Shown here: positions 1-64,000 of the stretch, in pieces
Numbering within the stretch: the first letter of the stretch is position 1
How the letters are laid out: each line of letters begins with the position of its first letter
Source of the DNA: Lama glama
Lineage: Eukaryota
Assembly: GCA_028534125.1 (NCBI GenBank)
Contig: CM052816.1
Span: 9,116,001-9,180,000 of the forward strand
Length of the DNA: 64,000 nt
Direction: 5' to 3'
Position numbers and translations under genes: made by a program
Notes under the pieces: generated by a model
What the model was told of the DNA's origin: nothing
The model's input: the letters and a program-made list of their open reading frames with translations, nothing else
Database searches by the model: none

Positions 1-799
1 CCTACTTTTAAAACATGAACTGATTAGTTTAGCATGGTTCGTGGAAGAATGATGAGCTGAGAGTCCTGAGGTCTGAGTTCTCATATAGGCTTTGCCACAA
101 AACTGTCTGTAAGTGTTGAACACATGACTCAGTCTTTATGGGCCTCAGTTTCTTTATCTTTAACATGGGCTGGGGAGTGGACCCATTACTATAAAGACAC
201 TTTGACTGCTAACCTTTCAGGGTGAGGCGTCAGTTGCCTGCCCTTGACCTAAGGTTGGCTGTGGGAGCCAAGAAACAGGAAACTGATGTTTTAGAAAGAG
301 AAGTCGGCAGCCCCTGGTGAGGTCAAAGCCGGCAGTGTGATGACCTCTGCCCTGGTCAGCAGCCCCACCTCCTCCCCAGAGCTGCTGGGCCAGTTCCTCG
401 GCTGACCCTTGGCAAGAGGAAAGTGTGGGTAACTCCTCACCCCTGGCGCAGTGACCTGTCTGCACCTCCAAGGGCGCCCAACTATACCACACAGACACGG
501 CTGGGCCCCCCGGCAGAGTGGTGTGGACCAGGGCCCTGCAGTCCCTTCCCGGGCTCCAGTCCTGACTCTGCTGTGTCCTGTCAGCCGGGTGAGCTGGGGC
601 GAGTCACCAGACTCTTGGTGTCCTGATCTTTAAGTAGGGGGTGAAGATTAGATGTGGAATTTTCACATAAGCATGTAATAAGAGCTCCGTCAGCATTTCT
701 TCTTCTTCTTCTTAATGTCCACAACTAACACAGTGCTTAAAGTAGGCAACCAGTAATGTTCACTGAATAAATAGGTCACTGATGACTGAACCAGAAACT

Positions 800-1530
800 C
801 ACAGGCCTCCATCTCTGCTCTCTCCATCACCCGTCCTCGGGCTCATCTGAACCGAAGTACTGTTTCCTGAACTTGTCCCCACTGTCAATCCTAGCACCTT
901 TGCTATGGCTTTTTTCTTCCCACCTACGTGTGCCTGTCAAAATTTCATCCTTCAAGGGCCACAGTCACACGCCACCTCCTCCATGCAGCTTTCTTTGCTT
1001 TTCCCGTTGGTACATGCTAACTTCCTCCTCATATCTCCAGTATGTGTCTATATCCCCATGAGCCCCAAGTCTAAGTTTCCAGTAGAGGCCTTTCCCTTGA
1101 ACTCTAGACTTGGGTATCCTACAGCCTGTTCCACGTCCTCCAGTGGATGGAGAATAGACTTCTCATACTCAACACGTCAACCCAACCAATCAGCCAAGCT
1201 TGCCCCAACCCCCGGATGTCTCCTCTCCAGTCATGGCTACCATGCTCCTTGCAGGTGCTCAGGCCCAAACATGGGGAACCCCCCTCACTCCTCCTTCTCT
1301 CACACCCTGTGTTTCATCTGCAGACAGTTCTGCCTCCACCTCAAAGTAAGTCAGAATCTCGCCACATCTCACTGCCTCCGCTGCCCCCACCCTGGCCCAA
1401 GACACACTTCCTCTTACTTGGATTACTGCAGTCGCCTCCTGCTCCTACAATTCTTTCAGATCATAAATCACATCATCATTCTTCTGCTCAAACCGCTGCA
1501 GTGGCTGCCATTTCACTCAGCGTGACAGCC
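800..1530. mobile_element. L2 LINE fragment
   Basis: Pyrimidine-rich L2 3' region motifs (ctggattactgcagtcgcctcct, cttctgctcaaa..cagtggct..ccatt). Confidence 0.6.
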
Positions 1531-1589
1531 ACGCCCCCACACTGGTCTAGCAAGCTCGGCATCCTTGGGACGCTGATCCCTCTCCCCCC

Positions 1590-2060
1590 GCACTGGACGG
1601 TCTTTAGTTATCCTTTGGACCCCTCTTCACCTTTCTCTCCCTTGTTCTGCTGGATGCTGGCCTTCACAGGCGTCCTCAGCTCAGCTCTCTCATCCTTTGG
1701 CTTCCAGTTGTGCTCAGTCAATGGAAGACAGGAGGTGAGAGGATGGAGCATTTATTCCTCTGGCCCCTGTGCATACATGGCCTTGGCCAGCCTGTGGCTG
1801 TGTTCCTCTATTAATGATACAGCTCCTGTTGTCAGCTCTGGCCTGCAGCCATTTCTTGCTACGTTCTGACAGCCACTCTCTCCTCTTGTCCCTTCAGCCT
1901 TAGGGATGCTAACGACTTTTTAGTCTTCCCAGCCCTAGGGTGCCTCACCATCCTTGCTGGTTCACTTTAACCCTGCCCACATTTTGGTGAACAGTTCTTT
2001 CTTTAAACTCTTTTAATTACTCCTTTGAGGGTGCCCTCTGCTTCCTGCCCTATTCTTACT
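1590..2060. mobile_element. ERVL LTR (LTR33-like) relic inside L2
   Basis: ggaggtgagagg..catttattcc, ttctttaaactct, tttgagggtgccctctgcttcctg motifs. Confidence 0.5.
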
Positions 2061-2089
2061 CTGCTCAAGTTATACCCTCTCCTGCTCCT

Positions 2090-2490
2090 TTTCTAGCTGC
2101 GCACACTTCTGCCTCAGGGCCTTTGCACTGGCACTTCCCTTTTCCTGGCAGGGGCTCCTGCAGGATGCCGATGATCCCCCTGCCCTCTCCTCATGTCACT
2201 CATTTGTCACCTTCTCAGTGACAATTTCTCTCTCCACCCTTTTGAAAACTGCAGCCCCTCTACTCTGGCAGTTCCATTCTTTTTTTTGCATAACACTTTC
2301 TGCTATCTAACACACTGCATAAGGTACTTATATATTCTGTTTCTTGTCTTTCTTCCCTCACTAGAATGTAAGCTACACAAGGGAGAGTCTTTTGTCTGTT
2401 GTGTTCACTGCTGTATCCTTACAACTTAGATCAATGCCTGGATGTTGCAGATGCTCTGTAAATATTTGTTCACGGAATAATGCGATTGAA
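2090..2490. mobile_element. L2 3' end
   Basis: cctcagggcctttgcact..ctagaatgtaagct..gttcactgctgtatcc..aaatatttgtt. Confidence 0.65.
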
Positions 2491-4765
2491 TAAGGGACCT
2501 GTTGTTCTGATCTCTCATATGGTCTGCATTTGTTTTCTAGGTCTGCCCTCACAAGTCAGTCATGTGACTGCTCTATTTAGTGTCTTCCATTGACTCCTCT
2601 CTCACTTGGACTAAAAGCTGAAGTCTTAAATGGCCTTCAAGGTCCTACACAATCTGGCCTCCTGCTGTTTTCTCCGACCTCACATCTATATCCTGCCCTG
2701 ACTCACTAGATTCCAACTATACATGCTTTTCTTTTAAAACATGCCAGGTAAGTTCCAGCCCCAGGGCCTTTGCACTTGCTGTTCTCTCTGTTTGGAAAGC
2801 TCTTTGTTCTTGCTAATTCATCTGAGCTACCCATAAGCAGAGAAGCACTGGTTTCTTGCATCCCAAGAAAAGCACTGACTTTATTGAGAATGAACCATTT
2901 ATTTCAGATTTGCCAAAATGTATGTCTCAACCAACTGCCTTGGGGTGTCCTCTCTGACAGATGGCCTAGGGATCCTTCCACTGGTTGGTCTTGATCATTT
3001 ACAATTTCTGACCTCTGCTGATGTGCCTGTCTAGGAATGGTGCGCAGGCAAGTCAAGGAGAAATGTTAAGTCTGAGCATTTGTCATCATGTGCAAGTTAG
3101 ACCTTGGTTTCTCTTCACTGATTCTCACATACCTCCCAAAGTTTTGAGTGGCTGCTTTCTAAAGAAACCCTTACCCTTTAATGTTAGGCCCAAGAAAACA
3201 TTCTAATTCATACTTAAAACACTGCTTTGGTGAGGGAAAAGACATGAGATATGTTATGGAAGTGGATACTCTAAGCAGATCTATGCAGAAAAATATCCTC
3301 CACGGTGGCTTTGTGATCAGAGAGATGCTCTGCCCTGCACTCTCTTTCCCCACACCAGACCCCTATCGCAGACCCTCCAGAAGCGGTCAGCTAGCTCCAG
3401 AAGCCTCAGTATCAGATCACCGAATCCTTCCTCATTGTAGGCATAGAGAGAGCCTGAATATCATGAAAGTGAAGTTCTTGGGCTGTGGAATCAACTAGAC
3501 CTGCTCAAGCCTTAAATCTGACATTCATAAATGGTGGGGCCTTGGGCAAGTTATACACCCCTCTGCGGTAGTTTCCTCACTTACAAAATAGAGATGACAA
3601 TGCTGGTATGATGAGGCTGTTACGAGATTTAAACGAAGTAATGTATGATGAATGCCGGCGCCACAGGGAACATCCAGCCACTGGGAGTCAAGATGAGTCA
3701 GCATGGAGACTGAAGCCAGACTTCAGAGACATGGCTGAGACCCTGTCACCTGGGGCTGAGCTGATGCGTGCATCGGATGCCCCAGATCACTCCAGTGAGA
3801 CGGACCCCTAGGTTGTCCTTCACATTGTCACCCCAGTGCTCCTCCCAGAATATGAACTTGACCAGGCCACCTCTCTCCTTACAGTGCTTGTGAGACTGAC
3901 CTCAAGTCTAGCCTCCAAGCAGCCTGCAAGGCAGGCCGCCTGGACCCTGCCTTCCCTCGACCCACAGCTCCTCACTCTTTAGACCACTCGTCACTGACCT
4001 TGGCTCCTGGCATTAGGGAAACAGTAAGTAATTAGTGATCCTTGAGCTTGGTTATTGGATCAGTCTGGCCTCTGTCTAACCTCGTTGGCATTCAATAGTA
4101 TTTTCTCCGTCTCTTTTAGGAGATGTCATGGGTGATTTTATGAAATTCAGCCATACTGTGTCAACTGCATACCCCTTCCCTGCTCCTTATCCAAAATGGT
4201 AAAGAGTTTGGTCTGGTGGGGCCCATTTTTTGTGCATACTTGTATCCTTCACATACTTGGTCCCCCATCCTCTCACCTGTAAGATGCTGGGCTACATCAG
4301 GTGATTTCTGGGATTCCTTCTGACCAAGACTTTGGGAGCCAGGACTGGGGATTGGCTCGCTGATGCTGCTGGGGGTGAGGTGAGACGCTGCGCCCACAGC
4401 TCCAGCTTCACCCAGACAACCAAGGGAGGTGTTTGCAGAGAGAGGCTGGGTGGGGAGCCCTTTCCCAGTGGCAGGCAGGTCAGTGTGGGCCAGGCCAGTC
4501 AGGGAGGGAGCAAGAACAGCAGTTTGATTCCTGGGATGCTCTCTGCCCTCCTCCCCCACCCTGACCACCCCGACAAGAACCATACTGTGTGTCTCAATCC
4601 TAGAATGTGTGGAATGTGCCACAGCCTGATAGGCATGAAGTGATCTGCAGAGAGGCAGGGAGGAGCTCTGCTCCCTAGTCAGAGGCCTGACAGTGCAAGG
4701 ACTATGGGTCCTGAGGGCTGGGCTGCCCCTCCCATCCTCCCTGGGCCTCCTGCTGCAGCCAGGAT

Positions 4766-4783
4766 ATCAAAGGCTGCATTGTG
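4766..4783 (+). promoter_or_regulatory. Dimeric SOXE (SOX10) binding site in the SH3TC2 proximal promoter
   Basis: ATCAAAG-gctg-CATTGTG: two inverted SOX heptamers with a 4-nt spacer, ~140 nt upstream of the ATG. SH3TC2 is a known SOX10-regulated Schwann-cell gene. Confidence 0.7.
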
Positions 4784-4814
4784 CACTGAGCAGGACTTGG
4801 TCCCTCGTGTGCCA

Positions 4815-4834
4815 GGGAGGAGGCGGGAGGAGGG
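4815..4834 (+). promoter_or_regulatory. GC/GA box (Sp/KLF/EGR-like) in the proximal promoter
   Basis: gggaggaggcgggaggaggg, between the SOX site and exon 1. Confidence 0.4.
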
Positions 4835-4915
4835 ACACCACTGGGAGGCTGTTCCCTCCCATGCTCCTCTGGCTGGTGTTCCCAGGGGCCTCGGTCCAGG
4901 GAGGATGGTGCACAC

Positions 4916-4967
4916 ATGGGTGGCTGCTTCTGCATCTCGGGGGAGCCAAGTCTGTCCTGGGGCCCAG
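4916..4967 (+). CDS. SH3TC2: SH3TC2 exon 1 coding part (MGGCFCISGEPSLSWGP-G), with the N-myristoylation/palmitoylation motif
   Basis: ATG at 4916, 52 nt, donor CAG|gtgagt. MGGCFC is the known SH3TC2 N-terminus. Confidence 0.95.
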
Positions 4968-5505
4968 GTGAGTTTCCTGGGGGGCTCTGGCCTGTGGCTT
5001 GGCCGAGGTGGTGGGTCCAGTGAAGGCTCAGAGAACTGCTGGGTTGGGGGAACTGCTCTTCCAAAGGCAGGAGATGGTTGTGCTTTCTGGCTCCTTCTCC
5101 TCCCTCTCTCCCTTAGTGTTTGTCATTCGGGGCTTGTGAAAAGGGAGTGAGGCCTGGGGAGCATCTACCTCTCCTGAAGAAAGAGGCTTTGAGCTCACTC
5201 TGCAAGGAGGGCAGAGAGCTGCTCTTGGCTGACATTCCCAGGGCATGACGAAGCCTTTCCTTCCTTTCCTCCCAAGATTCCCTAGGTCAGGAAGAAAGCT
5301 CAGGCAGTGAGTTCCTCTGGGACCCAGGGGTGGTCTTAAACGTGGCCTCAGTCATCCAACCCTATTTTCATCAGGGTTGATGTTACTGGAGAAAAACAGG
5401 CAGTCTCGTGCCTCCTACCTCTTACAGTGTGATTTTTTTTTTCGGTGTGTCAAATTGAGGCCATTAGAGGTATTGCTCTAAGAAATTGCATTCTGAGACT
5501 TGCCA

Positions 5506-5613
5506 TAAGGTGACCAACTGTCACAGTTTGCCTGGAACCGAGGGCTTCCCCAGGATGTAGTCAGTGCTAAAACCGAGACAATCTCAGGCAAACTGGGGAG
5601 GTTGATCACCCTA
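5506..5613. mobile_element. MER96-like hAT-Tip100 miniature inverted-repeat element
   Basis: Terminal inverted repeats taaggtgaccaac..cagtttgcctg / caggcaaactg..gttgatcacccta. Confidence 0.65.
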
Positions 5614-6703
5614 ATGCAAGCTCCTTGCCTCTTTCCAGAGCAGGATCAAGGTCTCATGTATGGCATTCATCAGGATGAGTGGTGGCTTTGGGAGAGAAGT
5701 GTGGATTGGAGGAGGACTTGCTTGGGAGACAGAAGAACATTACATCAAGAAATCCTTTCTAACCTTTATTAGGATTCCACGTTTTCCTGCCTTGTTTCCT
5801 TGGTGGAGGAGCCCAGGAGAACCCACAGCCAAGGCTTTGGTCTGATAGATTACTCCCCCCTGTAGTCTTAGGACCTGGCTTCGACACTGTGGAAGGTACT
5901 AGAGCTTCTGGAAGTGAACCTGAAGCAGCTATGTTCTGCTTCCTCTGCCTGAAGTCCCAGCCTAGGCACCTTGGCACCTCCAGCAGGGAGAGGCTCCCAG
6001 ACTACAACTATAAGCAAACAAACCCCCAAATAATGTCCTTGGCACAAAAGGGATGACCTTCAGCTAGGAAACATTCTGTTTCTCCAGATTTTGAAGATGT
6101 ATACACTTTTCAGACCCTCCCCCTTGACCCTGTTGTCACTGCACCCCATGGGAGCAGACATTGCATGGGGGCTGGGGGGACATGAAGGATGACTGCCTAT
6201 AAGTCAGGGACCTGGGTTCTAGACCGGACTCAGTCTACCTCCTCTTAGGCAGGTATCATTTTGGTTAGCCACCTGGCCTTTGAGGCCAGAACATCTGGAC
6301 TTGATTGATCTTGGTTCTTTTGACTTGCCTTGAGCAATTTTATTTAACCTCTCTGTGTTTCAGCTTCCTCATCTGTAGATTTTATGATATAATTATACCT
6401 TCCTCATAGGGCTGTGGGGATTAAGCCTACATGTGAAATACTTAAAACAACCTGGCACGTAATTAATTAAGCACAATGAATAAAACAAGCCATATTAATC
6501 ACATCTTTATGACCCTAGCATATCTTACTCCCTCTGGGCCTCCCTCTGCTCACCTATAAAATGAGGGGTTTCTAAACTTGGCCAGTGTCTTGGGGAGAAC
6601 TGCCTCTGCTCCCTGACCCCTACCTTCAGCCAGAACAGCTGTGCTTCTGTTTGACATCCTGTTTTCAGCCCAAGATTTCATCTAAAAGAATTCTGTAGTT
6701 CAT

Positions 6704-6745
6704 AACCAACCAACCAACCAACCAACCAACCAACCAACCAACCAA
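6704..6745. repeat. (AACC)10 microsatellite
   Basis: Read directly from the sequence. Confidence 0.95.
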
Positions 6746-9309
6746 ACGGCTAACCAACTCTGAAGAAAGCATTCTCAAAGTCCTTATGACACTATCTGCC
6801 AATTATTTTGTTGTTTCACTAGACTCCTGCCATTGAATTGTTTGGCATCCTGTATTCATTTTTTTCACCAAGAGTCAGCCTGATACTCATTTCTGTTGAG
6901 GTTTTTCATGCTGTCTCCCAACTGTTTTCCCTACTTGTCAGGGCGTTTCCCTAGGAAGGGTGATATGGGTATTGTAGGTCTGAGGCCAGTTGTTATAAAC
7001 ATCCCCTTCTAGGTTCTCCTATGTATCCTAGAGAAATGGAACAAAGTATAAGACACATCCTGGAGTCACCTAATGATTGCGTGACTTTAGGCAAGTCTCT
7101 TTTATTCTTCGAACCTCAGTTTTCCAGTCTGGAAACTGGACCTAATGGTGATCCATGTGAGCCAGTATCTATCACATGGACCTTTTGTGAAGACGAAATC
7201 AGATCATTCATCTCTTGGATTTAGCAGTGCCTCTAGCTTTGGACAGTCCCTCAGTAATTGTGGGCTGTTTTATTGTTAGCTAATAGGGACCACCCCACAT
7301 CCCTTCTTTCTAAATCCCGACTCCACCAGAGTAGGAGTCTGTACCCATTTCTTAGGCTGCTTCTGCCATTGTGTCTGTTTCAGTAGGAGTCAACAGTGAG
7401 GACCAACAGTCCTCAGGGGTTAGGGAGGCAGGGAAGGAGAAGGCTCTTGACCACACTGAGCCCTGGACCGCTGCCCAGCTGGTTGACCATACTGTGTCAC
7501 AACGACAAACGTTGTCCCTGATGCCCTCTTGGTGTGCTGCGTTTGCATACATAGACTCTGCCTGCAGCATCTGTTTCCGTGACGTTTCTCACTTGCTCAC
7601 ATAAACCTTCCTATTGCCCGTGGGTAGGGGTGGGTTTCAGGTAACTGCCCTCATCTCTGACTTCTGGGCGCCTGGAGATTCTTGCCACTGTTAAACTACA
7701 GATGTTCCTTTAGGATCATAGAGCAAGTCATGCCAAGATTTGTTGGTCTAGAAGCTTCTAGCATTGCCCCCTTATCTTTTAAAACTATCTTGAAGAAACC
7801 TGGCAGACCTACATCCTTAAACAGAGGACGTAGGAGCGATACACTTAGCTACATTGATCCCTGGTGTTTGTAACTTTCAACATTTTTGGTAAATATGAAC
7901 CATCAGCATAATTATAGGAGATGGGGGTGGGTAATGAATGCTGACACAAGTAAACAATGCTTCACATTTGAACTTTTAAAAACATGTGAGGCATTTTGAA
8001 CATACTGATAATAGAGAATATTAGAATATGCAAAATTCTACTTTATGTCATATTATCTTCAGAATTTCTTTATTCCTTTCTTTTACTTTTTGGAAAAATA
8101 AAACATTACAGATACATTTAGGGTCCCCTGGTAATTTTTCCCAGTCTCATTCCATTCTCTCCCTCTTCCAAATTAATCACATTCATGGTGGTTTTGTGCT
8201 TTGATTATATGTCTGTGTGCTTATAATCATTGCAAAGAATTTATCTTGATGATTTTTAAACTTAAAATGATGTCATTATGCAAGTTGTTTTTTCTTTGGT
8301 TCATCATTATGGTCTAAGATATATTCACGTAGCTATAGCTGTAGTTCTAATTTGGCATCTGTCTCAACAAAGACAATATGGGTTTACAATATAAAAACTG
8401 CCGGTGGTATACTTGTCTGGTCAAAGAAGAAAACTGCGGGTGGAGGAAAAAAAAACATGCAGGGAAATGTTTATTGGTTAGTTTTCTTCTCAAAGATGGG
8501 AGTGGTGGTGGATGGGAAGGATCAAAGAGAGACTGAGAGAGGAGAAATGGGGGTGAATCCTCATTTCCAGCAAGTTTCTGTGAGTGAAATATTTCCCAGT
8601 TGGAGACCTAGACCTCAGAGTTCTGAGGTTAGGTTTCTGAAGTGGAAACAACAAGGTCTGCATCCAGTGATTTGGATGGCCTCTGACTCTGTTGCTAAAT
8701 TGCTGTTTGACCCTGGTAAAATCACCACTCCTCTCTGGGCCTTAGTTTCTCAACAGTAAAATTAAGAGTGGAACTCAATGACCTTCTTATTCCCTTCTAA
8801 TATTCATTTTCTATAATGATTTGCTCTCCTCATTTTTAACTCTCATATTCAATATGCCAAAAGATCTTCCCTTTTCTTACGTTAAAATACAGTGTCATTC
8901 ACTTTATTCCCTGACTTCACATTTGTCAAGATCACAGTCCACATTCTCACACTCATACCCCTTGACTGCCATTTAGTTTTCCACCTGGCCTCCTTGCCTC
9001 TCCTCCTTGCCTCTCCCTGTGCTTCCTGTGCTACCTGAGGTAGAATTTCCACTTTTGTTTTGCCACTCTCATGCTCAGGAGTGTTTCATGGCTCCCTATT
9101 CCTTGCTATATCCATTCTAAATTCCTCCACCTTCCTTAAAATGCTCTCCCTATCCTGATTCTACTACATTTAACAATTTTAGCTCCATGATCACCCACCT
9201 CTCCGGTGTGTCCTCTGCCAGCTCATGTGCATGCAGAATTCACTCACCACTATCCTGCTGATCTCTTTATCAGTAATCCTGCTTTTCCACCACCCATATA
9301 AATCTACCA

Positions 9310-9715
9310 ACAAAATAAAAAGGAAGCCACAGATGGGGGGTAATATCTGTAAACCATATATCTGATACTTGTATCAAGAACACACAAAAAATCTTATAAC
9401 TCAGTAATGAGAAGGTAAACAACCCAATTAAAAAATACAGACACTTTCAGTCAGAAAATATAGGGATGGAAAATAAGCAAATGAAGGAAGTCTCAACACC
9501 ACTAGTTACCAGGGAAATGTAAATTGAAACAATGAGCTAAAACTGTGTGCCTACTAGAATGGCTACAATGAAAAAGAATGATACTATCAAGTGTTGATGA
9601 GGATGTGAAACAAGTAGAACTTCCACACACTACTGATAGGAATGCAAAATGGTACAGTCACTTTGGAAAGCAGTTTGGCAGTTCTTAAATAAATTAAAAA
9701 ACATTCTAATTGAAT
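9310..9715 (+). mobile_element. Old L1 (L1ME-like) ORF2 3' fragment
   Basis: aacaacccaattaaaa, agggaaatgtaaattgaaac, aatgcaaaatggtacagtcactttggaaagcagtttggcagtt. Confidence 0.7.
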
Positions 9716-9801
9716 GTAGTAACTTTCTCTGATCAATAATAACAATAAAACTGAAACTAGCTTCCAGAAGGTAATTTATTTTTATTCTATATGATAGCTT
9801 T

Positions 9802-11070
9802 TTCCCTCCAGTTTTATTGAGATATAACTGATATTTAGCACTGTAAAATTTTAAGGTGTATAGCATAAAGGCTTGACTTCCATACATCATGAAGTGATTA
9901 TCACAATAGGTTTAGTGAACATCCATCATTTTCTACAGACACAAAGTTAAAGAAAAGGAAAAAAATTTTTTCCCTTGTGATTTGGGTCCTCTCTCTTTTT
10001 TTCTTGATGAGTCTGGCTAAAGGTTAATCATTTGTATTTATTTTTCCAAAGAACAAGCTCTTAGTTTCTATTGTTTGTTCCTCTTTTTCTAGTTCCTTTA
10101 GCTGTAAGTTTAGTTGTTTATTTGTGATTTTTCCTGTTTTTCAGGTTAGGCTTGTACCATCATAAATCTGCCTCTTAGAACTACTTTTGCTGTATCCAGT
10201 AGATTTTGGATCATTGTGTTTTAGTTTTCATTTGTCTCCAGGTTTGTTTTTTTTTTAAGTTTCTTCTTTGATTTTTTTCAGTGATCCACTGGTTGTTTAG
10301 CAGCATATTGTTTAGCCTCCACATGTTTGTCCTCTTTGTAGTTTTTTCCCTTGTAGTTAATTTCTAATCTTACAGTTTGGTGTTCAGAAAAGATGCTTGA
10401 TATGATTTCAATTTTATTAAATTTCCTGAGACTTGTTTTGTGACCCAGCATGTGATTTACCCTAGAGAATGTTCCATGTGCACTTGAAAAGGATATGTAT
10501 GGAATAGATGGAATGTTCTATATATATTATGTTCATCTTGTCTAATGTGTCACTTAAGGCTAGTGTTTCCTTATTGATTTTCTGTCTAGATGATCTGTCC
10601 ATTGATATATTTGGTAGGTTCATTATGTTTCCTGACCTTGGAGTAGTGGTCTTTTGCAGGAGATGTTTTATGCATCCCAGCAGTGCACTCCCCTCTGGTC
10701 ACCAGAGCTATATTTTCTGGCCAAATATTCTGGAGGTTTGCCTTTCTGATCCAGGACCCTTGGGCTGGGGAGACAAAGGTGGGGCCTGGACCCCTCACTC
10801 CTGGGGGACAACCTCCACCATTGTAATTATCCTCCCATCTGCGGGTTGTCCACCTTGGAGTGTGGGACTTGACTATATTATGTCTCTGCTTCTTCTACTT
10901 GTCCACCCGTTTTGTTGCTGCTTCTTTATATCTGTAGTTATGGAAGATTTTTCTGCTAGTCTTCTGGTCTTCCTCATCAATAGTTGCTCTGTAAATAGCT
11001 GTAATTTCAGTGTGCCTGTGGGAGGAGGTGCGCTTAGGGTCTTCCTCCTCTACCATCTTGGCCACTCCCC
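9802..11070 (-). mobile_element. Internally deleted L1 (5'UTR start + ORF2 piece + 3'UTR end) with degenerate TSD
   Basis: The minus strand begins ggggagtggccaagatgg, contains ORF2-like MDRSSRQKINKETLAL..LARLIKKKRERTQI and ends ctcaataaaactggagggaaaaa. Flanks are tatatgatagcttt / tgtgtgatagtttc. Confidence 0.7.
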
Positions 11071-11519
11071 TGTGTGATAGTTTCTTGTTGGGATCTCTGG
11101 TTCTTTTTCAAAGCCCAGCTCAAGTCTTCAAATTCTTTCATGCTGAAATATAATTCCATGTGTAAAAGAGCTCTGTAAACTATAAATCCCTGCACAACTA
11201 TTAAGAGCTCACTGCTTTTCCAGATTTCCTTATTGTTTCCCAAGGAGCTGTCTTCTGGTTCATAGGTCCCAAAGCATTTGGTGCATTGGCTCGTTCTACT
11301 CCAGAGATTCATACTGTAGAGAACATAAGAAACCCCTAAGGTGCTAGTTAAGAACGCATGTCTCCTGATTCTGCCCCTAGATATTCTCAGGTAGAGTTAA
11401 GTGAGGAGGGTTTCAGAAATATTTTAAAATTCATCTTTTTTTGGGAGGGGAACCTATCATTCCTACAGAATTGTGTATGAAATTATATGTATATAGCCTG
11501 GTAAATTTTCACAAGGTTC

Positions 11520-12100
11520 CTATAGCTGTTAATTCATTTTTTCTCATTGGTATACTGTATTTAATCATACATATCATCATTTACTTACCTATTCTAGTGT
11601 TGACGAACATTTGAGTTGTTGCCAGGTTTGGGCTGTTATGAATTGCTACTGCTCTGAGTATTTTAGTAGATATGTTCTGGTGAACATATGTATGTATTAC
11701 TTGGGATAATAGTGGGTGGAACTGCTGAATCTTATACATGTGTATCTGTGCATATGTTTAGCTTGAGTTGATACTGTCAAACAGTTTTCCAAAGTGAAAA
11801 TTATCAAAATTTATTCTCACACTTGCAGTATTCAGGAGTTCTAGTTGCTGTGTATCCTTATAAACACTTGGCTTTACCTGTTTGTTTGTTTCATTTTTGC
11901 CAATCTGTGTAGTGATGTTCCATTGTAGTTTTTATTTTCATTTTCCTGATGAGCTTGAGAAAATTTTCATAAATTTATTGGCTGTTTGGATATTATCTTT
12001 GGTGAAATGCCTATTCAAGGCCTTTGCCCATTTTTCTAGTGGGTTACCTACCTATTTCCTAAATATTTTTAGCATTCTTTATATACTCAGGATTTGAATT
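11520..12100 (-). mobile_element. Old L1 (L1ME-like) fragment
   Basis: gttgacgaacatttgagttgttgccaggtttggg, aacagttttccaaagt, gtgaaatgcctattcaaggcctttgcccattttt. Confidence 0.7.
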
Positions 12101-12824
12101 CTTTGATGAACATACATATTGTCTACAGCTCCTTCTATGCCAATATACACATTACTTTTTTTGTGGGTAGTATTTTTCCATCTTGTTTAAGAAATCACTG
12201 GCTACCCCAAGTTATGCAGATACTCTTCTCTGTTTTGCTCCAAGTTTATTTGTTTGTTTTCTTTATCGGTATCTTTTTTTTTAAAAAGCACCTAAATAAT
12301 TCTAATGCAGACTATCCACAAATCACACTCTGAAAAACTCTGCAATTTTCCGCTCTAAACCTCACATGCCCTTTAAGAGCTGTGCATCCCGCCCTCTCCT
12401 CCAAACCAAGGTCACCATCTTGGACTTCCTTCTTCAAGGTGGGCTAATGCCAGAGGCCCTCATGGTCCTCAGGCCATTGTCTCTTTTCATGTATCCTTAC
12501 AACAGGGATAAACTCACAAAGCTTGCCAGGGCTGGGTGTAAATGAGTGAGCTGGCGGTTTGGGGACTGTGATGACCAGAGAACAAATGCCCCACAGAGAT
12601 GGCAGCAACCACCCAGTCCCAGATAACTGTTGCCAGATGAGCATGAAGGCCCCAGGCAATAGTTTTTCCAGTTTTCAAAGCCAAGGCAAGCATCTGGGTT
12701 ATGTAAAACACCCTGATTTCTAAATGATGTAGAGCAATTCAAACTTTAAAAATTAACTCTGTGGGGAAAAAAAGAAAAAAAAATGTTCGTGGGTTTTCTG
12801 TGGCCTGTGGCCTCTGGTATACCA

Positions 12825-13015
12825 GTTTTCAAACTTTGTCCTAGAGGAGGGAATCAGGCTGCCACTCCAAGTGTGACCCTGGGACCAGAGCATCTCCTGG
12901 GAGCACATCTGAAATCCAGAAACTCAGGCTTTTAACTGCTGAGGCACAATCTGCATTTTATCAATAATCCCAGGTGATTCATACACTCATTAAAGTCCGA
13001 AAACTTTATGTAGAC
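12825..13015. mobile_element. MER5A-like hAT element
   Basis: gggaccagagcatctcctgggag..gaaatccagaa..ctgcatttta..caggtgattc motifs. Confidence 0.55.
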
Positions 13016-14201
13016 GTATGGTTCTTAATAACTGGCTCAAAGAATCATTTGGGGAACTGGAGAAAAATACCTGTATAGATGTGGCGAGGCGCTCTCCTGG
13101 GCGGGGCCTACGCAGGGTCGGACGAGGGATAGACGTTCATGGCGAAAGGGGCCGCTCTTCCTGTCTGCGGGCCCCTGGCCTCTCCTCCCCGCCCGTTGGT
13201 GGCGTGTGGGAGGCCGCGGTGCGGAGTCCAGCCGACCTCGGTCTCCCGCCCATGCCTCAAGGTGCCGGCCGGGCGGGGGTCGCCTGCCGCAGCGGGCACT
13301 CTGGCCTGGGCGTCTCGGCGCGTCTCACGGGCGCTGCGTGCCCCCCGTCGTGCGTGCGCGCGTCTCGCTCGGCGCTCCGCGGTGCGCCCGCAGCGCTCCA
13401 GGTCGTCCCCCCGGTGCCGAGGCCGAGCGGTGGCGACGTTTTCCTGTTCCTGGCGAGCCCCTCGCGTCCCCACTGCGGTGGTGCGTCCCGTGAGCAGCTC
13501 TCTTCGGGGGGGGAAGTGGGGTGAGACGGTAAGGGAGGCACGCCTGGTGGGGGACAGGTGCCTCGTCGTGGTCGCCGTCACGGCGCGCCGGGCGGGACGG
13601 CCTTGGCCCCCCTCCCCTTCGCAGGGCTTGCACGTGGGCGTGTGAGAGACTGTGGCGGGCTGGGCGAAGAGAAGCGGGGGCTCTGTCAGACTTTTCAGAC
13701 GAGCTCCCTCGTGAGGCAAACGGACGAGCCTGAGTGAGCGGAGGCTTTTCCCGGCGCTGACCGCGAACGCTCACGTTGGCGCCACTCTTATCCAGGCCGC
13801 AGCCCCCACCCCGCCCAGCCGGGAGGTGGCACCTCTTCACATGCCTCCGTGGGCCCGAAGGGTGGGGTGGGGGACGACTCGCCCTCGGTGAGAAAGCCTT
13901 CCTTCTTTAGCCATCCGAGAGGGAGCTTTGAAGTACCGGACTCCCCCAGCTTCCACTCCTCCAAAGCGTGCAGTAACCACCCCTGCCATGTAGGCAGAAC
14001 CCCTCACCTTCGCCTGAGGGGTGCGCGCGCCCCGCGGTGGGGCCCAAAACCTCTCTTAAAAAAAAGGGAAAAAAAAATGCCTGTGACTGGGCTGCAGTAC
14101 GAACGACTTAAACCAGCATTTCTGGAGATGAGGCCCAAGCACTGATATTTTCAAAAAGCAATCTGGGTGATTTGAATAGGCAGCCATGGTTGAGAAGCAC
14201 T
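13016..14201. mobile_element. MER5-type hAT-Charlie element split into two halves (13016-13074 and 14073-14201) by the 5'ETS retrocopy
   Basis: Left half ggttcttaa..gaatcatttggggaact..aaaaatac and right half ..gaggcccaagca..attttcaaaaagc..ggtgatt..gcagccatggttgagaagcact rejoin into a MER5B-like unit. Confidence 0.65.
13075..14072 (+). pseudogene. Processed retrocopy of the pre-rRNA 5' external transcribed spacer (approximately the A'/01 to A0 fragment)
   Basis: GC/CpG-rich block with collinear matches to the human 5'ETS as recalled: ATAGATGTGG 13075-84, GACGTTCATGGCGAA 13132-46, GGCGTGTGGGAGG, GCGCTCCAGGTCGTCCC..GGTGCCGAGGCCGAGCGGTGG, CGCGAACGCTC, CCCTCGGTGAGAAAGCCTT 13882-900, GTACCGGA. A-tail at 14058-72. 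TSD aaaaatacctgt (13063-74) / aaaaatgcctgt (14073-84). Confidence 0.85.
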
Positions 14202-15714
14202 AATTTAGATTAAGCCCTCATTTATCACTGGGAACAGCGAAATCTCAAAAAATAGATGAAATATCTTGATGAACGTGACTTAACTAATGTATGGGAGACT
14301 CTGATTTGTGCTTAGACTCCTATCTCATGATTCCCAAGCCAGAGCCTTTCTGCTGCAGTTACCTTTGGTTCCTGGGGGCAGAACTACAAAATGATCCTGG
14401 TCGACTACAGCTCATTACTGCCAGCTTTCCAGCTAAGCTGCTAGCTTTCAGCACTGACCCCTAACAAGATTTACTAGATGAAGAGCTGTGAACTGATGGT
14501 CCTCTCCTTCAGCCTGTTCAAGCCAAAATCTATTTCATTCTCCCTGTTCATCACCCGCCAAAAAGTACTAACTGTTTCCACTATGAAGAAATGGAAGATC
14601 CACAGCTTGGGTCTCAAAATCCCAGTATATAGGGACAGAAGGAGGCAGACTCCTGGCAGCAATACGAGGATTTGAGTTCAGCTTTAATCAGCAGTGACTG
14701 GATGGAGTGTGATTACTTCATCCCTTATCATTTTAGGGCTGCATCAACAGAAGCACAGGTCCAGAATGCAAACCTAGTAGGTCTGCTTGACTTTGACCCA
14801 TCAACATTTTACAGTTGAAGAAGTTGGGTGAATTAGATGAATGACTCACAAATAGTGTTTGAGCCAAGATTCCAAACCCCTCTTTCCAGTATCAGGTAAT
14901 GCTCATAATATTCTGACCCCATAGTAGAGTGCTTGAGCAGTTGCATGTTCAAAACAACAGAGTAACCGAAAGTAATGGGTTAAGAACTTGAGTCCTCTTG
15001 TTGTATTTTGAGGATACCATGAAGGAGGCCCATATTCCATACGAATAACTTGTGAGATTCCCTTGTACTCTTTTATATCTACTTCCTTGTGCTTTATGGC
15101 TTCAGTCTTCTTTTTTCACCTCTGTGCCATCAAAATAGCCTCCTCCCTAAGCCTAGTCTGTGCCATGATCTTCTTTCCTCTCCTTTTCATTCCAGTTTTA
15201 CAGCTGCAAAGACGGGAACATTTTGGAGAGCTGGGGAGGAAAGAAGTCCCACACAGGACTGGGCAGACAGAAGGGCAGTCTGGGGACAATCATACATTTC
15301 AGGGCCATTACAACCATGCCCCAGCCATCTCCCTAAAGATTCCACTGCCCCTTGCTCTGCTCCAGTACTGCTGTTATCCACCTTGCTGTAGCCAGATCTA
15401 TAATGACCTTGTAGGTTCAGCATATATCAAGCACCTTCAGTATACTAAGCCATGGGACTCAATATGACCTATGGGGGGGAATTTTTTTTTTAAATAAAGT
15501 GGGAACACCCAGGCTGCTGCAGGATTGAGAGCATGTGTCACTGTTCTTTGATAACATCTGAGTACTAAGTAATAATAAGGCAATGTTGATAACAATTAAA
15601 ATTCTTCCAGGCCACCAGCCCTGGAGAAGAAATGGCGACTTGACAAAAACTTGCAATCCTTGCTTATAACTTTCTTATACTCTCACAAATGATCTTTCAT
15701 TTGATATCCTCCAG

Positions 15715-15813
15715 GTAAAGAAACTCCTTCCAAGGATCCAACCATATCGAGTGAGTTTATATCCTCATCTGAAAGTAAGGAAAAATGTTTCCTGCCACAG
15801 AACATGACTCCAG
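15715..15813 (+). CDS. SH3TC2: SH3TC2 exon 2 ([15 protein letters not shown]...CFLPQNMTP)
   Basis: Acceptor ctccag|, donor CAG|gtatct, 99 nt, phase 1-1. Confidence 0.95.
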
Positions 15814-18800
15814 GTATCTAAATGCCAAAGCAAAAACTGTTAAAAACATTTTCCATGTAGAATATTGAAGTAATCCCCTTATCAGTCGTGTCTGCAAACT
15901 CCCTCCCTCTGATCCTTTCTAGATGCTTCCATTAAATGCATCTTTGTAGGCATGACCTTGTCAATGATACTCACTTGCTCACAAATCTTCCAGTGCTCTG
16001 CATTGCCTATAAGATTAAGCTAAACCGTCTCAAGCTGACACTCAGAGCTCTTCGCAATCTGGCACATGTTAGGAGCTCCATACATATTTGCTCTATTAAA
16101 TAAAGTGTATTATCGAACAGATTTTAAGGTGCTGAAGGGCAGGAGTAATTTTTTGAATAATTAAATATTCTGCATAATACCTAAAAGAGTTGCTTGTCCA
16201 TAATTGGTGCTCAGAAAATTTTTGGTAAATACATACATGAATAATTGAGTAAGTACATGGAGGTCATGCTTGTATTCTGTATACTACCTAAAATAGTACC
16301 TTATACAGAGTTGGTTAAGTAAATGAATAAGTGAATGAAGAAAGGGTTGAGTAAGTGGGGGGGAAATTGGCTAGCAGAAGGGTGTCCGTCTCAATCTTTC
16401 AGGAGGAGAAGAAATTTTGAAACCTTGTACTGGAAACTCCGAGGATAAAGCTATAAAAGACTCAGCCGCTGTTATCCAGTACTAGGGACCATTTTTGAGG
16501 GCAAATCCCATGCCAAGAGCAAGCTAAGTCATCCCTACATCTTCTCATCTTCACACACTTACCTCTAGGAGGTGGCACCAAACTCCGCATTTCAAAGGTG
16601 GCAAACCAGAGTCTCAGAGAGGGAGGTGACCTCCGCAGTGTCACACAGTTAATACATGATGAGAAAGGGATTCGATCCCTGGTCCTTGTTTTTAACCATG
16701 TTGCCTCTTTGCCCCCTGAACTTATACGTCTATCCAGCATACAAAATAGAGATTTGTGAAAAAGATTTGCATTATGAATGTTTTAAAGCATATACACTAT
16801 ATAAGCAGATAGTGTATAAATGTCATGTCTTCTCAAACTTCTTGGTTGACAATGAGAAAAACCTGGCCCTTTATTTCTTGCTGTTATGTCAATCTGCTTA
16901 TCTGTCTGTCAGCTTGGGCCATCCCTGCAAAAAGCTGAATCACCCACCATCTGTTGTTTCATGAACACAGTGGAGTCAGCATTTTGCCTTACTAGTGCAC
17001 AAAGGCCAACAAACAAAGGGTACATGTAGGTGAAACTTAACCACCCCAGCCTGAGCTTGTCCATCCTTCAGCATTTTCTGCCATGATGCTGTTTCCAGGA
17101 AGGCCATACAGAAGGGGAGACTCAGCTCCAGCTGCCCACTTCTTTATGTGGAAGAGTCAAAGGCAGAATCAATGAGATATATTATTATGATTAAACCACC
17201 AGTTTTCAGAAGGATCAAAGAAATGACAAAATGCACTTCACACTAAAACTAGAGTGAGCTTGATTTATTCCCCTGTCCAGTGATGCAGAGAAGGCTCTGT
17301 AGGATTCCGCAGTGGGCCCCGAGGCACTTCTCTGAGTAGCAGTTCACTTATTTAAGTCCAGGTCTTTTTAGTTTCATAACCATGGATTCAACTGCATGGC
17401 AAGGAGATTCACACCGAAGGGGCTACCATTCATCAGGAGCTATTCTGAGACAGATTCTAGAGGGGAGTTTGGTTAAGGCTTTGGAAGGACAGGAGAGATG
17501 GGTTTGGTGAAAAGGAATTACAGAATCAGAATCAAGGTTAATTACAGTGTAACAAAATGAGGGCAGCTAGCAGTAACTGCTAGAGAACTGGGGTGGGATG
17601 GGGGTTTGTGAGAGGCAACAGCTAATACATAACCTGTTTATTGAACATTTAGTATGCACCTGGCACTGAACAAAAAGCTTTATGCACATAATCTCATTTA
17701 GTAAGCCTCTTAAAACCCCTGTGGGATAGTACTGTAAAAGCCATTCTGCTAATGAGAAAAGTCAAGCTTAGAGAGGTGCTCGGGGCACAGAGTTAACAAA
17801 GGCAGAGCCAAGTCTTAAGCCCAGGTCTGCGTGACTCCTCCTCCCTGGGCTTCACCTCCTCCTAGAGATCAGTGTGCAGTGAGGCTACTACCAGACGGAG
17901 GGTTGGACCTGGATTGCCGAAGATGGAGGGCTTGCATGAGATTAGAACACAGGCCAGGGAGGAACAGAGTGGCACAAACATCCACCTGAAGAAGCTCACA
18001 CCAACGTCAGGTCAGTTGGGCATATTGTATGGGAGCTGGCCTACAGCCACAGCATTTCGAGGACTTCTAGGTTAAAGATAAGCCATTTAAAGATAGGAGT
18101 CCAGGCTGCCTGTGGACTCAGGCCAGTATAACAGGGGCCATCTCTAATGTGCTTAGGAATTTGCAAAGACCCTGGCAAGCTAGGGCTAGAAGACAGACCT
18201 CTTGTGTTTATTCAGTGGACGTCTTCTCGGTTCATTGTGTTTGATAATTATTAACAGGGTCGCTACTTGTTGTCTAAAGAAGACATGGCAAAGTGCAATT
18301 ATAAGATGAGCCTCCTCAGTGTGCCTTTCCCGACAAGGCTGTCTGCCCTCCAACAGCTCCATCACTGTCTCTTTACCCTATTACATTTTTTTATTCATAG
18401 CACTTCTCTCCATCTGAAATTACTGTGTTCGTGGGGTTGGTTGCTTGCCCAGAATACAAGCTCCATGAGAATAGGACTGTGTCTTTTTTGTTTCCTGCTA
18501 TATCCCAGCACCTAAAACAACTTCTGTTCATAGTATTGGTTGAATAAATGTGCATTTTGAAGACATTAAAGGTTGACTTTAATATGTAAACTAATTACCC
18601 ATACAAGCAATGAGTGCATTATCAGAAAGAAACAGGTTAGAGAAACTGTATGTGTGTATATATAATGTGTAAAGTATGTAATAATTATTACATATCAATA
18701 CACTTCCATAAATTAGTATTCTTTGGAAACTTTCACAAACCATCCAGAGGAGGAAATGTATGTCCTAGCTGGTTCTGTGTGGTACTGTTCCTACAGTGCC

Positions 18801-19081
18801 AGGCAGCATAGGAATAAAGCCTGTACAAACAGAAAAAAACTGACCCACGTGCAGCAACTCCTGAGGTTCCAGAACATTCTGGACTTCAGCATTTTTTTTT
18901 TTTCTTTCTGGAGGTAGAGTTTAAAGGAGGTGCTCAGAGAATCATTAAGATCACTTGTAATCTCTAATTAATGAGGACACCAATTTAGGGGGTTGGGTGT
19001 GAGAAACATTGGGGTTTATCTAAGTCTTTCTTCCCTATTACTGCATTTCATCCTGATCTTTCTCTCACTGTTCTCTTTAAG

Positions 19082-19209
19082 ATCTGACGCTCTCCTTCAG
19101 TGTGAAGAGCCGCTCCAGGAGGTGTGTAAATGGTCCCTTGCAGGAAACAGCCAGGAAGAGGCTCTGGATGCTGGAGAATGAGGACCAGGAGGTGCGTGCA
19201 CTGTTTAAG
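19082..19209 (+). CDS. SH3TC2: SH3TC2 exon 3 ([21 protein letters not shown]...RALFK)
   Basis: Acceptor ctttaag|, donor AAG|gtgagc, 128 nt. Overlaps ORF 19102..19302. Confidence 0.96.
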
Positions 19210-19514
19210 GTGAGCTTCGCAGAGCGGTGCAACTCCGAGTCCTCTGTGTGTCTGTCCACTACAGGCTCCCCAGAACCTAGGACAGCACTGGGAGCAAAGT
19301 AGGCCCTCAAGAAAATACCTGACTGACTGAATGAATGAAAATGTACACATTCTCTGCTCAGCAGGAATGGCTCAACCCTTGGAATCAGAGTCAGAGAAAA
19401 TTTTGTTTTATATCTGCCACTATTAGTTTTATGACCTTCTGCAAGTTATTTAACCACTATAGATTAGGAATCGGTAAAACACCTACCTGATAAAGTATAC
19501 TTTTTAAAAAATGT

Positions 19515-19735
19515 GATAAATTTGAATTTTATTTTTTATTGTGATAAAATGAACATAACAAATTTTTCCATTTTAATTATTTTAAGTGCACAGCTCAGTG
19601 ATATTAAGTGCATTCACATGGTTATGCAATGATCGCCACTATCCATTCCAGAATTTTTCATCATCCCAAACTGAATCTCTGTACCCACTACACAACTCCT
19701 GCCTGTCCCCTTCCCTCGGCCACTGGTAACCACTA
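19515..19735 (-). mobile_element. L1MB-like 3' end
   Basis: ttttattgtgataaaat..aagtgcacagctcagtgatattaagtgcattcacatggttatgcaa..ttccagaatttttcatc. Confidence 0.7.
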
Positions 19736-21944
19736 AGTATAATTTTTTAAGTACCAAAATTACCAGTCAAAAGTTAGTAACTATAAATATTAGAATGAGA
19801 GGAGGAAAAGGCAATAATATAAACCAATTTCTCATCTTTCATAGTAGATAGATAATATCTTCAAGAGTTAAACCAAACAGGAAGGGTATGATTAAATTAT
19901 TTACAATTTAGGAGGTGCTATTAGGAGAACTGAAGTCAGGAATGGTTAAAAGTTGCTGTAAGTACACATGGGGGAAGAAGAACATTGCTTTACACAATAA
20001 ACTGGTAAGTTCCAATTATTTTTATAGTCTACATGAGTTTGATACAAATTAAGAAGAGAAATATGCCCTATAAATCTGTCATGCAGTGAAAAAAAGATAA
20101 TGTCTGGTTTGTTGGGAGGAGTAAATGAGATAGCATCTGTAGAGAGCTTGGCCTTGGGCTTAGATGGTGGAATGTGCTCCAGAAATAGTAGATATATTAT
20201 AAACAGCGGAGTGTTTCTGTTTTTCAGTCTTCAGAATTCAAGAACTTGAAGGCATTAGCTACTAACTGACACCATAGAGTTTCTTTTAATTTGAGTAACT
20301 TTTGTCATGGGCAGGAGCTGGGTTTGGTTGAGGGAACTGAACTGCTGAGTTTTGAGCTGGGCAGGCTTGTGGGCCAAAGCTGAGCCTGGAGTCTATTAGA
20401 TCTGAGATCCAAACAGGACGTCACAGCCTCCGTGGCACACCCTGACTGTGCCCTGGCATCTTTGATTATAAAACAGGTGTAATGCCATTTTCTATTAAAT
20501 CTGAGATGCTATTTGACTATAAAATACATTATTTTATGTACTTCCAAGAAAGGAAATAAATGCTTCCAATTACTTATGATGCCATGCTTTCTCCTTTTTT
20601 ATTTAAGTAATGGTTAAATGTGATAAAAGTGCATAAAGTCCTATAATTACAGGGTTATTGTGAAAGTTAAATGAGGCATTGCTCATCAAGCTTTCGGCGA
20701 AGTGCCTAGCATGTAGTAAAATTCCTTGCAAGTTAGCTTTTCCCGAGGACCCCTTCCCTGATTACCAGAATCTACAGATCCTCTGAAGATTTGGGGTTCC
20801 TGGGGCCTGTTGTGGGACAACCCCAGAGTTCTGACTTTGTTGAAGCAGAGCCTTTTCCTTTGGATCCTTCTGTCCTCTTCTTCTTTCCCCAGGGTCCCCT
20901 CAGAATGGAGCTCCAGGGGTCGATCTTTCATGGCAGGACCTGGCCTGGAAGGGGAGGAACGTTCAGATCATGACTTGTTATAGTCAACTCCAGAAGCTTG
21001 GACAAGTAGCAGAGAAAGATTTTAGGGGAAAACCAAGTCCAGGCATTGATTCAGGCCTGTTTTTTTTCAGATATTAGAAAAGGGGGAGTTGGTGTTGCAG
21101 GTCTTCTTGCTCTGCTTGTGAGCATGTAAACTGGTACAGCCTTTCTGGAGGGTAGTTTGGCTCCTGCATTTTAGGATTGAAAATGTGCATTTCCCAGTTA
21201 CACTTCTTGGACATACTAGTGTCAAGACAATCAAGAGTAGCTACAAAGATTTAGATATGGGATGTTTATCACGGTACCATTCAGGATATTAAAAAATTTT
21301 AAAATTCAAATGTCTAGCTATAAGAAAACATTAAGAATTATGTTAATGCAACAATGACATATATAATGATTAAAAATGTAGATTATTTAATGACATAGGA
21401 GATGGTTCACAAAACATTGTTTAGTGACAGACAATTACAGAACAACTTTTCAGATTCCATTAATATAAAAATAGCTACATGGAAACTCACATACAGGAAA
21501 AAGATTTAAGTCAATACATGTGGTTGTCAACATTGATGATCCCTGTGGGGAGGGATTATGGATACTTTTTATTTTTGTGTGCTTTGGTTTTTCTGTTTGC
21601 CAGCTTCATAAAAATAGTTATTAAACATAGATTCACAAGTTGCTGTCTGTGATTCATCCTTCACCCTCTCACACATACTTTTTTTTTTTAACACGAAAGA
21701 TAACATTCTCTGCACACCGTTCTACACTCTTTTTCTTGCTGCTTTTGTTTCATTTAGCCGTGTATATTTGGAGCCTGTATGATTACACAAAGAGCTTCTT
21801 TATTCTTTTTTTGTGGGTGCATAATATCATAATATTCCATTGTGTGGATAAACCTTAATTTATTTTAACCAGTTTCCTATTGAACATTTAGGTTATTTCT
21901 TTCTTTCTTTCTTTTTTTTTTTTTGTGATGTAAAAATCAATGCC

Positions 21945-22243
21945 AAATGGGGAGAGTGGTCAAAAGGTACAAACTTCCAATTATAAGATAAGTCAGTCCT
22001 GAAGATGTAATGGACAGCATGGTGACTGTAGTTAACAGTACTATATTGTATATTTGAAAGTTGCCAAGAGAATAGATCTTAAAAGTTCTTATCACAAGAA
22101 AAAAATTGTAATTATGTAAGATGGTGAATATTAACTAAACTTATTGTGGTGATCATTTCACAATATGTACACATGTATCATTATGTTGTACAATCAAAAT
22201 TAACACAATGTTATATGCCGATTGTATCTCAATGTAAAAAAAA
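21945..22243 (+). mobile_element. L1MA9-like 3' end (sense), immediately upstream of exon 4
   Basis: ggtcaaaaggtacaaacttcc..agcatggtgactgtagttaa..gaaagttgccaagagaatagatcttaaaagttct..tatctcaat, followed by an A-run. Confidence 0.75.
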
Positions 22244-22294
22244 GTTCATACACAACAAGCTTATTCACAAGATACTTCTGTCACCCCAGGCTGA

Positions 22295-22477
<183 letters not shown>

Positions 22478-24031
22478 TAAAGCTTGACATGAAGGAATTG
22501 GTCCGGCTCTGCTAATTAAAAGTGGTAGAGCCCTAACATGGATGGTTAACCTTTAGAATATCACAAACTGCCTGGAACTAAATCTAAAGCAAATATTGCT
22601 CTGATCCGTCACATGCAACACGTCTCTGTGTTCAGGGAGAGACTATTAGATAATCAGTCAAAAGTGGCAAGCAGTTATTGATCGTCTACCAAATTCAAAG
22701 TAGAGGTAGATATGAAATTGATGGTTAAAAAAAAAAAAAGAAAAGAAACCAGTCTCAAGTAAGATCAAAGTAGCTGCTCAAAATAGTAAATTTCCAGATC
22801 CATGTTTCATGTTTTTACAAGAGTCAAAGAAAGAGATGAGGGAATTGTCTGCTAAAGGGCCTCGGGATGCAGGGCTTTCTAGAAGTTAAAGAAGGATATT
22901 GGGCACAGGTCCAGTACCAGTGTGGTGGGAAATGTTTCACCTACCCTCTCCACAGAGAGTAACTCCTGATAGGGAAGTTGCAATTGGAAAGCAAAACCAA
23001 GCAAAGCAAGAGGAGGTCACTTGAGTTGGCACATGTTTTACATCTCTCATAAAATGCTGGGCTCCGTGCAGACTTACACAGGAAGCGATTTAGTGTAGGG
23101 GTGGAGGGTCAAGATGGCTCTTGGCTGGAAGGTGTAAGTTCTCCTCTTGTGGCTGTGGTGACTTTCTGCTCTCCCGACCACATGTCTCCTTCTGTGACCA
23201 TGAGAGATCCTCACTATTCAAAGTGTGCTCCGTAGATCAGCCACACCAGCATCACGTGGGGCTTGTTAGAAAAGTGGACTCCTAGGCCCCGCCCTGGACC
23301 TACTGAGTTGGCGTCTGTATAAGGTCCCGTGGTGACTTGTGTGCACATCGAAGTACAAGCAGCACAATTGTGGGAGATTCACAGTCTACGTCAGTGCAAC
23401 AGAGAGTCAGAACAGAGACAGTTTTTGCATCTTAAGAAAGGAGCAAAATTTTAATACAAGTAATATACATTTATAGGCGTGTTTAAAATACTGTCCATCA
23501 TTGTTACAATTTTGTAGTTTGCACAGTGTTTGATTTGGTTTTAACAAGTGAGATCTTACTGGGCAAGGAATGAAGGGGAGTGTCAGAGTGATGTTGAAGT
23601 AAATCCTGACTCCTTCATGGGCCGTGGAGAAACTCCCCAGCCACTGCATCATCAGGGGTATGAGAATTTGAACCTGAGGTCAGTAGAACTTTACAGGGGG
23701 ACCAGGAACTCCCAGAGTCAACATTGTAATCTTGAAAATTCCTCCATGGATGTGTTAGAAAAAATAATTTGATTTGATAATCTCATTATACTTTTATGGA
23801 GACCCACAATATGTTGAAAACAAATTTTATTTTAAAATGACTTGTAATTCCCTGCAGATCTGAGAAGAATCAATTCATTTTAGAAATTTTCTAGTTACCC
23901 CTCTTATGCTCTTCTAATTCCACTTAAGTTGAGTCAGATTAGGGAACTTCAGGAAGGTACTTGTTCACCATAATTCCCAGCTATTGGCAGAAGTCATGTT
24001 GTTGAAGAATATTCTTGGCTTGACCTCGTAG

Positions 24032-24175
24032 GCTATGTATCTGCATGTCTGGAGCATCTCCTCTTTGACCACAAGTACTGGCTCAACTGCCGACTGGTGG
24101 AGGATACAGAGATCCAAGTGTCAGTAGATGATAAACACCTGGAAGCAATATACCTGGGACTCCTCATCCAGGAAG
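24032..24175 (+). CDS. SH3TC2: SH3TC2 exon 5 ([20 protein letters not shown]...LGLLIQE)
   Basis: Acceptor ctcgtag|, donor AAG|gtgagc, 144 nt. Confidence 0.96.
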
Positions 24176-24384
24176 GTGAGCATGGAGTAGAAGTGTGGAT
24201 GGGGTTCTTATGTGAATATTTGTTATCAGAGTCCCTGAAATAATGGGGTTACAAAGGGAAGCAAAAGTCATTCAAACATGAAAATAGTTACAAATGAACC
24301 CACCTGTTATAGTATCACTTCAAACATCTTTTTCAGTTTAACATTAATATCACATGAACAGCCATGTTGGCCAGTCTCACTGAC

Positions 24385-24545
24385 TATCTGATGTTAGAAC
24401 TACTTGGGGATTTTTAAGAAGATGCCCAGGTCAGAGCTCCATCAGGGCCAATTAATCTCCAGAGATGGGGGCCAAGCTTTGGCATTTTTTGAAAGTTGAC
24501 CAGGTAATTCTAATGTGCACCCAAGACTGAGAATCACTATTCTAA
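24385..24545. mobile_element. MER5B-like hAT element
   Basis: ggggatttttaagaagatgcccagg..ccaggtaattctaatgtgcacccaagactgagaatcact. Confidence 0.6.
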
Positions 24546-25229
24546 ACATCTGATACAATGTGATTGTAAAATAAAATTGCAAATCTTGCAAAACCTGCAG
24601 GATTTCATGAGATTGAGGAAAGCGATACTGAGGAACTGCTTGGAGCACCCACCAGTCTGTTTACAAGGAAACATCCAATCAAGGCTGTAACCAACCAGTT
24701 AATGACCAATGACATCACAGACATTGAAAGAACCAGTTATGCGTAGATCATTTGCAAATGATTCTTTTTCCGATTGTATTGCATGAATTATGTGTGAAGG
24801 AAAAGTTTTCATACTGTGTGACTATAAAATTTAGTTGGAGAAATTGTATTCACCTTAATCAACTTAGTTTATTTGTTCTGGTCCTAAGATTAAGCATGAG
24901 GTTGCAGTTATAACCAAAGTTCTGTTAAATATATTTTCATAAATTTTTGTTTCATTACTTTTTCAAGGTGAAGTTGCAGTTAAACCATATTCTTAAGAAT
25001 TATTCAGAAATTTTGGTATCTGTTTTAAGTGACTTCTCTCTCAGTGGCTTTTTCTCCTGGTATGTTTTCTTGGAATCACAGGGACCGTCTGTAGCACCTC
25101 CCCCTTGACTGTGTTTACTTTATCGTGAGGCAGAAAAGTGTTTGGGCTCTGGATGGAAATGTCCATTTTGTGACACCCCCTTTTCACTTCCTGCTACTCC
25201 TTGGAAAGAGCTTTTCTCATTATCTACAG

Positions 25230-25431
25230 GTCACTTCTTCTGCAGAGCCATGTGCTCGGTGGCTCAGCCAGCTGAGAAGGAAGGAGAGTATTTGACACTT
25301 TGCAGGAATGAGTTAATCTCGGTGAAGATAGCTGAAGGTGACCCTGAGTGGGAAGGTGTGTCCTTGGTCACGGGTCAGCGTGGCCTGGTGCCAGTGTCAG
25401 CCGTGGAACCTCTGCCTCTCCCTTTCCACCA
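25230..25431 (+). CDS. SH3TC2: SH3TC2 exon 6, first SH3 domain ([10 protein letters not shown]...EPLPLPFHQ)
   Basis: Acceptor ctacag|, donor CCA|gtgagt, 202 nt. Lies within ORF 25142..25435. Confidence 0.96.
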
Positions 25432-26181
25432 GTGAGTAACCATTTACATCCTGGTAGAGGGTCGTGGAGCAGACTGAGGTCTGCACAGAACAGAGAAGGC
25501 ACACTTGCAGATTTGGACACCCATGGTGCCATGGAGGCAACAAACTCTGGGAGGCTTTTTATCTTTTGTTATTTAACAGTTAAGATTTGCATAATTCAGT
25601 GAAATGGAGACAACTCAAAATTTCAGATGGAAATATACCGCCTGGTCTCCAATGCAGTGTTTCTCAGTGTGGGAACTGGGGACAATTTGTATCAGTCATC
25701 TGGGAATTTTACTGCAGGTTCACACTCCCTGGCCCTCCTCAGACTCTCTTAGGGTTGGATCCAAAAATCTTCATTTTATATCAGCTCCTCTTAAACATAA
25801 GGGGATGTTTTTCTTACTAAAGTTTAAGAATCCTTGTTGTAAGATATTGTAAACTCAAACGTACAGAGTGGCAGTAAACGTGATTCCAGGCCATGGGCCC
25901 TGTGTATGGCTCTGGCAGAGAATCTGACAGTGAGAATGGAATGGGCTCTTTTGTTATTTAACTGACAAACTAATTGCTGAGCCAGAAAACATCCTAGGCC
26001 TGCTGATATGCCTGATACCAAGTAAGTTCTCAGTAAATGTTTTTCCACTATTATAATAAGAGTAACCAAAATAACAGTAAGACTTATCATCACTGTCATT
26101 GTTATTTTAATGGACTATTCTGCTCACTGTTCCAGTTTTTTTTTAAATCTGTGTTTGCAAACCCCATGTTTCCATTGGCAG

Positions 26182-26255
26182 ATGGTTCCTAAAGAATTAT
26201 CCAGGAATCTGTGGCCTTTCCAGAAAGAAGGATTGGACAGGCTCCTATCAGATTG
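26182..26255 (+). CDS. SH3TC2: SH3TC2 exon 7 ([24 protein letters not shown])
   Basis: Acceptor ttggcag|, donor TTG|gtatgg, 74 nt. Confidence 0.95.
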
Positions 26256-26999
26256 GTATGGCTGAGTGGAACACAGTATTTATTATTAGGGAGATAATAT
26301 TGCTCTGCCTCCTACTTTTATCTGCCGATTTGGTGTCAGTTGATGTGAATTTCTGTCTCATCTCTGCTACTGACTGGATGGATGGAGTTGCCATCAGTAA
26401 ACGTGGGTTTCCTTGCCTATGAAATGAGAGGTCTCAGTCAAGGTTTGTAAATATAAATGCCAAAAGGGCAAGCAGAATGCACAGATGTGTGGAGGGCCTG
26501 GATGGAAGATGTTATGAAATGGTAAGGACCGTAGGGATTTAAAGATATGCAGGTTAAAAAAAAAGCCTGGTGTGGGCCAAATGTGGCCTGCAGGCTGCCT
26601 GTTTTCAATCTCTAGTCAAAACATTTCCTAGTTTTGTGAAGTTAATCTTGAATTTAGGAAGATTAAGAATGCTTGGCACATAGTGGGTGCTCAGTAAATA
26701 TTTGTTGAATAAATGAAATACATACATATATATGTATGTATAAATACATGCGTACATTTTAGGTAATCTATATGTACATGTATGAATGCACACAGACATA
26801 TACACACATACACATATATCTATTATTATGTATCTTTTTTGTCTTCATCCTTAGAGCTGCCTCCCCATACCTAGCACAAGTGCAATTTTAAAGTTCTAAG
26901 CGCAAATAATACTTAAAAAAAAAAGAGACAGGGAATTATGAAATCCCTATGTTAGATCTAATCCATGGTTGACCATAAACAAGATGTTTAGCAATCTGA

Positions 27000-27245
27000 G
27001 TCAGTATGGCCTTGTAGTCAGGAACATGGGGCTGTAAAGTGTGTTCTGGGTTCAAATTCTGGCCCCACAACTTAAAACCAGCTTGACCTCAGCCAGTTCT
27101 CATGCCCTCACTATGCCACAACTTCCTCATTATAAAATGTTACCATAAAGCCAACTTCCTGTGTTGTCATGAGAAGTAAACTAAATGACATCTGTAAATC
27201 ACTTAGCACAGTTTTCTCAAGGTGTAAGTGTTTAACACATGGTAG
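27000..27245 (+). mobile_element. MIR SINE (representative; similar MIRs near 3460-3660, 6270-6470, 16550-16710, 17630-17850, 53460-53690, 54360-54610, 57800-58030)
   Basis: MIR core: ctgggttcaaattctggcc..tgacct..cttcctcat..taaaatg..tgtaaatcacttagcacag. Confidence 0.65.
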
Positions 27246-28314
27246 ATCCTCTTTACCCACAAAGCAGTGGGGACTTCGGATTTTGAAGATATGCTCAATA
27301 GAAACTAGACCAAAATGTCAGAAAAAATAATTCAGCAGCTTTAGGATGGGAGCTAAAGTAAATACGGAAACCGAGGCACATACAAGCCACTATCTCACAA
27401 CTATAGCTGGATCAGTGGAGAGAAGGGTTACCAGCAGTGGAGAGATGAGTTCTGGACCAAGCTTTGTCACACATAACACTCCTTGGACAAATCACGTACA
27501 CTCTCTGTGCTTCCACCTTCTAATCTGTCAAAAGGGGATTCTGATAGTTGCTCCAGGGAGGATCTGAGAAAATGAACATGAATGTACTTTGTAAACTGGA
27601 CAGTATAGTGCTCATAAATATATCATGACTAGGTCTTAGCTAGGCAGCTCATTCAAACTGGGGACTGACCATAGTCAGGCGTCTTCCAGATCCCTCTGGA
27701 TCACCAACTGTCTTCTGTTCATCAGTGAAAGGAATCTAACATTTATTGAGGGTTGATTGAGGGTTTGCATTTTATCTTTTTAAAGCTTCCTGGTATTTAC
27801 AAGAGACAGGTATTCTCATTATCCCCATTTTACAGTTGGGGAGACTGAGGGTCATAGTGCCAAAGGAGCTGGAAGGAATTGGAAAGATCCTACAGTGGTC
27901 CTCACTTTGTCTGTGGACTTGTGCCAACCACAACAAGTGTTTACATGATAATGGCAAGTCAGACAAAGTAGGACAATATAGTGAGCTTTCCAGTTTTCCA
28001 TAAGCTAACTTTATTCTGTTTTAAGGTATATTTAGTGTTTTGAGATTATCTTTCCTACGTTTGTTAAAATATCTTTTCTTTCATAAAACGATGGTAAAAG
28101 TGGATGGTAGTTCCTTTTTTGAATTTCCTAGTTTGGCCAAATGAAAAGCCAATTAACCCTATATCATTCCTGCCAATTTTTTTGTAGTGGAGTTTTTACT
28201 GGTCCTTAAAATTCTAAAATCTGGAAACCCCTCATTTTATATTACATTGGAAGCTACTGGAAGGCTCAGCTGTTTCTGCCTTATTTAGTTGACCTGTGCA
28301 CTGTTTCCCCACAG

Positions 28315-28510
28315 GTAGAGGAAAATGTAAGGCCTGGAAGGAATATGAGAGAGAAGAGAAGGATGAACTGAATTTCCGCCAAGGGGAAAGCATCGAGATC
28401 ATCGGCTTTGTCATTCCTGGGCTTCAGTGGTTCATTGGGAAGTCAACCCTTTCAGGAGAAGTGGGCTTTGTTCCCACCAGGAACATAGATCCTGATTCTT
28501 ATTCCCCAAT
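28315..28510 (+). CDS. SH3TC2: SH3TC2 exon 8, second SH3 domain ([11 protein letters not shown]...[14 protein letters not shown]...[16 protein letters not shown])
   Basis: Acceptor cccacag|, donor AAT|gtgagt, 196 nt. Shows the SH3 signature. Confidence 0.97.
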
Positions 28511-30580
28511 GTGAGTATGACAGGCCCCCTGGGATGCCCTGGAGCAGGGCCACCTTCCCACGTGGTCCTGCCCCATTCTGAGCAGATTCACAGATGAGCT
28601 TCAGGTGGTTCAGGTACCAGGTCCTTGGTAACATGAACCCAGAGGAGCACATTCTGACAACGAAGGCCGACCTGAGGAGCGATAGGAAGGAGAAGACGAG
28701 TGATCAGGGAAGGAGTCAGGTCAGTTCGTTTCAAAAGATGGTCATTGAGGCCTTCCTCTTTGCAAGGAGAGAAGTACAGGGCCTGCTCTTAGCCTTTCCC
28801 ATCCAGTCAAAGGGCCCATCAGGAAAGTGCACACACAGCTCAGTGAATGGAGAGTCCCTCCCATGCCCATGTAGGTCTGTCTGCTGAAAGCTTAATGTGT
28901 GAAGTCAGGGTTGGCCAGGATGGTGGAGTGCATCATTTGCTCTTTCTTGCCTTGAGTCTAGAAGGGCTGGTTCTGAGGGGCAGAGCCACCATGTGGCCAG
29001 CCTGCTCCGCCCACCCTGTCACAGAGGGGCAGGTCTGGGGCACTGCCCGGTCTCCCTGGGTGGGCTTCCTGCACTGGGACGGAAACGATCCAGGAAGTAC
29101 GAGAGGGAGCGCCGAGTTAGCTGCTAACCTGAGACACTGTAGCCTTCCACACGGGGAATATGTGGCCCAAGGAATGTCTAAGTCTCCACCAATCAGACTG
29201 GAACTCCTTCCTTTGTGGAAAGAGCCACTGAGGAGAGTGGACCAAAGCCAGAAGCTCCCTGCAAGGCCTGTTCTTCGAAGGATGAGGAAACAGGTCATTT
29301 TCCCTACACAGAAATGTGGGGACTCAAGTAACTCTAAACAAGGAGGATCACTCACTGAGCTCCTGGAGAGTGTGATGAGAGTTTGTAAGGAGGAAAAAGG
29401 TGTCAAGAGAGCTTTCCTGAGAAAGGTAACATGCAAGTTCAGTTTTGAACAACGTTAAGATATGTCAACAGACGTAAGTGAGGAAAGGCAGTCTCAGGCA
29501 GGAAAGTGAGGGGAATTAATGACTCCTGTCTTCGGGAGCAGGTCACCAGGAGGGCACTGGTATGCCAAAGTCTCAGTGGGGCCATGAGGTGGGAGACCGG
29601 GAATGCCTGTGCCAAGGACCTGTCCTTCACTTGGCAGGGAATGGGGAGCCACTGAGTATCTCTGAGCAAGGGTGACATGATGTGACTGGAACTTCTCTCT
29701 AGACAGCAACCCTGGCTTTGGGTGAGGTGTGCATGGTCTAGAGCACGTCGAGTGTCTATATTAGTTTACCAGTTGGGTGACTTTGGATATGTTAATATTT
29801 GTCCATATGATTGTTAACTAGTTGAAATGAGCTAATACATGTAAAGCACTTGGATTGGTGCCTAGCACAGCATGTGTGTGTGCGTCTGTGTGTGTGTGTG
29901 TGATCACCATACATTAACTCTTATTATTGCTGTTACTGTTATGAGTGGTAATCTCTGAGAAGCAGTTTTAATAGAATATTGGGGACAGGTGTCAGAATTC
30001 ATCAATTATATTAGAGTTCTGCACCTCATACTGTGTCTCAAAAGACAATAACCCAGTACTACTAAATTAATCTGATCACCACATTTTAGCTGGCTCAGTA
30101 GTAGGAGATACACTCACTCTGAAGAACATCATACCCTGTATCGCAGTGGTGACATGAGACTTTCTCCTTACTTGCACAGTGGTCCCCTGTGGGACGCCAT
30201 GCACCAGGGATTGCACAGTCAGTAAGGAAGAGAAAAGTGAGCAGGAGACAGGGAGGGATGGGAGAAGGAGAGGAGAGGAGGACTGGCTCATTGCACACTG
30301 TCAACGTACCCTCTAGAATATAGACATCCTGGAAATACAGCAATCAGAGGAAAACTGGACAGACAAGCTGGCACAAGCAGCAGCCAGAGTGTGGAAGTCC
30401 TGGGAATCATTCTTGTGTGCTGTGCTGGTGATTGGGCCACTGGGTGTCACTCTTAGTCTGTGTTCATTTGCTGTTAGATTTCTGAAGATGGTCCAGCATT
30501 TGCTGAAGTCTGCATCTTCTTCCCACAGCCCCTGTCCCTGTGTTAGTATATTACTTCCTGAAGTGTTTGTACGTGTATTT

Positions 30581-30630
30581 GTACGTACGTACGTACGTAT
30601 GTATGTATGTATGTATGCATTCATTCATTC
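30581..30630. repeat. Compound microsatellite (GTAC)4(GTAT)5 followed by a short (TCAT)n
   Basis: Read directly from the sequence. Confidence 0.9.
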
Positions 30631-31805
30631 AACCAAATTGGCAGTGTGTTGAGAATGAAATTTCTCAGAAGCTGTTTTCTGAGTCGGATTTAGGCTGTGC
30701 CTCTGTCACATGGGAAAAGGGATCCTGCTTATCCACTGAAGCACATTTTTGTGGGTTTCCTTTTTGATAGCCCAGATTTCAATATCAGCTACCAAAGTTT
30801 CACAGCACCAGCATCTGGAAAGCCCAGGTGGTTTTTTTGTTTCTTTTTTTTTTAAATATGGAATACCCTTTCTTAAACCTGCGGCAGGCCTTCTGTTTAT
30901 ATAGACAAAGTGTTTACATTTTCCAGAGTGACTGGTGAATCTCACCCTTTTGGGGGTGACAGAATGCCACACCCATCCTTTTTTTTTTTTTTGATATGTT
31001 TGTGTTTGTGTGTATGGGTATGTGTTTTAAGTGAAAAAGTCTTTAGATAATTGGAGATGCCTTTTTACCCCTTTATATTTTCATCCTCTGATTCCTTTCC
31101 TAGAAGCCAATACTATTTGAAGTTGATATGTATCTTTTCAGTCCTTATCCTGATACATTTAAAAAATACACATTTGTTCATAAATGAAAACACTATGGCT
31201 TTGTGTCTTAAAATTTTATTCAAATTTTTTTCTGCAACTGGGATTTTTCACAGTTGAAGTGTAAATTTAGGATTTATTCATGTACAAGATACAGTTCATT
31301 TTTATGAAGTGTTACTTAAAGGAAATTTATATACTTAAATTCCTAAATTTTAAAATAAGCAGGATTGAGCAATTAATACACTCAAAACCAGATAAAAGAA
31401 CGTAGGAGAAAAGCCAATATTTCGTAGTATTAGACATTAAAAGTATTTCTATCTTGGTTATCCCCTCTTTTATTCTTCCTATTTATCTATGTCTTCTTCA
31501 TAATTCCGTTTCTTGTGGCATCTGTTTTTGTTGATGAGAAGTTTACTGTGAGTTTCATAGCCATTTATTTGCAGGTAGGCAGACTTATCTCACTTTTTTT
31601 TAAGGTTTTTTCTTTGTTATTGGTCTTTTACAGTTGCACCACGGTATGTCTAGCTCTGATATATTCTATTATTTATTTATAGCAAGTTGTCCAGTTCCTT
31701 CTCCATCATGTATACCACTGAGATACGTAGATATTTCAGTGGAGATCTGTGAGTTACAAACGTTCTCTGTTTATAGTCTTTGTCTTAAAGATACTTAAAA
31801 TATAT

Positions 31806-32250
31806 TCTTTTTTTGCATTGAAGTACAGTTGATTTACAGTGTTGTTTTAGTTTCAGGTATACAACAACATGATTCAGATACATATATGTATACATATATA
31901 TACTTTTTCAAATTCTTATATAGGTCATTACAAGATATTGAATATAGTTCCCTGTGCTATACAATAGAACCTTGTTTTTTATCTGTTTCATGTATAGTAG
32001 TATGTATCTGTTAATCCCAAACTCCTAATTTATCCCTCCTCCACTTTCCCCTTTGGTAACCATTCATTTGTTTTCTATGTCTGAGAGTCTCTTTCTGTTT
32101 TATAAATAAGTTCAGTTGTATCATTTTTTAAGATTCCACATATAAGTGATATATGGTATTTGTCTTTCTCTGACTTCACTTAGTGTGATAATCTCTAGGT
32201 CCATCCATATTGCTGCAAATGGCATTATTTCATTCTTTTTTTATGACTGA
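31806..32250 (-). mobile_element. 5'-truncated artiodactyl-type L1 3' end
   Basis: attgaagtacagttgatttacagtgttg..tacaagatattgaatatagttccctgtgctatac..ctctaggtccatccatattgctgcaaatggcattatttcattc. Confidence 0.8.
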
Positions 32251-32513
32251 TACTGTACTCTTGAGTGATAATTTAGTTAGGTATAGAGTAACATCTTCAA
32301 GGTGTGGAGGGGAAAATGACTATTAACACAAAATTTAAAATCCATTTTGCCAGAGTTTTCTCAATTTTATTAGTCTCCTCATAGAGCCAATTTTTCTTTT
32401 GTTGACCGTATTTACTATTTCTTTTCTATTTTGTGAATTTCACACTTACCTTTATAATTTTCTTGTACTTTATTTTTATTTCATTAATTGATGTTCTTTT
32501 ATCCTTTGTATTT

Positions 32514-32640
32514 TTTCTTTGGTAAGGGGAGGTAATTAGGTTTATTTATTTATTTATTCTTGGAGAAGGTACTGGGGACTGAACCCAGGACCTCATGCAT
32601 GCTGACTGTGCACTCTACCATTTGAGCTATACCTTCCTCC
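32514..32640 (-). mobile_element. Vic-1-type camelid tRNA-derived SINE with perfect 17-bp TSD
   Basis: Minus strand ggaggaaggtatagctcaaatggtagagtgcac..gaggtcctgggttcagtccccagtacct..aataaataaacctaattacctcccc. TSD ttttatcctttgtattt at 32497-32513 and 32641-32657. Confidence 0.8.
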
Positions 32641-35073
32641 TTTTATCCTTTGTATTTAACTCTTTCATCCCATAAGTTGAACAGTTAAGTAACAGGTAGC
32701 TGAACCCAGAAAGAAGGATTAGGAGAAACAGAAAACCTGAAAAGACCTATAACCTTAAAGAAATGGAAATCATGTTAAAATTGTATTATTTCTATTTATT
32801 TTGCTTAGGACTTGGTATGCTTCTTCAGTTTGAAGACTCATGTCTTTCTTCACTTCTGGAAAATTCTCAGTCATTCTTCCTTTGAATATTGCCTCTCTCT
32901 CATTCTCTTTAGTCTCTCTTCTGGAATTCCTTTTAGAAGGTATGTTGGACTTGTTCTATCCTCAATCTTGCTTAATCAGTTCCTTTATATTTTTCATCTT
33001 TTTGCCGTGCTAGGCCACATTCTGGGTAATTTCCTCAGAATGGTCTTCAGTTTCACTAATGCTGCTGGGACTAAACCTGCTGTTTATCTCACTCATGTCG
33101 TCCCAAATGTCCTTGTCTGTATTTTCATTTCTGAAATTTGTATTTTCCTCTTTTACACATCTGCTTGTTTCTGCTCACAAAATCCCATATTTTCATTGTC
33201 ACTTTTATTCATTTTTTTATTTCATCATTTTAACCATGCTTATAAATAAAATCTTCAGATGATTGTTATTTCTAGTGTTTGTAGTATTAATTTGTCCACT
33301 TGTGCATCTGTTGGCTCTTTTTGTCAGTAGTTCATTTTCTTGCATGGGTTGCGTTTTTGGTGACATGAGTGAATTTTCAATAAAAGGTGGTCTCCACATG
33401 AAGCTTGGACTGAAGAAAGTATCCCAACAGAGTAGTTTTGGCAGTTGCTTTCCCTGGACGCTTAGGAACTCAGTGGTCCAGGCCTGGTTGTCTGACTGTG
33501 GTACCTGTACCATGCAGTGTAAATTCAGATTCCCATACCTTCTAATGGTGTAAACGTTAAGTGTTAAATTTTTTTCCAGGGACTCAGACAGATGGAAAAC
33601 ATTTCTTGGCAAATTCTGAGACGTTTCCAATCCCTTCTCTACCGAAGTTGCAGCCCTTCCAGACATTAGGCTATAGGGAGCTCAAAGCTATGTAGGGAGC
33701 TCCGTTCAGCTTTCCTGCTTCACACAGCTCCAGAATCTTATCTCCTGTCCCTGGGTGGCATTACCAGGTCAGCTACAGCTCTGAGGACCAGTGTCCCAGC
33801 TGAGAACCCCCAATGTCTCTGTACCGTCTGTTCTCACTTGCCAGCTTGGCTTTGGTTTCTCCTTTTGTTTCTGGCTCCTAGAAGTTTCCATTTCTTTCTT
33901 TCAAGTTAAAGTTATGTAATAAAATATTTATCTTGGTCACATCTTACCCACAATTTGTCTGTGTATATGGGGGAAAGTAGCCCCATGTGGAGCACTTCAA
34001 CCTGCCATATTTCCAGAAGCCCAACCACACTCCTAACCCCATTTCTGTGTCGGAAAGCCCTAGTGTAATTTGCCAAGTGTTTTGGACTCTGTCTAAATAT
34101 CTGGGACTCAGGATGTTAGCAAATCAGCTGTGAGTCAGTGAATACAGAGGCAGAAGACCTCAGCTTCAGTCTCAATTTCACCACTTTCTAGCTGTGTAAT
34201 TCTGAGCGTGCTACTGAATCTTTCTGAATCTTTACCTGCCAATATGGATAAAAATACCTATATCATAGTGTTGTTATGAGGAGTAAATGAAATAGTAAAT
34301 TAAGAAATGCTTTGTAAAATTTAAGAGTTCTCTAGAAATTTGGAATCATATTCTTTTTATCTCAAATGAATTCAGATGAAGAATTCAATAATGTGCTCTT
34401 TTGAGAATGGAAGCTTTTATGGTGCTGGGGAGAATCTGGAGGTCAGACCAGAGAAATGGGGGTTCAGTAAATGTGGTGTTAAGAGCTACAATGTCAAGAC
34501 ACAGCTTTAGCGCCAGTTCTGCCTCAAGTTAGTGGTGTGACCTTGAGAAGTTCGTATTAGTGGCTAGTTTTCTCATCACTGACTTTCAGACTGTGTTTAT
34601 CTGAGCTATGAGGACAATGGCTAAATGGCAGACCATGACACCCCATCCCAGCCCCTCCCTCAACCCTGCTTGAACTGGAGAAGCTCCCCTTATATTCTGC
34701 TCTGCCAGTCCCTGACCACCAGCTTCATTTTTCTGTGCCTCGGTTTCTCCCTCTGTTTTAAAAAGGGGATAAGAATAGTGCCTGCATCATAGGGCAACTG
34801 CAGAGATTAAATGAGTTAATAGTGTCTGATTCATAATAAGCCTCCCCTCAGAGTGTGAGCTGTTATTTTTGTTTTAAAACTGGCTTTTGAAGTTAAAAAA
34901 TATTTAGAACTGAAAGAGATCTTAAATGCTGATCAGATAGAGACCAGAGCGGATACTTTCTTTCCAAGGCACTTCTAGTTTTCCTATTTGGTTCTGTGAC
35001 AGATCTCTAGTAAGCAAATTACTTTTCACAATTGGTTTATACAATAGAGTGTGTATAAAAATCTCTACAATAT

Positions 35074-35190
35074 GCGAGGAGGGTATAGCTCAGTGGTGGA
35101 GTGCATACTGAGCATGCATGTGGTCCTGGGTTCAACCCCCAGTACCTCCATTAGGAATAAATAAATACCTAATTACCTCCCCTAATCAAA
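35074..35190 (+). mobile_element. Vic-1-type camelid tRNA-derived SINE
   Basis: gagggtatagctcagtggtggagtgc (A box)..ggtcctgggttcaacccccagtacctcc (B box)..aataaataaatacctaattacctcccc. Confidence 0.8.
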
Positions 35191-35840
35191 CCCCCTCCTC
35201 CCAAAAAGATCTCTGTTATTTATGATCATTTCTTCCAGTCCCCTGGCCCTCCTTGTACCCCTGCCCGTGCCCTAGCCTCCTGTCCCTCTCTTAATGCTAC
35301 ATAACACTGTTGTTCTGTATCATGGAATCCAGTGTCAACACCTGATGTGAAAGGTTCCTGCTGGCCGTAGTCACGTTTTCTCCATTGTTTCTTTAGATTT
35401 TATCACCTGTCCTGAACATTTTCTTGAAATAACCCGACAAACATCTTTTAACAGTCCTTTTCCAATCCTTATATTTAGGGCAGCTGATTTCTATTTCTCC
35501 CTTTAAAAATGGGCGCCCTGTGGTCTCAAAGAATGAGTAGGGGTGTGGGAAGGGGCTTTGCTTTCCTTGGGAGAATGTGGAGTTCTAGCAGGGTGGGTGT
35601 TTTAGGTGTTTAGCAGCGGCACAGCTCGGTTCTGCAGGGATGAGGTGCTGCCAGTGCTTCGCCCTTGGCAGTGTAAATAAATCTGTTACACAGCAGTGAG
35701 ATGAGGAGTCTGACTTCAGCCCTGAGCACCTGAGTTAATGGCTTCTTTGTGTCCCTTCCTGCATCCCAGGATGGAGGGAGAAGGGGTTGTGTCTGGAACC
35801 TTGCACTGATCTGTGTCCATGTCTTTTTGCCTTAATCCAG

Positions 35841-35974
35841 GAGCAAGAACTCTGCCTTTTTCAGTGAGGAGGAAAGATGCTCTCTGGGGGTCCTGGGAAG
35901 TGACAGGAAAGCTGAGTGTGCCGACTTCCTTCACACGCTTGCTCAGACTGACATAACATCTGTCTACCGGCTGA
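35841..35974 (+). CDS. SH3TC2: SH3TC2 exon 9 ([15 protein letters not shown]...TDITSVYRL)
   Basis: Acceptor atccag|, donor TGA|gtaagt, 134 nt. Confidence 0.95.
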
Positions 35975-38717
35975 GTAAGTGTTTGCTCCTCAAACCCCGT
36001 GAAAACCCAAGCTCCTCAAGATTAGGGGAGTGTTCCTAACAGGAGTGGAATAGCTCTGAAGTCCAATCCCATATGAATGTGGAGCTGTGACCACTATCAG
36101 TTGATGACCTGGGTCATACTCGATTAGCAGCATTTTCACTTCAGATTTCAGACGATTCTGGGATTGTGTGGGACTGGCGGCCTAGGACGTGTGAGATGTG
36201 ATGAAATCAACTCAGTCATAGTGGGGGAGGTTGGCCATATGAGCCTCCCATTCTAATCCTGCTAAGAAAGCTTCCTGAATTGTGGCTGAAGGTCTTCCTT
36301 TAGGACTGAAGTAGGTCTAGCTCCCCAGTGATAAAGGTGGGGCCATAGACCATTGCAGCTGGAAACACACTAAGGGATGTTTTCTCCTCTCATTTTACAG
36401 ATTAGGAGACTGAGGCCCAAGTGAATTAGTGCCTGGGCCAGGATAAAAACTGCCCTACCCTATTTTCTAGTCAAGACAATCCTTGCTTCACCTCACTGCC
36501 CCAGACAAACAAAATGACATTGGACTGTTGGGTGTGTTAGCCTGGGGGAGTGAGGGGCCTCAGTGCCTCGCACAGTTTTCAGCAGTGTCTGAATGACTGA
36601 CTGAGTGAATTAATGACACTCCTTTCCCTTACTTTGGGAGGGGCCCGCCGCTCTGTGTCCGGAAGTGCATTCACCCACTGACAGTGGTTTGAGGAAGAAT
36701 TCTTATTTCTCCCATCTCTTCAGTGGTGGTAGTAATGTGTTCACTCCTGTGTGGCCAGATTAGATGGGGAACATTTCATGGGACAGCCAGAGATTCTGCA
36801 GAAGGAACTCAGCTCCCAGGAGCAGAGGTGGAAGTTGGAGTCTTTCTCTATTCATAGAAACACTTGTGAGGAGCATCGCTCCCAGGCATCAGCACCAGCC
36901 CTGGCAGCACTTTTTTGCCATAAGCAGATAACACTATCCCACCAGACTGAGCCAGGAAGCTGAAGCGATGACCACAGCCTGGTAGGCTACAGCCCAGGTC
37001 TGAAAAATCAAAGACTACTTGGGGTTTGCCTTGAAAGCAGGGGCGGTTGCAGACTTGGATCCAAGGTGTTTGCCAACTGTTGATCTGATGGTTAGAAGAG
37101 ATCCAGGAGCAGGTCTCAGGCACTGCTCTTATCTACAGACCAGGAGTGCAGGGCTATGCCTATGGCTGCACAGGCCGTCCCTGGCACCAAGGCAACCAGC
37201 AGTATTGTTAAATCCCAGCTCCCCCAAGGCCTGTGCCCTGGGGAAGAGTGCCTGTCTGTAATTTTTCCTCCCAGAGGAAGTATTTTTTTGGTAACTCATG
37301 TGCCATTTGTGCTCTCAGTGGTCCTGGCCTGGAGAGAAATGGCTGCAGTAAGACTGGCATGTGTCCCTCATTGATGGCAACGGAAAGGTGCATGAACTGC
37401 TCTCCAGAGCCCAGCTCTACAGTTCTGCTGTGTTTGGCTGTAGGACCTTTGGGGGTTGCAGATCTCAAGTATCTGCAATTACACTCACAAAAGAAGCCTC
37501 CCCCAGAGAAGAGCAGGTGGAGGCTTTACTTGGGGAAAACCCTGCTACGCTCAAAGTTCACTGGAGAGCTCAGAGTAGGGACACAGGTATCTGGCTATGG
37601 CTTCTTTGCCAGGAAGAGGTAGAATCTTCTCTCTAGCAGCCAGTGTCCTATGGAGCATGAATCTGGCCTTCACCTCCACAAGCTCCACTGTGGCTGCGTT
37701 AGCCAAGGGGGGTCAGCTTCTTTGCTGCCAGACCCAAGATCTTCTTGGTTCTCACCTCATCTTATTTCAATTTTGTGATATTAGGTCGTGGCACCGCAAG
37801 GCACTTTGGTCTCCGTGACTCCTGTTTCCTTCCTGACTGTGCCTTTTCAGTCTCCTTCCCTGGCTGCCATCTGCCAGTAAATGCTGAAGTTTCTCCAGCT
37901 CATTCACAAATCCCCCTCCCCAGACCTCCCCATCCTGCTTTGCTTTTCCCTCCAAATGCTTCTCCTGGGACTTTGACCCACTCCTTATGACCTGCTATTG
38001 GTCACAAATCTATATTTGCAAGATTCAACTCTTCTTGGCTACAGATCTACTTCATTCTGTGCTAGAACTCCTGTCAGCACTGCAAACTCAAAATGTCTAA
38101 ACTACTCGACTCCCTCCTTCCACCTCATCCCACCAAGGTACTTCAAGGAACAGAACTTAGGAACCGCACATGCTTCTTTACTTTCTTTTCTTCATTATTC
38201 ACATTTGGTTACCTGCCTAGTCAAATTTACAAAGCACTTTGTACACAAGAAATCAGTGTCTGTTGAGTGGATGGATGATGAAAGAATGGAGGAAGGAAGA
38301 AGGAGAGCTGTACACATGGAAATGAGAGGCAGTGCCACGTGCCACAAAGTGCACTGCCCTTGAGTTCTGTTCACAGCTGTCGTGAACTCACTGAGAGATT
38401 TGGGCCTTCAGGTTCCATCATCTCCCCACACCCACACCTCTTGGCATAAAGCTCGTGTTTCCAGGTTTTCTTCTCTGACTCTGTTCTCATTTCTATTTCA
38501 ATTCCCAGCTGTAAAGTGAGTGGGTTAAACGAGACAATCTTCAGGTAACTGCAGCCCTGATGATGAAGGGGGAGAAATCCAGTTTTTTAGGGATAGCAGG
38601 TGGTCTGAAACTTAAACACAGAGTCTCCTAAGGGGCCAGTGGGCGGGGTACACCTGCAGGTGTAGGCATGCTGGCCCATTCTGACCTAACACAGGTCTGT
38701 CCTCCATCTCTATCCAG

Positions 38718-38759
38718 GTGGGTTTGAATCCATCCAGAATCTTCCAAACGATCTGAGTG
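38718..38759 (+). CDS. SH3TC2: SH3TC2 exon 10 ([14 protein letters not shown])
   Basis: Acceptor tatccag|, donor GTG|gtgagt, 42 nt. Confidence 0.93.
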
Positions 38760-38883
38760 GTGAGTAGAGATCATGCTAAACCTGACCTCCAGTCCTGCTG
38801 GACAGCATCCTGTCCTCTTGCCAAGACCTGGCCACTGCAGTTGCAGGTACTTAGGGTTGCTCAACTCTGCCTGTCCCTTTCAG

Positions 38884-40581
38884 CATCCCAGCCCGAAGTC
38901 TTCAAGGACACTCAGCCTGGTGGAGCCTGGGAGGAGCATCAGGCAGTAGGCTCCAGACAGTCCAGCAGCTCCGAGGACTCCAGCTTGGAGGAGGAGCTCC
39001 TTTCAGCTGCCTCAGACACCTACCACCTGCCAGAGCCTGATGACCTCGATGACCCAGAACTGCTCATGGACCTGAACACCGGTCAGGAGGAGGAGGAGGC
39101 TGAGAACTTCGCCCCCATATTGGCCTTTCTGGATCACAAGGGTTATGCTGACCATTTTAAGAGCCTCTATGATTTTTCCTTCTCTTTCCTCACGTCTTCC
39201 TTTTACAGCTACTCTGAGGAGGATGAGCTCGTGGCCTACCTGGAGGCCTCGAGGAAATGGGCCAAGCGGAGCCACATGACCTGGGCCCACGCCCGGCTCT
39301 GCTTCCTCCTGGGCCGTCTGAGTGTCAGGAAGGTCAAACTCTCTCAGGCCAGGGTGTACTTTGAGGAGGCCATCCACATTCTCAACGGGGCATTTGAGGA
39401 CCTATCCTTGGCAGCTGCTCTGTACATCAATTTGGCGGCCATCTATCTGAGGCAGAGGCTGAGGCATAAAGGCTCGGCCCTGCTGGAAAAGGCAGGTGTC
39501 CTGTTGGCCTGCCTGCCTGATCGTGAGTCTAGTGCCAAGAGCGAGCTGGACGTGGTAGCCTATGTGCTGAGACAGGGCATCGTGTCGGGCAGTTGCCCCC
39601 TGGAGGCCAGGGCTTGCTTCCTGGCCACCCGATTGCTCCTAAGCCTTGGCCGGCATGATGAGGTCCTGCCCTTCGCCGAGCGCCTGCAGCTCCTCTCCGG
39701 ACACGCCCCTGCCTCTGATGCTGCCGCCACCATCTTGAGCTTTCTCTATGACAAGAAATATCTGCCACACCTTGCAGTGGCCTCTGTCCGGCAACGTGGT
39801 ACTCAGAGCACCCAAGGGATGGCCCTTCCAATTTGGCAGGTCCACCTGGTCCTCCAGAATGCCTCCAAGCTCCTTGGCATCCCCTCCCCAAGCTGGGGTG
39901 AAGTTTCTGCCCTGGCCTGCCCGGCACTCAGGCAGGCGCTAGCTGCCTGTGAGGAACAGGCGGACTGGAGCACCCAGAGGGCCCTGTGTCTCATCCTGTC
40001 CAAAGTGTACCTCCAGCACAGGTCTCCTGACGGTGCCATCCACTACCTGAGCCAAGCCTTGGTGCTGGGCCAGCTGCTGAGTGAACAGGAAGCTTTTGAG
40101 TCTTCTCTCTGCCTGGCATGGGCCTATCTCTTAGCCAGCCAGGCAAAGAAGGCTTTGGACGTCCTCGAGCCACTCTTATACTCCCTGAAGGAAAAAGAGA
40201 GTGTTACCCAAAAGGGAGTGGTCCATAACCTCCTGGGACTTGCACTTCAAGGTGAAGGCCGGGTGAATAAGGCAGCCAAGAGTTACCTCCAGGCCTTGAA
40301 CAGAGCCCAGGAGGCGGGGGATGTGCGTAACCAAGCAGTGACTTTGGCCAATCTTGGCCACCTGACCCTTAAGTCCTGGACTCAGCAGCCGGCCAGGGAC
40401 TATCTTCTGCAGGCTGTGCAACTCTATTCTAAATTCCAGGCCAGCATGGAGACAGATATGGAGTTAGTACAGGTGCTTCTCTGGTTGGCCCAAGTCCAGG
40501 TATATGGACGCCACCTGACCAGTGGCCGCTTTTGTTATGAAATGGCATTGCTGTTTGGCTTAAGGCATCGACACCTAAAGA
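38884..40581 (+). CDS. SH3TC2: SH3TC2 exon 11 (large exon: acidic region plus TPR repeats)
   Basis: Acceptor ctttcag|, donor AGA|gtgagt, 1698 nt open reading frame. It is the core of ORF 38757..40604. Confidence 0.98.
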
Positions 40582-40627
40582 GTGAGTATGTCCCGTGCTG
40601 CTGAGACGCTTTAAAGCTGAGTGTTAG

Positions 40628-40870
<243 letters not shown>

Positions 40871-43800
40871 TGAGTCCAGGCTCAGGGCCGGTCCTGGAAA
40901 CATCTTTTCTTCCTTAAATTGTTTTCCTCAGGAAGTCAAACCCAAATGCACACGGTATGTTTATGGCATCGTGGAAAAGGACACGCGCTCTGCAGCCATC
41001 ACACAGGATGCAAACACAGTGCCACCCGTCCCTTGTTAGCTGTGGGACTTTGGGCAAGTGTTTATATTTCTCTGTGCCTCGGATTCCTCACCAGTGAATG
41101 CACATGGGACACTTGGAACAGTGCCTAACAGGCGGGAAGGGCTCAGTCATATTGGCGATGTTACAGTCACCTGTGTGTTTCCTTAACAGCCCCATATGTG
41201 ACCACAGCTGACAGTGCATAAATAGAGAGGTGGCAGTTATGCTGAGAACCATAGATCCCTCAGGTCTTCCTTATCTGAGGGCCATTGGTGGTAGAGAAGG
41301 ACACAAAGTAAATAAGTCCATGGAAATCAGGGGTGTAAAATTTTACAGTAAATTTTGATTGGAACCTTACCTTTAAAATGAAGTTGGAAATGATGAAACT
41401 AAGTTTATTTTCACATTTTAGTTAAGAAGCCTAGGTTATAATTGCAACTATGCGCTGAGTTTTAGAATTCACATACAACTAAAGAAATGTTGGCTTTTAG
41501 CTTAATTGTGTTGGCAGAATTGTGTAACAGCACAGTTAAACATTCTTTGTTTTGTGATTGACTTTTTGGCACCCTCTTAGAAAGACTCAATTTTGTAAAA
41601 AATATACCAGAACTTGGCTGTATTACCCAAAGGCTTCTTTTCACTCTTTAATATTTAACTTTTTCTCTGGTGAACCATCCTGCCATCTCTTGCTGATTTT
41701 CCCTTTTCTATCACTGGTCAGATCTGCCTGATCCTCCTTTGCTGGTGGCATGGCCTTCCGTTCTGCTCTCAGACAAGCTTTTAATTGATTCCATTAAATT
41801 CTGCCTGGTTTGCAAGATATTTAGTTTCACTTTGCAACAGATTAGCATTGCAGCATTGTATTCATAATTATGAATGACTTCTAACAGAGCAGGCATAATC
41901 ACTAGTGTTGAGCAGAGAGGCAATTGTGGAGAAGCTGTTTGAATGACAATTTTTGCTGTTCTAAACAACTAGTAACCTTGGGCACCTGATAAATCAGATC
42001 ACAGATAATCAGATAATGAAATCTTTGTCTTTTTCTTTTTTCTGTCCTCCACTTTATCTCTCTATCCTTCACATCTTCCATCTCTTACAAGAATCAGGTG
42101 TCTTCCAAACCTCCCGTTGCCTTTAGTCCCAAGAAGGGAGTTTTGGATCCTTGTAGCCTGTGAGGTAACAGGAGGCCTGGCCCTGGCCCCACCCTACTTC
42201 CATTTAGGACCCCCTAGGAGTTTGGATGGTTCTGGAGCTGATCCAGAAGGCAGGCTTGAATTAACCTTAGAGATGAGATAGTCGTATATTCGTGGTGAGG
42301 CATTGTGGGAATGCGCTTTGGGATAGTTGGCTTTTAAGGGACTGAAGCATGAGTGGCAAGTATGTGTCAGGTTTATTGCCACCCCTCCCTCTGTGCAAGC
42401 TCAGTCTTGGATTAATCACTGTTCCCAGTGATTAATCACCTACCCCATTGCCATCCTTTGCGCACAGCCTCCCTCTCACCTCCAGTCATCAAAAACCACT
42501 GAAATTCTAAGGGGGTGGGGGAGCCAGAGAGCAAGCCCTGGATGCTGTCAACACAGAGTGCAGAGGCCTTACCAAAGGCAATGTGGACGATTGCTGGATT
42601 TCTTTGGTAATGGGGGCAGAAGAGAGCGGCGAAGGAGTGGGGCTGCAGTTGGTCCAAGAAGTGGCTGGAGGAAGTCGGAAGCCACGGAGCTGGGAGAGGA
42701 GTGGCCAAAACTGGATTAGGAACAGGAAACCTGGGCCTGCCATGAGCTAGTGACCTGTCCTTAAACAAGTCAGTTCTCCTTTTGGTTACTCCATTTATAA
42801 GGTTAAACTGAATGAGGTGCCTTCCAGTTTTAAATGTTGAGTCTAGGACCAGCCAGCTATGCTATGTTGATGCTGGCAGTAGCCCTATTAGTACCAGAAT
42901 TCCTGCAGCTTCCAAAGAATCTTGAATTTGAGGGGCATATTCTTAAAGTTGTGGGCCTTCTAAAGGGCCTTTTAGATCAGAGACCTAAGCTTTTGGGGCT
43001 TTGAAAGACTCTGCAGTAGCTTCAGAAGGTCTTGATATAATGACTGTAAATTTGATGTGGGCAGATGGTGTGTCTAGCACAGAACTTGGCATAGAGGACA
43101 CATACACCACGTATTTGTGTGGTCAGCCAAGTAGTTAGTTAATTAGTTATTTTGTCCACTAGCTCACAGCCCTGAGCTGCAGCTGATTTGGCTGTCTGAG
43201 AGGAGATTAAAACAGAGAATGAGGAAGTTTGCCCTTGGTTTCTTGCTCAGGGTTCAGGTAAGGGGAAAAAGGTGCTTGCAACTTGAAGGCAGGCTTTCTG
43301 ATCTTCAGTGACAGTTACAGTTGTCAGACTACTGTTACTGGAACCTCAGATGCCCTTACCAGCAGCCTGTTTAGAACCTGCCTACAGAATATTAGCTACA
43401 GAACACAGTGGGTCTATTCTTGGAGAGTTTGCACTCACAAGGAACTAGATACCAGATACTGAATTAAAATATTGGAGATTTCTACCCAAATCAAAAATAA
43501 GTTTTTTTTTCCTAAAGTTGTTTAAAATTCTATCATGTTTACTTATGGTAAAAAAAATATTAAACCAGTATTGAAGGTTATAGCTGAAAAGTAAAGATCC
43601 CCTCCCAACTTGCCTTTCCCTAAGCCTCTTCGAAAGTAACTACTTACAGATTTTTAAATATCCATCAAGAATATTCCATACGTATGAAAGATTATATATG
43701 ATATATATTCTCCATATTAAATATACATTAGGTATAAATAATATGCACTTTTTAGTTAAATGGGATCTGATAAAATTTGTTACATGATACATTCTGCTGT

Positions 43801-44059
43801 TATTTGTTTTTTTCATTTAAAAATGTCACTATGAAATGATTCAAAATTTCATCCTACTATATGAATCCTTTTGATGTATTGGGTACTGTGATGGGTAGTG
43901 AGGAATTCAATGGTTAGATGGTTAGGAGAACAATTTTCAAAAGAACTGTCTGATAACAGAGCAGTCTACCCTATATGAGAGTGAGTGTGTCAAAATTACA
44001 AGTATTCAAGCACAGGCTGGCTACTCAGGAATCTTACAGAAGAATGTCCTGAAATGAGC

Positions 44060-47000
44060 TCTTTATAGCAGTTTATTGAGATACAATCATATTAACATAA
44101 ATTGAGTCTTGTAATATACAATTCAGTGATTTTTAGCATATTCACCGAGTTTCGTAACCATCACCACTGTCTAATTTTGGAATATTTTCATAACTCCCAA
44201 AAGAAACCCTATACCCATCAGTAGTCAGTCCTCATTAATCAACCCCCACCTAGCCCTGCAACCACTATAATCTACTTTCTGTCTCTATGGATTTGCCTGT
44301 TCTGAACGTTTCATGTAAATGGAATCATACAAGATACGGCCCTTTGGGACTGGCTTCTTTGACTTAGGGTAATGTTTTCAAAGTTTATCCATGGTGTCAT
44401 ATATATCAGTACTTCATTCCTTTTCTTCTGAGTGATAATCTACTGAAGGATGTGTCACATTTATTTATCTAGTCGTAAGTTTATAAACACGAATTGTTTC
44501 CACTTTGTGGCTATTATGACTAATGCTGCTGTGAACATTTGTGAATAAGTTTTTGTTTGAATATATTTTTCCGACTCTTTGAGTATGTGCCTAGGAGTGG
44601 AATTTCAGGGTCATATCGTCTCTCTCTATATAAACTGCTATATATAAACTGGGGAACTGCTAAAGTAGGTGCACAATTCTACATTCCCCTTAGCAATATT
44701 TGAGGGTTCTAATGTTTCTCACGTTCTCACCAACACTTGTTATTGTCCATCTGTTTATTTTAGCCGTCAGGTATGAAGTGACATCTCATTGTGGGCTTGA
44801 TTTACTTTTTCCTAATGACTAAGATGTTGAGCTTCATTTCATGTGCTTACTGGTCATTTCTGTATCTTCTTTGAAGAAATGTCTATTTAAATCATTTGTC
44901 CAGTTTTTGATTGTGTTGTCTGTCTTTTAATTGTTGAGTTGGGAGAGTTCTGTATATATTTTGGTAAAAATCTCTTATCAGATGTATGATTTGCAAATAT
45001 TTTTCCCAATCCATGTTTTCTTTTCACTTCCTTGATGGCATCTTTTGAAGCTCAAATGTTTTTAATTTTGATGAAGCTCAGTTTATCTACTTAAAAAAAA
45101 TCATTGCCTAATCCAACGTCACAAAATTTACCCCTTTGCTTCCTTCTTAGACTTTTGTAGTTTTAGCTCTTACATTTGGGTCAGTCAGCCATTTTGAGTT
45201 AATTTTTGATTATGGTGCAAGGTAGGGGTCCAGTTTCATTCTTTTGTGTGAATATCCAGTTGCCCAACTACCACTTGTTAAAAAAATTATTTTTCCCCAT
45301 TGAATGTCTTTTACACCCTGTTTAAAATCAATTGACCATAAATGTAAGGGTTTATTTCTGGGTGCTAAATTCTATTCTATAGATCTATATGTCTAGACGA
45401 CATAGTGTGTTTATTATAGCTTCAAGGTAAGTTTTACATTGGGAGGCATGAGTCTTCCAAACTTGTTATTCTTTTTCAAGATTGTTTTGCTATTTTGGGC
45501 CTCTTGTCTTTCCATATGAAATTTTCAGTTTTTGCAAAGAAGCCAGCTGGGTTTTAATAGGGATAATGTTGAATCTGTGGATCAGTTTGGGTAGTATTGC
45601 CATCTTAACAATATCATGCCTTCCAATTCATGAACCTGGGATGTCTTTTCATTTACATGCGTTAATCCCTTTCAACAGTGTGTTGTGGTTTTTAGAATAT
45701 CACTTTTGCACTTCTCTTGCTAAATATTCTGAAGTAATTTTTGATGCTATAGTAAATGGAATTGTCTTCTTAATTTCAGTTTCAGATTATTCACTGATAA
45801 AGTTAGAAATACAGTTGACTTTTATGTGTATTCTTTTTATTTCTATAGTTATTTCTGTTAGTGATAATGTCCCTACTTTAGTTCCTAGTCTGTTATTTTA
45901 TTCTTTTTGGTCAGAATAACCAAAGATTTGCCTCTTAAAATTTTTTTAAAGGAACCAACTTTTGATTTTATTTTCTCTATTGTTTTTCTATCCTCTGCAT
46001 CATTTTCTTTCTGAATTATTATTTTTCTTTATTCTTCTGGCTTTGGGTTTACTTTGTTCTTTTTGTTCCCCCAAGTGTCTTAAGTTGGAATGTTAGGTTA
46101 TTGATTTGAGATCTTTCTTCTTTTTTTAATATACGTATTTACAGCTGTAAGTTTTTCTCTGAACACTGCTTTCACTCTGTTCTCTCCAATTTTGATATGT
46201 TGTATCTTTGTGTTCATGCATCTCACAGTATTTTATAATAGCCCTTGTGATTTTTTTTGACCTCCTGATTATATAGGAGTGTTGTTTAATTTTCACATAT
46301 TTGCAAATTCCCCAAAGTTCCTTATGCTATCAGTTTCTGATTTCATTCCATTATGGTGGGAGAACATCCTTTGTATGATTTCCTTTTGAATTTGTTGAGA
46401 AGGCCTGAATTTATTGAGAAAGTCTTAACATATGGTCTTTTCTAGGGGATGTTCCCTGGACCCTTGAGATGAATGTGTGTTCTGCCACTCATTGTAGTCT
46501 TATTATAAATGTCTGTTAGGTCTAGTTGATTCATAGTTAAAGTCTTCTATTTCTTCTTGTTCTTATGTCTAGTTGTTCTACCCATTATTAAAAGTGGGAT
46601 GTTGAAATCTTCAATTATGATTGTTGCATTGTCTATTTCTCCTTTCAGTTCTGTCGGCTTTTATTTCATATATTTTGAGGCTTTATTTTTAGGTGCATTA
46701 TGTTTCTAATTTTTATGTCTTCCTAACAGAATAACTCTTTTGTCATAAACTTTTCTTCATTGTCTTTAGTGACAGGTTTGGTATTTTCATCTATAATAGT
46801 ATAGTCACTCTACTTTTTTTGGAGGTTTTTTTGGGTGGTTTATCTTTTTTCCATGCTTTTTATCTATTTGTGTCTTTGAATCTAAAGTGTTGTCTCTTCT
46901 AGACAGTATATAGTTGAATCATAATTTTTGCTGTTTTCTTTTAAAAAATCCATTCTGCCTATCTCTGTCTTTTGAGTGAAGTAGTCAATTTATTTATTCA

Positions 47001-47080
47001 TTTATTTATTTATTTATATTGACATATAGTTGATTTACAGCTTTGTGTTAGTTTCTGGTGTACAGCATAGTGATTCAATC

Positions 47081-47116
<36 letters not shown>

Positions 47117-47600
47117 GCATACATATAGGAATCTTTTTCATTATAGGCTATTACAAGATATTGAATATAGTTCCCTGTGCTATCCAGTAAGACGTTGTTT
47201 ATCTGTTTTATATATAGTCGTTAGTATCTGCAAATCTCAAACTCCTAATTTGTCCCTCCCCCTGCTTTCCCCTTTGGTAACCGTAAGTTTGTTTTTTCTA
47301 TATGAGTCTGTTTCTATTTTGTAAATAAGTTCATTTGTATCACTTTTTGAGATTCAGTCCATTTACATTTAATGAAACTACTGGTAAGGTAGGATTTATG
47401 TATTTTGCTGTTTTTTTTTTAATGTATCGTATCTTTTGAAAATTCCTCCTCTTCCTCCTTCTTTTGTGTTAAGCAGATATTTTCTATTGTGCCACTTCAA
47501 CTTCCTTGTCATTTCTTTTACTATATTTCTTTCAGCTATTTTCTTAGTGGTTACCCTGGGGGTTATAACTAATATCTTAATTTATAACAAGCTTAGGTGT
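44060..47600 (-). mobile_element. Large fragmented L1M (L1MB-like 3'UTR and ORF2 remnants) in intron 12
   Basis: Starts agcagtttattgagatacaa (L1 3' end), then continuous T-rich antisense ORF2 motifs such as ttttgatgctatagtaaatggaattg and ttgcattgtctatttctcctttcagttctg. Confidence 0.85.
46993..47355 (-). mobile_element. Younger artiodactyl L1 3' end nested in the older L1, with an internal (TA)n
   Basis: Same family motifs as 31806-32250. Putative TSD agtcaattta / agtccattta. Confidence 0.7.
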
Positions 47601-47707
47601 TTCCTGGGCATGCACACAGTTTTGAACATGTGTGGTCTTCTAGATTCTTGGGATTATGTTGCAGCTTTTCAAAGTCTCCTATATACATTTCATTTCCAAT
47701 TTTTCCT

Positions 47708-47708
47708 T

Positions 47709-47755
<47 letters not shown>
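47708..47755. repeat. (TTTA)n microsatellite
   Basis: Read directly from the sequence. Confidence 0.9.
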
Positions 47756-47756
<1 letters not shown>

Positions 47757-49445
47757 TTTGTCGGCTTCTTGTTTGCTCCAAATGTTTTCACCACCTCACG
47801 CAGCAGCAGTGTTAAACAATTGCTGCTGATCTTTTGGGACAAACACCCCAGGGAAAAGAGCTGAGCGAGCTCTGAGTTAATTTAAATAAAACAAGCCTTC
47901 AGAGTGGAGGCTTTCAGGAAACTTCCAGGCAGGTAAAATAGTGACAATTAGCTGGGATTAGAATGCTGGGGAATTCCAAACTCATCGTGCCCCTTCCAGT
48001 GGCTACTAGGCTGTTTGTTTTTCCAGCTACCACAATTAAGAGACTTTTACCTTTTAAGGCTGCCACAGAGCTGGGGAGAGAAGATGCCCCTAGAGCAAGT
48101 TAAAAAGCAACAGAACTCACTATTCTTAACATGATTCAACTGTTGTTGTTCAATAACCATTCCCTGAGTAGTTGCAAGTTAATTTCCAGAGTTCTGAAAA
48201 ATTTGGTTGTGGCAATTTTTTGCCAGTGTTCTCATAGCTTTTATGGGAGATTGATTTTTGGAGGTCCTTAATTTATTGTTCTGAAAGTGGATCCAGATTA
48301 GAGTTTTTTAATTCTAATATTCTGTAATTCTAAGATCTGAGATTTTTATTTGTGTAATTGGGAGGAAATAAACATCCACTTTTCCTGCTTTCCCACTAAC
48401 AAGAGTGATACTAAGAGGAAGATGGGAAGTGCCCTAGGTGTAAGAGGAAACCTCTACAAACATAAGGTGGTTATCCCTTTGCGGGATGCTCATTTCATCA
48501 AGGAGAACATTGCTATAATGCTATATTTATTTAGCATGTATAAATCACCTACTTCTACAAAGCCCTCATGAAAAAAAAAGAACAAAGACCAGCTAACAGA
48601 CATAGATAAACAGGTGTTTCCATGCACCTGGAGGTGGTTACTGTAATTGAGCTGTAAGCTTCCTGGTAGCTGAGGTAAAAAGGGAAAAACCATACAAGGT
48701 TCTCACTGTCTGATTAAAGAACATAAACAAACATATCTGTTGAAGAAAATTTTTTCCTGGCACTGATTTCTAGGAGGAACTTATTAAGTGAATTTTGATG
48801 TAATGGACACATTTTTTCAACTAAACTCCCCCCCATGGGATTTCCATTCTTACAAAGCTCAAAGCCGTAGCAGGAAAAGGCAGGAAATGTTCATGGGCGA
48901 GGTGGCAGACATCTGCAGGGGCAGGTTTGGAGGGAGAGGAACGAATGTTTTCAGCTAAGAGTTGGGAGATCTGTCAGGGAAAAATTCATGAAGGTGGTAG
49001 CATTTGAAGATGACCTTGAGGGTTAAGAAAGATTTTCAAAAGTAAAGAAGTGTAAAAGAATAGCATCTGGGGCCAAGGGAATAGCCATGGCAATGGAAAA
49101 GTGAGGACACATTTGAAAGACATTCTGTTTAACAGACCAAGTTTGGTGTTTCTCTGAGTGTATGTACTAAAGGAGAGAGAAGAATCCAGTCTGACCCCTA
49201 GGAGGGGATGGGAGGTTGGGTAGGGGTCAGTGGTTGCAGGACGAGCACAGTCAGCAACTGTAGTGAAAATGGTGTTCATAATAGTAACAGAAGGTGTTCA
49301 GTGAGCATGCACTGATTACCAAACAATATGCAATCTCAGGATAACCATATGAGGGAGAAAGAGTTGTAGAAATTGAGAGCTAAAGAAGCCAAGTAACTTG
49401 CACGAAGGCACACAGCAGAGATTTATACCCAGTCTGTGTCTAGAA

Positions 49446-49662
49446 CAGGAGTCAGCAAACTTTTTAACGAACGTCAGATAGTAAATGTTCTAGGCTTTCT
49501 GTCCATGTGGTCTCTCTCACAAGTATTCCACTATGCAGTTGTAGCGTGAAGACAACCATAAATAATGTGTAAATGAATGTGTCTGTGTTCCCCTAAGACT
49601 TTGTTTACAAAAGCAGGTGGAAGGCTGGATTTGGCTCATGGGTCATAGTTTGCCAACCCTTC
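49446..49662. mobile_element. MER58A-like hAT-Charlie element
   Basis: TIRs caggagtcagcaaact / agtttgccaaccct. 8-bp hAT-type TSD gtctagaa / gcctagag. Confidence 0.75.
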
Positions 49663-49847
49663 GCCTAGAGTGAGTGCTCTTAACTACTCTGTATGTATTC
49701 TGCCGGCTCAGACAATAATTTTCACTCTCCATAAGCAACAGATGTAGATGACTATATGGTGAAACCTCTCAGAATTGTATGGATGAGAATGGCCTCATTT
49801 GTTTTCTGTTGTGACCCCTGCCTGCTACAGAGGGTCTAGACTGCTTA

Positions 49848-50478
49848 TGTTGCTGGCGATTAGGTTCTTGTCGCAGAAAGAATTCAGCGACTTGGAAGTT
49901 AAGAAAGTAAAGTGAGGATTTATTAAGGGATAGATAGTACATGCTCAGAGAGAGAGAGCAGGTGCTCGGGTGAGCAGCTGTGCTGAGTTTCTTTGGCAAG
50001 TTGGTTATATAGGGTGTCAAAATGAATGGGTGGAATATTCATTGGGGAGGGAAGGGTTTGGGGTTGTATTCCCTGATTTCCATCCCAACTCCACTTTCCT
50101 GAGGGGGAAGAGGGATTTTTGTCCTTATTTAGTCTGGATCGGAAGTATCCTGGTGTCGGCATAATGGGTACTTCTAATCTGCAAGGCTAATTTTATTGTA
50201 ATGAGGACATAATGAGCATAATGTTACATTCAGACACTGGAGACTCCCGCCCTTTCCTACCTTTCTTTGCTTGCCTCCAGGACGCTTGTCAGCCCAAATG
50301 TGTGATTTAGTCTCAGTCTAAAGGTTCCTGATTTTCTCTGTCTGCCCAAGGACCCCCTGCAATTTACAAAATGTATGGTTTCTTGCCATTTGGCCCATAC
50401 CCCTCCTTTTTTCTGTCTATTCCCGCCATTTGGCGTCTCCCTTTCTCTGCTATATCTAGCTATCTGCCTGCTCTAACA
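49848..50478 (-). mobile_element. Solo ERV1-type LTR (631 bp)
   Basis: TGTT...AACA termini, 4-bp flanks ctta/ctga, minus-strand TATATAA (50005-11) and AATAAA (49919-24). Confidence 0.8.
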
Positions 50479-53400
50479 CTGATACCACCTGTTTTATGGC
50501 ATTAGTGCAGATCCCTGACTCCTCAATTTAAGGAGGTTTTCATTACCCATACTGCCTTTCTACTCATTTGTATTCCTCCTATTTGAAAGGTTTTCTCTAG
50601 GATTTGGTGATGGGTACTAAGGAGTGGCAAGCAGATGATGAAAACTTTGGCTCAGCCTTCAGGATTTTGCCTTGGCACACTTTGCTGTCTGTCTGTTCAA
50701 TACCTTCTGAGTCTTGCTCTCTCTGTCTCCAGGGTGATAACTACAGAATCTGATTTGATAAAGTTTTTCAGTCTCTCAGTGAGAGAGGTCTTTAGAGGGT
50801 CTTGCCTTCTGTTTCCAGGTGGCACAACACAGACTATATGATCGGCTGTCTACAGACTGAGCTCTAGAGCTGAACCAGGTGGGGTCCACGAAAACTTTGT
50901 GGCCCAATTGGATCGATTCAACAAATAACTTGCTGAGTACTTCCTATGGCCCAGACACTGCTAAAAGCTGTACAGATGAGATACAGTCCCTGAGCTCACA
51001 ATGCTTGTCTTCTAGTTCAGGAAACAGACATTATGTACATAATCACCCAAGGTATCACATAAATGGTGCTCAGTGCCATAAAGGATGTACGTGTTATTTT
51101 TTGGAAAGAAAAAAATGCCTTGTATGCAACAGGTCTTTACAAAACAATGATTCTTTGCATCTCAGTACAATAGGAGCGTAGAAGTCATTATTCCTGGCTT
51201 TTATTCTTATCTTGATTCTTCTAAATCCTATGGAACTGAAGGAGAAATGCTTCAACATTTGGTTTTCACTATAGCTGATACAACTAATCCCTAACATTTC
51301 TGGAATCCTAACCAAGGAAAGAATTTCCTTTGCTGACATGTTCTCATTTGGTCACAAGGCTAGGATATATATCACCACCCAGCTTTTGCAAATGAGGACA
51401 CTTTGTTCAAGGCTTGAGGTAGCTTATGTCCTTCAAAACTTTGAGGTTGTTAAAGTGGAGCAAAAGCCTTCACAATGCTGATTTCTGGGACAGATACTGA
51501 GCACTGCTTGAGGGTGTGTGTGGGACTCTGGGGTCCGATTGTCAGGGTTAGATCCTGGTTGAAGCAGGGATTATTACCTGGTCCACTTACCCTTCAAAGC
51601 CTCATTTTTCCCATTTGTAAACAGAGATAATAATAGTACTGCTCTCTTAGCGCTGCTGTGATGATTAGAGAAGATTGTGTGTGTATATCCCCTAGCACAT
51701 GCTGTTACTGTCATTGTCATTATTACAGGACAAAACAGCAGAGAGCTTAACATGAAGCTTTAGAAGTATGCAATATGAACTTGGATAAGTTTAAAAAAAA
51801 ACTCACTGGGTTTCTTTATTTACAAAGTGGGCTAAGAATTCTCATGGCTTTGGGTTTCTATGAGGATTAAATGAGAGAATATGTACTGAAACTTTGTATC
51901 TCAACACCTGGCACAGGGTCAGCCCCTGGTGAGTGGCAGTTCTTATTATGGAAACAGCGCAAGACCAGTTAGTTGAAGCTGGGCTCTGGCCAGAGGTCAG
52001 GCATTGATCTAGGCAAGGCAGGGATCTGGAAAACCCCAGCAGGGGTTGGTAAGAGGAAGTCTGGGAATGTAGGTGCATTGTCATCACCTGGCCATGGGCT
52101 CATGGCTGATGTCCAGGCAGGAAGGAAGAAACAAAGACTCAACCATAGAGACTAAACCCTGGAAGCAGGACAAATGAGAAAAAGAGTAGACTGAGAGTTG
52201 GAGGAGAGGCAATACCATGGCAGGGCCCAGGTGTCACTGGCCCAGAAATGTATGAGACTTGGGCTCAAGACTGAATCGATGCTGTTCCACCCGCTGTACT
52301 CCTTTATTCTTTGGTTTGGGAGCTTTGTCACACTTACAGCCTGCAGGTGGTGGCTGGAGGACTTAGGGTGCTGGGCCATTCCAGGCCAAGCCAGTGGCTC
52401 ATCTGGTGGGTGAAACAGTATAGCCACTGGTAGTGATAAACACATGGGGTAATGAGTGGCGATAAGAAAGAACCAAGGAAGCTGGAGACCACTTCCCAAT
52501 TTTAGACCATAAGGCACTTGTGTTTTACTGGAACTGTGGATCAGGTGAAGTCTTGGTGGAGGCCTTGATCTTTGGAAAACCCATGCACATGGAGTCCTGA
52601 GGATGCTGTGTGAGCAGCTGGGTCTTTCTAAGTCCTGCCTTTCCCCGTGGGGTTTTTCCTGGAGAGGAATACTGACATCCTCTCTGTTCAGTCGTAGTGA
52701 CCTCAGAGAGAAAAAGTCCAGGATCCAATGCCTGCTCTGTGAGTTTACCCCTCTGTTATACCCCAAATCTTGCTCCTTGGGGACCTGGAGAAAATGACCG
52801 TAGCCCAAGGGTCTCCCAGAACAGCAAATGGTAATAAAGAGAAACAGAGCAAGAAACAGGATCAGTGTGTGAAACCTTGTGCAAGCCACTTCCCATCTCT
52901 GGGACTGGTTTTATCTATAAGATCAGGGGAGAATCTCAACCCAAGCTGCACAATAGAGTCACAATAGTGACTAGTAAGGAGCTTTGACAAAATCCTGGTC
53001 CTTTAGCCACATCCCTAGAGTGTAGGCTAGCTTGTCATGTCCACACAGTGGTGACTTTGCCTGTGTCTGCATTGTAAAGGGCTTCTGGATGATTCTAACT
53101 GCTGCTGGAATTGAGACTACTATCTAGATGGTGCTCAGTGCTCCTTCTTGTTCTAGAATTCTGAACCTGTGCAGCCTGCATTACCTATGCCTCCCTTCTT
53201 CATTAATCCTTGACGTGGGGGAAGAGTTTTCTACACAGTTTCCAGAAAGTTAAAGAGTACTCCATTAAACACCAGAACTTTTGCCCTTCTTTGATTTTTC
53301 TCCTTGTGCAAACTTCACAATCTTTTTGACAATTTAGTTACCACTATGGTCATTCATTTGTACATTTATTCAATAAATATGCATTTGGCATCCACTGTGT

Positions 53401-53782
53401 TAGGTGCTTATGAAAAAAATGTTGTAGTGTAGCTGAAAGATGAATGGACTGTGGGCCAGTAATAATAGCAGTGATAACTAACATTTAAACATTTATCAAG
53501 TGCTTACTCTATGGAGGGCACTCTTCTAAGGACTCTATCTCATTTGATCCTCACAATGATCTTTTGAGCCAGGTACAGTTATATCCCATTTTACAGATAG
53601 AGAATCGAAGCACAAAGAGGTTCTGCACTTTCTCAAGGTCACACAGCTGGTTGAGGCAGACCCAGGATTCATATCAGTCCCTGATCTCCCTGTGTGATTT
53701 GAAACAATGTTGTTTCCTCCTCTGCTGAGTGACTCAGGGCCCCTTTGAACCCTCACATTCTATGAACCCATGTTTCTCCCAG

Positions 53783-53933
53783 GTCCCTCAGGAGGTCCCT
53801 CACCTGCATCAAGGAGAGTCTGCGTATCTTCATCGACCTGGGGGAGAAAGACAAGGCCGCTGAGGCTTGGCTTGGGGCTGGGCGACTCCACTACCTCATG
53901 CAGGAAGATGAACTGGTGGAGCTGTACATGCAG
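53783..53933 (+). CDS. SH3TC2: SH3TC2 exon 13 ([21 protein letters not shown]...DELVELYMQ)
   Basis: Acceptor ctcccag|, donor CAG|gtcggc, 151 nt. Confidence 0.95.
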
Positions 53934-55611
53934 GTCGGCCTCCGGCAGAGCTCATCTGCTGACCTGGGTGGTGGGGGGAGGCAGGTTTACCCTCCGGAGG
54001 GGTCAGCTGGAACTAGGGAGACGTGGTGTCTTTGCCAGTCCTTGGAGGGACAGTCAACCCTGGGCTGCTCCCTGGACACGAGATGGAAACCAGGGCAGTC
54101 TGGCAGGCTGAACACAAGCGGCAGTGAACACACTCACACTCATACAGAGACTCACACAAAGGCAGATCCCACGTGCATGTGTGAGCTCTCAAAGAACGTG
54201 GTGGGAGGCTTGCTCATCTCGCATGTCAGTTTTATCTCTCTTTCCAAAACTCGATACATGACTTCAGAGTTTTGCTGCAGTTTGAGGCAAGGTTGTTGTA
54301 TGCTGGGTGTTAACACTGTTGTTCTTTTATGATTTTTTTTGTTTGCATACCTTTAATATCTGAGATATGGCGTAGCGTAGTGATTAAGGACATGGGCTTT
54401 GCAGAAAGAAAGGCCTGGAATCAAATCACAAGGCCATCGCTTATGAATTGTGTGACCGTAAGCTTGCTACATGAGCTCTCTGGGCTCAGTTTCTTCACGG
54501 GTGGATCTGCCTCTGGGAAAGATTAGGTATAACATTTGCACAGTAAACACATATGCATCTATAAGTATTTACTAAGTGCTTGGGACCTAGTAAATGTTTA
54601 GTAAACGATATTTTATCATCATCTCTACTATTATGTGCACAATATTGACATTGTGATGGCATATAAGAAGATTTCTTCCATCAAAAATATGCCTGTTATC
54701 TTTTCTCCTTCTTATTTCTCATTTTCTCCCCTTTTACTTACCCTTACTCTGTTACTTACACTCAGACAAATTCACTTCCACCAAGACTTAAAAATGGTTG
54801 TGTAACATTGATTGAAGGCTTACTATGCCCAGGAGACTTTGAGCACTTCGCATGCGTGATGTAGTTTAATCCTCACTAAAATGCGGCAGCAGTTTCTGCT
54901 GAAATTCCCATGTGACTGATGAGTCTCAGTGAGGCTGAGGAGCTTGCCTGAAGTAATAGAGCTAGTAAGTGGGGAAACCTGCACACCAGCGATGTGACTT
55001 AAAGCTTTCACTCGCAGACTGTATTCTGCCTTGGGATTTTGGAGCTGGAAGAATTATCAGAAAGCAGACAATTCAGTCTTGCCTTTCACTCCCTGGCAGA
55101 CGAGGTCCAGAGGGAGATTTTGGGGTTTTTCACTGCTGGGTGGCAGAACTGTCTCCAGGATTCCAACTCACTATCTTTGTGTAACTCCATATGCAATAAA
55201 AATAACTGAGGGGTCTTGCCCCAGGGATTCACTGGTCAGAACTAGTCCCCGCCCTCCAACTCTAGGCCCCCACCTGACTTGTGCTTGTGCACTCATTTCC
55301 ACCAAGGTGAGCCGTTCTCTCCCTAAGGCCTGTACTGCTTCCTCATCACATTTTGTTTGGGTGTGATATGAGGTAGCTTGCTTGAGTTATAAGGAGATCA
55401 TAAGGGCCAGGAGAAGGGTAATGGGGTAAAAGACACTAGCACTTGTTTGCCACTAACTGTTGATGTGAATTTGAAAGCTCCTTATTCTTTCTGAGCCTCA
55501 GTTTCTCCATCTGGAAAGTGTAGGTATTGAATGAGATCACCGTTTTCCAAACTTCGGTCATTTATATGTCAAGTTTATGGTTTTGCCATATTCAGATACC
55601 TCTGTGCCATT

Positions 55612-56076
55612 TTTTTTGTATGATATTTCTATTTATTTATTTATTTATTTATTTAAAATTTAGTAATAGTCATTTTACAGTGCTGTGTCAAATTCCAGTG
55701 TAGTGCACAATTCTTCAGTTATATATGAACATACATATATTCAGTGTCACATTCTTTTTTGCTGTGAGCTACCATAAGATCTTGTATATATTTCCCTGTG
55801 TTATACAGTATAATCTTGTTTATCTGTTCTACATTTTGAAATCCCAGTCTGTCCCTTCCCACCCTCCACCCCTTTGGCAACCGCAAGTTTGTATTCTATG
55901 TCTATGAGTCTGTTTCTGTTTTGTATTTATGTTCTTTTTTTTTAGATTCCACATATAAGCGATCTCATATGGTATTTTTCTTTCTCTTTCTGGCTTACTT
56001 CACTTAGAATGACATTCCCTGGGAACATCCATGTCGCTGCAAATGGCGTTATGTTGTCAGTTTTTACGGCTGAATT
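55612..56076 (-). mobile_element. 5'-truncated young L1 3' end with TSD
   Basis: (TTTA)n tail, L1 3'UTR motifs, TSD tctgtgccatt at 55601-11 and 56077-87. Confidence 0.8.
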
Positions 56077-56434
56077 TCTGTGCCATTATTTACTGATTTT
56101 TCTTTGACTCAACTTCACATCAACTTAGCTTTTTACACTAAACAATGCTATCTAAAATCAGAGGTTTGACTTATTATTAATCTTTTAAAAAACACGTTAA
56201 AATAATACTTAACTATTAAAACCAAAGAAGTGTATGTACTGCCAAAAATCATTTCTAGGGCCACCAAAGTAATCTCTCATGGCGTGATGGGGAAATGCTG
56301 GACTAGGGAATCTTGGAGGCTTCTTACCAGCCTTGAGTGTGGGAGACCATTTAGGGTTCAGGGGAGTTTAGCAGAGGGCTAAGCCAGGAGATCAGGGTCT
56401 CATTCCTGCCAGTCCTATAGATGTTCGATCATCC

Positions 56435-56534
56435 NNNNNNNNNNNNNNNNNNNNNNNNNNNNNNNNNNNNNNNNNNNNNNNNNNNNNNNNNNNNNNNNNN
56501 NNNNNNNNNNNNNNNNNNNNNNNNNNNNNNNNNN
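56435..56534. other. Assembly gap (100 N), probable location of SH3TC2 exon 14
   Basis: A run of exactly 100 N between exons 13 and 15. I found no exon-14-like sequence (AAIQTALK...AVEYYR in human) elsewhere in 53934-57575. Confidence 0.9.
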
Positions 56535-57563
56535 ATAAAGTCTGTCATTCTCAAACTTGATAAAACTATCCTTCCTGGGAGAACACACGGTAATAATTAC
56601 ATCTTTTAGGTGCATGGTACTTCACAGTTTGTAGCACACTTCTGTGTTGGCCAGAATGTTCCTAGGTACCATTGCTGGCATGGTGGGAGATGACTGGTCA
56701 ATGGAGGAACACTTTTGCTTAAGGATGTATTAAAATATATTTTAATAATTAAAATGTATAATACCAGCTCAGCAAACCCATAATCTCACAGATATTATTG
56801 CAAAGAATGAGGCAAGATAATAAAAGACAGTTAATCTAAGAAATAATATTAATTAAATAAATGTCCAAATGGTAAGCAGATATTTCAAAAATCATAATAG
56901 TTGTTCATCACTGAAGTTTGGGAAACCTCGTTATTTTATTTGATCCTTAAATTTCACTTATTCAGATATTCATTCATTTGCTTGTTCAGTTGTTTATTCA
57001 GTCATCAAACATCCATCAAGCACTCAAAATGTGCCAGGCACTGAGCTTGGGGTCAGGTGAACAAGAAACACAATCCTGACTGTTGAGGTGTCATGGTCAT
57101 ATGTATTTTATAGATGAGAAAACCAAGACTCAGAGAGATGAAGTGACCTACCCCTAATCCTATCATAATAAAAATAATAGAAATGACTATTTATTGGGCC
57201 CTCTCAGGCACTATGCACATACTCCATGTGTGTACTTTGTACATTAGCACTATGGGTGCTAAGGGAGCACATAACTGGGAGATAACTTCCCATGTGACCT
57301 TGGGGAAAGTCATCTTCTCTTTCCTGCTCTCAGTTTCAGGGGGCCTGATGACCTTTAGTTCTTCCACCTCTAAGGTCTGGGCAGAGCAGCTAAGAGCAAG
57401 GACCAGGAGAGTGGGTTGAGAAAAGCCATGCGTGGAAATATCGCATCCTTCCCCCCTCATTTTAGTCACTGCCATCCCCCCTACTCCTGGCAGTAGGATA
57501 TAATATAGCCTCCTAGAGTAATGTACTTACCAGTAATTCTCGCTAGACTAAGGCTTCTTGTGA

Positions 57564-57737
<174 letters not shown>

Positions 57738-59454
57738 TAACTGTCTAGTGTATTGAATGGGAGTAGTGATGCTCCCCAGGGAGGGGCAACAAAGCCGGAA
57801 CAGCATAGGTTCTGGAGTCAGACTCTGTGGGTTCAAATCCTGGGTCCAACTGTTAGGGAGCCCCCAGTGAAGCAAGTTGCTTAAAGCCTATAAGCCTCAC
57901 ATTTGTCATGGGCAAATCAGGATTACAAATGGCGCCCCCATCATGCAGTTGCTATGAAGACCAAATATAATCCAGGTAAAACCCTCAGCACAGTGCTTGG
58001 TACATAATAAGTCTTTGATAAGTGTTACTTGTGCACACTAATTATATTATATTTGATATTATTCCCTGAGTACAGTAAATGGTATTTTAACACCATTTAC
58101 TATCGTATGTACAGGCAATGCCCCATTACAAAAGCACTGTGCATTAACTTTTTAATTGGTTAATTATTAGTCAAGTGTACATTTTTCATATGGAATTGAA
58201 ATGTAAATGAAGGTCAGATTACCATTGACCTAACTCATCAAGGAGCTGAAATAGCTTGCATTTACAACAAAAGCTAATGGGAAACAATATAAGTCCTTAA
58301 GACAGAAAAAAAAAAGGCAGAATAAAGAAAGATAAACTCATCTTGAATGTTGGTGCTTGAGGAAAAGCAGGTTTGCTTAGAGGAGCCTTGATTAGATGTA
58401 GGGGCAAATGAAATCTTCTGTGATGATTCTGGAAGGGACTTCTGGACATTCTCAAGGGCACGAGATGTGGATGGAACCGGACTTTATTGTGTCTAATTGT
58501 ACTTCAGAGCTCTCTCTCTTCTCTTCCTACCTTTCCCTTTACTGTAGAAAACCTTATTTGAGTGTCTGTCTGCTGATCTCAGGAAGGCCTTGGGGGCCCA
58601 GGCAGCTCTCTCTGGAGTACTCTTTATACTTCCCTGGATGGAAGCTGAAAGGAGGCTATATCCACCCTTCTTATGCACTTCCCTGTGACTGGATTCTTCC
58701 ATATCAGAGAGTTTTCTCTCCCTTGGACTTTCTGTTTTAGTTTTGGCTTTTGGCCCTTTGAAGCTTAAAAGTGATATTTTTGGATTGCATCAAGCAGCCA
58801 CCTTGCAAATACTCTAGAAACAAAATTGGAAGCCTTTGTTCTCTTTAAAAGGCTACTTTGTATTAAAGGAGTTTGTTATTGAAACAACAAACCCACCAAA
58901 AACCAAAACAACACGTTCTGGATTCATTAGACACCAGGGTTCTAAAGCGTGAGTTAAAAGTGAGTAGCTTATCTGAGACCAGAAGCTGGTGAAGGGTCAG
59001 AGGGTGGCGACTCCTCATGGCAGCCGCGGAGAGCTCTCTGAAGAGAGACTTTCACGTGGAGAAGACATTTGTTACACTGTCGGGAATTCTTAGCTACTCT
59101 ATCAAGCTAGTCTTTTCACCTGTCCCATCACAGGGATTTGGAAATAATTTTTCCCCAGAATCCTGAGTTACAGGGACATCTGCAATAAGGAGAGAGTTTT
59201 CTTCAGGAATCATCCAGAAAACCTCGTCTAGCACACGTATTCCAATTAGCCGCTCTCATAGATCCCTGTGTTTTCTTCTGCAGCACGTATCACAGATGTA
59301 CTTTTACCTTTGTGGGATTATTTGAGGGTTGTCTGTGTCCTATGCAATAATAAGCCTCATGCAGGCAGGACCTCTTCTCCTTGGTTACTGTGTCCCAAGC
59401 TTAGTCCCTGATACCCTGGAGACTTTCAGGAGATTGTACAGAGCAAATGAGTGA

Positions 59455-59862
<408 letters not shown>

Positions 59863-60039
59863 TAGTCCCTTTGGAGACCTTGAAGAGGCTCCAGTCTCTG
59901 CTGAGAACACAGCTCCTAGCTCCTCTCCCTCCTTTCCCTGCTGTGATTTTTGTGGCCACTTCGTCTCTCAGCCAGAAATTAATGCAGCATTGTAAATTGA
60001 CTACACTTTAATGAAAAGAAACAAACAAACAAACAACAA

Positions 60040-60500
60040 ACGTGTTTAAGCAAAGAAGGTGATTTATTGGCTCAAGGAACTGGGAAGTTCAGATATAAAC
60101 TTAATTTCAGATAATTTAATTTCTGGCTGCTAGTACTCGAATGTCATCATGAATTTCCCCACCTCTCTCTCTATCTCTTGGCTCTGTATGTTTCTACTTC
60201 TCTTGGTATCTTGGCCTCTTCCCTTCCAGATACTGGCAGGCTCAAGCCCACATCTAAGAGGGTGAGGGACCATTTTGTCTATTAGGTCACACTTGAAAGG
60301 CCCCGGGGACAGGTCAGCTTGAGTCATTTACACACTCCTGAAGCTCTGTGCCCAAGGTGATGCTGCTTCACGATTGTCTGAGCCTGGGTGAGGTGCCACC
60401 CTTGTGCCTGGGGAGGAGGGCCACCAGGGTTAGCAATGTCACAGAACTGCAGCAGAGCGGGCGAGGGGAGTTCCCCCAAGGAACCAGGAGAAGGGAGTGG
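60040..60500 (-). mobile_element. MLT1-like (ERVL-MaLR) LTR relic in intron 16
   Basis: tttaagcaaagaaggtgatttattggctca..actgggaagttcag, cagcttgagtca..cactcctgaa motifs. Confidence 0.45.
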
Positions 60501-60617
60501 GAAAGGAAGTCAGGCAGACGAAATCCAGTGTTCTGAGAGTTCCCAGCACTACCGCCCAGCCTCTCCTGGAAAGTCGGCTAATGCTGTCTCTTCTCTGCCC
60601 CCATGCCTTGGGGTTAG

Positions 60618-60809
60618 GATGCCCACGATGCCACTGAGTACTTCTGGCTGGCCCTGGCCGCAGCGGTCCTTCTGGGTGACGAGGAGCTGGAGGACACCAT
60701 TAGGACCAGGCTGAACAATGTCTGCCGGAGCCCCCTGTGGCACAGCAGCCCCTCTGGGCGCTCCTCGGAGAGGGCCCGGTGGCTGAGTGGAGGGGGCCTG
60801 GCTCTCTGA
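60618..60809 (+). CDS. SH3TC2: SH3TC2 exon 17 coding part (DAHDATEYF...[12 protein letters not shown])
   Basis: Acceptor ggttag|, 192 nt to the TGA at 60807-60809. Confidence 0.96.
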
Positions 60810-61668
60810 GTGAGGACAGCTAAACCATCTCTGACCAGCTGCCATGGCCAGAAGCTACCTCCCTGCCCTAGGCTCTTCGACACTAATCCGGGGGATCTGA
60901 TTCATCACCTGGCCCAGCCTTTTCTCGGCTCACAGTGGGAAGAGCATAGTGCAAGGGGACAGGGCTCATCCTGGGCCCCACAAGGAGTGGATGGTGGAGC
61001 AGGGGTTAGGAGTTCTGGCTTTGTGGGTAGAGCCTTTCCGGTAGACTGTGGCCCTTCCACAATACAGACCCTGAAGTGCGTTTTCTAGACACACAGTTCT
61101 AGAGAAAGTGAGAATCCTTGCGCCTTAGAAAAGCTGTCCCCTTCCCTCAGTGGAGAAATCAGGCTCTGCACTGGAGAGAAGCAAGCAGATTGCACTTTGT
61201 TCCCTTCACTGACTTTTCTCAGGGAAAGACAACCCTCCCCTTGCCAGCAGAGAAACTGGTCATTTCTTTCTTCTCTCTCTCCAGCCGGAGGAGATGCCAC
61301 TCCTGCTCATAGGGACTGGCAGGCAGGGATTCACCTGCTCTTAGCTCAGAAGACACAGCCTCAGAATGGCCAGTTGGAAGGCATAGGGGGTGAGGTCTGA
61401 TGCAGATTCACCATCTCCATCCTGCCCTGAGGCTCTGCCCTCCCATAACCTCCCAGACACCCTGGGGAAGCTTCCCAAGGGCCAAGGCTTAAAAATTGAG
61501 CACTAAGAAAATTATGACCTAAATTACATGTAAATAGTATATGTCATTAAATATTGCTCATTTATTCACACATGTGTCTCCTTAATAATAGGGAGAGATG
61601 AGGTAGGAGACTTGAAGGTTAAATCCCAAGGGGTATTGATTCCAGGGCTGCTCCTGCATGAAACTTCT

Positions 61669-62193
61669 CTATTAGTTGTCTGTCGCTGCATGACACACCC
61701 AGTGGCTTGAAACATTCATTATCCCACAGCTTCTGCAGGAAGGCAGGAATCCAAGTGTGAATTAATTGGGTCCTCTGGCTCAGGGTGGCTCACAGGGCTA
61801 CGATCAAGGCGTCCGCTGCACCTGTAGTCTTCTCAAGCTTAACTAGGGAAGGATCCTTCCAGACTCACATTGCTATCGGCAGGAGTAATTTCCTTTCTTG
61901 CTGTTGGCCACAGGATGCCCACAGGCCCTTCCCTTTGGGCTTCTCCATAGGACAGCTCATGACATGGCAGCCTGCTTCATCAGAGTCAGAAGGACAGGGG
62001 TGAGAGCCAGGACAGGGAGTCAGTGTCTTCTCCTAACTAATCTCAGAAGTGACATCCAACTAGTTTTGCCTGTTTTATTCATTATAAGTGAGTCGCTAGG
62101 TCTAGTCCACTCAAAAAGGGAGGGAATTACCAAGGGTGTGAATACCAGGAGGTGGGGAGTCACTGGGGGCTGTTTCAGAAGCTGCCTACCACA
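61669..62193 (-). mobile_element. MLT1 (ERVL-MaLR) LTR in the 3'UTR region
   Basis: gggtcctctggctcagggt..tcacagggct..atcaagg, catggcagcctgcttcatcaga, ending gctgcctaccaca. Confidence 0.75.
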
Positions 62194-62204
62194 GTATCTG
62201 AGTT

Positions 62205-62500
62205 ATTTGATAATGGAATCAGGAGTTCTCTGAAGCAGAATCTCTAGGCCCAGGAGCCCTAGCTTTACCCCACTCCCCAGATGATTCTAAGGCTCACCAA
62301 AGCATGAGAAGCCCTACCCGGGGACCATGGTTCTCAGAGTATGCAAAGGGATCATCTGGGGAGCTTGCTGAGAATGAACCTTCTGGTTCTTACCCCAATA
62401 ATTCTGCTTCAGTAGATCTGGGAGATGTCCTAGGAACATGCATTTTGAATGCACATCTCAAGTGAGCCTGATGGAGGTGGTTCACCCTTGCTCTAAAATA
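62205..62500. mobile_element. MER5-like hAT elements in the 3'UTR region
   Basis: ccccagatgattctaa..gagaagcc; ggttctcagagt..atcatctggggagcttg..attctgcttcagtagatctggg. Confidence 0.55.
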
Positions 62501-63039
62501 TGGGAACATGCAAGAATATCTAGCCATAGGGCTCACCACCTGACACCCAACAGCTTTGATTTTACTGTCAGGCCCTCTGCCTTACTTTCGAGCTTCTTGG
62601 GCCAGCCAGATGGTTGGTGGTGGGGTGGAGTGGGATGAGGGGGTAAGTTGAGTCAGCATTGCATCTTCTACTCACCAAGGTTATGTACACATCAGTATAT
62701 CTTATTTTCTCTTAGTAGCTTGTTGGTTGTCAAAACACCCTAGACTCTAGAGTATTCTTCTCCAGGAAGGAAATGAAGTGACCTAGTTCACTACCAAGTA
62801 AGACAGATGTGGTTTTGTTCTCACCACAAACCATAAAATCCCCAGGCGGGGAGGAGTGTTGAAGATGAGTTTGACCTCCCATGCAGAGTCCTTTCAGCCT
62901 CATTCCAGGGAGACCAACAAGGGCACATGCATTCCAGAATGGTTGTGCATCTTGTATTTGAAGAAGGCTTGCTTGGCCCTGGGACCCATGCCATGAACCA
63001 TTCCCCGTTTGTCTCAGGTTACAGACCCTCTCCCTTTTC

Positions 63040-63740
63040 CCCACTGACCTATTACTCTCTTTGGCCAGATGCCAATGTCTGTCCCCCTGAGTATGGTTGC
63101 TATAACTGGTATATGCCAGTGGGCAGAGAGTACAGAAGGTCATTACTGTACTACATGTAACTATTTTAACATTGCATTAAGGTTTTTCTTCTTTCCAGCA
63201 GCTGTGTCTCACCATTGGCTCACATTGAGCTTATGATCAGTTGAGACCTCTTCTCACATGAGTTTCTGTTTGATTGGATCTTTCTCAATTGTTACAAATA
63301 TAAATACACACATAAGTACATATATATATATATGTGTGTGTATGTGTATGTATTTAGGTGAAGGGCATAATAACTATCCATTTTACATTTCACTGGGAAA
63401 TTTGGTAAAATTTTCTGATACTGTGCACTTTGGTTTACCTGTAAATCTGGTAAATTTGCCTTTAACCAGGTCAATTATAAAAATGTTTAGCACATCTCCA
63501 AAGACAAGGATAAAACTATTTTTTTAAATGAGAAAAACATTGTTCTGTATCATTGCAGTGAATACATCCTGTATGCAAATTACTCTGCTGAAATAGTCTT
63601 TAAACATGTCTGAAAATCCGATTTAAAAAATGTGGTGACTATATCCCCTGGAATCATGCTGATGCTGTGTTTCATGATCCACAGAGAGTGAGTGAAATGG
63701 TGTTTGGATGTGGTCTCTGTTTAAGCAGGTTTTATTATAC
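63040..63740 (-). mobile_element. Ancient CR1/L3-like LINE relic (interrupted by (TA)n(TG)n at ~63320-63350)
   Basis: gcagctgtgtctcaccattggctcacattgagcttatgatca.. and gagtgaaatggtgtttgg motifs, recalled as L3/CR1-like. Confidence 0.4.
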
Positions 63741-63838
63741 GTATATAGCAGCCAAAGATGAATCACTTACCCTCTTTACCCTAATCCTCCCCCACATTTA
63801 GTGGTCTGCCTGGCTCCTGGCTCCTTGCATCTAATCTA

Positions 63839-63844
63839 AATAAA
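63839..63844 (+). terminator. First canonical AATAAA after the SH3TC2 stop codon (candidate polyadenylation signal); a variant ATTAAA lies at 61546-61551
   Basis: Manual scan of 60810-64000. T-rich sequence follows downstream. Confidence 0.35.
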
Positions 63845-64000
63845 GAACCAAGAAGGACTTACAACACTGTGGAAAACCCTGTAACATGTTTTCTCAGCTT
63901 TCAGGTATATTACTTCCTTATCCAACCGTGTTAATGCTTTGAAACCTAATATTGCTTTTATCCTTTTCTTATTTGCTCTTTCATAATTTTAAGATGTCTT

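Follow-up and report, generated by a model that had tools for sequence, protein, structure and literature searches.

The first intron of SH3TC2 in the window, which is the whole 64,000-nt (64-kb) stretch of DNA analysed here, contains a block of about 1 kb that stands apart from its surroundings. This raises the question of where the block came from and how it reached the gene. The body of the block (13075-14057) contains 107 CpG dinucleotides, with a CpG observed/expected ratio (o/e) of 0.88 and a GC content of 0.70. The 3 kb to its left contains 13 CpGs (o/e 0.11) and the 3 kb to its right contains 23 (o/e 0.18). The GC profile steps from about 0.41 to 0.75–0.79 at the block and then back down. 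The block, its edges and the gene around it comprise the following features.

4916..4972, plus strand: SH3TC2 exon 1, placed by tblastn with P0002 residues 1-19.
13063..13074, plus strand: 5' target-site duplication (TSD) aaaaatacctgt, 11/12 identical to 14073-14084.
13075..14057, plus strand: retrocopy body of 983 nt, with homology to the pre-rRNA 5'ETS between 01/A' and A0.
13123..13153, plus strand: equivalent of human 5'ETS 472-502 (sense of northern probe hA'), 25/31 identical, no indel.
13903..13922, plus strand: equivalent of human 5'ETS 1409-1428 (sense of probe a), 17/20 identical.
14058..14072, plus strand: A-rich tail, A8 GGG A4, which continues into the A5 of the 3' TSD and has no counterpart at this place in the live 5'ETS.
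14073..14084, plus strand: 3' TSD aaaaatgcctgt, which pairs with 13063-13074.
15705..15818, plus strand: SH3TC2 exon 2, placed by tblastn with P0002 residues 15-52.
38757-40604: SH3TC2 open frame of 615 aa, with a Camelus dromedarius isoform as best match (98% identity).

P0002, the tblastn query, is a full-length relative. The best match of the open frame, at 98% identity, indicates that the DNA belongs to a camelid other than Camelus dromedarius. The block lies between exons 1 and 2 on the same strand as the gene, and the placement of these exons on either side agrees with the location in SH3TC2 intron 1 that the first-pass annotation, made from the sequence alone, had proposed. An alternative first exon, used by camel isoform P0001, is located at 17923-18009. 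The element is probably inert today.

The edges of the block carry marks of reverse transcription. Direct reading of the sequence shows a 12-bp direct repeat that abuts both ends of the body plus tail, and the tail is composed of A8 (14058-14065), GGG (14066-14068) and A9 (14069-14077). In a crude test by local alignment of the 47 nt upstream with the 110 nt downstream, the TSD score was reached by 17 of 500 shuffles. The L1 endonuclease target is TT/AAAA-like, and a TSD is expected to start in A residues. The repeat begins with AAAAA and is preceded by AG, not by the TT of this consensus. No AATAAA was found before the tail in the block sequence. An Rfam search of 11000-16000 gave no match to any rRNA family even at E ≤ 1, and the only two matches at this level, to Atu_At1 and mir-544, are sub-threshold chance matches; the block therefore contains no 18S sequence. 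The first-pass annotation had named a CpG-dense block of about 1 kb inside a CpG-poor intron, an A-rich tail, a 12-bp direct repeat with one mismatch and the absence of 18S sequence, all of which hold. It had also listed human 5'ETS motifs in the block; each of them was found with 0–2 changes, and several lie within published human 5'ETS oligonucleotides.

A search of the same assembly returned collinear relatives of the block on C21, C290601, C145938, C13, C16 and C37, with 65–75% identity. The block shares 70.6% identity with C145938 over 913 shared columns (collinear over query positions 48-970) and 68–73% identity with five other dispersed copies. C145938 is 2.5 kb long, consists wholly of 5'ETS-type sequence without a tail, and runs past the end of the window copy. 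A 139-nt contig from run X1 with a depth of 8509 (single copy 29.9; about 285x) matches 13865-13901 of the window, and its 30-nt overhang agrees with the C145938 sequence. Human 5'ETS probes a (20/20), e (17/18) and d (4 edits) were found in C145938, with the same d-e spacing of 20 nt as in human. Since the overhang of the deep contig reads the same and the three human probes are present, we regard C145938 as the organism's live, multi-copy 5'ETS. In the 64-kb window, the sense of probe a has its sole match at 13903-13922, with 0.01 matches expected by chance. The hA' equivalent at 13123-13153 has six substitutions, and none of 300 block shuffles matched with fewer than 9.

The position upstream of 18S was read in the C21 paralogue; the live contig spans just 2.5 kb. 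The C21 copy (homologous stretch at L020 5909-6785) continues for 1.4 kb into the 18S 5' part, which is located at 8205-8760 (Rfam SSU_rRNA_eukarya 4-605, 140.8 bits, cut-off 50). Rfam searches of C290601 and C145938 gave no matches. A search of the assembly for a full rDNA unit or a true 18S gene retrieved decayed fragments only, and the live 5'ETS-18S junction is unreadable for this reason. Copies of 18S 5' fragments are also present in the assembly.

Collinearity with the multi-copy 5'ETS, the untemplated A tail and the TSD support the proposal of the first-pass annotation that the block is an L1-type retrocopy of the Pol I 5'ETS. Two parts of this proposal need to be narrowed. The 5'ETS origin stands, but what was copied is one internal segment, 01/A'-A0, rather than the 5'ETS as such, and the ends of the block lie at or near processing sites. 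The copy in the intron is real, but it is not a one-off, as at least five other dispersed copies exist.

In the accessible text of the human study, 01/A' cleavage is placed at 414-416 and 420-422 and A0 at 1643 of the 5'ETS, and probes hA', a, d and e cover 472-502, 1409-1428, 1582-1601 and 1622-1639, respectively (Kobylecki et al., 2018; PMC6239190, Supplementary Table S1). The first base of the window copy lies 48 nt before the hA' equivalent, which corresponds to about human 424 assuming no indels. The same distance is 51 nt in C16, 56 nt in C21, 62 nt in C290601 and about 43–51 nt in C13, compared with 50–58 nt in human; these are hand counts compared with the alignment, the sister boundaries are candidates, and C13 has internal gaps. 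The sister 5' ends fall at about human 410–431, with an anchor error of about ±10 nt from indels. The 5' end of the window copy is thus common to at least four other dispersed copies, the five starting within about 20 nt of one another and probably within about 10 nt of the A' doublet (a position transferred from human). At the 5' end, the human sequence presumably agrees base for base with the start of the copy. A search for live sequence across A', in which the initial 116 nt of C290601's copy served as query, returned that copy alone.

The 3' end of the window copy is shared with two sister copies. The window copy ends in ...CCTCTCTT, C13 in ...CACTCTTT and C16 in ...CTCTTTGCC, each followed by an A run. 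These three ends lie within 4 nt of one another, at about 1052–1056 of the live sequence, equivalent to human 1605–1609 or so; the 3' positions can be transferred directly since d and e are 20 nt apart in C145938 as in human. The shared 3' end is located 34–38 nt upstream of the human A0 equivalent, that is, not at A0. The live 5'ETS has no A run at this point and its sequence goes on, indicating that the tails were added to RNA. C290601 ends about 30 nt earlier (about human 1575), before a degenerate A/T-rich stretch, and C37 is interrupted by another insertion. A GC hairpin followed by about 14 unpaired nt is predicted before the 3' end in the live sequence, but its stability is not significant (z −1.65), and none of the RNA folds at the 3' ends reached significance (z −0.3 to −1.9). 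Trimming may have stalled at this hairpin.

The RNA excised between these two processing sites is known from human and mouse cells. According to the accessible text of the human study, RRP6 and DIS3 degrade the 01/A'-A0 fragment 3'→5' and leave its 5' end untouched, the decay intermediates are species of about 1000–1100 nt with cloned 3' ends at 1534-1634, the full-length fragment was never seen, and the removal of 1643-1601 is ascribed by the authors to an unidentified nuclease (PMC6239190). The exosome and MTR4 have also been tied to the turnover of this fragment in the accessible part of another report (Sloan et al., 2014). In mouse, as far as the accessible text states, adenylated 5'ETS fragments detected by poly(A)-anchored sequencing end at A0 (±2 nt) and rise 8-fold on Mtr4 knock-down, with none ending at A' or at the 18S junction (PMC4057207).

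The window copy resembles this by-product (ETS2) in several respects. Its 5' end appears to lie at the A' doublet within the anchor error, its length of 983 nt fits the truncated human species of about 1000–1100 nt, and its 3' end is inside the range of cloned human 3' ends, as these are given in the accessible human text. The by-product, however, is an RNA in human and mouse cells, whereas the camelid copies are genomic DNA fossils, and a shared 3' end near human 1606 is not given as a discrete site for the human by-product in the accessible text of that study (PMC6239190). A start at A', an end before A0 and an A tail are what would be expected of an adenylated intermediate used as an L1 template. 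Judged from its ends, the copy appears to represent the excised 01/A'-A0 by-product, somewhat shortened at its 3' side.

We therefore consider, with a probability of about 0.8, that the block is an ancient processed retropseudogene whose template was a spacer fragment freed from the Pol I 5'ETS by cleavage at 01/A' and A0. Endonucleolytic cleavage at these two sites would release the internal 5'ETS fragment, which the nuclear exosome would then trim 3'→5' up to a site where it pauses. The trimmed fragment may have been adenylated by a TRAMP-type poly(A) polymerase in the course of nucleolar RNA surveillance, and the A tail would have let L1 ORF2p take the fragment in trans for target-primed reverse transcription, with insertion presumably at an A-rich nick within SH3TC2 intron 1. 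The CpG-dense insert would afterwards have mostly escaped germline CpG decay and taken on the look of an orphan intragenic CpG island.

Other origins were weighed against this one. The closest would be a retrocopy of a longer or aberrant pre-rRNA (45S, 30S or a prematurely terminated Pol I transcript) whose ends reflect L1 5' truncation together with internal priming or random breakage. C21 speaks for such a template and against the by-product as the source of every copy: it has the same 5' end, traverses the remaining 5'ETS into 18S and ends at an A-rich stretch, so not all copies derive from the excised fragment, and longer A'-cleaved precursors were also copied. For the window copy, however, we regard a longer template as unlikely. 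Five starts within about 20 nt are unlike random 5' truncation, and three ends fall within 4 nt where the live DNA offers no A run for priming. Capture of an rDNA fragment at the DNA level (an "orphon"), at a chromosome break or by ectopic recombination, has a precedent in that some human rDNA-like pseudogenes include IGS, and hence were not reverse-transcribed, according to the accessible text of PMC5381670. It is nonetheless very improbable for this block: an A tail and a TSD are present, both ends are next to sites of RNA processing, no promoter, IGS or further rDNA adjoins it, and the intron sequence in which it lies is unique and covered at single-copy depth.

The block could also be native to the intron, as a CpG island or regulatory element of SH3TC2 that resembles the 5'ETS through its GC-rich composition. 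It satisfies the usual CpG-island definition and retains 66% of its inferred ancestral CpGs, yet collinear homology over about 1 kb to six other loci and the live spacer, the single match of probe a in 64 kb against 0.01 expected, the result of 0/300 shuffles for hA' and the presence of a tail and TSD leave this origin with only a sliver of probability. Least credible of all is a misassembly that placed collapsed rDNA reads in the intron. The assembly does represent rDNA poorly, but identity between the block and live rDNA is only about 71%, and the reads argue against a collapse. The stretch 12500-14600 is matched by DNA runs labelled as five organisms from 10 studies, and four runs were compared in detail. 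Run X1 has a single contig across 12500-14600 with 4 differences, run X9 a single contig across the same stretch with 6 differences plus an 8-nt insertion, and run X6 two contigs (12755-14077 and 14069-14600) that together cover both junctions. These three runs are labelled as three different organisms, and X1 may be the source of the assembly. Block depth equals flank depth in each of them (29.9, 9.7 and 11.2 in X1, X9 and X6, respectively). Both junctions are real and the block is single-copy. The tail is slightly polymorphic: G14068 is A in X1 and X6, and an additional A occurs in one contig of X6.

At least five or six 5'ETS copies, including that of the window, are present in the genome, which shows that a short-lived nucleolar RNA was once repeatedly inserted into the chromosomes. 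The five tailed copies have unrelated flanks, apart from one interspersed repeat that C13 and C16 share but carry on opposite sides, and are therefore separate insertions. Candidate TSDs of the sister copies, picked by eye, had scores that were reached by 77–224 of 500 shuffles and are not significant by themselves. For C13, the aligner favoured another, irrelevant match in this test. A search for younger copies with the live 5'ETS as query gave the same loci alone, with 65–71% identity (6 candidates were scored, a lower bound on the number of copies).

The insertion is old rather than recent, as judged from the private divergence of about 12%, a star-like tree and its presence in a relative. 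Pairwise identity among the copies, with the live one counted in, is 61–74%. In the maximum-likelihood tree, which contains all seven sequences with C37 as a partial one, the terminal branches are 0.22–0.42 and the internal branches 0.017–0.040, and the window branch (0.216) is the shortest. Private differences, counted at non-CpG sites where the other copies agree, amount to 11–12% in the window, 12–14% in C21, 11–15% in C290601, 11–15% in the live copy C145938, 14–16% in C16 and 17–18% in C13. As a control of the method, the 18S part of C21, whose source is essentially invariant, differs at 12 of 93 sites where three decayed 18S fragments agree (12.9%). In the RNA-library run X15, from a relative diverged by about 2–4%, contigs are 94–97% identical on both flanks and the block. 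They cover 13110-13282 and 13391-13937 of the block with gaps at 13038-13109 and 13938-14198, so that no junction is bridged. These contigs are orthologous, as no paralogue is that similar, and the insertion therefore predates the split from this relative. The X15 contigs are of low depth and uninformative on expression of the block.

Mammalian neutral rates are 1–2.2 × 10⁻⁹ per site per year. With these rates the age would be roughly 50–130 million years, a rough figure because the composition is far from equilibrium and the alignments are noisy. Dating by ratios to the X15 relative was dropped, as it gave implausibly large ages. The first-pass annotation had expected an empty site in other artiodactyls. 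Given the private divergence of about 12% and the identity of about 71% to the 5'ETS of today, such a site seems doubtful.

A wider reading can be put forward tentatively, and we give it somewhat worse than even chances. The adenylated, exosome-stalled 01/A'-A0 by-product may have served L1 repeatedly as a template within a brief ancient episode, which the star-like tree suggests to have fallen close to the early placental radiation. The copies would then preserve, as fossils, the A' site of an ancestral pre-rRNA and a distinct 3' pause some 35 nt before A0, surveillance substrates would reach L1, and each insertion would seed a self-maintaining orphan CpG island, here in the first intron of a neuropathy gene.

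Processed pseudogenes normally come from mRNAs and abundant small RNAs, and to our knowledge nucleolar Pol I products have been thought almost invisible to L1. The block shares with L1 processed retropseudogenes its RNA-matching ends, untemplated A tail, A-run TSD and unrelated flanks. Its template, in contrast, would be a Pol I spacer by-product rather than an mRNA or a Pol III small RNA, and its tail would stem from surveillance adenylation of the TRAMP/PAPD5 type rather than from cleavage and polyadenylation as in the usual retropseudogenes. In mechanism the block does not differ from other L1-type processed retropseudogenes; what sets it apart is the Pol I spacer template and a small family with RNA-defined ends. 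Retropseudogenes of rRNA and 28S/L1 chimeras (18S, 28S, 5S) are likewise rDNA transcripts inserted by L1, but they come from mature rRNA, whereas the block comes from a spacer that is normally destroyed. The rDNA orphons (Robicheau et al., 2017) are also rDNA-derived and located outside rDNA arrays. They include IGS and cluster near centromeres or array edges, in contrast to the block with its tail, TSD, RNA-defined ends and position in a gene intron. In the accessible text of PMC5381670, human rDNA pseudogenes are treated as DNA-level events. Nucleolar Pol I RNAs are described as under-represented among tailless retropseudogenes in the accessible part of Noll et al. (2015; PMC5322556), and the accessible text of a LINE-1 chimera survey reports 28S, with the terms "45S", "spacer", "pre-rRNA" and "rDNA" absent from it (bioRxiv 10.1101/2025.02.02.635956). 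A search of openly accessible full-text literature found no description of retrocopies of the 5'ETS or of a pre-rRNA spacer.

What makes this family valuable is the light it may shed on the access of L1 to decay intermediates of the nucleolus and on how ancient A' and the 3' end near A0 are. If the ends of the family are indeed those of the excised 5'ETS fragment, then a decay intermediate adenylated by surveillance can enter the germline through reverse transcription. Processing sites of the pre-rRNA could also be followed through evolution in these copies, which favour an old A' site and indicate a definite 3' end some 35 nt before A0, within the part that, according to the accessible text of the human study, is the first to be removed. 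Such insertions would also bring ready-made CpG-island-like DNA into genes.

The state of the CpGs was assessed from ancestral CpGs, defined as those present in at least three of the other five full-length copies. The window keeps 43 of 65 ancestral CpGs (66%), and 12 are now TG or CA. The corresponding retention is 67% in C21, 80% in C290601, 44% in C13 and 46% in C16. The CpG loss expected from background divergence alone is about 22% per dinucleotide. CpG islands are commonly defined by a length >200 nt, GC >50% and CpG o/e >0.6, and the block, with 983 nt, GC 0.70 and o/e 0.88, falls within this definition; every 200-nt bin of it has a CpG o/e of 0.71–1.14. Sustained germline methylation should have stripped most of the CpGs, and we infer that the insert has behaved as a CpG island since its arrival and would be unmethylated in the germline. 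Counting against this island reading, retention is alike in the live rDNA (65%) and the window (66%).

A longer pre-rRNA retrocopy is carried on contig C21 of the window's own assembly (G000), and three decayed copies of the 18S 5' region lie on other contigs. The last excerpt listed, around the C37 5'ETS copy, contains a local tandem expansion.

L020 5819-8760 (G000 C21:4486819-4489760): longer pre-rRNA retrocopy
L023 (C14:54771615): decayed 18S 5' copy
L024 (C5:73752234): decayed 18S 5' copy
L025 (C37:75018653): decayed 18S 5' copy
L010 1690-1870 (G000 C37, about 78290500-78290700): tandem expansion inside the C37 5'ETS copy

The C21 retrocopy begins at the same A'-like point as the block in SH3TC2 intron 1, continues through the remaining 5'ETS into the 18S, and ends at an A-rich 18S stretch followed by AAAAGAAAAGAAAAAAAAA. 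Its template looks like an A'-cleaved precursor, copied after truncation and adenylation or else by internal priming. The copies in L023, L024 and L025 each comprise only the first 140-180 nt of the 18S, without upstream 5'ETS. They start at 18S position 1 or close to it and show 6-19% private divergence.

The repeat unit of the tandem expansion in the C37 5'ETS copy is ~50 nt long (CGCCTCGCCTTCACGCCTTCA...), and this copy breaks off after ~590 nt, where unrelated AT-rich sequence takes over. The sequence to the left of the C13 5'ETS copy (L005 800-1195) has a 351-nt stretch in common, at 78% identity, with the sequence to the right of the C16 copy (L006 2580-2980). A common interspersed repeat, and not a duplication of the insertion, is the most likely explanation for this shared stretch.

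Further features of the window:

12945-12996: stretch of ~40-50 nt to which, in every run, several further contigs also match
13540-13549: indels within the block that differ between relatives
17923-18009: alternative first coding exon of SH3TC2 (P0001 residues 1-29, 100% identity)

In DNA run X1 the summed depth over the stretch at 12945-12996 is 124.6 against 29.9. The matches have loose ends at either side, and the stretch is probably an interspersed-repeat fragment. A sub-threshold Rfam match to mir-544 (minus strand, E 0.36) overlaps it. Within the block, X9 (DNA) carries an 8-nt insertion behind 13540, and X15, an RNA-library run from a relative, lacks 11 nt at 13507 and has 8 nt inserted after 13542.

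The first coding exon at 17923-18009 is that of Camelus dromedarius isoform X2 (P0001), and the retrocopy lies 3.9 kb upstream of it. In the tblastn comparison, the SH3TC2 exon at window 53775-54020 (equivalent to residues ~996-1080) shares only 62-65% identity with both relatives, and the adjacent exons share 92-100%. One tblastn hit spanning two exons may account for this low identity, as may a reading-frame problem or the presence of an alternative exon.

Follow-up and report, generated by a model that had tools for sequence, protein, structure and literature searches.

A GC-rich insert in the llama (Lama glama) genome appears to be a retrocopy that L1 made, by target-primed reverse transcription, from the A′(01)-A0 by-product excised during pre-rRNA processing. 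Judged from sequence, this reading is given a probability of roughly 0.8. The insert lies in the window analysed here, a stretch of 64,000 nt on contig CM052816.1 (assembly GCA_028534125.1, positions 9,116,001 to 9,180,000), and its parts are listed in Table 1. Its GC content is 0.70-0.79, compared with ~0.40 in the flanks. The CpG observed/expected ratio of the window copy is 0.88. The target-site duplication directly adjoins both ends of the insert, as in a target-primed retrocopy. The two repeats are identical at 11 of 12 bases and were picked up independently in a repeat search of the window, and when the downstream flank was shuffled 1000 times, a match equal to theirs arose only once. 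To the left of 13075, the sequence is AT-rich and non-homologous, and no flank of the source gene was carried along; likewise, 1465 nt of rDNA from downstream of A0 have no match in the window. The body passes straight into the A-tail at 14057/14058, with no L1 or other 3′ piece in between. An Rfam search of the window and the copy loci gave no match for the insert itself and no 5′ETS family. The letters named in the preliminary description are in place, with ATAGATGTGG right after the left repeat and GAGAAAGCCTT and CCGCGGTGGGGCC further on. It had put the 3′ end ~160 nt after the GAGAAAGCCTT block and just after CCGCGGTGGGGCC, in agreement with the measured distance of 157 nt to the last body letters (CCTCTCTT, position 14057), CCGCGGTGGGGCC ending at 14044.

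Table 1. Features of the insert and its borders, in window positions.
Feature	Position	Strand	Basis or remark
Left target-site duplication AAAAATACCTGT	13063-13074	+	Family D10 of window repeats; adjoins body
Probable retrocopy body, 983 nt: 5′ETS from the A′/01-associated motif to ~37 nt upstream of the A0-equivalent	13075-14057	+	Homology, alignments, GC
Conserved-motif remnant ATAGATGTGG (positions 2-11 of the 11-nt motif GATCGATGTGG)	13075-13084	+	Sequence read
Block matched by visual alignment to the region of the human hA′ probe (human rDNA 472-502)	13123-13153	+	Probe table, supplement of PMC6239190
Conserved block GAGAAAGCCTT..GAGAGGG, equivalent of the region with human probe a (1409-1428)	13890-13922	+	Sequence and PMC6239190 probes
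GAGAAAGCCTT itself	13890-13900	+	Sequence read
Small GC hairpin GCCCC-GCGGT-GGGGC, 14 nt upstream of the 3′ end	14029-14043	+	RNA fold
CCGCGGTGGGGCC	14032-14044	+	Sequence read
Non-templated A-rich tail, A8 GGG A4, continuing into A5 of the repeat	14058-14072	+	Sequence; no A at the rDNA-like contig equivalent
Right target-site duplication AAAAATGCCTGT	14073-14084	+	Family D10; adjoins A-rich tail

The insert is one of at least six dispersed 5′ETS copies in the llama genome (2.35 Gb), namely C1 (the window copy), C13, C16, C21, C37, and C290601. The assembly also holds a contig (C145938) of 2538 nt and 76% GC that resembles genuine rDNA. Four DNA queries and three pattern queries of the genome led to no places beyond these seven, and since the search scores the best candidates only, the count of six copies is a lower bound. 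Three genome matches were obtained with the rDNA version of the conserved block (GAGAAAGCCTT region) and four with another conserved-block pattern, all at already-known places. C1, C13, C16, and C290601 are short. C21 is long, carries positions 4-605 of the 18S model, and terminates at an A-rich tract inside 18S, the pattern of internal priming. C37 lacks its 3′ half, beside which lies sequence that we take to be an L1 3′ end, and its 5′ end is ambiguous, reaching up to ~16 nt further upstream. Five dispersed loci were matched by a 1073-nt A′-A0 query, and the sole match of a control query (the 1465 nt that follow the shared 3′ end, described below, in the rDNA) was C21, which continues into 18S.

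The window body is 65-75% identical to the six other 5′ETS-like places in the genome. Against the rDNA-like contig, identity is 71.5% over 899 aligned columns, with the conserved blocks in identical order. Since pairwise identities among the copies and this contig are no higher than 62-74%, alignments of the GC-rich bodies are uncertain. From the identity and block order shared with the contig, and from the continuation of C21 into 18S, the source of the insert is very probably the transcribed 5′ETS of the species' own rDNA. Words sampled from the contig occur in RNA-derived contigs of public runs at shares of 0.67, 0.54, and 0.50, and in public DNA at 0.91; these values, which concern word content only, are no more than a hint at expression of the contig as rDNA. 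A tree of the copies and the contig has the shape of a star: its terminal branches measure 0.16-0.33, its inner branches at most 0.035, and the contig lies among the copies. The terminal branches suggest ages of tens of millions of years.

Flanks and duplications differ from copy to copy. In the corresponding shuffle test on the sister copies, equal matches were found in 11 (C290601), 111 (C21), 141 (C16), and 326 (C13) of 1000 shuffles; by this measure, support for a duplication is weak in C13, C16, and C21. The L1 endonuclease has the target consensus TT/AAAA. The duplication begins with AAAAA in the window copy and C16, AAAC in C21, and AAGA in C290601, C13 being atypical with GTAA. The window copy thus has the A-rich, L1-endonuclease-like target of an L1 retrocopy. 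The flanks of C16 are presumably a single L1 3′ region cleanly split by the insert, and those of C13 and C21 also seem L1-like.

All five readable 5′ junctions fall within ~5 nt of each other at the head of an 11-nt conserved motif, taken here to be spelled GATCGATGTGG as in the preliminary description, and each lies next to a different, non-homologous flank. The first bases are ATAGATGTGG in the window copy, (T)GACGGATGAGG in C290601, GACGGATGTGC in C21, CTCTCTGTGG in C16, and CATGCGGC in C13. The agreement of ends between independent copies far exceeds what chance would give: by hand arithmetic, if a ~1000-nt template were truncated uniformly from its 5′ side, four further starts would all come within ±3 nt of the first one in ~(7/1000)^4, or ~2e-9, of cases. 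The motif had been placed a few nt downstream of A′/01, and a preprint gives the distance from the processing site as 5 nt (bioRxiv 10.1101/2021.06.09.447752). The human A′ site is double (414-416 and 420-422), and all 22 of 22 cloned A′-A0 molecules have 5′ ends at 415-424 (Kobylecki et al., 2018, PMC6239190). The window insert starts at motif position 2. A′ was located by the motif alone, the head of which presumably corresponds to human nt 420. A 24-nt pattern from C290601, searched with up to three mismatches, matched that copy alone, and the genuine A′ region of the rDNA was thus not found in the assembly; as a result, the 5′ mapping rests on the conserved motif rather than on the species' own unit.

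At the 3′ side, three of the four short copies terminate within 4 nt of one another and then pass into poly(A). The window copy ends in CTCTCTT, C13 in CTCTTT followed by an A-rich 17-mer, and C16 in CTCTTTGCC followed by A14. The fourth, C290601, stops ~32-35 nt earlier, at approximately human nt 1574, and has an A/T-rich tail. At the shared spot, the rDNA-like contig reads CTCTTTGCC followed directly by TGCTGTGGCC (also given as CTCTTTGCC followed by TGCTGTGG). No A-run occurs there, so that the tail is not templated in the rDNA, consistent with the added tail supposed in the preliminary description. The canonical poly(A) signal AATAAA is not present near the shared end in this contig.

The position of the shared end was read in a human frame set by two probes listed in the supplement of Kobylecki et al. 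(2018), d at 1582-1601 and e at 1622-1639; the 20-nt interval between these probes is also 20 nt in the contig. In this frame, with A0 located by alignment to human coordinates, the shared end lies at approximately human nt 1605-1609 (window copy ~1605-1606), and A0 (1643) follows 34-38 nt further on. On contig C145938 itself, the shared end corresponds to positions 1483-1487 and the A0-equivalent to position 1449. The claim that the boundaries of the insert coincide with processing sites therefore probably holds at the 5′ side, where the A′/01-associated motif is found, and stands at the 3′ side in its milder wording, "shortly upstream of A0"; coincidence with A0 itself does not hold. Neither end is far from 01 or A0, and the endpoints of the dispersed copies in this genome (five of five readable 5′ ends, three of four short-copy 3′ ends) are clustered rather than random. 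This clustering supports the proposal of a defined by-product rather than a random 5′ truncation, with the correction that the template would be a 3′-trimmed form.

The human by-product behaves in a comparable manner. The 3′ ends of the 22 cloned molecules range over 1534-1634, full-length A′-A0 reaching 1643 was never detected, and the form named "y" has its 3′ end between probes d and e (Kobylecki et al., 2018). Because the llama 3′ end falls inside this trimmed range, it matches a decay intermediate and not a primary cleavage product. In mouse, the adenylated 5′ETS ends mapped by PA-seq are concentrated at A0 (±2 nt), a build-up not seen at A′ or where 18S begins (Dorweiler et al., 2014, PMC4057207). 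The match of the downstream control query to C21 only is in line with adenylation specific to A0. The preliminary description had XRN2 degrade the spacer fragment, which is contradicted by reports that XRN2 does not degrade A′-A0 (Wang and Pestov, 2011, PMC3061060; Kobylecki et al., 2018); the fragment from A0 to site 1 is an XRN2 substrate (Sloan et al., 2014, PMC3964915; Wang and Pestov, 2011). The intact 5′ ends of the copies fit with XRN2 not acting on A′-A0. It had also invoked oligoadenylation by TRAMP-like complexes. Adenylation at A0 is supported by the mouse data, but A′-A0 levels were unchanged upon PAPD5 depletion in human cells (Sloan et al., 2014), and for this reason TRAMP-like tailing remains conjectural.

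Upstream of the shared end lies a small GC hairpin (Table 1). When a 111-nt stretch of the window was folded (z = -2.53), the hairpin was present in the minimum-energy structure as well as in the centroid. It recurs in the centroid of the rDNA contig, where the whole stretch folds no better than its shuffles (z = -0.89). In view of its small size and this latter value, a role of the hairpin as a stall signal is put forward as a suggestion.

Taken together, the copies could have arisen as follows. The Pol I transcript would be cut at A′/01, leaving at the conserved motif a 5′ end shielded by protein, after which cleavage at A0 would free the spacer fragment. The 3′ end of this fragment would be trimmed by ~35 nt, as far as a preferred stop that lies 13-16 nt beyond the small GC hairpin on its 3′ side, and a poly(A) polymerase of the surveillance machinery would add non-templated oligo- or poly(A) to the trimmed end. 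In the germline, L1 ORF2p would prime from the A-tail on a nicked A-rich target, and reverse transcription would reach the very 5′ end of the RNA, leaving the 12-nt target-site duplication. Repeated events in the lineage would have given the short copies C1, C13, C16, and C290601 these ends. C21, which has the putative A′ 5′ end yet runs through A0 into 18S, would have come from an A′-cleaved precursor. Of all this, the make-up of the insert, the common ends, and the lack of both an encoded A-run and a canonical poly(A) signal are observed; the template RNA, the order of trimming and tailing, the tailing enzyme, and the part played by the hairpin are inferred. Several observations count against this course of events. 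As mouse adenylated ends lie at A0 ±2 (Dorweiler et al., 2014), the trimmed-then-tailed form is an extra assumption; in addition, one short copy (C290601) ends elsewhere, the 5′ end of C37 is ambiguous, and the end of C21 has the internal-priming pattern.

An unlikely variant of this scheme retains the retrocopy mechanism and takes the shared 3′ end to be the true endonucleolytic A0 of the source lineage, the A0 mapped in human by primer extension then being the 5′-trimmed end of the downstream product. Such a cut would agree with the stop of three independent copies within 4 nt, with the adenylation of mouse ends at A0 ±2 rather than at trimmed positions (Dorweiler et al., 2014), with the failure to detect human A′-A0 ending at 1643 (Kobylecki et al., 2018), and with the A0-to-site-1 fragment being an XRN2 substrate (Sloan et al., 2014; Wang and Pestov, 2011). 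However, the human clones end anywhere within 1534-1634, some of them downstream of 1609 (Kobylecki et al., 2018).

It is rather improbable that one founder retrocopy gave rise to a small retroposon family, in which the shared ends were inherited rather than repeatedly set by RNA processing. All copies do radiate from near one point of the tree, as a single burst from one source would allow, and their ends agree to a few nt. However, the rDNA contig is not an outgroup to the copies but is placed between them. C21 has the same 5′ end but passes A0 into 18S, and with that continuation it must derive from rDNA transcripts. Furthermore, no copy carries the flank of another, as read-through from a founder would give, and the 1-kb, 70% GC sequence has no apparent internal promoter. 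The 3′ ends vary by 3-4 nt, and by ~35 nt in C290601, a raggedness that fits RNA ends better than a single master.

Still less credible is an ordinary retrocopy of a long pre-rRNA (47S/45S), randomly 5′-truncated and internally primed, with a coincidental match to processing sites. Retrocopies of this type do occur in this genome, as C21 ends at an A-rich tract in 18S and 18S-like fragments have scattered ends (best 16 of 549 candidates). For the A′-A0 copies, random truncation is largely refuted by the clustering of the ends at both sides, and internal priming has no substrate, the rDNA-like contig lacking any A where the copies end together. Lastly, an origin at the DNA level (segmental duplication, double-strand-break capture, or a degraded dispersed rDNA unit) has a precedent in human degraded rDNA units with intergenic spacer, whose describers argue that reverse transcription cannot have produced them (Robicheau et al., 2017, PMC5381670), but is scarcely credible beside the duplication, non-templated A-tail, and A-rich target of the window copy, its lack of intergenic spacer and of any sequence upstream of A′ or beyond the shared 3′ end, and the flanks of C16 (cleanly interrupted), C13, and C21 that resemble the L1 consensus. 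For the window copy, a DNA-level fragment was excluded on account of the duplication and tail. Two further candidates were rejected: a chimeric template-switch retrocopy of the U6-L1 type, given that no L1 or other piece separates the body from the A-tail, and a dispersed rDNA pseudogene of the Robicheau type, given the duplication, the A-tail, and the presence of the A′-A0 segment alone.

A literature search found no report of retrocopies of the A′-A0 spacer by-product. L1 copies mRNAs and stable small RNAs, and the retrocopy reading adds a degradation-bound Pol I spacer fragment to its templates. Tentatively, and with somewhat less than even confidence, A′-A0 retrocopies can be viewed as an unannotated, probably mammal-wide class of processed pseudogenes, the ends of which are a fossil read-out of ancestral germline pre-rRNA processing. 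The shared 3′ end would then be either a conserved, adenylated stall point of 3′-5′ decay, 13-16 nt downstream of the GC hairpin and ~35 nt upstream of the mapped A0, or else a real endonucleolytic cut, the mapped A0 being a 5′-trimmed end; in both cases, it would be usable for placing A′ and the by-product 3′ end in species without biochemistry. If the retrocopy reading holds, the copies would supply genomic evidence for adenylation of the by-product in the ancestors, in their germline or early embryos, and would suggest a preferred, 3′-trimmed end. Only the exosome-routed, adenylated A′-A0 would leave short retrocopies, and XRN2-routed pieces none, which mirrors the biochemistry and would provide an independent check on it. 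The copies would also offer a sequence-only means of locating A′/01 and the A0-proximal end in non-model mammals, and would account for some of the unannotated GC-rich, CpG-island-like islands within AT-rich DNA.

L1-mediated retrocopies of non-coding RNAs include those of U6 and other snRNA, snoRNA, and 7SL. The llama insert is similar to these in its target-site duplication, A-tail, A-rich target, and ends set by the ends of the RNA template, but its template would be a degradation-bound Pol I spacer by-product and not a stable functional RNA; unlike U6-L1 template-switch products, it has no chimeric L1 piece. In comparison with the mammalian 01/A′-A0 (ETS2) by-product itself (Wang and Pestov, 2011; Dorweiler et al., 2014; Sloan et al., 2014; Kobylecki et al., 2018), the llama copies share a 5′ end beside the motif, probably at the A′ doublet, a 3′ end tens of nt short of A0, and a similar size (~1.0-1.1 kb, versus ~1.2 kb in human). 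The known RNA is adenylated and shielded from XRN2 at its 5′ end, and the A-tailed llama copy would be its counterpart. The llama case differs in that it is a genomic fossil in DNA rather than an RNA, its ends being placed through human coordinates, and in that the 3′ stop at ~1605-1609 is sharper than the human clone spread of 1534-1634. Dispersed rDNA-like pseudogenes of human and mouse likewise place rDNA-derived sequence outside the arrays; as described in the available part of the article, they are DNA-level degraded whole units that include the intergenic spacer, unlike the llama insert. That part describes no retrocopies of spacer by-products, and the word "retrotranspos" is absent from the paper (Robicheau et al., 2017).

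The llama copies also resemble 18S/28S pseudogene fragments as dispersed copies of Pol I products, with C21 itself holding 18S sequence. Fragments of 18S/28S rRNA origin are the SSU-rRNA/LSU-rRNA repeats of repeat-masking libraries. In the llama genome, the 18S-like fragments have scattered endpoints, whereas the A′-A0 copies have common ones. A search of the genome with RF01960 (18S), in which the best 16 of 549 candidates were scored, returned fragments at model positions 4-605, 43-434, 1187-1492, and 1282-1468. True 18S was absent among these 16 scored candidates, and the search is a weak control. The same search also gave four model-wide matches of 151-220 bits.

The evidence supports the GC-rich insert of the window (copy C1) as a retrocopy made by L1, with a degradation-bound Pol I spacer fragment as its template, and we put the probability at roughly 80% that this fragment was the adenylated by-product lying between the A′(01) and A0 cleavage sites of the pre-rRNA 5′ETS. 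Cleavage at A′ would leave a protected 5′ end, cleavage at A0 would release the spacer fragment, and the 3′ end of the fragment would be trimmed back to a preferred stop. The trimmed RNA would then be oligo- or polyadenylated, allowing L1 ORF2p to prime on the A-tail and copy the RNA to its end. The preliminary description had proposed L1 copying of an adenylated A′-A0 fragment, a reading that is supported here in a 3′-trimmed form and without XRN2. The features it had named in the insert are all present where it placed them, confirming its observation. GC content is 0.70-0.79 within the insert vs. ~0.40 in the flanks, with sharp edges, and the direct repeat adjoins the insert at both ends, an equal match arising in 1/1000 shuffles. 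No Rfam family matches the insert. Both flanks (12800-13060 and 14085-14210) contain related pieces of an old interspersed repeat with the motifs ..atctg..ttt..a..cc(c)aggtgatt..a..a... and ..gagaagcact.., so the retrocopy inserted either within a copy of this repeat or between two of them.

Coordinates and junctions of the window copy (C1), its sister copies, and the human rDNA probes (junctions as flank / body or body + tail)
Feature	Position	Strand	Sequence or remark
Insert body start	13075	+	opens ATAGATGTGG, read directly
Insert body end	14057	+	closes ..CCGCGGTGGGGCCCAAAACCTCTCTT, read directly
A-rich tail	14058-14072	+	A8 GGG A4, read directly
Direct repeat (repeat family D10)	13063-13074 and 14073-14084	+	AAAAATACCTGT / AAAAATGCCTGT
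GAGAAAGCCTT block	13890-13900	+	157 nt upstream of body end
C1 5′ junction			..ACCTGT / ATAGATGTGG
C290601 5′ junction			..CCAGAAG / TGACGGATGAGG
C21 5′ junction			..CCTAAGA / GACGGATGTGC
C16 5′ junction			..GAATAAT / CTCTCTGTGG
C13 5′ junction			..TTAAAAC / CATGCGGC
C1 3′ junction			..CTCTCTT + A-tail
C13 3′ junction			..CTCTTT + AAAATAAAACAAAAAAA
C16 3′ junction			..CTCTTTGCC + A14
C290601 3′ junction			32-35 nt earlier (..GCGCCG), then ~55 nt A/T-rich tail
C21 3′ end			through remaining 5′ETS into 18S (Rfam positions 4-605), stop at A-rich 18S tract
Probe hA′	human rDNA 472-502		PMC6239190
Probe a	human rDNA 1409-1428		PMC6239190
Probe c	human rDNA 1556-1573		PMC6239190
Probe d	human rDNA 1582-1601		aligns to ..CGGCGGGGCCGTGTGCTGC by eye
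Probe e	human rDNA 1622-1639		aligns to CGCCTCCCCCCTCCGAGT by eye

The 2.35-Gb assembly (1,072,352 contigs), in which the window is C1:9116001-9180000, was searched with four DNA queries, namely the insert, the A′-A0 part of the rDNA-like contig C145938, the C21 copy, and the C16 copy, and with three pattern queries at up to 3 mismatches. All matches are confined to seven places, C145938 and the dispersed loci C1, C13, C16, C21, C37, and C290601; dispersed 5′ETS copies number at least six, only the best candidates being scored by the search. Among the matches listed, the 1073-nt A′-A0 rDNA query hits five dispersed loci, and the sole match of the 1465 nt of rDNA downstream is the long C21 copy. 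The genomic copies mirror the A′-A0 selectivity of adenylated RNA seen in mouse, where poly(A)-anchored sequencing found adenylated 5′ETS ends to accumulate specifically at A0 (±2 nt; PMC4057207). C145938 (2538 nt, 76% GC) reads as minus-strand 5′ETS from end to end, and its sampled words are shared with RNA-derived contigs of public runs (0.67, 0.54, and 0.50) and with DNA of one organism label (0.91). It is taken as genuine rDNA on three grounds: base composition, the absence of AT-rich flanks, and this presence in public runs. Since it stops ~47 nt after the copies' start point, A′ is not covered, and the rDNA around A′ is absent from the assembly. The assembly apparently holds this one 2.5-kb piece of genuine rDNA, the arrays being essentially missing; among the best 16 of 549 candidates there are four model-wide 18S-family matches of 151-220 bits and no intact 18S (top RF01960 score, 220 bits).

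Copy junctions were read directly and in a MAFFT alignment. All five readable starts (C1, C290601, C21, C16, and C13) fall at -1 to +4 of the 11-nt conserved motif GATCGATGTGG, spelled here as in the preliminary description. C37 has a degenerate motif copy with ~16 GC-rich bases before it, either flank or spacer, leaving its 5′ end ambiguous; its 3′ half is missing, and both ends are unreadable. The sequence adjoining the missing half is presumably an L1 3′ end. C37 (L009 1290-1480, G000:C37 ~78290490-78290680) also carries a ~60-nt unit, ..CGCCTCGCCTTCACGCCTTCA[C/T]GC[C/T]TTCACTGCGCATGTCTC.., in ~3 tandem repeats, an expansion that neither the rDNA contig nor any other copy shows in the alignment. 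One study confirms the existence of an 11-nt conserved motif near A′ and puts the processing site 5 nt upstream of it (bioRxiv 10.1101/2021.06.09.447752). Human A′ is a doublet at 414-416 and 420-422 (PMC6239190). From this spacing and these coordinates, the motif head would lie at human ~420 and the copies would start at ~419-423.

The 3′ ends were placed with the human coordinates that Kobylecki et al. (2018; PMC6239190) give for probes lying in conserved blocks, compared by eye with the rDNA contig, in which the interval between probes d and e is 20 nt, as in human. By probe alignment, the shared 3′ end corresponds to human 1605-1606 (window copy and C13) and 1609 (C16), and one of the four short copies, C290601, ends away from it at ~1574. 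With human A0 at 1643, the A0-equivalent is position 1449 of C145938, 34-38 nt beyond the shared 3′ end via human coordinates. Of the two insert boundaries, the 5′ one would lie at A′/01 by way of the conserved motif, and the 3′ one lies shortly upstream of A0, in line with the preliminary description. All 22 cloned human A′-A0 molecules have 5′ ends at 415, 416, 419-422, or 424 and 3′ ends within 1534-1634; at no time was a full-length fragment seen, a nuclease takes off the first ~40 nt (1643-1601), and XRN2 is not involved (PMC6239190). A′-A0 was likewise unaffected by Xrn2 in the work of Wang and Pestov, who note stable binding of protein and U3 just downstream of A′ (PMC3061060). PAPD5 depletion in human cells left A′-A0 levels unchanged (PMC3964915). 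Like the human and mouse RNA, the copies are intact at the 5′ end, cut back at the 3′ end by some tens of nt, and followed by an A-tail. However, the adenylated mouse ends lie at A0 itself and the shared end of the copies upstream of human-placed A0, which suggests either that trimming precedes tailing or that the cut site differs. Where the rDNA contig corresponds to the shared end (..GGGGCCGTGTGCTGCTCTTTGCC/TGCTGTGGCCCGCGCC..), it has neither an A at that point nor an AATAAA-type signal in the vicinity, so the tails are neither templated nor canonical. A small GC hairpin precedes the shared stop by 13-16 nt. It forms in the window-copy fold (z = -2.53), and the centroid of the rDNA contig contains it too, the stretch as a whole falling short of significance there (z = -0.89); by eye, C13 also retains the stem. 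That this hairpin causes the stop is offered only as a suggestion from these folds. It is unusual that the copies' ends, placed via human coordinates in the one genome searched, reproduce experimentally known ends of A′-A0 RNA. A full-text literature search, with most subscription journals outside its coverage and absence therefore no proof, returned no report of 5′ETS by-product retrocopies; the nearest work concerns rDNA units degraded at the DNA level (Robicheau et al., 2017; PMC5381670).

Each locus has its own flanks and its own duplication, so the insertions are separate events. In shuffle tests the duplications of the window copy (1/1000) and C290601 (11/1000) are strongly supported, and those of C21 (111/1000), C16 (141/1000), and C13 (326/1000) weakly. 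By L1 consensus, the two C16 flanks read as a single L1 3′ region, cleanly interrupted by the insert. Among the copies and the rDNA contig, any two sequences are 62-74% identical, and transitions and transversions occur in about equal numbers. The maximum-likelihood tree has a star-like shape: terminal branches measure 0.16-0.33, inner branches reach at most 0.035, none of them well supported, and the rDNA contig (branch 0.23) falls among the copies. One burst from a single founder copy may explain such a tree, but the copies share no flank, their 3′ ends are ragged, and the long C21 copy combines the same 5′ end with an 18S tail. The sequences fit several old insertions that drew on the rDNA of a single epoch, after which copies and rDNA drifted independently. 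C21 is a long rDNA retrocopy of ~2.9 kb (G000:C21:4486816-4489735; L012 7816-10000 and L013 1-735) and looks like a fossil of an A′-cleaved precursor; ~48 nt that the rDNA contig has around the A0-equivalent region are missing from it. The copies retain CpG observed/expected ratios of 0.66-0.98, the window copy standing at 0.88, and so behave like CpG islands; these apparently old copies may have acted as unmethylated islands since insertion. Elsewhere in the window, a tRNA-Ala (anticodon AGC) was called at 35079-35150 (+) by both Rfam (39.3 bits) and ARAGORN; it may represent either a genuine tRNA gene or the head of a tRNA-derived SINE.
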